Part shown: piece by piece, positions 1 through 30,714 of the stretch | Layout of the letters: each line of letters begins with the position of its first letter | How positions within the stretch are numbered: position 1 is the first letter of the stretch | DNA from: a virus | Lineage: Duplodnaviria > Caudoviricetes | Strand: one strand, 5' to 3' | IMG/VR virus record: IMGVR_UViG_3300025502_000100 | Span: 1-30,714 of that record | Length of the DNA stretch: 30,714 bases | Translations under genes and position numbers: made by a program | Notes under the pieces: generated by a model | Seen by the model: the letters and a program-made list of their open reading frames with translations, nothing else | What the model was told of the DNA's origin: nothing | The model's database searches: none

Positions 1-126
1 TCATTGGTAGTAACTCTAGTACTAAGTGAACCAGTAGCTGCTTGTAAATTAGATACATCAGTTTCATTGGTAGTAACTCTAGTACTAAGTGAACCAGTAG
101 CTGCTTGTAAATTAGATACATCAGTT
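1..126. repeat. Two identical 63-bp tandem units encoding TDVSNLQAATGSLSTRVTTNE on the minus strand
   Basis: 1-63 is identical to 64-126. The array probably continues beyond the window edge. Confidence 0.95.
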
Positions 127-422
127 GCGATTGATGAACTTATGCTAGATAATGTTTCCGTGCCGACTAATGCATTTGACACGTCTCCCACGATAGAACC
201 GGATACTTGAATTGATCCTGTTTGTTCAATATCACCAATTAGTGTTATAGAACCAGTGGTAGTTGAATTTGTGGTGATGACGGATTGGATGGTGTCGTCA
301 TTTCGTTTTATATAGACTTTACCATCTAATGTGTTTATACCAATCTCACCTAAGTCAAGTGAACCTGCAGTGGGTACTCGGTCAGCGACTCCACTTCTTT
401 TTAAAATAATTTTTTGTGCCAT
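1..422 (-). CDS. Tail fibre-like structural protein, 5' part (runs off the left edge; absent from the ORF track)
   Basis: Hand translation from ATG at 422: MAQKIILKRSGVADRVPTAGSLDLGEIGINTLDGKVYIK, resembling the Mtd/hyaluronidase-type N-terminal tail-fibre motif, followed by 21-aa coiled-coil repeats. Putative late promoter upstream. Confidence 0.8.
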   Translation of the reverse strand, partial: MAQKIILKRSGVADRVPTAGSLDLGEIGINTLDGKVYIKRNDDTIQSVITTNSTTTGSITLIGDIEQTGSIQVSGSIVGDVSNALVGTETLSSISSSIATDVSNLQAATGSLSTRVTTNETDVSNLQAATGSLSTRVTTN

Positions 423-441
423 ATGTAGACCTAATTGTAAT

Positions 442-489
442 ACTTATATAAGTTAGTTTACTCAATATATATTGAGGTATCTTATATAA
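442..489 (-). promoter_or_regulatory. Palindromic 5' leader of the tail fibre gene
   Basis: Perfect palindromes ACTTATATAAGT (442-453) and CTCAATATATATTGAG (461-476). On the minus strand TTATATAAG...CTTATATAA can close a longer hairpin. Confidence 0.5.
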
Positions 490-492
490 ATA
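485..492 (-). promoter_or_regulatory. Putative late promoter TATTTATA
   Basis: Recurrent intergenic motif (reads TATAAATA on +) upstream of minus-strand genes. Confidence 0.65.
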
Positions 493-523
493 TTAATCGA
501 TCCAATTATATTACACGATCTAA

Positions 524-3493
524 TTAAAAAGTTCCGCCATTAATAACAGAACTCATCACGAGAGCACCATCCGACTCTCGATATCCAACGAGACTACTCA
601 GTTCAGCTTCTGTGTCTGCAACGGATGTATATCCGAGTTGATTCGATGAGTTTCTAAATACAACACGAGAAGTGCTTGAATTTGCGTCTGGTGCCGTTGT
701 ATCTAGTAATGTTACCAAACCCTTGACTGTTGTGTTTCCACTCGACTGTGAGACAATTAGAGCATCTGTGTCGTATGATAATACAGTGCCAGTATCTTGT
801 AGTAACGAATCTCCAATTGTATTACCCGAAGTTGCTTTTGCAATTGAGTTAATTGAGAGTGATAATTCCGAACCGAATGAGCCAGTGCTAGTTGTAATGA
901 GTTTTGCACTTGTTGCATTTGAATTCTGAATCAACCAATAATCATTAGTAGAATCCCATTGCATCGATGCAGATGTGCCAGCCGACCCACTATCGACGAC
1001 TGAGATGCCAGCATATCTATTATATGGAGAAAATGCGTTTAACTTAATTATATTATCACCTATATTAACAATCGACGAGGATATATTAACTTCAGTCGCA
1101 GACCCTAATATGGTCAAATTACCTTGTATAGATACATCACCACCGACTGCCAAAGCTCCTTGAATAGTCACATCGGTAGGTAGTCCGATTTGATACACAG
1201 GATCATCTATTAAGTCTTGTGAGGAATTTCCAATAATTTCTATTTCGTTGGTGGTTCCTGTCACGGTGAATGAACTTGATTCTAGTTCATCGAGTCGATC
1301 ATTCGCAGATTGACTGTATTCGTTTACATATGTATAAACAGCAAATTGCGTAGGCACCGTATCTTCACCAATCACACCCTGTGAGTTAGTTAGTGTTGAG
1401 TTATTACTAACTTCATTTAGCACATTACCAACAGGTACTCTATTTCTACGGAATGGCCCAAGTCGATCGATTCCTGTTAGGTTAAAATTATTTGCACTGA
1501 TGCTTACATCACCCGTCAGTTGATCGACCGCAAAGAGTTTACCTACTCGCAAATTACCAATATTGTCTGTCGTAGTATGGAACACTCGGCCAGGAGAAAC
1601 CTCACGCACCTCCATAGTCTTATCCGGAACACCTCCATATTTTGGAAGTGCGTTATATGTTACGCCACTGCCTGGGTATTCAAATACAAGGGCACCTGTT
1701 GATATATTTGATAGCTTATGAAAGTTGATGGCATCATTCACCTCTATTTTAGGAGGATTCGGAAATGTTGTGATACGTCTATATGCAGATCCTAAATTAC
1801 TCGGCTCTACATTAGTCACGAGGTAATTGACACCATTTAATATCATATTAGATGAAATCTCAATAGCCCGCACTGGGTCGGACAATTCAATTTCCATCCT
1901 AGTCACACCTGAAATAATAGATTGTGCCGTTGCTTGCACTCCTAGGTTGGTGGATGGGGCGTCGATGACAACCGATGGGTTGGATGTATATCCCGAACCT
2001 GCTTCATTTATTGAAATTTGATCAATTGTACCAATCAATGTTACATTGGCAAATCCTGTTGCTTGAACACCACCTACAATATCAGGTGCACCAATCACGA
2101 CTGGTACTTGAGAACCAGTATATCCAGCACCGTCTTGGTCTATTGTGAATCCACTAACTCTACTAAAATTATTCTCTCTACCGACTCCCGTATTGAATGC
2201 AGTTGGGAAATAAGTCTTAGAAACTAATCCATCATTACCGAAGTCAATCACCGAGTTTGAATTGTTTGCAAATCCACCACTAGCTACCTTAAATCCATAC
2301 GTACAAAATGTCGTGAAACATGATACAAACTGAGCATATCCGTTGTTGATGACCAAGTGACCCGGCCCACCTTGATTTACTTGAGTAAATGCATCTGCCA
2401 CAAATGACTCAAGTGGTGAGCTAGGATGTACTAAATTACCATCAACTCTAATACCACCACCTGCACCAATTGGATTAACCCGTCTGCCTTCACCATCGAT
2501 GTCGTTTGGATTATAAGGCGGCGCTACTTGCACCTTAACACCATTCATGTCAAATGGGCCAGTTATAGAAGAACCATTTTGCACATACGGTGATGTAACT
2601 ATGATAGGTCTTTGTGACAATGGCGCAGGAATCGAAATATGTGGGTTTTCGTCGTCGGCATACCCACTACCCGAATTAATAATATTGATACTTGTAATAG
2701 CGCCGTCAGTGATGTTAGCGGTAAGCACAGCCGCATCGGTGACAGTACCTGCGTCTGCATGCTCTACGAGAATGCCAATGTCTTGATTTGCGCCATTTGT
2801 ATACCCAGATAGAGAGTGTATAACTTCAATAGACGACAGTGACCCATTTGAAATCGTTGCAAGTGCCGTTGAGCATGGGAATGAAAAGGCAAATGCAGGA
2901 AATTGCAAATCTAAGAATCGTAGATCATGAAAATAATTAGCAGAGTCTGCGTGGAAAAAGTCTTTTCTTGGATGTAACGCAGTTAGTCTAGTGGTTCTAA
3001 GAGTATCACCTACGATGGCAACTCCGGCAGGAACATTGATAGGGTTATCTTCTATATAGTCACCACTACCCACGTATATGGTGTAGTTCCTTGGATTTAA
3101 TGCATTTGGAAAGTTTGCCCCAAGGTCTTCTGTAATACTTGCGACCGCTGCTTTGATTGTCTTAAATGGTATGTGGGGTGCTGTTCCACTATTTACATCA
3201 CTCCCTTCAACAGACACGTACAGTCTACGTGATCCTGACATTGCGTTTTCTAACCTGGTCGTCTTTTCGTCAACCGATGCAGAATATTCTACTACGTCGC
3301 CGAGTCCACTAATATAATCGACCGCAAGTTGCCCACCAACTTCCAAATTGTGCGATATACTACCTGTTGCTGCGAATAAATTATCCCATCGTGATGATGC
3401 AGTACCCAAATCAAATGATGTGGTATTAGTTGGGTTTAATGAACCACTTAATGGTTGATTCCAATCTATTTGTTTTGGGGAAATTTTTGACAT
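524..3493 (-). CDS. Virion tail/baseplate-associated protein with a pectin-lyase-like beta-helix region and GxGY repeats (989 aa)
   Basis: LYVSVEGSDVNSGT...PFKTIKAA...IYVGSGDYIEDNPI...IVGDTLR beta-helix entry motif; repeats ITSINIINSGSGY, TIDQDGAGY, ISINEAGSGY; C-terminus ends INGGTF. Confidence 0.7.
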   Translation of the reverse strand: MSKISPKQIDWNQPLSGSLNPTNTTSFDLGTASSRWDNLFAATGSISHNLEVGGQLAVDYISGLGDVVEYSASVDEKTTRLENAMSGSRRLYVSVEGSDVNSGTAPHIPFKTIKAAVASITEDLGANFPNALNPRNYTIYVGSGDYIEDNPINVPAGVAIVGDTLRTTRLTALHPRKDFFHADSANYFHDLRFLDLQFPAFAFSFPCSTALATISNGSLSSIEVIHSLSGYTNGANQDIGILVEHADAGTVTDAAVLTANITDGAITSINIINSGSGYADDENPHISIPAPLSQRPIIVTSPYVQNGSSITGPFDMNGVKVQVAPPYNPNDIDGEGRRVNPIGAGGGIRVDGNLVHPSSPLESFVADAFTQVNQGGPGHLVINNGYAQFVSCFTTFCTYGFKVASGGFANNSNSVIDFGNDGLVSKTYFPTAFNTGVGRENNFSRVSGFTIDQDGAGYTGSQVPVVIGAPDIVGGVQATGFANVTLIGTIDQISINEAGSGYTSNPSVVIDAPSTNLGVQATAQSIISGVTRMEIELSDPVRAIEISSNMILNGVNYLVTNVEPSNLGSAYRRITTFPNPPKIEVNDAINFHKLSNISTGALVFEYPGSGVTYNALPKYGGVPDKTMEVREVSPGRVFHTTTDNIGNLRVGKLFAVDQLTGDVSISANNFNLTGIDRLGPFRRNRVPVGNVLNEVSNNSTLTNSQGVIGEDTVPTQFAVYTYVNEYSQSANDRLDELESSSFTVTGTTNEIEIIGNSSQDLIDDPVYQIGLPTDVTIQGALAVGGDVSIQGNLTILGSATEVNISSSIVNIGDNIIKLNAFSPYNRYAGISVVDSGSAGTSASMQWDSTNDYWLIQNSNATSAKLITTSTGSFGSELSLSINSIAKATSGNTIGDSLLQDTGTVLSYDTDALIVSQSSGNTTVKGLVTLLDTTAPDANSSTSRVVFRNSSNQLGYTSVADTEAELSSLVGYRESDGALVMSSVINGGTF

Positions 3494-3518
3494 CTTTTAA
3501 TTATATAATGGGTTCCCA

Positions 3519-3526
3519 TATAAATA
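3519..3526 (-). promoter_or_regulatory. Putative late promoter TATTTATA
   Basis: Motif 25 nt upstream of the ATG at 3493. Confidence 0.65.
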
Positions 3527-3549
3527 TAACAGTTTACCTATTTACTAAA

Positions 3550-3921
3550 TCATTTTTCGAAATGACCACGTACTAATATACTATCGAGGTCTGTTAAAAT
3601 ATAAAGCAAGTTTCTCACTTGCACTGTAACATTGCCATATTGCTCTATGAATAAATAATCTGTGTGAAATATGCCATTTATAAAAATCTCAAAGTTCACA
3701 GTAGATGTTAAACTTTCTCCTGATACTAATATCCGATTTCCACTTAGGACACTCGCAGTCTTTTCAATGAAATAACTCTGAACTTCTGTGTTATATTCAA
3801 TAGACTGTTCGAAGGTATCTTGTAGAGTGGGGGTACGCTTTTGAATATCAGATGTTTTAACTCGGTTACTTATGATATTTTGTATATTTACGACAGTGGG
3901 TCTACTCATATTGACTTGCAT
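3550..3921 (-). CDS. Hypothetical virion protein (123 aa)
   Basis: Tightly packed ORF; FEIFINGI...DSILVRGHF resembles the C-terminal domain of the neighbouring 144-aa ORF. The start could be 3909. Confidence 0.6.
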   Translation of the reverse strand: MQVNMSRPTVVNIQNIISNRVKTSDIQKRTPTLQDTFEQSIEYNTEVQSYFIEKTASVLSGNRILVSGESLTSTVNFEIFINGIFHTDYLFIEQYGNVTVQVRNLLYILTDLDSILVRGHFEK

Positions 3922-3924
3922 TAA

Positions 3925-4359
3925 TTAATTGATGGTTTCAAACTTTCCAACACCTTTAACTTCGTCTGTGTTGGATAATTCAAATCCAATTAAACTTATG
4001 TCGAATGTGAAAATTAATGACTCGGTGCTCTCGACATAACTCCAGGCATTCGATGGTATTAGCACTCCGTTGATGAATATCGAAAATAAGTCACCTGCAT
4101 TGTATTGCAAGTAATCCACATCCGGTATTGGACGTATTCTTTGACTTTGAAATGTAAACTGAGTTGATGATGTGAATGTAGCGATGCGCACCGCTTCATA
4201 CGATACGAAGGCAAGTGCGGCTTCAATCTCAGCATTTTTAGCAAAAGTTGTATTACTAGCAGTGAATGCCTCTCGCCCAACGAGCGCCCCAATTCGATTA
4301 GATTCTGAATACCCTCGTTGTCTATTTGCCAAGTCTTGTATGATGTCTCGTTTTTTCAT
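3925..4359 (-). CDS. Hypothetical virion protein (144 aa)
   Basis: FSIFINGV...DEVKGVGKF beta-rich domain; overlaps the upstream stop by 4 nt. Confidence 0.65.
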   Translation of the reverse strand: MKKRDIIQDLANRQRGYSESNRIGALVGREAFTASNTTFAKNAEIEAALAFVSYEAVRIATFTSSTQFTFQSQRIRPIPDVDYLQYNAGDLFSIFINGVLIPSNAWSYVESTESLIFTFDISLIGFELSNTDEVKGVGKFETIN

Positions 4360-5177
4360 AAGTTTTTTACAATTGCTTCAGTGAATATAACAGTTTTTTG
4401 TGTACTAAATGAACGGACTACTGCTTCGTCATTTTCGATGTCATCTATATTATCAGGTAATATATATCCTTTGACGAGTAAATTGAAATTTGTTCTAACA
4501 ATTCGTTCCGAATTGTCTGTCATCTCGTTCGATGTATTAAAAACATCGATGGTAGATTTGAACTTAGGGCCGTTCGCAACCCCCCAATATTCATCCGAGT
4601 TCCAATTTAACTGCTCGATTAGTTGATTGCTGTGCGTGACATAGTCAGTCCATATTAAAAATTCATAATCCATTTGCATAAAATCACCCAACCTAACTTT
4701 ATACAGTTCCTTGGTTGGCATCAGTCCTGTTTGCTTGGAAAATTTATCATAACGGTTTTTCTTAGAGTATCCAGTCGTGAACGAAATTCTCTCTTCTTGG
4801 TTAAGTCTACGAGTGATATCATCTCGTCTACTTATATTAACACGCCTGAACATCAGTATGGGTATCTGAACTTGTCCCTTTTGATCTTTTATATAACCAG
4901 TCTCGGTTGCTTGTGCCCATTTCTCAGGATCACCATATATAATTGGAACGTGTTTCTTAGTGCCATTAACAACCACCGTTAAATTTATTTGCTCTAAATA
5001 CGCAAGTATAGCCGTATCAATATCGAGAATTGATATGGTTTCCTGCTTATAATCAGAATTTACCTTAGACCGCTGCAGTGCTCTATTCATGGGTGGTCTG
5101 TTAGGTGCAAGTCCTTGTTCAATATTAATGAATTGCCCACCCTCACCCAGTGTAAAATTATCAGTACCTTGTGCCAT
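4356..5177 (-). CDS. Tail completion / sheath stabilizer protein, T4 gp15-like
   Basis: VPIIYGDPEKW and QIPILMFRR motifs; position after the gp13/gp14-like genes. Confidence 0.7.
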   Translation of the reverse strand: MAQGTDNFTLGEGGQFINIEQGLAPNRPPMNRALQRSKVNSDYKQETISILDIDTAILAYLEQINLTVVVNGTKKHVPIIYGDPEKWAQATETGYIKDQKGQVQIPILMFRRVNISRRDDITRRLNQEERISFTTGYSKKNRYDKFSKQTGLMPTKELYKVRLGDFMQMDYEFLIWTDYVTHSNQLIEQLNWNSDEYWGVANGPKFKSTIDVFNTSNEMTDNSERIVRTNFNLLVKGYILPDNIDDIENDEAVVRSFSTQKTVIFTEAIVKNL

Positions 5178-5178
5178 A

Positions 5179-5631
5179 TTATGTCAATTCCTCAAAATTA
5201 ATCTTTGAATTTCTCATGATTGCGGTATTACACAGTATTGAATGCTTGAACTCGGGGTTACCCGCTACTAGTTGGTTATCGATCATACCACCAATTTCAT
5301 AGTACATGCCATTGAATTTAATAACATCACCAATCATCGGTTTAAAGTTTGCGTCAACGAGTGATTTCCGTAAAAATCTAAACTGATATGATTGGTTAAC
5401 GTCCGACCCAAATCCTTGATAATCTGTGATTTCATCATCTCGTTCAATCAGGCAATTTATGCTAAGTCCAGTCATGTATGTTTTACCGTCGACTGACTCA
5501 CCATAAATGTTTTTTTCAGATTGAACTACATCAAGTCTGAAAATGATGACGGAGTTTTCGACAAAATCATTTATCAACTCTTCATTAATTGATTGAAATA
5601 GTGTAAAATCTCTGCTTTCAAAAAACGGCAT
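5179..5631 (-). CDS. Neck / head-closure protein, T4 gp14-like
   Basis: NIYGES and PMIGDVIKFNGMYYEI motifs; synteny. Confidence 0.65.
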   Translation of the reverse strand: MPFFESRDFTLFQSINEELINDFVENSVIIFRLDVVQSEKNIYGESVDGKTYMTGLSINCLIERDDEITDYQGFGSDVNQSYQFRFLRKSLVDANFKPMIGDVIKFNGMYYEIGGMIDNQLVAGNPEFKHSILCNTAIMRNSKINFEELT

Positions 5632-5635
5632 ACTG

Positions 5636-6808
5636 CTATCCTATAAAGATGTATGTGGGAACTCTGCTCAATTGACTCTGCATCATGTCACCTATTTCAG
5701 ACTCTATTTCCATTTGTCTACGACGGCCTGTTTCTTCTAAGTTCTCACGAAGTTGTTGAACTAAGGTATCTCGTTCTTGCTGTGCCTCCGCTCGCAATGC
5801 AGCACCGTCGAGTGATACTTCTGATCCAGGAATGGGTATCGATGAATATTTTTCTCGTATCGCACCAAGTAACTCCTTACACAATGTGAGTGTATATTTC
5901 TTCACCCATTGATGTCCGATATCATTTATATCAGAAAATTGTATATTTTTATATGGTGCGTTCGAATAATCAGATACTACATTAGCATCACTGCGGGATG
6001 CGATATCACTTCGGTCAGTTTTTAAAATATAGTCAAACCATATATTAAATTCTCGTCTAGGAATTGGGAACACAGTTAACTTATTATTAGTCAACTTGAA
6101 TGTATAGGCAGACCTGCGGATAGTATCATTCAGTTCAATTGCCTGAATTCGTAGGACATCTTCATATACAGGATTCAATACAAAGTTCATTCCAGGAGAA
6201 AACCCTCCAAATCCAAATGATTCCATCATGTTTCTAAATCCACCACTACCCCCACCTGTTGACAGTGGGTCAAAGAATCTGCTAGAGGCAGGCCCGATTC
6301 CATGATAAATCTTTTTAATTTCCATGTTAGACTTACCATCCTTAAAAATATCGAGAGACCCACTCAGTGAAGACTCTGTTAATAAGTCATATACTTGAGA
6401 TCCAGTAACCACCTTAACATGTGCTTTTCTAATTTCAATGTCACCACCCACATTGACTTCCGATCCATAGTCAGACGCAAGTTTTACGATGTTCGCCATC
6501 TCACCACCTTGTACATTGGTGCTATTTAGATTGGCATCAAGGGGGGATCCTTGTATCTTCATCATATTTTGTCTAATATTGAATTGATGAACCTGTGAGC
6601 TGTACTCGGACGTTGCTTCTTCAAAGCAAGTATATATTTGAAAATCAGTTAGTTCCACGTCAACTATAGGATATCCCAATCTATTAGCAACCCATACGCC
6701 AATGCGAGGGCCTTGTTGCTGAAAAATTGGGTCATCGTCGTAGGTTCCGAATGGAGTCGACCCACTTATCGCAGACCCACTTCCTGGCCACTTTGGTATA
6801 CTTGCCAT
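5636..6808 (-). CDS. Neck protein, T4 gp13-like
   Basis: RLGYPIVDVELTDFQIYTCFEEA and WVKKYTLTLCKELLGAIREKYSSIPIPG...LDG motifs. Confidence 0.8.
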   Translation of the reverse strand: MASIPKWPGSGSAISGSTPFGTYDDDPIFQQQGPRIGVWVANRLGYPIVDVELTDFQIYTCFEEATSEYSSQVHQFNIRQNMMKIQGSPLDANLNSTNVQGGEMANIVKLASDYGSEVNVGGDIEIRKAHVKVVTGSQVYDLLTESSLSGSLDIFKDGKSNMEIKKIYHGIGPASSRFFDPLSTGGGSGGFRNMMESFGFGGFSPGMNFVLNPVYEDVLRIQAIELNDTIRRSAYTFKLTNNKLTVFPIPRREFNIWFDYILKTDRSDIASRSDANVVSDYSNAPYKNIQFSDINDIGHQWVKKYTLTLCKELLGAIREKYSSIPIPGSEVSLDGAALRAEAQQERDTLVQQLRENLEETGRRRQMEIESEIGDMMQSQLSRVPTYIFIG

Positions 6809-6827
6809 TATCTATAATCCTTTTTAC

Positions 6828-6835
6828 TATAAATA
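6828..6835 (-). promoter_or_regulatory. Putative late promoter TATTTATA
   Basis: Motif 19 nt upstream of the ATG at 6808. Confidence 0.65.
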
Positions 6836-6877
6836 TAAGGCAATATGGGATTATGTGAGTCTAAAAAAATTAATCAA

Positions 6878-7534
6878 CTATCGACGCACGTAATGAGTCT
6901 GCCAAACATCTTTAGATAACCCCACATCAATCACAACTGCTCTGCCATCGAATATTCCCCAATTTGCCTTTGTTTTAAAATCATTCACCTCTATGTCATA
7001 TGATCGTGCGAGTTCCGCTATTTTTTCAATATACTCACGGCGAGTCTCAGCATCATCCTCAGATAACTGACCAACCGATAGTCCGGGGTCGAGTCGATTA
7101 GTACGAGGCCCAACATTTCCGACGTAGTTTGCCATTCGTACTAAGTCATCTAAGCTATCGCATTTCATTATATTACATAACTCACGCTCGGATGCTTTTT
7201 CAGCAAATTCCGTATGAATCCATACAGGTGGGTCATTTTGCATATCATAATCAATCAAGGGGATTGCAATTTCAAGACCTTCCATGTAATAGTCATCTAA
7301 AAAGTCTGCCTCTGCCTTATTTTGAGCAAACCCTTTTTTATTCTTTACGAATTTCAATATAGTCTTTCGTCCCTCAAACTCAATCACGACTGCAATTCGA
7401 GAAGATCCTGTACCTGCTTTTTTTGCACGATCTATTGCATATTTTAATCTAGACTTAAATGATTTATTAGCATTAAACTCAGTCTTGTCCCATTCAATTG
7501 GGAGTGGCATTTCTATTAATAATGATCTTTTCAT
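6878..7534 (-). CDS. Minimal protein-kinase-like enzyme (218 aa)
   Basis: Gly loop GTGSSRIAV, beta3 Lys (TILKF), alphaC Glu (QNKAE), catalytic loop NDFKTKANWG, DFG-like VIDVG. Confidence 0.7.
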   Translation of the reverse strand: MKRSLLIEMPLPIEWDKTEFNANKSFKSRLKYAIDRAKKAGTGSSRIAVVIEFEGRKTILKFVKNKKGFAQNKAEADFLDDYYMEGLEIAIPLIDYDMQNDPPVWIHTEFAEKASERELCNIMKCDSLDDLVRMANYVGNVGPRTNRLDPGLSVGQLSEDDAETRREYIEKIAELARSYDIEVNDFKTKANWGIFDGRAVVIDVGLSKDVWQTHYVRR

Positions 7535-7561
7535 GTTTTTTAATTATGTTAGGATGTCCCC

Positions 7562-7569
7562 TATAAATA
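7562..7569 (-). promoter_or_regulatory. Putative late promoter TATTTATA
   Basis: Motif 27 nt upstream of the kinase ATG. Confidence 0.6.
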
Positions 7570-7572
7570 GCA

Positions 7573-9327
7573 TCACTGTGGTAATTTCTCATAGCACTTT
7601 ACCCATTTACTAGTACCACAGTCCCATATTCTATCATAACCATTTACTTGCATATTTTCCCACTCGGTTAGGTTGGCGTTAAATATGTCTAGTTTTTTTT
7701 CTAATTTATGTTTTTGGAAAGTCACTCGATTGTACATATGTAGATAGTCATTTGATTTGAAGTACATGTATGATGGTTTTGTGTAGTTCACGAACTCAAA
7801 CCCGAGTGACCGATAAACTTCACCTTGAAAGTACCGTCTGTCTGAGAATGTTACCATTGATGTGGGGTTGAACATGCGTTCGAAGAACTTAAGCAGTTTA
7901 GATGCCCCACCAACAACCGATGTGTTGAGTTTGTTACAGTATCTAGAAATCTCCCACTGGTATGATTTACTATATCGAGATTTAACAAAACTCATAACCG
8001 ATACTAACTCATCAAGGTAATATAGTCCAAGTTGAACAGATGCTTGATCATGTCCTTGTAAATGATTTTCGTCTAAGAATGACGCACTCTCACTATGAGT
8101 GATTTGTAATATAGTGCATTTTCTACCATGTATTCGAGCACTATACCCTCCTATATAGGATTGTATTATAGATTTAACTATATTTTTTTTGTACAACCAT
8201 TCATTTTCAAACACATGGAGTAAATTAACTCCAACCGCATCACATGATATCGTCTTACTCAAGTGATATGCCTTATCAGTACGACCACTTCTCTCAGAGT
8301 GCCAATATAGTCCGTTATATTCAATGGCTAGTGACATACTTGGTAGGTAGATGTCAACTTCTTTTGGTGAAATAACCGACCTACTGTTGATTATAACGTC
8401 GCCGTCGTACACTGATTTTATAAATTCATGCAATTCTACTTGCGCGGATGATCGTGTGGTTGTATAGCATATAGGACATATTGGTATATTTCCATTGTCA
8501 ATAGATGCACTGAAGTCTGTGGTGCATTCCGTGCATTTAAATAGATATTTCTTAGAAGACACTCCCTCATAATCGTCCAATGTAAATAGTGGTTTAATTT
8601 TTAGTTCATCTGACATAGCAATAAACTTATGAATTACGGACTGTCCAATTTGTTGCCTATACTCATCCGTCTGTTGGTAATAGTCTACCCCATACTTGGA
8701 CTGATTGGTCTGTTTATGTTTAACCATGTTATTGTAGTTTTCGTCACCATACCTATCTAATTTAGTTTGTTTTATAGCACGGATGCCATTTGGGGTTGCC
8801 GTGTATGAGTGGGCACCATATTTAATTAAATTAGTTTCTATGATTTTAGCAGCATTATTGTAATTAGCATCACCATGTACACCTAGCTTAGTTTTTAAAT
8901 TTTGCTCTGAATTATTATAGTTAGCATTTCCATATCTGTCGAACTTCGTATCCTTGATTTTGTTTCGGTACAAGTCTATTTCCATGATATTATCAACACC
9001 GTAATTAGACTGCAGTGTAGTTCGGATCGATTTCCTTATTTTATCCTTGGTGGCGTCAGTGTGCGGTTTTTTAGGTGCGTGATTTTTGGTGTATTGTTTA
9101 AAAAACGGGCCTGTCTTAGTAGGTTTGAATGCTAACTCAGTACCACACCCACATGCACATGTTGGTACTACTCCATTGAAATAATGTTTAATGATATAGC
9201 AACGTTTGCTCATGTTATGAACTTTATTAACATGAGACATGCATAGTCTAGCAGTGTCAAACTTAGTATTACATTCGTTACATTTCAGTAAGTCGGTTTT
9301 ATTGATTATTATATCAGATGGATTCAT
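7573..9327 (-). CDS. Free-standing Hef-like homing endonuclease (584 aa)
   Basis: C2H2 finger (CNEC..HVNKVH), CACGCG, KYG-type repeats, CTEC..CPIC, nuclease motif EVDIYLPSMSLAIEYNGLYWHS, and a C-terminal FLDENHLQG/WEISRYC/GGASKL/RIWDCG domain. Confidence 0.75.
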   Translation of the reverse strand: MNPSDIIINKTDLLKCNECNTKFDTARLCMSHVNKVHNMSKRCYIIKHYFNGVVPTCACGCGTELAFKPTKTGPFFKQYTKNHAPKKPHTDATKDKIRKSIRTTLQSNYGVDNIMEIDLYRNKIKDTKFDRYGNANYNNSEQNLKTKLGVHGDANYNNAAKIIETNLIKYGAHSYTATPNGIRAIKQTKLDRYGDENYNNMVKHKQTNQSKYGVDYYQQTDEYRQQIGQSVIHKFIAMSDELKIKPLFTLDDYEGVSSKKYLFKCTECTTDFSASIDNGNIPICPICYTTTRSSAQVELHEFIKSVYDGDVIINSRSVISPKEVDIYLPSMSLAIEYNGLYWHSERSGRTDKAYHLSKTISCDAVGVNLLHVFENEWLYKKNIVKSIIQSYIGGYSARIHGRKCTILQITHSESASFLDENHLQGHDQASVQLGLYYLDELVSVMSFVKSRYSKSYQWEISRYCNKLNTSVVGGASKLLKFFERMFNPTSMVTFSDRRYFQGEVYRSLGFEFVNYTKPSYMYFKSNDYLHMYNRVTFQKHKLEKKLDIFNANLTEWENMQVNGYDRIWDCGTSKWVKCYEKLPQ

Positions 9328-9332
9328 GGTTC

Positions 9333-9360
9333 AATATATGAATTTTAAATGTAATAACAA
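9333..9360 (-). promoter_or_regulatory. Possible sigma70-like promoter for the endonuclease gene
   Basis: TTGTTA-16 nt-TATATT immediately after the capsid terminator. AT-rich context makes it weak evidence. Confidence 0.3.
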
Positions 9361-9392
9361 AAAAAAAGGAAACCCTTACGGATTTCCTTTTT
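9359..9392 (-). terminator. Rho-independent terminator after the major capsid gene
   Basis: GGAAATCC-GTAA-GGGTTTCC hairpin followed by T9 on the minus strand. Confidence 0.9.
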
Positions 9393-9420
9393 AATTTTTC
9401 AACTAAATTCAAACTTTATA

Positions 9421-11010
9421 TTAAAGTCTGTTCAGTCCCTCAACATAGATACGACCGTAGAATTCACCACGAGTCATTTCTTTAGCATATCTAGTCATGA
9501 TACCTCTTCTTGGAGAGAAGTTGGTTGGGTCATAAATAGTAGGAGTCATTATCAATGGAATGTATGGGGCATATACCGCACCACTCTCAAGGAAGTTGTT
9601 TCCTTTATAACCAACTAAGATAGTATTCTCAGTCATGTATGGATTTTTGTAAACAGTGTATCTGTTTGACAGAGACCCTACTTGAGTTACACCTGCTGCA
9701 AATGTCATAGCATCCTTCTCAGGAGTAATATTAAATGCTGGAATTGATTCAAGGATTGTACATACATCAGGAGACGCAACTAAGAAGTTTGCTCCACCTC
9801 TCATTGTCAACTGGTGAATCTTGTTAGATACTTTGTTGATTTTCGTTCCAAGTGTTTGGAACCAAGTATTCTTTTGGTACGCAAGAACGTCAGTTCCTTG
9901 TACAAATTGACGTGCTGTGCTATCAAACTCATATCCTTCTCTCACTGACCAATACTCAGTCGTAACTGCATTTTGAATCAACATGTCAAGAATTTCAAGG
10001 TCAATTTCTGCTGCAATATAGTCAGAAAGAACTGATGTTAATTCTGCCTCTGCATCAATTGAGTGATATGCATTTAAATCCTGTGCAAGTTCAGGTGTCC
10101 ATTGTGCTTTCAACTTACGTGTCTTCGCAACAATTGGTTTAGACTTAACATCTAGATTGATTTCAGGAATGTCAACATTGTCACCATAAGCGCCACCAGT
10201 ATTACCATCTTCAAAGTCACCACGTGATTGATCGGTCGGTTGTACTTGGTATGCAACTTTTATAGCAGTGAAGTCAGCTGTGGCTGATGCTGATACAAAT
10301 AAGATTGCATTCGTACCTTGTACATAGTTAAATGCGTTAAGGTTAGATTGTATAGTAGAACCAGATATTTGGAATGCTCTAATACCATTTACGTCAGGAT
10401 TAGTAAAAGATGCCAACGGCACAGTTACTTTTTTGACTTCGTCGGCTTCCAAAGAGGCAGATAGTGAAGAGTCGTAGTTAACGTCCGCAGTTACTGCTGA
10501 TCCAGTTGTTGTAGTTGCGTTAATAGCAGCTGACAACTTATCATTGATAGAGTATCCAAAACTACCTGCACCATACAGACCGTTTACGGCTGCATCGGTT
10601 GGTACTTCTAAGTCATTTGTTCCAGTACCACCAAATACTGACTTACCATTACGAGAGTCATTTTGATTAGTACCATACTTGTAATCTAGATAGAATACTA
10701 GACCAGACGGTAAGTTCATTGGTTGTACAGAAACAAAGTTCTGTGCAGCAATTTCTCCGAACACACGTCTTACGAGTGGAAGAGCAACTCCTGCCCATTG
10801 TTCTGAGTTTGAGTTAGTTCCTGTACGAGATGCCTCGTCAAGTAATTGCCTTGCTTGGTTTTCAAGCATCATTGCGACTGCACTTTTTTGTTGGTCAGAA
10901 CCTAGTCCTTCTAAAAGGCCAGTTTCTTGCCATTTCGTAACATGCTGTCTAGATACTTCTGAGAGTACCATTCGCTCGTTTGCCGAGTCTAATAAATGTC
11001 CTACATTCAT
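9421..11010 (-). CDS. gp23: Major capsid protein, T4 gp23-like (529 aa)
   Basis: FVSVQPMNLPSGLVFY, AKTRKLKAQWTPELAQDLNAYH, EIDLEIL, YAPYIPL and RGIMTRYA motifs. Confidence 0.95.
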   Translation of the reverse strand: MNVGHLLDSANERMVLSEVSRQHVTKWQETGLLEGLGSDQQKSAVAMMLENQARQLLDEASRTGTNSNSEQWAGVALPLVRRVFGEIAAQNFVSVQPMNLPSGLVFYLDYKYGTNQNDSRNGKSVFGGTGTNDLEVPTDAAVNGLYGAGSFGYSINDKLSAAINATTTTGSAVTADVNYDSSLSASLEADEVKKVTVPLASFTNPDVNGIRAFQISGSTIQSNLNAFNYVQGTNAILFVSASATADFTAIKVAYQVQPTDQSRGDFEDGNTGGAYGDNVDIPEINLDVKSKPIVAKTRKLKAQWTPELAQDLNAYHSIDAEAELTSVLSDYIAAEIDLEILDMLIQNAVTTEYWSVREGYEFDSTARQFVQGTDVLAYQKNTWFQTLGTKINKVSNKIHQLTMRGGANFLVASPDVCTILESIPAFNITPEKDAMTFAAGVTQVGSLSNRYTVYKNPYMTENTILVGYKGNNFLESGAVYAPYIPLIMTPTIYDPTNFSPRRGIMTRYAKEMTRGEFYGRIYVEGLNRL

Positions 11011-11037
11011 TGTGTTATTTATCCTCTTTAAGTTAAA

Positions 11038-12123
11038 TTATTTGTTATATGAAATTAATTTTTTAAACCTGTTGGTCACATCATTACTTTCAGTAATAAT
11101 GTTGTTTATTGGTTTGGTTGATTTCACAACCGATGATGCCAACCCTTCCGTTAAGGAATTGCTTGCTCGTCTATTTGATTTGTTCTTACTAGTACGACCA
11201 CTAGCCAGAGATTCTGACAGAGTTGTATAAATAAGTTTTGCTTCTCTCACAGTTTTTGTTCTGTCGAATGATTCAACAACTTTCATTTTCTGCGAATTAT
11301 CCAAACTATATTTTTTAAATAGTTTAGTGGTGTAAAGCAACTTAGCATTCAACAGGTTTACTTCATTTAACTTAGTGCGGAGGATTTCTATTGCCTCACG
11401 ATGTTCCGTAAGTTCGGAAGATAGTCTTTTATTTTCTGTTGCTAAATGTTTATCTTTTTTTCCATCCGTGCCTATTCCAGACATTGATAAAAGTTCTTCT
11501 AGGTCGATGTCATCTTCGTCTTCATCATCGTCACCTTCTGCAAGTTCATCATCTTCGATGTCATCTTCTTCGGATAGTCCGAGAAGTTCTTCTAAGTCGA
11601 TGTCCAGATCGTCAGATTCACCTTCTTCAAGGTCATCGTCTGCAGTGGCATCTAATTCGTCGTCGTGTTTTTCTTTTAATGACTTTTTAGGTTTACCATA
11701 ACCCTCTCCCATATCGTCATCCATATCGTCATCCATATCGTCATCCATATCGTCATCCATTTCTGACTCTAGTTCAGCAATAATTGACTCAAGATCTAAA
11801 TCAGTATCTTCGTCGTCTTCGTCGTCTTCGTCGTCTGCTTCATCCAACTCAAGATCATCCATGTCATCTGCATCGCTTTCAGTGTTAATCACCGCAGTAT
11901 CTGCATTGGTTGGGTCTTTGATAGTGAAATCATCTTTTTCAGTAATTTCATCTTCTTCATCATCTTCGTCTTCATCGGCAGATTCTGCCTGAATAGATCG
12001 TGCGATCATAGATTTGATTCTAGGTTCAAATGCTTCTTCTAGTGCAAGTTTAGCATTTGCAAGAGCAGTTTCTCTTACTTGACGTGCGTCGTCTAGTGCT
12101 TCTTCAATTAATGTTTTTTTCAT
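11038..12123 (-). CDS. Prohead core / scaffold protein (361 aa)
   Basis: Highly acidic centre, coiled coil LNEVNLLNAKLLY, many xxE sites; lies directly upstream of the capsid gene. Confidence 0.8.
   Translation of the reverse strand: MKKTLIEEALDDARQVRETALANAKLALEEAFEPRIKSMIARSIQAESADEDEDDEEDEITEKDDFTIKDPTNADTAVINTESDADDMDDLELDEADDEDDEDDEDTDLDLESIIAELESEMDDDMDDDMDDDMDDDMGEGYGKPKKSLKEKHDDELDATADDDLEEGESDDLDIDLEELLGLSEEDDIEDDELAEGDDDEDEDDIDLEELLSMSGIGTDGKKDKHLATENKRLSSELTEHREAIEILRTKLNEVNLLNAKLLYTTKLFKKYSLDNSQKMKVVESFDRTKTVREAKLIYTTLSESLASGRTSKNKSNRRASNSLTEGLASSVVKSTKPINNIITESNDVTNRFKKLISYNK
11709..11760. repeat. 12-bp tandem repeat (about 4.3 copies) encoding (MDDD)n in the scaffold
   Basis: CCATATCGTCAT repeated four times plus CCAT. 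Confidence 0.9.
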
Positions 12124-12138
12124 TTTAATTTTATGATG

Positions 12139-12196
12139 TAAAACTAGTGTAGTTTTAATAGGATTATCTGACTCGTTACATTATAAGAATAATGTA
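12139..12196 (-). promoter_or_regulatory. Two-hairpin 5' leader of the scaffold-capsid operon
   Basis: On +: TAAAACTA-GTG-TAGTTTTA (12139-12157) and TACATTAT-AAGA-ATAATGTA (12177-12196), both perfect 8-bp stems. Confidence 0.55.
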
Positions 12197-12214
12197 TTCG
12201 TAATATCTTTTGTA

Positions 12215-12222
12215 TATAAGTA
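12215..12222 (-). promoter_or_regulatory. Putative late promoter variant TACTTATA
   Basis: One mismatch to TATTTATA; the minus strand reads TACTTAT-ATAC. Confidence 0.55.
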
Positions 12223-12225
12223 TAT

Positions 12226-12423
12226 TTAACTTTTATTTAAATTTACTTTTTTCTTAAAATTTGCATCTTTTTTTTCTCTGCGTCTTTTTGTAGTAGGTTT
12301 TTCATAATAACATCTTAATTTATAGTCATCGAGTATTTCAGAACTTCTGACTTCTTTTTTAAATATAGATAGTGCTTTAGCTAAGTTACCACGGACTACA
12401 TTGACGGTTAAATTGACTGACAT
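12226..12423 (-). CDS. rpsU: Phage-encoded ribosomal protein bS21
   Basis: 65 aa, basic: VNVVRGNLAKALSIFKKEV...YYEKPTTKRRREK matches the bS21 pattern. Confidence 0.85.
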   Translation of the reverse strand: MSVNLTVNVVRGNLAKALSIFKKEVRSSEILDDYKLRCYYEKPTTKRRREKKDANFKKKVNLNKS

Positions 12424-12426
12424 ATA

Positions 12427-12783
12427 TTATCTACTAAGTATTGGTTTTGCTTTATTTGCAAGTCTAACGGCAAACGACATTGCAGATTGAAACGTACCAA
12501 ACTTTGCAGGTTTAGTTAATTTTTTTTCCATAACAATGTCACCGATAAATACATGGTAATAACCACCCTTAGATGCGATGTAAAGTGCATTTTGTTTTTT
12601 CTCGTCTATGTAGTATTGAATAACACCAAGTGAGTTAACACCGACCGTACCCTCTACGTCAAGTTTATTATTAATATTGAGTTTCAGCACATCCATCTCA
12701 GTCGATGATACGTCGGTAGTTTGTTCTGATAAAATATTATTTATTTCATCAATTACAATTTTCTTAAGTTCTGATTTTTTCAT
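12427..12783 (-). CDS. Hypothetical protein with a putative capsid-targeting leader (118 aa)
   Basis: Start reassigned to 12783 (MKKSELKKIVIDEINNILSE), 2 nt after the upstream stop; the longer track ORF overlaps the neighbouring gene. Confidence 0.65.
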   Translation of the reverse strand: MKKSELKKIVIDEINNILSEQTTDVSSTEMDVLKLNINNKLDVEGTVGVNSLGVIQYYIDEKKQNALYIASKGGYYHVFIGDIVMEKKLTKPAKFGTFQSAMSFAVRLANKAKPILSR

Positions 12784-12785
12784 AG

Positions 12786-13052
12786 TTATGCTCGTAATAA
12801 TAAGTATACATTGCCGTTTGCCACTGATGATATTGACTCGACTGATAGTTCGTGGACAACTCCAGCATCTAAATCTGATAATGAAATGGTTCCACCATTC
12901 GACAGTGTTACGGTGCCTGTAGCACCTGTCCCACGAATGAGGGCACATACGCCATAGTTTACACCAGTGCAGTCGTATGCACCGGTTGTTATAGTGACAC
13001 TCTTAGCAAACTTGCCAGGATGTCTCAGTCTATTAAATATTTCGTTTGCCAT
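12786..13052 (-). CDS. Small hypothetical protein, possibly virion-associated (88 aa)
   Basis: Gly/Thr/Ser-rich, beta-type composition; tight operon packing. Confidence 0.6.
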   Translation of the reverse strand: MANEIFNRLRHPGKFAKSVTITTGAYDCTGVNYGVCALIRGTGATGTVTLSNGGTISLSDLDAGVVHELSVESISSVANGNVYLLLRA

Positions 13053-13062
13053 AATTTATTTA

Positions 13063-14214
13063 TTAAGATTTTCCTATTTCTGTCATTATCTGCTTGAGGT
13101 ACTCTACACTATCTTTGATATGCGTACTTTGTATCTCAAAATCTTTAATTGCCTTTTCGAATACTTCACTCATTGTAGTTACTAAGTTTGGTGAAGTTTT
13201 TAACATCTTACCCACCCATAATACTGCTTGCATCTCTTGTGGAATCATACCATATTGCTTTGCTAACTTCTGCACGTGCTTTGCTAAGTACGTGTAGTTT
13301 CTATGCTTACCCAGTAATTTATTTTTTTCAGCAGAAGTCAGTTCTGGATAGAATAAACTTGCCATCCATGTATCAATTGTCACAGGAAACCAAGTTTCAC
13401 CAACTAGTCCATCTGGCTTTATAAAGTTCATTGCAAATGATAATACCTTTTCGGCACTTAATATAGCAGAAGATTTTTTTACCATCCCTACGTCAGTATC
13501 CAATGTGTTAGATAATGCACTAAACACATCATTCTCGTTGAATTTATAGTTACTTGCCTTATATAAATCTAATACACGGCATATATTTGGATAATAATTT
13601 GGTAATACTCCAGTATTATGTATATTGGATAAAGATTTAAGGTCTAATAAAGTCTCATCGTTTGCTTTTATGCGTGTATGTAACTCGGCAAAGTTGATAT
13701 TGCCATTCAATACTGCATGCAGTTTGTCAGGATTATTCTCAATATCGTATTTTACTCCATGAAAAAACTTAATAGCTTGTCTAAAGTTTTTTGCTATCGA
13801 ATTCCTTGGAGAAAATGCAGCAAATAACATTAGAAACAAGCACCCATCGGATTCACCCAATGCCGACTTTATATCAAGTCCAAATTGTGTGTACCAATTT
13901 TTTGCATGCATGCCTGCTTGGATATATGAGTCAATCTCATTAATAATTTTTTTACTAACACTCAGTACATAATTACCATCTTCTAATTCGGCAATAGTCA
14001 TGGATGCTGCATTTAATGCAGGTGCTTCTGTTAATTCACCAGTCACGGCAACTTCTAGGTCACCTCCTATGCTAGAAATAATTTTGTTTAACTTATCAAA
14101 CTCATCTACAGAAATCTCAACCGATTCCATGTCTGAACTAGACTGCGAAGATGCCTCATCTATAATACTTGCAAGTTGTTCTCGAATTAAGTCATGTAGT
14201 TCTGTTCTATTCAT
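13063..14214 (-). CDS. Putative DNA-glycosylase-like (HhH-GPD-related, DUF7178-like) protein with an N-terminal leader (383 aa)
   Basis: Ordered motifs NWY, AAFSPRNSIAKN, EKVLSFAMN, VTIDTWM, PQEMQAVLWV; leader MNRTELHDLIREQLASIIDE. Confidence 0.5.
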   Translation of the reverse strand: MNRTELHDLIREQLASIIDEASSQSSSDMESVEISVDEFDKLNKIISSIGGDLEVAVTGELTEAPALNAASMTIAELEDGNYVLSVSKKIINEIDSYIQAGMHAKNWYTQFGLDIKSALGESDGCLFLMLFAAFSPRNSIAKNFRQAIKFFHGVKYDIENNPDKLHAVLNGNINFAELHTRIKANDETLLDLKSLSNIHNTGVLPNYYPNICRVLDLYKASNYKFNENDVFSALSNTLDTDVGMVKKSSAILSAEKVLSFAMNFIKPDGLVGETWFPVTIDTWMASLFYPELTSAEKNKLLGKHRNYTYLAKHVQKLAKQYGMIPQEMQAVLWVGKMLKTSPNLVTTMSEVFEKAIKDFEIQSTHIKDSVEYLKQIMTEIGKS

Positions 14215-14813
14215 GAGACTTCCTTATATTCGATGCCCATTTCCATTATGATTTTAGAAATTAAATCTTCCGTTTTACAATACTTATCACAGACATGAGG
14301 TTTGTCACCTACTGATTCATTCATTTTATTTAGAAATGCACCATGAGTGGACGGATTCGATACGAAGTCAAATGCAATTAGATTGAAGTCGTCTTGGACT
14401 TCTAAAGTATCACCGATTTCATTAACCGATCCCATACCACGTGAGCTAATGCCTAGTCTAATTCCGCAATTAAATAATTCTTTCAAAATATTACCTGCCG
14501 GAGTTGGTAGTATCTCAACGACTCCGACTACATTATCCCCATCCCATCCAATTTCAGTAATGTTATGTGATACGTTTTGTAAATTCACAACCGAACTATC
14601 AGGATGATCTAACTCACCTAGAGCACGTCGTTCTCGGATAAGTTCTCTGTAGTTTTCAACTTCACGAATGAGGATATTCTTTGGATACACTCTACCGTTT
14701 TGATTGATAGCACCTGCTCGTTGTAATACGCCTGACACTAATAATCTACTAGTAGTTGACTCTTGTATGACAGCTTCGAATAAGTTAGTTTCTATTAATA
14801 AATTCTGCTTCAT
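14211..14813 (-). CDS. gp21: Prohead core protease, T4 gp21-like
   Basis: NQNGRVYP, ALGELDHP, GISSRGMGS and DFVSNPS motifs. Start placed at ATG 14813 (MKQNLLIE), in a TAATG overlap with the upstream small ORF. Confidence 0.92.
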   Translation of the reverse strand: MKQNLLIETNLFEAVIQESTTSRLLVSGVLQRAGAINQNGRVYPKNILIREVENYRELIRERRALGELDHPDSSVVNLQNVSHNITEIGWDGDNVVGVVEILPTPAGNILKELFNCGIRLGISSRGMGSVNEIGDTLEVQDDFNLIAFDFVSNPSTHGAFLNKMNESVGDKPHVCDKYCKTEDLISKIIMEMGIEYKEVS

Positions 14814-14989
14814 TATACCCAAACTCCTCTTTTTCTAAATAATGCGAAGAAAACTTCAGCAATTTCTGTTCTAATTAATTTTCTAATGATATCTACATCT
14901 TTCGAAGTAATATCTTCATTTATATAATTAGATACATTTTCTAAAAAAACTTGCTCACTGAGCATTTTATTATTTGTTTTATTCTTCAT
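14813..14989 (-). CDS. Small hypothetical protein (58 aa; below the ORF-track cutoff)
   Basis: Hand translation MKNKTNNKMLSEQVFLENVSNYINEDITSKDVDIIRKLIRTEIAEVFFALFRKRGVWV; fills the gap exactly, with coupled overlaps at both ends. Confidence 0.7.
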   Translation of the reverse strand: MKNKTNNKMLSEQVFLENVSNYINEDITSKDVDIIRKLIRTEIAEVFFALFRKRGVWV

Positions 14990-15497
14990 GTTTAAGTGAT
15001 TGTAGCTGTTCTGTTATACTATGAACTAATTCAGATATAGACTCAATATTTTTTTGTGCACGAGTATGGTATTTCATAGGAGTCAACTCATTTTCGTTCT
15101 TAACTCTACCATACCATCTAAGATATTTGCTAATTTCACGCAGTTGCCTGCGGACGTATGTAGTACCATCTGCAATTTTTCTGTAACTGTTGCGTGTGTC
15201 ATCATTTTTCAACTCCAACCAACGGGTTTCATTGACGGTGTTATTGCCTAGATCAGCATTCGTGTTTAGAAATGGTTCGTTGTACTTATCTTTATCAAAT
15301 TTTTCATTGGTTATTGTATACCCACTCGACTTAATTGTCTTTTTCAACCTACCCATGTCTATTTTACCTGTGGCAGAAAATGCATTCGGTGTACTGTATC
15401 CTGCGACTCCACCACTAGTACTTGCTTCTCGCATGCTACGGTAAACTCGCATAGTTTCTTTAACGATTAATCGAATAAGACTGTTAGTATCATCCAT
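14979..15497 (-). CDS. Hypothetical head-module protein
   Basis: Likely start MDDTNSLIRLIVKE...MRE-ASTSGGVAGYSTPNAF; C-terminal helical region. The track start is 15515. Confidence 0.65.
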   Translation of the reverse strand: MDDTNSLIRLIVKETMRVYRSMREASTSGGVAGYSTPNAFSATGKIDMGRLKKTIKSSGYTITNEKFDKDKYNEPFLNTNADLGNNTVNETRWLELKNDDTRNSYRKIADGTTYVRRQLREISKYLRWYGRVKNENELTPMKYHTRAQKNIESISELVHSITEQLQSLKHEE

Positions 15498-16353
15498 GTA
15501 CTCTCTCCATTTCATCTACCATCTCGTAGTAGTATAATAATGATTGCAGTTGGGGTTCTTTAACGACTTTGCCTGATTTCAACCCAGCAAGCATCGACAT
15601 GCTTTCTTTTAATTTTATAGATGTAACCTTTGAGTCAATTTTAGTTAGATGTGTTTCCAACGAAGCATGAATTGTATCAACTTCTGAGTTAACATACTCT
15701 CTAAGATTGTTAGTATTTGATAGGTTGTTTATATATTCACGCAATAGTTTTTTTTGCTTAGTACCGAGTCCCTTGTATTTCTTATTGAACTTTTCGATCA
15801 ATAACTTATATGCAAGTAATCTAATGTCTTCATCCTCTGCCGAGTATGCTTCATTAACTTGAGCAAGGTCTGTCGTGTCTTCTGATCTTTTTAAGATAAA
15901 GTCTAAAACGGCAGACTCGCATAACTGTAATTGATGCAAATCCGATGTTTCAGTTAATGTATTAGATTCAAAAATTGCATATATCGACCCAAATATTTTA
16001 TAGTTATTAATTGGGGTAGTTAAAAAGTTTTTTATATCGTACTTGGACTTTATTTCTTTAACTAATCGATATTTTTCTTCATTTAACTTTTCACTATTAA
16101 TCTTTTTTCTTGCAACGATAACTTGCGATAGCAAACTCTCAGCTCGTGACTCTTTTTGAAGTTTATTCTTAAGTAATACTTCGTATAATTTATATTCTTT
16201 GTAGAGTTCACTATTTTTGTGAAAAAACTTCCGAATGATATTCAATGAAATATTTTCATTTACATCATCAAGGGTGTCCACTGTGACCTGTCGTGTCAGT
16301 AATTCGAAAAGAATTCCTGTGTTTTTGTACTTACTGTGTTTTATTTTTTTCAT
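15490..16353 (-). CDS. Hypothetical helical head-module protein between portal and protease (287 aa)
   Basis: MKKIKHSKYKNTGILFELLTRQ start; Lys/Glu/Leu-rich; has its own promoter motif. Confidence 0.7.
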   Translation of the reverse strand: MKKIKHSKYKNTGILFELLTRQVTVDTLDDVNENISLNIIRKFFHKNSELYKEYKLYEVLLKNKLQKESRAESLLSQVIVARKKINSEKLNEEKYRLVKEIKSKYDIKNFLTTPINNYKIFGSIYAIFESNTLTETSDLHQLQLCESAVLDFILKRSEDTTDLAQVNEAYSAEDEDIRLLAYKLLIEKFNKKYKGLGTKQKKLLREYINNLSNTNNLREYVNSEVDTIHASLETHLTKIDSKVTSIKLKESMSMLAGLKSGKVVKEPQLQSLLYYYEMVDEMERVHG

Positions 16354-16430
16354 ATAGTGTTTCGTGTCGGTGAAAATCCATTTATCGACTTGGGATGGAT
16401 GAGTAATTGATATATAATAATGTTACTGAT

Positions 16431-16438
16431 TATAAATA
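16431..16438 (-). promoter_or_regulatory. Putative late promoter TATTTATA
   Basis: Motif just downstream of the portal stop, 77 nt upstream of ATG 16353. Confidence 0.65.
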
Positions 16439-16447
16439 TAACCTTAA

Positions 16448-19384
16448 TTAATTATCATCTAATAGATTTTTCTCACTCAATAACCCACCAGGTGCACCTT
16501 TGCCAATATCTTTAAGTTTTTTAAGATTTAACTTATCAAGAATTCCCTCATTACGACGCAGTTCTTGCCTACCTACTGGATCACGACCCATGACATAGTC
16601 ATCCTTGCCATATCGACTCGTGTCTTTGGGACGGCCACCTCGTTTACCAAACATTTCAAAATCTTTTTTAGTATAGACCCGTTTGCCTTGTTTATTTGGC
16701 ACTTTCGAGTACTTATCCGTTGGATCGGCATCACTATCTTGTAGTGGTGGCAACGCACCGTCCTCTTCAGTATCGGTGTCTGCATCATTTGCGTCGGTGT
16801 CATCATCTGCGTCGGTGTCATCATCTGCGTCGGTATCTTCAGGTGGTTGTTTATCGGGATCTTTGCCCTCATTTTGAATAGTTTCTATGCGATAAGCAAA
16901 TTCCATATCTTTTACGATATTATCTAACTCAGTTTGCCTATCATCTTGAGGTAAATCAAGTACATTATCATATATCCAGTCATTTGATAATAGATTCAAT
17001 TCTTTAATGTCAGCTACCAGACTTATTCTCGTTGAGAGTAATTCCATCTGCTCTCGAGTATAAATCGTAGATGGGTTGTTTAGTGTCACTCTGAAGTTAA
17101 TAAGTTCGTCATCGGTATATCCCTGTGTGTACAAGTGTACAATTGCGATTTTTGTTAGTTCAGATTCAACTATGCGTTGGATTCTCTCTATAGTACGAGC
17201 AAATCGAATATCTTCTTGTGCTAAAGTTGCCTTACCATTCAACCCCTCCTCATATCCAAGATATGCTTTAGGAATTTTTAACGCAGACAGTAGTTTATTT
17301 TTAAGATATTCGATATCTTGTATACCGTCATAATCAAGTCCACCAAGTTCACTAACCTCAGACCCCCCATTGGCACCACGCACTGGAAAGTAAAAGTCTT
17401 CAGTCATATTTTGCATATTGTATCTAAGGTTGTACTCTCCAGTTTCCCTATTCATATGCGGTTCTTTCTTCATCTTATTGACCATCTGGTTCATGTAGTT
17501 TTCCACTTCATTTGGTGGAATGTTACCAATGTCAATTTTAAATACTCTTTTAGATGGTGCTCGCATAATACGATGTATCAACATCGCATCTTCCATTAAT
17601 TGTAATTGCTTAAATACACGTCTGCCATTTTCTAGCATAGAGTTGTGTACAACCACTCCATTTGCGATGAAGTTTGAATTGGATGATTCAACTTGAATGT
17701 CATATGTCGGCTGCGTTCCGACATGATTAATTGATGTGATTGGTTGAACGAATATACTAGAGTCATCATCGAGTGTATTATATTCGTAGGACTGTTCTTT
17801 CTCAGAACCATCTAAATAAAAGTATATACAGTGCGAGTTAACTCCATCACATATGTCAGTTATAGCATCATATCCATGTGCGTCTACTTGTGATGCTTTT
17901 ATCAGTAACGTATCAAGTAGTGTAGTTACATCTTCTTTTAATTTTAAATTAGATAATTCTAATTGATATCGACTAGCACCGCACTCATCTGTAACCACCG
18001 AACCGTTGGCATCGACCAATCCACATATAAACTCCAACTTTAGATCGTCTGTTAATTCAAATACCCATGATGGTACTCGTTTAGATGTAGCACGTTTCTG
18101 TAGTCCGTTTATAAGCAAAAACTCAGATAATTCTTCTGAGTTAGACCAATACTGACCACCTGAATTTATAAGTGGGTTACTGTACTCAATTGGTGTGTTT
18201 GAGTATTTCTGTAGTAGTGACGTATAAGTATTATTCACATCTTGGTCGGTACTCAATGTAATATTGACCGATGAGTTGTTGGGTGATGTCCAACCATGAC
18301 CAAGCATAAATCCAAAGAATTTACAGAACTCAGCATCTGCTACTGTTGGTAGTATTTCACTACCATCTTGCAACTCCGTATGATTACTGGTTGTTGTGGA
18401 TTTTTTAGAAAGAGTTACTTCCTTACCAGTGAACTTTTTATAATTTGATACAACAAGTAAGTCCGCTACCTGTAATTCGTCTGCTCGTTTATATGAGAAT
18501 TCCACACCGTTGTGTGTCAGAAATGGATGGGTTTCACTTGCATGCACATACGTATGTGAAGTTTCGATAGATAATATATCTTTATCACCCGACACCGTGG
18601 TGTGTAGCACACGTGTTAACTCATATTCAAGTGTATCGTAGTTAAATGACCAAACGTTATCATCCACATTCAGTTCATCAATTCGAGTTTGACCAAACTC
18701 AGTCATCACATATGAATTCGATGCCAGACATTTTCCATATGGTAAAAAGTTAGAATCGGACAGTAGTCTAAAGTGTGCTATCTCAAAGTTTTCATATTCA
18801 TTATTTCGTTCCAATCTATGCACAAACTTAACATGATGAGGATTCTCTGGATCAGACCCTTCGACTCTATCAATCTCATGCACTGCAAGTGGCTGTACAT
18901 TGATTATGCCATACTTTTCACTAATATCTAACTTTAGGAAAAAATCACCATATTTTGCTAGATTTCTAACCCAAGGCCATAAATTAAATTCTATATTTAA
19001 TATATCGAAGAATAAATTGTCTAAAATTTCTTTAATATTATCATCTTGAGTTGATATAGTTAATATATTACCATGCTCATTTCGTGTAGTAGATTCGTCG
19101 GCATATATATCACATGCTGATGCGAGGATTGGATCCTGATCCATTAGTTCATAATCACGATACAACTGCTCTCGTATTGCAGAGTAACCCATCATTTCAT
19201 GTCGTTTCGAGTGGGCTAATGAAGTTTTATAGACTCTACTAAATCTATCACGCAGGTAGTCATCCGCATACGATTGAGTTCGTGAAGTATCGGATATCTT
19301 TATGTCGCCTTTGCCGGTTTTACGCACGATTACATTACTGCTAAATAACCTACGCAACGCACCTCTTAGTGATTTATCTGCCAT
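16448..19384 (-). CDS. gp20: Portal protein, T4 gp20-like, with an intein (978-aa precursor, about 615 aa spliced)
   Basis: IYADEST, KYGDFF, MEDAMLIHRIMRAPSKRVFKIDIGN, EDFYFPVRG, ALKIPKAYL and EDIRFARTIERIQ motifs. Confidence 0.93.
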   Translation of the reverse strand: MADKSLRGALRRLFSSNVIVRKTGKGDIKISDTSRTQSYADDYLRDRFSRVYKTSLAHSKRHEMMGYSAIREQLYRDYELMDQDPILASACDIYADESTTRNEHGNILTISTQDDNIKEILDNLFFDILNIEFNLWPWVRNLAKYGDFFLKLDISEKYGIINVQPLAVHEIDRVEGSDPENPHHVKFVHRLERNNEYENFEIAHFRLLSDSNFLPYGKCLASNSYVMTEFGQTRIDELNVDDNVWSFNYDTLEYELTRVLHTTVSGDKDILSIETSHTYVHASETHPFLTHNGVEFSYKRADELQVADLLVVSNYKKFTGKEVTLSKKSTTTSNHTELQDGSEILPTVADAEFCKFFGFMLGHGWTSPNNSSVNITLSTDQDVNNTYTSLLQKYSNTPIEYSNPLINSGGQYWSNSEELSEFLLINGLQKRATSKRVPSWVFELTDDLKLEFICGLVDANGSVVTDECGASRYQLELSNLKLKEDVTTLLDTLLIKASQVDAHGYDAITDICDGVNSHCIYFYLDGSEKEQSYEYNTLDDDSSIFVQPITSINHVGTQPTYDIQVESSNSNFIANGVVVHNSMLENGRRVFKQLQLMEDAMLIHRIMRAPSKRVFKIDIGNIPPNEVENYMNQMVNKMKKEPHMNRETGEYNLRYNMQNMTEDFYFPVRGANGGSEVSELGGLDYDGIQDIEYLKNKLLSALKIPKAYLGYEEGLNGKATLAQEDIRFARTIERIQRIVESELTKIAIVHLYTQGYTDDELINFRVTLNNPSTIYTREQMELLSTRISLVADIKELNLLSNDWIYDNVLDLPQDDRQTELDNIVKDMEFAYRIETIQNEGKDPDKQPPEDTDADDDTDADDDTDANDADTDTEEDGALPPLQDSDADPTDKYSKVPNKQGKRVYTKKDFEMFGKRGGRPKDTSRYGKDDYVMGRDPVGRQELRRNEGILDKLNLKKLKDIGKGAPGGLLSEKNLLDDN
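16790..16834. repeat. 18-bp tandem repeat (2.5 copies) encoding DTDADD in the portal acidic tail
   Basis: TGCGTCGGTGTCATCATC twice plus a partial copy. Confidence 0.85.
17642..18730 (-). mobile_element. Intein (363 aa) with a degenerate LAGLIDADG endonuclease, within the portal
   Basis: PYGK|CLASNSYV ... ASETHPFL (block B) ... TYDIQV..NFIANGVVVHN|SMLE; LAGLIDADG-like helices FFGFMLGHG and FICGLVDANG. Confidence 0.92.
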
Positions 19385-19434
19385 GTATTATATTATATAT
19401 GTTTTCTAGAAAAAAAGTTAATCAATTATCGTAT

Positions 19435-19595
19435 GTGAACTACACACCTACGCAAAAGCGATAGATGTGCTTCGGGCTTCATCGAAAGTGCTACCTGAGT
19501 AGTCTGAGTCTTTCTCCACCTTTGTATTGGACAGTCCCTGCCCAAATATTTTTAATCCTTCTTTTAGAACGACCTGTGAGTTTTACGCTCCATCT
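19435..19595 (-). mobile_element. Non-autonomous IS200/IS605-derived mini-element A (tnpB 3' remnant plus right end/omega-RNA-like)
   Basis: Remnant frame LKEGLKIFGQGLSNTKVE...EARSTSIAFA* (19567-19448) resembles TnpB C-termini; subterminal hairpin CCGAAG-GCACATCTA..TAGGTGTGT-AGTTCAC end. Left boundary inferred. Confidence 0.7.
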
Positions 19596-19602
19596 ATAAA
19601 TA
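19595..19602 (-). promoter_or_regulatory. Putative late promoter TATTTATA for the portal gene, abutting element A
   Basis: Recurrent motif. Confidence 0.6.
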
Positions 19603-19633
19603 TAACTATTAAACTAGAAATAGCAAATTAGTT

Positions 19634-21220
19634 TTACTTGTCAAATAACCAACGAAAGTCTACGACTTCTCCTTTGATTTCTTGCGTATATGGATTCGAT
19701 GAAATGGATGATGGTGTAAATACACCTGAGGTGGTGGTTCGTTGAATTCCATTAAGTGCCTGTCGGGTCATTTCCATACTTTCCATGCGAAGTTTCAGTG
19801 CAGTATCACGCACCCACAATGCAATCGCATAACTCATTACTAAGTCATCATGATATCCACCCATTGCTTCTGCTCTCTGACCTTTCCATATGAATGTAAA
19901 TAGTTCATCTATCAGTCGAGTATCTTTTATTATAGCATCTTTTTTTCGAACATATTCATCTAACTTAGAGATGAGCATAGGTCTTGTTTTAGTTGATGTG
20001 GTGAATCCTGGAGTAGTTGGGTTCTCCGTATCTGCTCGCTTATTTATATAAGCATAATGAGTATCAACCACTTGCATGTCCTTTGATGAGTAAAATATAT
20101 TAGGATACCCGATGTCTATCATTTCTTGTAATGTCGCCCAACCTACGTTTGCATTTTCCACCACAACCAATGCGTTATTCCACTCACTTCCAACTAGTGT
20201 CAGCATCCGTCCAAATTCTTTTGTGTCTATTTTTGCTTTAAACGACGCAACTTGTCTGAGGGTTTCTACTTCTAAAACATTAAATGTGGAAAAATCAGAT
20301 GCATCACCTCGAGCAACGTCGGCTGATACGATGTAGTTCATAGCATAGTCAGGATACTCCCATAACCAATAACTCTGCAACATGCCACGTTTTTCGATAG
20401 GATCGCATACGTGAGTATCTCGATACCACTCTAGTACGTCTCCAGGCACAATACTGTCACCCGATGACATAAAACTACAGTCACACTCTTGTGCTGCCAG
20501 CTTAGGCCCTAATACATCGTCTTGTTCGTCCCGCCATGCTTGGTCTCGGTCGGGATGTAGACTCCAGTGTAGGTTGATCGTATTAAACCTATTAGTCCCG
20601 TCTTTGGCACCATTCCACGTCTTGTGAAACCACCCACCCATACCATTCGGAGTTGACAGTGCGATACATTTACCACCTGTTGCGAGTGTCTGTTGGGCAG
20701 ATGCCCATATGTCATCGATGTAATCTATAAAGGCACATTCATCGAGGACTAATAGCGATACAGATTCAGAACGACCTGCGTCAGGAGAACTTGCAACTGC
20801 TTTAATAGACGATCCATTTGCAAAAACAAGGGATAACTTATTATCTTCAATGGTGGTTCCACGCAACCACTTAGGTAATGATTCTTGTGCATATCGAACT
20901 TTAGTAACTAAGTTCTTCGCAACATCTTGTTTGGTTGCAATAATAAGAACTTTTTTATCTTTCTGAAATAACATTAACCACAATGCGTATGCAGCGGTCA
21001 GTGTCGACAGTCCCATTTGACGTGCCTTGAGTATTACATTATAATCGTTCTTTACAAGTTGATCGAATGCCAGTTCTTGAAATCTATATGTATCAAACTT
21101 TATCTTACCCTTCGTTGGGTGTGATATATAGATATACTTTTTAAAAAAATAGATGGGGTCACGTGCACATCGCACGTACTCTTCTCTAATTAGTTTCTTA
21201 TAGTTTACGTCAGAACTCAT
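19634..21220 (-). CDS. terL: Terminase large subunit, T4 gp17-like (528 aa)
   Basis: Walker A KARQMGLST, Walker B LLVLDECAF, LSTPNG, nuclease motifs ADVARG and HDDLVMS. Confidence 0.95.
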   Translation of the reverse strand: MSSDVNYKKLIREEYVRCARDPIYFFKKYIYISHPTKGKIKFDTYRFQELAFDQLVKNDYNVILKARQMGLSTLTAAYALWLMLFQKDKKVLIIATKQDVAKNLVTKVRYAQESLPKWLRGTTIEDNKLSLVFANGSSIKAVASSPDAGRSESVSLLVLDECAFIDYIDDIWASAQQTLATGGKCIALSTPNGMGGWFHKTWNGAKDGTNRFNTINLHWSLHPDRDQAWRDEQDDVLGPKLAAQECDCSFMSSGDSIVPGDVLEWYRDTHVCDPIEKRGMLQSYWLWEYPDYAMNYIVSADVARGDASDFSTFNVLEVETLRQVASFKAKIDTKEFGRMLTLVGSEWNNALVVVENANVGWATLQEMIDIGYPNIFYSSKDMQVVDTHYAYINKRADTENPTTPGFTTSTKTRPMLISKLDEYVRKKDAIIKDTRLIDELFTFIWKGQRAEAMGGYHDDLVMSYAIALWVRDTALKLRMESMEMTRQALNGIQRTTTSGVFTPSSISSNPYTQEIKGEVVDFRWLFDK

Positions 21221-21262
21221 TTTTTAATTAATTAGTTATATATCTATATATATCTAACTACA

Positions 21263-22036
21263 TTAAAATTTGATTAGATTATAATTAAATCCAACTCCAA
21301 TATACGGTAAAAAGTTTGCACCATTGAACTGCATACCACTACTAACTCCGAATCCAAATCTACGTGACTTTGGGTGAATTCGAGATTTTTGAATAACAGC
21401 TCCTTGTAAGTTTGTGATTTGAACATTGTCCAAAGGACTCCTTACAAAAATAGTGTAAATATCGTCATACTCTCGGATGCCTGTGATAAGTGATAATTTT
21501 ATCACATTGTCGGTTATTCTAGTACTAATATTGTATGGGGTATACAACAGACTATCCCATCTAAATTCTACATATCCTTTTATGAAAAAATATGTGGAAT
21601 CTCTATTAAGAGACGATTGAAAGTTTACGGTGAATGCGTCGTTTATCTGAGTTACTGACGTTTGAGACAAATATACCGTATCTGACTTTACTACAACAGA
21701 TGTCTTAATAATAGTTTTGACATTACCACGTTCCTTTTCCAACTCCGCAAATAAAGAATCACTATATACTTTCAATGATTTTTTATCAGATACTAGTGCC
21801 TGTCGTTCAAATCCCAACTCACCTGTGGTTGTCTCATAGGTGCGAACAGAGTCACGCAATGCATTGACGTTCTCTAATCTATTTTTTGAAATAGATTGTT
21901 CATCGAGATATGCACCTCGGTACTTAGCGATTCCTAGACCTAGTATAACTACTAGTATAAATAATACATATCGTTGATTGTCAGGCTTTGTTATGAAATC
22001 AAAAAATGATTTTAGTAGTGGAATTATTAAACTCAC
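21263..22036 (-). CDS. Membrane-anchored protein with a coiled coil and C-terminal amphipathic beta-strands; candidate spanin-like lysis protein (257 aa)
   Basis: N-terminal TM YVLFILVVILGLGIA; C-terminus FGFGVSSG...PYIGVGFNYNLIKF. Confidence 0.5.
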   Translation of the reverse strand: MSLIIPLLKSFFDFITKPDNQRYVLFILVVILGLGIAKYRGAYLDEQSISKNRLENVNALRDSVRTYETTTGELGFERQALVSDKKSLKVYSDSLFAELEKERGNVKTIIKTSVVVKSDTVYLSQTSVTQINDAFTVNFQSSLNRDSTYFFIKGYVEFRWDSLLYTPYNISTRITDNVIKLSLITGIREYDDIYTIFVRSPLDNVQITNLQGAVIQKSRIHPKSRRFGFGVSSGMQFNGANFLPYIGVGFNYNLIKF

Positions 22037-22464
22037 GGAAAGTCCCCTACTATAAGTTTAGCAACAATTCCAATTAATGCCATTACAATTATCCATAATA
22101 ACTTAACCACATTTTTTTTAAATGAAACTAGGTTATTATGAGAACCGACTATGTCATTATTAATAACATCATCAACTGCTTGTTGTATTTTAAAAAAATC
22201 TGCTGGATTAATTAATGCTTTATCCAATAAATTAACACGCACCGCTAGTCCAGTCTCAGGGTCTAATATTCGTTGTTGCAAGACCCGGACTTTATCGTCG
22301 ATTTGTTTGATGTGATTTGCTATATTGTCTATGTTATTTTGTATAACATTTAACTCACCATTCGGCAACCTCTTTCTGAGCAACTCGAGTTGAACACTCA
22401 GTTGCGATAGTAATTCGGTGTTAGTGTCATTCAATTCGCTCATTGTATTTTGTATAATACTCAT
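22033..22464 (-). CDS. Coiled-coil protein with a C-terminal TM helix; candidate holin-like protein
   Basis: Heptad region IQNNIDNIANHIKQIDDKVRVLQ; TM LLWIIVMALIGIVAKLIV. The start may be 22443. Confidence 0.5.
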   Translation of the reverse strand: MSIIQNTMSELNDTNTELLSQLSVQLELLRKRLPNGELNVIQNNIDNIANHIKQIDDKVRVLQQRILDPETGLAVRVNLLDKALINPADFFKIQQAVDDVINNDIVGSHNNLVSFKKNVVKLLWIIVMALIGIVAKLIVGDFP

Positions 22465-23026
22465 CTATTACATTATGTAACTTTCTTCTATAAGTATCAA
22501 GGCTTTCCGCATATTCATCGATAATCTCATCAAAATTTATGTCAGACGACCATCGTTCTCTAGTTCCGTCCGACATAATAAATTCAGGGTTTTTCTTTGC
22601 GTTTTCTTTGAAGTCTTGAAACTGATCTTCTTGATCCCGTAACCAACTCTGTGATGATTTAATTCGCTTCTTCCATGTAAATTGCTCAAGTGTACCATCT
22701 TTGCGCATGGTATTATGGTCATCAACCATACAGTCAAGGCAAGTGCCATTGTTATAGTACGCAGTTGTTCCTGACTTTCCCCTTATAACTCCACTACATC
22801 GAGGACAGAATGTTGGTATACGAACATCATCAAATCTTGTTATATTTGTGACAGTACCATTTTCCATTTTAGTCCAGGTTTTTCCATTATGCTCCCACGT
22901 ATCCCCAACTTTCTTACCCTTTGAACTTAACCCTTGCTTACCATTACCAAATCCAACTTGGACAGCTTTTTGTATATCCTTGCCTTGTAGTAATGTCTTT
23001 AAATTATCTATATTTTTTGTATCCAT
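22427..23026 (-). CDS. Hypothetical zinc-binding protein (199 aa)
   Basis: KVGDTWEHNGKTW beta motif; CPRC...CLDC..DH. Confidence 0.65.
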   Translation of the reverse strand: MDTKNIDNLKTLLQGKDIQKAVQVGFGNGKQGLSSKGKKVGDTWEHNGKTWTKMENGTVTNITRFDDVRIPTFCPRCSGVIRGKSGTTAYYNNGTCLDCMVDDHNTMRKDGTLEQFTWKKRIKSSQSWLRDQEDQFQDFKENAKKNPEFIMSDGTRERWSSDINFDEIIDEYAESLDTYRRKLHNVIDEYYTKYNERIE

Positions 23027-23045
23027 AACCTTGTATTAATTGTAT

Positions 23046-23129
23046 GTGAACTGCCCATCCACACCAAAGGTGATGTGATGGACTTCGGAGGTCATAGGCT
23101 CACCTAATGATGACTCCTTGCTCTATTCT
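23046..23129 (-). mobile_element. 84-bp IS200/IS605-like mini-element B (right end/omega-RNA-like structured RNA)
   Basis: Same frame as element A (CCGAAG-stem-AGTTCAC|ATAC) with a different but pairing stem GTCCATC..CACC-TTT-GGTG..GATGGGC; additional 5' hairpin GGAGTCAT..TAGG-TGAG-CCTA-TGACCTCC. Confidence 0.65.
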
Positions 23130-23136
23130 ATAAATA
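23129..23136 (-). promoter_or_regulatory. Putative late promoter TATTTATA, abutting element B
   Basis: Recurrent motif, 7 nt after the ligase-like stop. Confidence 0.6.
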
Positions 23137-23143
23137 TACATAT

Positions 23144-24514
23144 CTATTGAATATTGTATATATTTTTTATTTCATGTAATTTCGAATTTCCAATCACAAA
23201 ATGAATTACGCTATAATAAATAGGAAGGAGGTCGGCGTCATCTACCTCACTCAATGCGTCTTGTATAGTTTTTATAAACGAGGCACTTGCATTAATTTTT
23301 TCAGAAGAAATAATGTATTTTGACATAGGTATAGATTCTTTATTTCTTTCAAGTAGTTGAGTTTCATGTAGTATTACCTCATGTAATGCAAGTAACTCAC
23401 GTGTGACAATTTCCTTTACCTCGTCACACGGCAGTTGAATACGGCCTTCTGTATTCATATCATTGTATATTACATCAAACACTTCATGTACGTATCGGAA
23501 CGTCCGAGGATTTCCGGTTCCCTTATTGATAAATAAGTAATCATTTAGTTTCTCAATAATTTTTGTAAAATTCTTAAGTATATCAGCACCAAAGAATATA
23601 TTTTTCTTTATCCTAGACTTAGCTGATGTAATTGCACGAGTGACCTTGCTTGAGTTTTCGGATGCTACTTTATTTATTTCAGAAAATGAATCTTTGTCCA
23701 CTATCTTTACCACGAGATTGTTTGCAAAATCACGCACAATAACACCCTCTGGCTCACCATTTCCAATGTGAGACACTGTACCCTTTACAAAATAATTTAT
23801 AAACTGTAACTTAATATTATCTTTGATTGTCTGTATTTGAGTTGTTACCTCAGTTTTCAATTGCTGAGTTGCTCGTTTGCGGGATCCTAATAAGGTTACA
23901 TTGTCGGAACTTAGTTTACGTAGATCGTCAATTGGTTTGGTATTTATCTCAAACCCACTAATATCAACTTTATTTTTTACAACCACCACCCACCCACCAA
24001 CATCGTGTAGTGTGCATGCAATGAATTCGAGAATATCGTCGGACGTAGGTAATTCTAATATAGAGTTACCACCAAGCAGTACGTCAAATACCACAATAGA
24101 TTTATTGGAAGCATATTGCACAATGTTTGTCTGTGAGTTAGGCATTATTTCACAAAATACTTGAAAGTTAAATTCACCAGAAATGTCCAACTTAAATTTA
24201 ATGAAGTCGTATATTTCACTTAATAAACTTGAGTTGCACTCTAGTATATCATGATACTCACGCAGTCCTTGCATGAAAGAAAAGTCTGCATATTCACTCG
24301 AAGATTTAATTGGGAGTGATCGTTTGGTCTTAGTATACAATTCCCCATCCAGACCACGTCCAAACGAAAAGTTCTGTCCGTCTATTTTCTCGGATACTTC
24401 TATGGTATCAGTTGAATCTTTTATAAAATTATCTACAAATAGTAAAAAATTTTTGGTAGATAGTTCATCCATGTGAACTATCTTTTCCATATGCGATACA
24501 CTGTCTAACGTCAT
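23144..24514 (-). CDS. ATP-dependent RNA-ligase-like (covalent nucleotidyltransferase fold) protein (456 aa)
   Basis: Motif I VSEKIDGQN, III VFCEI, IIIa VVFDV, IV EGVIVR, V VVKIVDK; helical C-terminus with no OB domain evident. Confidence 0.7.
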   Translation of the reverse strand: MTLDSVSHMEKIVHMDELSTKNFLLFVDNFIKDSTDTIEVSEKIDGQNFSFGRGLDGELYTKTKRSLPIKSSSEYADFSFMQGLREYHDILECNSSLLSEIYDFIKFKLDISGEFNFQVFCEIMPNSQTNIVQYASNKSIVVFDVLLGGNSILELPTSDDILEFIACTLHDVGGWVVVVKNKVDISGFEINTKPIDDLRKLSSDNVTLLGSRKRATQQLKTEVTTQIQTIKDNIKLQFINYFVKGTVSHIGNGEPEGVIVRDFANNLVVKIVDKDSFSEINKVASENSSKVTRAITSAKSRIKKNIFFGADILKNFTKIIEKLNDYLFINKGTGNPRTFRYVHEVFDVIYNDMNTEGRIQLPCDEVKEIVTRELLALHEVILHETQLLERNKESIPMSKYIISSEKINASASFIKTIQDALSEVDDADLLPIYYSVIHFVIGNSKLHEIKNIYNIQ

Positions 24515-24515
24515 G

Positions 24516-25613
24516 TTACCAGTTCTCCTGCATGAATGGGAATATACTTTCTATATAGGCAACGAATCCATCACCCCACATGACATTTGCCTTGTTTGTA
24601 GTAAAGCTTTTACGCATGTCGTGAAAGACACCAATCACGTCAGTCTGTTGAATTTTATTTTCATCTAATTGTTGACGTATGAACTGCATGGCACTTGTGA
24701 ATGTACCGAGTGATGATATGCAATTGTTTGTAGAAAATCTACGATCTAACTCATCACGCCACGGAGTCTCTATATAAACTCTGTTAAATAATAAATCAAT
24801 TAAAACTTCATACCCGAACGGCACTTTACTAAAATGACCAAATGCAAATCGTGTATTCAATACACCATCGATGGACAAATAGCTCCGTAAGTAATCAATA
24901 CCTGTGGTAAAGGTGGTCTCTAGTATGTCAATTAACTCAGCAGTTTGTCTTTTCTTTTCTACTAATCGGAATCTTCTAGTTTTTTTGCGGAGAATTTCAA
25001 TCAATGCCTCCGTGTCCAACATGTCGTCATTCCATAGAAACTGCTTAAACCCATTCTCTGCAGCAGACAGTCCATTTGCCTTGACGAGTGATTTAATTAA
25101 TTCCGACCTATGAGCGCCCTTAATAGGTAGTCCTGATTCGTGTGTGGGTGCTTCATCCGACCAATATTTGAATTCATACATATATGAATGTATATCACCA
25201 CCATAGGATGGGTTTGCTATCATTAAATCTATTTGATAAAACTTTTCATTAAATGGATATTTAATGCTCACAATGCTACCAAAACTAATAAATGAGTCGA
25301 TTCCATGACCTGTCATTCGCTCAACAAGTTTGGTCGTTGCATCTCGATTATCCGTGATTGCAGTTGCGATTAAATCTATATCACTACTCTCGTCCTTTGC
25401 ATTTGAAAGTCCAATGAGCATGGCACGGGTACTGCCGAGTGCTTGAATCGTATCTGTATCGAATATGGGTATATCGGATGTGGATACCCCCGACGATAGT
25501 ATGAATCGTGTGAAGTCATCAACTATGTCTTTTGTGTTGTCAGACGTAACATATGAAATGTCTGAAAATCTCTTTCCTACGACCAATCTTCCCAGAGAAT
25601 AATTTTTTGGCAT
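24516..25613 (-). CDS. Pol-beta superfamily nucleotidyltransferase (365 aa)
   Basis: ALGST...SSDIDLIA and a third Asp in YQIDLMI; stop is 1 nt from the ligase-like start. Confidence 0.7.
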   Translation of the reverse strand: MPKNYSLGRLVVGKRFSDISYVTSDNTKDIVDDFTRFILSSGVSTSDIPIFDTDTIQALGSTRAMLIGLSNAKDESSDIDLIATAITDNRDATTKLVERMTGHGIDSFISFGSIVSIKYPFNEKFYQIDLMIANPSYGGDIHSYMYEFKYWSDEAPTHESGLPIKGAHRSELIKSLVKANGLSAAENGFKQFLWNDDMLDTEALIEILRKKTRRFRLVEKKRQTAELIDILETTFTTGIDYLRSYLSIDGVLNTRFAFGHFSKVPFGYEVLIDLLFNRVYIETPWRDELDRRFSTNNCISSLGTFTSAMQFIRQQLDENKIQQTDVIGVFHDMRKSFTTNKANVMWGDGFVAYIESIFPFMQENW

Positions 25614-25619
25614 ACTAGA

Positions 25620-25662
25620 TGTCTATATTTAAAATGTATTAAGTTGATCATTAATATAGACA
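25620..25662. promoter_or_regulatory. 10-bp perfect inverted repeat upstream of the nucleotidyltransferase-ligase pair
   Basis: TGTCTATATT (25620-25629), 23-nt spacer, AATATAGACA (25653-25662). Confidence 0.5.
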
Positions 25663-25677
25663 ATCTGGGTGGTAATG

Positions 25678-28600
25678 TCAACTATGTTTAGCTACATCAA
25701 TTACAATTTTACCATCCTGTGTAGTTACACTAAATGATTCAGGTGATATATTTGTGTAATATTGCTCATATCGCTTGATGTGCTCTTTTAAGTTATTTTC
25801 AGTTGTCGATAGCTTAGTGTAGTACTCTGGATCATTCGTGAGGTTGTCTAGTACGATTTCAGCTGCCGTTATATTATTGCGAGTGTGTACACGTTCGACC
25901 GATATTCCCATTTCGAATTGATACTTGATATCATCTATAGACACTCCATGCTTTTTTGAAATATCTAATATGTTAAGATCATCCCCAACTCCGCCACGCA
26001 CCTTATCTATATGTGACACATAGTTATTGGACGTGTCTTCCCCAACTCCACCACCATCCATAGCACCGTCTGGTAATTCACCGATCGACGGATTTATTAC
26101 ACCAAATGCTCGAGTTGATCCTGTATATTGAGTTTGTATCGGCACTGCCTCGTTCGTAGTATCTGATTTGTTTATATGGTACTTATCCCAATTCAACAAA
26201 GTCGAGTTGATAGTCTCAGTCACGACGTATTGGAGAACTTCATCAATACCACTCATTTGCTCCTTAGTTAGTGGAACTCTATACATTTTACCTGCACCTA
26301 TTGCGTAATCTATATTCCTACCCTTACTTTCAACAAATCCAAATTCTTTATAAAACTTGATGAGTCTGTTTCGTGAAGTGGTGCCATGATGCTTATCTGC
26401 GAGTCCAGGTGTCAATATAATTCGTTTACCGTGCGTATCTGCATAATCAATCAACGACTGCATTGCTTCAGTACCTGTGCCTTTTTTTTGAGCATCTTTT
26501 TTTACTATGAGTGAATCGAGGTAAATATCATTATTTTTTTCATATAGTGCAAAAGTATGTAAGTCTAATCGTTTTTTTATTTCAGATGCGAGCGTTTTGA
26601 TATTTTCATTAATATGCTCGAACGATAGCTTTTGGTTACTTGTCTGAAAGTTTCTCTTTCTCATTATAGTTTTTGCGATTAGTTGATTTGCCATTTTAAC
26701 AAATGGTATATTAATATTCGTTTTTTTATCAGACAGTACGATTTCTGAGTACTTCTTTAATACATTTATAAGAGATTCTTTATATGGAATCAGTCTATCA
26801 AAAAAATCAATAAGTTCATTTCTACTGATAGGTTTTTCATTTCTAGGGTCTAGTAGTCTATCAAAAAAATGTCTAGTTCTTAAGTTTATGTCAATTGGAT
26901 TGAATTTAGCGTCTGCATAGTTGTCAATGAATGCCACGTCTGATTTGCTGATATCTTCACCCAACCCAGCCTTATCGTACTTAGTACCGAATTTTTCTAA
27001 TTTATCAAATGCACGAAATGCTTTGAGTTTTTCTTGCTTTTTGGGACGCATGTCATTTAATAGTTTAAACTTCATATGATTCTTTACAATATAAAATACA
27101 TTCGCAAGGTTAGCACCCATATCTGTTATCCAATCTGAATATTCTTTTACTAAGGCAGCGGATACTTTTTCATGCCCAATATGTTGAACTATGCCTTTTT
27201 TTGGATTAAAAACACCAGTTTCATCCTTGCCTATGTCATGAAACATCGCAGCGATTGCTAGGTCAATATCATCAGACTTCAATGCACGTGTAACTACCAT
27301 TATGGTATGCTTCAATGTGTTCCCCTCGGGATGCTTATCAGGTCGTTGTGGTACTTGCTTCAATCCATATACACGTGTCTGTAAGTCCTTTGGCATCTTA
27401 TCAAAAAGACTTCGAAAGTCCTTTACACCAATATCAGTTAATTTTGACTCATTCATAAATTTATCATACTCCATACTTTTTATTTTAGATGAAATTTCGG
27501 CACCTTTGAATCCGAGTGAGGTGACTTCATTACCAGACACTGACAGTTTAAATCTTGCATACTTTTCTAGTGGAGTTTTTGTAAATTTACCCCATTTAAT
27601 TATTCTATTTACATCTAATGTTGTATCTTGTTCTGCCTTTTTATAAGAAAATATATGCTTAGGATTAAACCTAGATAGCGCAATTAATACTTTAACATCA
27701 TATGCTTCTTGCTTTTCATATTTGATATCTTTTAAATACTCATACACCTCACTTACTTCATACGACTTTAGTAAGTGCGCCACCTGGAAGATATAATCAT
27801 TGCTTTCAATAAAGTCAGTATCGCATTTCATGTTAGGAAATATTTCTGACAGCATTCCAAGGTCGTCGACTGCTTTCAAGTATTTCACGGTACTTTTGGC
27901 CGATGTGATTGATTTAATGAACTCATCTCGAATTCGTTCAGGTGATACATCATGTAATGATGGGTTATCTATGATTGCCTTTTTAATAGCTACATCAAAG
28001 TTTCCATCGAATTTTGCATAAAATCGAAGTGCTCTCAGTTTTCTAAGAGAGTCTTCTTCAAACCTGCTCGATGCATCTCCAACGGTGCGAATTATGTTAT
28101 TTTTTAAATCAGAAACACCTCCAACCAAATCAATGACTTCGTTAGCATCAATGTCATAAAATAATGCGTTGATAGTCAAGTCACGTCGTGCCACGTCCCC
28201 CTCTATATCGGTAAACTCAACACTATCAGGTCGTCTACCACCACTCATATCTTTTCTGAATGTGGTGATTTCTTCACCATCCACTACGATGACTCCGAAT
28301 TCTTCACCAACGGTAGTGTATTTTAAATTGGAATTGGTTGCAATTTGTTTAATTTCAGTGGGAGTTGCGTCAGTAGTTAAGTCAAAGTCTTTTGGGTCTT
28401 TGCCTAGTAACGCATCTCGCACGGCACCACCAACTACATACAGTTTCTTACCAGCCTGCTTGAATGCGGTGTGAATTGTAATCACATTATTAGGTAAATG
28501 TAACTTCAATGGGTGTGTAGACTCTATGAGTTGTTTATTCTCAGTTACATTTTTCATATTCTTAGCACCTTTTGATGACAGTGACTTAGTAAGTCGTGCT

Positions 28601-29028
28601 TGTTGCTTGGATTGTGCGAATTCCCAACCCATAGTTGCAACCGTTCGAGCGATGTGAGATTTCCACTTATTATAGGCACCAATTCCATAAATATCTTGTT
28701 GGTTAGTTGGCGTGTTTACACCGAAATCTCCGGCAGGGAAGTAAGAAACAGAGTCAACAGGCCCATTTGGATATGTGGGTGGTTCTAGTGCCAATTCCAT
28801 ATCATCATCTACCATATAATCAATGATAGACCAACCTGTTTTTAGAAAACTAACTAAATCTGCCTTTGTCGCACTCTTATACGCATCGAAGTTGGGATAT
28901 ACGAAGCCTGGCCCATCATCTGGTGAGATTGTTTCAAGTAAGTTATCTTTGTTTGACAAAATCCATAATATAATATCAGATTCATCTAAATTAATGTCAG
29001 TTAAGTCTATTTTATTTATATTATCCAT
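25678..29028 (-). CDS. cca: Multidomain polyprotein: unknown N domain, CCA-adding tRNA nucleotidyltransferase, HD phosphohydrolase, HFxDR domain, GNAT acetyltransferase, DUF5661-like (1116 aa)
   Basis: VGGAVRD..KDFD, RRDLTINA, EDSLRKLRALRF; HPEGNTLKH..FHDIGK..GHE; RHFFDRLLDPRN..KTIMRK; QKKGTGT..LIKFYKEFGF; MGISVERVH..PEYYTKL. The gene symbol applies to one domain only. Confidence 0.85.
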   Translation of the reverse strand: MDNINKIDLTDINLDESDIILWILSNKDNLLETISPDDGPGFVYPNFDAYKSATKADLVSFLKTGWSIIDYMVDDDMELALEPPTYPNGPVDSVSYFPAGDFGVNTPTNQQDIYGIGAYNKWKSHIARTVATMGWEFAQSKQQARLTKSLSSKGAKNMKNVTENKQLIESTHPLKLHLPNNVITIHTAFKQAGKKLYVVGGAVRDALLGKDPKDFDLTTDATPTEIKQIATNSNLKYTTVGEEFGVIVVDGEEITTFRKDMSGGRRPDSVEFTDIEGDVARRDLTINALFYDIDANEVIDLVGGVSDLKNNIIRTVGDASSRFEEDSLRKLRALRFYAKFDGNFDVAIKKAIIDNPSLHDVSPERIRDEFIKSITSAKSTVKYLKAVDDLGMLSEIFPNMKCDTDFIESNDYIFQVAHLLKSYEVSEVYEYLKDIKYEKQEAYDVKVLIALSRFNPKHIFSYKKAEQDTTLDVNRIIKWGKFTKTPLEKYARFKLSVSGNEVTSLGFKGAEISSKIKSMEYDKFMNESKLTDIGVKDFRSLFDKMPKDLQTRVYGLKQVPQRPDKHPEGNTLKHTIMVVTRALKSDDIDLAIAAMFHDIGKDETGVFNPKKGIVQHIGHEKVSAALVKEYSDWITDMGANLANVFYIVKNHMKFKLLNDMRPKKQEKLKAFRAFDKLEKFGTKYDKAGLGEDISKSDVAFIDNYADAKFNPIDINLRTRHFFDRLLDPRNEKPISRNELIDFFDRLIPYKESLINVLKKYSEIVLSDKKTNINIPFVKMANQLIAKTIMRKRNFQTSNQKLSFEHINENIKTLASEIKKRLDLHTFALYEKNNDIYLDSLIVKKDAQKKGTGTEAMQSLIDYADTHGKRIILTPGLADKHHGTTSRNRLIKFYKEFGFVESKGRNIDYAIGAGKMYRVPLTKEQMSGIDEVLQYVVTETINSTLLNWDKYHINKSDTTNEAVPIQTQYTGSTRAFGVINPSIGELPDGAMDGGGVGEDTSNNYVSHIDKVRGGVGDDLNILDISKKHGVSIDDIKYQFEMGISVERVHTRNNITAAEIVLDNLTNDPEYYTKLSTTENNLKEHIKRYEQYYTNISPESFSVTTQDGKIVIDVAKHS

Positions 29029-29080
29029 TATATTACGTGTGATGCGACTCCAAATATGCTAAACGTATCTTGTCCATGGA

Positions 29081-29088
29081 AATAAATA
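29081..29088 (-). promoter_or_regulatory. Putative late promoter variant TATTTATT
   Basis: 52 nt upstream of the polyprotein ATG; 7/8 match to the motif. Confidence 0.5.
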
Positions 29089-29112
29089 TACAACTATGTT
29101 GGTATTTCAAGA

Positions 29113-30714
29113 TTAATCTCCACTACCCGACGCAATTGTTTGTAATTCAATGACTTGATCTTTTAGTTCTTTAATCGATTCGATTAGGATAGCAATAATC
29201 CCATCGTAATTAACCGACTTATGACTTCCATTATCCGTTACGAGTCGTGGTGCTACTAATTCAACTTCTTGTGCAACTACACCATAATCCGAAATTAGTC
29301 TCTTATCAGTCTCCGATCTTAGTGAGTTTTTGGGACTATCTAACTTCCAATTGAACGAATGTCCTATTAGTGATGATATTAGGTCGAGTGATCCTGTTAT
29401 TGGTAGTATGTCTTGCTTATACGTAATATCGGACGGAGTGCCGTTCTGCGTAAGTGATCCGTCAAATACTACAGAACCGTTACTGTCAAACGAGTATCTA
29501 AGAGTCGAAACTGCTGCGTTATTACCAGTTCCAATGAATAATCTCGACGGAGACGATTCCCCATCATTCCAGATGTTAAATATAGACCCCACTCCTACTG
29601 GTTGGAATGATAAGAATCCGTGGTTGGCACTATCTAGATCATAAGTATCTCCGACTTGAATACCACCTTTAACTCGGAGGGTTTTGAAATTCGCACTATC
29701 TGGTGAAATTTGAACCCATTGCGCAGTCCCGACTTTCGATAAAAATCCACCACCATTTATAACTGTGCTATTAGATGAACTTATTCCATTTATTGTAATA
29801 GATGTACCAGTAATCGAAACTCCCGCTGATGGGGGATTACTGTTATATATTCTATTGGTATTTTCGAAGAGTGTAATATACGTTATTCGGAATCTTAATG
29901 TAAGTGTACCAGTTGTAGTAATGTCACTCGTCAGTGAAAGTGCACCTGACGGGATAGATACGGTCGATTCCACCCCACTATACCGAAGTGGGTCTAATTC
30001 TACGACAGTATCTGACCCGTGTGCTGAAGCACTTCTGATATTTGATGCTGCAATTTCAGTACCATTTCTATATAGCACAAGCTGAATAGAAATGTGCGAC
30101 TGCGCCACACTGCCACGTGCTATGGCACGTAACGCATTGGATGGTACGGTGCATGAAAATGTGTATGATCCAACCCCAGCAGTGCCAATAACTATATTAG
30201 ATGTGAGGGTTGATAGTACAGTCGTACTAGATATTGGACTTCCTGATGTAACAGTTGCAGCTGTTAAACTGCTAGATACTGCAGCAGAATATCCACTAAC
30301 AGCTGGTGATGGTAGTGTTGTTGAATTATTAGCAATAAATCTAGGAGCACCCGATGTATCTCGTACTTGTATTTGATTTGATGCAATTAATACACTACCA
30401 TTGTCCGATGTCGAATCGAGTGTATTTTGGGTGATATTAAATCCACCAATTTTACCTGAATCTGCTGTAATACTTCCACTGATAGATAACGTGCCACCAC
30501 TGAATGCTAAATGTTCTCCAGATGGGTCGCCAAACCTAACAGCACCACCCCCTTGAAAGTAGTATCCAATTCCTGCGTCAAACGCAGTCGCATTTACACT
30601 CCGTATTAATCCAGAGTTAGGAGCATCAGTACTACCCATAACCAATCCAAGTGTTATCGTAGCATCTTGTGCAAGTAATATATCAGTTGCGACTGATTCA
30701 AACTGAGCACCGAA
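29113..30714 (-). CDS. Tail fibre protein with a C-terminal peptidase S74 intramolecular chaperone (5'-truncated by the window edge)
   Basis: PSDITYKQDI...FNWK...YGVVAQEVE...VNYDGIIAILIESIKEL. The frame stays open from 30645 to 30714 (FGAQFESVATDILLAQD). Confidence 0.85.
   Translation of the reverse strand, partial: FGAQFESVATDILLAQDATITLGLVMGSTDAPNSGLIRSVNATAFDAGIGYYFQGGGAVRFGDPSGEHLAFSGGTLSISGSITADSGKIGGFNITQNTLDSTSDNGSVLIASNQIQVRDTSGAPRFIANNSTTLPSPAVSGYSAAVSSSLTAATVTSGSPISSTTVLSTLTSNIVIGTAGVGSYTFSCTVPSNALRAIARGSVAQSHISIQLVLYRNGTEIAASNIRSASAHGSDTVVELDPLRYSGVESTVSIPSGALSLTSDITTTGTLTLRFRITYITLFENTNRIYNSNPPSAGVSITGTSITINGISSSNSTVINGGGFLSKVGTAQWVQISPDSANFKTLRVKGGIQVGDTYDLDSANHGFLSFQPVGVGSIFNIWNDGESSPSRLFIGTGNNAAVSTLRYSFDSNGSVVFDGSLTQNGTPSDITYKQDILPITGSLDLISSLIGHSFNWKLDSPKNSLRSETDKRLISDYGVVAQEVELVAPRLVTDNGSHKSVNYDGIIAILIESIKELKDQVIELQTIASGSGD

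Follow-up and report, generated by a model that had tools for sequence, protein, structure and literature searches.

Probable remnants of two IS605-family elements at the promoter-like motifs of a T4-like phage

What are the two short, structured and gene-less elements that interrupt a viral DNA at the same base of a promoter-like motif, and how did both come to lie there? The window analysed here, the whole stretch of 30,714 nt, carries them on its minus strand (Table 1). On that strand each reads TATATTTAT, then the element (19595-19435 for E1, 23129-23046 for E2), then ATAC, and each closes with CCGAAG, a hairpin and AGTTCAC, the very layout that had been noticed at the outset. Equally, the claim that the stems favour the minus strand agrees with folding of the terminal hairpins (z of −3.49 on the minus strand against −1.55 on the plus strand for E1, and −2.13 against −0.51 for E2). 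The carrier is a large T4-like phage. The bS21 phage clades of Chen et al. 2022, described as having bS21 on the strand opposite the structural genes (PMC9723584), were excluded, the bS21 gene here (12226-12423) sharing its strand with capsid and portal. The viral record is estimated to be 17% complete; as the original prediction had stated for the window, a search of it found neither tnpA nor tnpB.

Table 1. Elements, promoter-like motifs and neighbouring genes in the window
Feature	Coordinates	Strand	Basis or remark
E1, gene-less IS605-family deletion remnant, 161 nt	19435..19595	-	left-end and tnpB tail similarity, covariance model
E1 left-end remnant	19568..19595	-	agrees with intact left end L284 up to breakpoint
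E1 segment of tnpB 3' tail plus right end, predicted to form a complete omega-RNA scaffold	19435..19569	-	
E1 5' stem, closed by a GGGAC loop at positions -104 to -100	19527..19545	-	predicted pseudoknot with right-end GUUC
E1 right-end hairpin	19442..19470	-	GAAG before, AGTTCAC after; TTCAC at 19439-19435
E1 3' flank, predicted 16-nt guide	19419..19434	-	in portal gene leader
TATTTATA promoter-like motif at E1	19595..19602	-	TTTAT target 19600-19596; last A (19595) is first base of E1
E2, decayed element, 84 nt	23046..23129	-	about 10 nt of left end and 3' half of second-subfamily omega-RNA
E2 right-end hairpin	23053..23083	-	AGTTCAC after; TTCAC at 23050-23046
E2 3' flank, would-be guide	23030..23045	-	overlaps translation start region of 199-aa gene
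TATTTATA promoter-like motif at E2	23129..23136	-	TTTAT target 23134-23130; last A is first base of E2
T4-like portal protein with intein	16448..19384	-	downstream of E1; Pfam Portal_T4 and Intein_splicing
Large terminase	19634..21220	-	upstream of E1; Pfam Terminase_6N; 48-52% identity to Immutovirus and Mel-JY01
199-aa gene, family not recognised	22427..23026	-	downstream of E2; no match in Pfam or PHROG searches
RNA-ligase-like gene	23144..24514	-	upstream of E2; Pfam RNA_ligase E 3e-5 (below cut-off); PHROG 548 E 3e-10

Origin of the two elements

By sequence similarity, E1 and E2 are internally deleted members of a Bacteroidota and phage IS605 family that carries a Y1 tnpA and a tnpB. Their type of right end is shared by 27 viral loci, many of which terminate TnpB ORFs of about 400 aa, and the parent elements L077 and L014 encode both a Y1 tnpA (PF01797) and a tnpB (PF01385/PF07282/PF12323) above cut-off; an IS607 origin was rejected, the parent TnpA being Y1, not serine. 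TTTAT precedes 64/68 viral and 27/28 Bacteroidota left ends as well as both window elements, the first base of the element is A in 61/64 viral and 26/27 bacterial cases, and the right end is TTCAC, beyond which the 3' flanks vary freely. The left-end scan covered 26 of 64 parts, and 38 of 106 unique left-end contexts were set aside because they showed neither a hairpin further downstream nor a signature of the right end (TTTAT was absent from 28 and present in 10, including the window's own copy; those with TTTAT were readmitted for the count of hairpin losses given below). Both window elements end in GAAG-hairpin-AGTTCAC, the right-end layout of IS200/IS605 elements, and no target duplication is visible at either. 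The IS200/IS605 origin proposed in the original prediction, with boundaries after TTTAT and TTCAC, is borne out by these motifs and by 76-85% identity to family ends; so is the non-autonomous character, 161 and 84 nt being without coding capacity.

E1 consists of 28 nt of a left end joined to the 135 nt that close a tnpB element. The break falls within the left-end hairpin, in its loop, with the tnpB tail joined at a TT overlap, and what is left folds into no hairpin as DNA (z of −0.20, versus −3.1 and −3.2 in intact ends). The tail is 76-81% identical to tnpB ends across its 135 nt and translates to KEGLKIFGQGLSNTKVE, the same as in the TnpB of L246/L247. A covariance model, a check suggested together with the original prediction, was built from 22 ends of the family taken from other contigs, with the window sequence left out (alignment A3); pairing holds in 95.8% of cells and 13 pairs show two-sided changes, in a structure drawn from the same sequences. 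Among its 13 matches in the window E1 (101 bits) and E2 (51 bits) rank at the top, the next best reaching 11 bits. The E1 match spans model R1 positions 1-129, that is, its full length with the pseudoknot, and according to this model E1 retains a complete predicted TnpB omega-RNA scaffold.

E2 is 83-85% identical over 78 nt to L006, L008 and L108. It has neither the left hairpin nor the pseudoknot hairpin (alignment A2), the GRAC loop motif is absent from its 84 nt, and its entire score comes from the 3' half of the scaffold, short of a full omega-RNA. Of the idea that both elements are guide RNAs, the part concerning the omega-RNA identity of E1 is thus supported by the model and the part concerning E2 is not supported. 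A single subfamily common to both was rejected, mutual blastn giving no alignment; judging from their sequences, the two are members of different subfamilies.

The promoter-like motif and how the elements came to lie in it

From its position, TATTTATA is likely a late promoter. Of the 7 intergenic TTTAT sites lying upstream of a gene in sense orientation, 6 have the motif, compared with 3 of the 148 sites within genes. All eight minus-strand intergenic TTTAT in the window read TATTTAT, and seven of them TATTTATA, versus none of the nine on the plus strand. A sigma-70 scan stayed at shuffle level (19 versus 16.5 in shuffles). Were E2 removed, simple arithmetic would place the start of the motif 26 nt upstream of the ATG at 23026; in Immutovirus the distance is 24-25 nt, and the terminase-portal gap of both Immutovirus and Mel-JY01 contains the same motif without an element. 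ATAC had been read as following the uninterrupted promoter at 12215. Positions 12222-12212 do read TACTTAT-ATAC, with a C in the motif, but ATAC follows none of the six uninterrupted minus-strand intergenic TATTTAT sites. It therefore does not belong to the promoter consensus, and as a target feature it was rejected, standing behind only 1/66 other right ends. One related-strain contig has ATAT behind E2, which at a depth of 3.9 could be a sequencing error.

We consider it probable that E1 and E2 are gene-less remnants of two IS605-family elements, found at the promoter-like motif because it is the only tolerated sense-strand site: all eight sense-strand intergenic TTTAT carry a promoter-like motif, and therefore a tolerated insertion of this kind has nowhere else to go. 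With no preference at all, both window elements would fall on the motif with a chance of about 0.22. A TnpA supplied by the host or by a phage copy would have inserted each element 3' of TTTAT. Since the first base of the family is almost always A, insertion would rebuild TATTTATA, and the downstream gene would likely still be expressed. Deletions would then have removed the genes together with the left-end hairpin; if retained, that hairpin would sit immediately after the transcription start. The remnants would be left unable to excise normally. In line with this, TATTTAT stands before 5 of 7 ends with a broken left hairpin, compared with 10 of 66 intact ends (p=0.003); the comparison is post hoc, with a threshold chosen after inspection of the data, and it draws on few loci that may be related, L132 being one of the five and perhaps misclassed. 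E1, its scaffold whole, would be part of the transcribed leader of the portal gene, and TnpB made elsewhere could load it. Only tentatively would we add that such a TnpB cuts element-free copies of the site in co-infecting phages, a form of selfish retention. E2, with half of its scaffold gone, is likely an inert, drifting relic; it differs from a related strain at 5/84 positions versus 6/423 in the flanks (p=0.02), and at four of the five differences it is the window allele that departs from the family majority.

Empty alleles might have illuminated this history, as originally suggested, but none was found at the nucleotide level. Terminase searches returned the sequence itself (100%) and otherwise relatives of no more than 61% identity, which for that reason are uninformative on base-level empty alleles. 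No junction skipping a whole element appeared in the contigs of four of 24 sequencing runs, contigs being prone to drop rare variants. The runs listed as carrying the sequence included no RNA run, which bears neither way on expression.

Alternative readings

Less likely, and yet the strongest competitor, is that E1 is actively spreading without its left hairpin. It would be copied to further late promoters either because TnpA tolerates the truncated end or because recombination, aided by TnpB cuts, turns into the short form those sibling IS copies that have the 135-nt tail and the beginning of the left end in common with it. G049 carries an E1 copy identical at 141/141 positions, with the same deletion junction, behind another TATATTTAT, which comes after a structural gene of 1599 aa, and with only 9 nt of 5' flank in common. 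Plain immobilisation does not explain E1, because the hairpin-less form, junction included, is identical at no fewer than two loci. Further hints come from a contig of run X6 in which the flank of E1 diverges exactly at TTTAT, from contigs of run X8 that break at both element ends at about double depth, from L034, which leaves the window sequence directly after TTCAC and enters tRNA-Trp, and from a shorter derivative at one more TATATTTAT site (runs X6/X7). PATEs of 52 bp, consisting of termini alone, are described as possibly mobile (PMC3119063). On the other hand, TnpA is reported to bind subterminal hairpins at both ends (PMC3201880; PMC7290912), the extra copies stem from short-read assemblies and may be chimeric at repeats, and the exact E1 left end occurs in only two viral records, one of them the window's own sequence. 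The tRNA-flanked copy may itself be a full-length sibling; tnpB-like loose ends are present in runs X7 and X12. Taken further, E1 might be a late-promoter parasite, a hairpin-less omega-RNA cassette that rebuilds the promoter, is transcribed when infection peaks and reaches other late promoters, and co-infecting phages as well, through borrowed TnpB and phage recombination, bypassing standard TnpA excision; we hold this elaboration to be more doubtful still.

The original prediction itself, a dedicated family that targets the late promoter at TTTAT^ATAC with both elements serving as late guide RNAs against empty promoter alleles, now looks improbable. Both window flanks do begin with ATAC, the E1 scaffold is full, and all four mini-element copies with a readable 5' flank (E1, E2, the G049 copy and the shorter X6/X7 derivative) follow TATATTTAT. 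The chance of the latter is about 0.05 by the window's site count, and about 0.15 once a fifth copy, deduced from breaks in contigs, is added. Across the family, however, TATTTAT precedes 11/64 viral insertions against a background of 10.6% (p=0.10) and 1/27 bacterial ones, and a pattern combining promoter and left end had no match in bacterial genomes. In seven regions rich in TATTTATA upstream of genes 2/7 elements follow TA, versus 10/36 in the other 33 regions, a comparison of 40 of 48 records that were hand-chosen, favour large-phage fragments and include several already known at TATTTAT. Promoter-specific targeting is unsupported because the family needs only TTTAT. The guides fit no better: in exact searches of viral contigs TTTAT preceded none of the 11 non-self matches of the E1 guide and none of the 24 of the E2 flank, both consistent with chance.

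Even less probable is domestication by the phage, whether as guides for a nuclease-dead, TldR-like TnpB, as had also been proposed, or as leaders that regulate the portal and 199-aa genes. Both elements do lie in 5' leaders of late-region genes, and phage-borne TldR systems are on record. Yet the covariance model finds no match in three related phage records (G046-G048), and the regions read in the two cultured phages, Immutovirus and Mel-JY01, contain no element. Moreover, the closest full-length tnpB genes retain the RuvC D-E-D catalytic motifs, and the incomplete record holds no linked gene. The best TAM-adjacent guide match in the window carries at least 5 mismatches in 16 nt, and E2 drifts faster than its flanks. 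Finally, plain structured 5' UTRs with no transposon link, which would accord with an Rfam scan of 19300-23250 that gave a single chance-level match and no family for the elements, and with the empty blastn of E1 against GenBank phages, are refuted by the identity to tnpB/IS605 ends, the readable TnpB C-terminal peptide, the TTTAT/TTCAC boundaries and the covariance-model scores.

Relation to known elements

E1 and E2 represent a variant of an established kind of selfish DNA, that of PATEs or stand-alone omega-RNAs; the class itself is not new, because gene-less IS605 derivatives with omega-RNAs have already been published. PATEs and PATE-like minimal IS200/IS605 elements of Haloquadratum (PMC3119063), Geobacillus stearothermophilus (bioRxiv 2023.03.14.532601) and Halanaerobium (PMC7290912) are likewise described as gene-less, without target duplication and bordered by the parent's target motif and right end. 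They are said to arise through deletion of the core (PMC3119063), may retain part of the tnpB tail and often encode omega-RNAs that require TnpB in trans (bioRxiv 2023.03.14.532601). Unlike them, neither E1 nor E2 retains the left subterminal palindrome, broken in E1 and absent in E2, and they are therefore not classed as canonical PATEs; their carrier, moreover, is a T4-like phage of lytic type, and the promoter-like motif in which they lie is rebuilt by them. ISGst2, also of the IS605 family, is reported to have the same TAM (TTTAT) and TEM (TTCAC), a likeness of motifs, not of aligned sequence, with a parent family that comes here from Bacteroidota genomes and viral contigs. The ISDra2 omega-RNA (reRNA) resembles E1 in its scaffold, which is about 115-120 nt long and extends over the tnpB 3' end, its terminal hairpin and a pseudoknot of positions -103 to -106 with the last bases before the guide, the E1 loop lying at -104 (PMC10097598); it differs in sequence family and TAM (TTGAT), and in E2 the pseudoknot half is missing. 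Stand-alone omega-RNAs of OMEGA systems are similarly effector-less mobilised loci, with trans function demonstrated elsewhere (PMC10691335), whereas expression and trans activity are here predictions from sequence, and the record, at an estimated 17% of the genome, contains no cognate tnpB. PeSL motifs of T4-like phages are also short, repeated and promoter-linked and can be recombination points between otherwise unrelated sequences, but are described as composites of early promoter and terminator, not derived from transposons (PMC4122927).

A limited literature search found no paper on IS605 mini-elements in T4-like late promoters. The window shows why such elements would gather there: TTTAT is embedded in the motif, and the first A of the element restores it. 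That promoter-located copies lose the left hairpin and can still turn up at new loci is a testable lead. Immutovirus, cultured on Flavobacterium and with a bare promoter, together with the close intact TnpB and TnpA genes, would make trans-guided homing in a lytic phage open to experiment.

Two elements and their parent family

Both intergenic elements of the original prediction, E1 in the terminase–portal gap and E2 before a 199-aa gene, are present in the window sequence with the proposed layout, and folding of both strands showed that their terminal hairpins favour the minus strand. They are 161 and 84 nt long, respectively. A search pattern derived from their right ends matched 27 viral loci, the window's own sequence among them, many of which terminate ORFs of about 400 aa with the C-terminal zinc-finger and RuvC-III region of TnpB. 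Complete elements are ~1.8 kb long and encode a divergent Y1 tnpA plus tnpB, which places the family in the IS605 group and rules out an IS607 origin. A left-end scan run without assuming any target gave 127 loci in 106 unique contexts, and we retained the 68 contexts having a downstream hairpin or a right-end signature. TTTAT precedes 64 of these 68 viral left ends, with A as the first element base in 61 of the 64. It also precedes 27 of 28 left ends from bacterial genomes; every one of these genomes carries a Bacteroidota label, and most are Sphingobacterium. Flanks 3′ of the right-end motif TTCAC vary freely, ATAC being found at 1 of 66 non-window right ends. The suspected IS200/IS605 origin is thus borne out both by the tnpA and tnpB genes of the parents and by the TTTAT and TTCAC boundaries; ISGst2 has the same two motifs as its TAM and TEM (bioRxiv 2023.03.14.532601).

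Deletion forms across the family include tnpB-only elements, 190–300 nt minis with both hairpins and single-hairpin forms of roughly 50 nt, a range comparable to that described for haloarchaeal PATEs (PMC3119063). The forms of about 50 nt, in which a left-end start, one hybrid hairpin and a right end are fused (L050, L052, L062, L085, L107, L111, L113; also L115, L123, L144, L145, L168, L276), resemble haloarchaeal terminal-only 52-bp PATEs. Two viral records, G001 (L039-L041, L083) and G008 (L059, L062, L063, L081, L087), have 5–9 left-end pattern matches each, spanning full elements, single-hairpin forms and minis of 210–300 nt. Two further elements keep family ends on both sides: in L032 these enclose a 229-aa non-TnpB ORF, homing-endonuclease-like by eye, and L088 is about 810 nt long without a TnpB signature. 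In Sphingobacterium, a left-end start and hairpin are followed by an inverted left-end start, a palindromic head-to-head remnant (L283).

Anatomy of E1 and E2

Over its first 28 nt or so, E1 matches L284, an intact left end; the match stops in the hairpin loop, where the left end is broken and fused to a tnpB tail at a TT overlap. The other 135 nt are 76–81% identical to tnpB ends, and the tail translates as KEGLKIFGQGLSNTKVE, the same as in the intact TnpB proteins of L246 and L247, which retain what we take to be the RuvC D-E-D motifs. A six-helix structure including a pseudoknot, examined on 22 ends of the family taken from other contigs, has pairs in 95.8% of cells and 13 two-sided changes; the pairing controls are biased toward this structure because it was drawn from the same 22 ends. 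R1, the omega-RNA covariance model built from them, aligns E1 across all 129 positions with 101 bits. The E1 pseudoknot loop begins at −104, in register with the pseudoknot position of ISDra2 (PMC10097598).

E2 comes from a second subfamily (83–85% identity over 78 nt to L006, L008 and L108); of the scaffold it has only the 3′ half, along with about 10 nt of left end. It differs from a related strain at 5 of 84 positions, whereas the flanks differ at 6 of 423 (p=0.02), and the window allele departs from the family majority at four of E2's five strain-variable positions. The proposal that both elements are guide RNAs therefore holds up for one of them at most: the predicted scaffold of E1 is complete, whereas E2 lacks the pseudoknot hairpin. 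E1 is plausibly a trans-acting omega-RNA; E2 is probably a relic.

A promoter-like insertion site

The window, which is the entire record and an estimated 17% of the phage genome, comes from a large T4-like phage and spans its head and packaging module, with Gp23 capsid, prohead protease, intein-bearing portal, large terminase and bS21. The closest cultured terminases are those of Microcystis phage Mel-JY01 (51.5%) and Flavobacterium Immutovirus (48%). We rejected placement in the freshwater bS21 clades of Chen et al., since their bS21 lies opposite to the structural genes' strand and ours does not (PMC9723584).

Coordinates of the elements and of neighbouring or related features
Record	Position	Feature	Strand or remark
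Window	7573-9327	584-aa homing-endonuclease-like gene	directly 3′ of major capsid gene; PHROG 3339, E 2e-116
Window	12226-12423	bS21 gene	same as structural genes
Window	16448-19384	portal gene split by intein of about 350 aa	
Window	19435-19595	E1	minus
Window	23046-23129	E2	minus
Window	25678-29028	1116-aa fusion: tRNA nucleotidyltransferase (PolyA_pol), HD, GNAT and DUF5661 domains	close to RNA-ligase-like gene
Immutovirus (L289)	2587, 3973, 5578, 7460	TATTTATA sites	sense intergenic, terminase–portal gap included
L034	6786-6966	junction of an E1 right end with tRNA genes	TTCAC adjoins first base of tRNA-Trp(CCA) gene, then tRNA-Thr(TGT)

TATTTATA, which is the T4 late consensus read on the opposite strand, occurs at 6 of the 7 intergenic TTTAT sites that lie sense-upstream of genes vs 3 of 148 genic ones. 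All four sense intergenic sites in the 9.6 kb of Immutovirus examined have it, 24–25 nt ahead of the start codon, and the Mel-JY01 terminase–portal gap also carries it; neither phage has an element in that gap. It is thus a candidate late promoter of the phage group, "promoter" and "late" both being read from position. ATAC, thought to be part of it, is absent after all six uninterrupted minus-strand intergenic TATTTAT sites, and one related-strain contig (depth 3.9) has ATAT instead of ATAC 3′ of E2.

The idea that the late promoter is a dedicated target was not supported. TATTTAT precedes 11 of 64 viral insertions against a background of 10.6% (p=0.10) and 1 of 27 bacterial insertions (viral vs bacterial, p=0.10). 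In a non-random choice of regions where the upstream motif is abundant, TA precedes 2 of 7 elements vs 10 of 36 elsewhere. All eight minus-strand intergenic TTTAT sites of the window are TATTTAT, so a sense-strand intergenic insertion has no alternative there; with both strands counted, the probability of finding two of two elements at the motif is 0.22. Insertion restores TATTTATA, because the element's first base is A. The family probably does not target the promoter-like motif, and E1 and E2 are IS605 deletion remnants at a permissive, promoter-like site.

Hairpin loss, further copies and guides

Neither E1 nor E2 folds a left hairpin comparable to those of intact ends; subterminal palindromes at both ends are recognised by TnpA (PMC3201880). 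Of 7 ends whose left hairpin is weak or broken, 5 follow TATTTAT, vs 10 of 66 intact ends (p=0.003, post hoc, with one case maybe misclassed). This enrichment is consistent with selection removing a hairpin behind a promoter, but such selection does not explain how E1, lacking that hairpin, came to lie at several loci.

A copy of E1, identical over 141/141 nt and with the same deletion junction, lies at the terminus of G049, a non-overlapping module from the same phage group, behind a 1599-aa structural gene and after TATATTTAT, with only 9 nt of flank in common with the window. Contigs of two sequencing runs (X6, X7) carry a derivative 78 nt shorter at a different TATATTTAT site. A contig in X6 and contig breaks in X8 hint at one more copy, with a flank that diverges exactly at TTTAT, which would therefore not sit at the promoter-like motif. 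In L034 E1 passes directly into tRNA-Trp, and the would-be guide is the 5′ arm of the tRNA, so that tRNA processing would separate scaffold from guide; this junction may have arisen in assembly, by joining through a sibling element, since tnpB-like loose ends in X7 and X12 diverge from E1 at the deletion point. The chance of the readable flanks falling at the motif is 0.05 for four of four and 0.15 for four of five. The readable flanks at the motif and the multiple E1 loci run counter to a plain remnant reading.

The guides had been proposed to act against empty promoter alleles. Among viral contigs, 0 of 11 and 0 of 24 non-self exact 17-nt matches to them are preceded by TTTAT, and the closest sites next to a TAM in the window mismatch at 5 and 7 of 16 nt. 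Contigs of 4 of the 24 runs contained no empty allele, and three records of related phages gave no R1 match. Use or conservation of either guide thus finds no support in these searches.

PATEs encoding omega-RNAs are already known, as are stand-alone omega-RNAs (PMC10691335). The class of gene-less omega-RNA elements is therefore not new; what differs here is that the left palindrome is lost and that E1 occurs at multiple loci.
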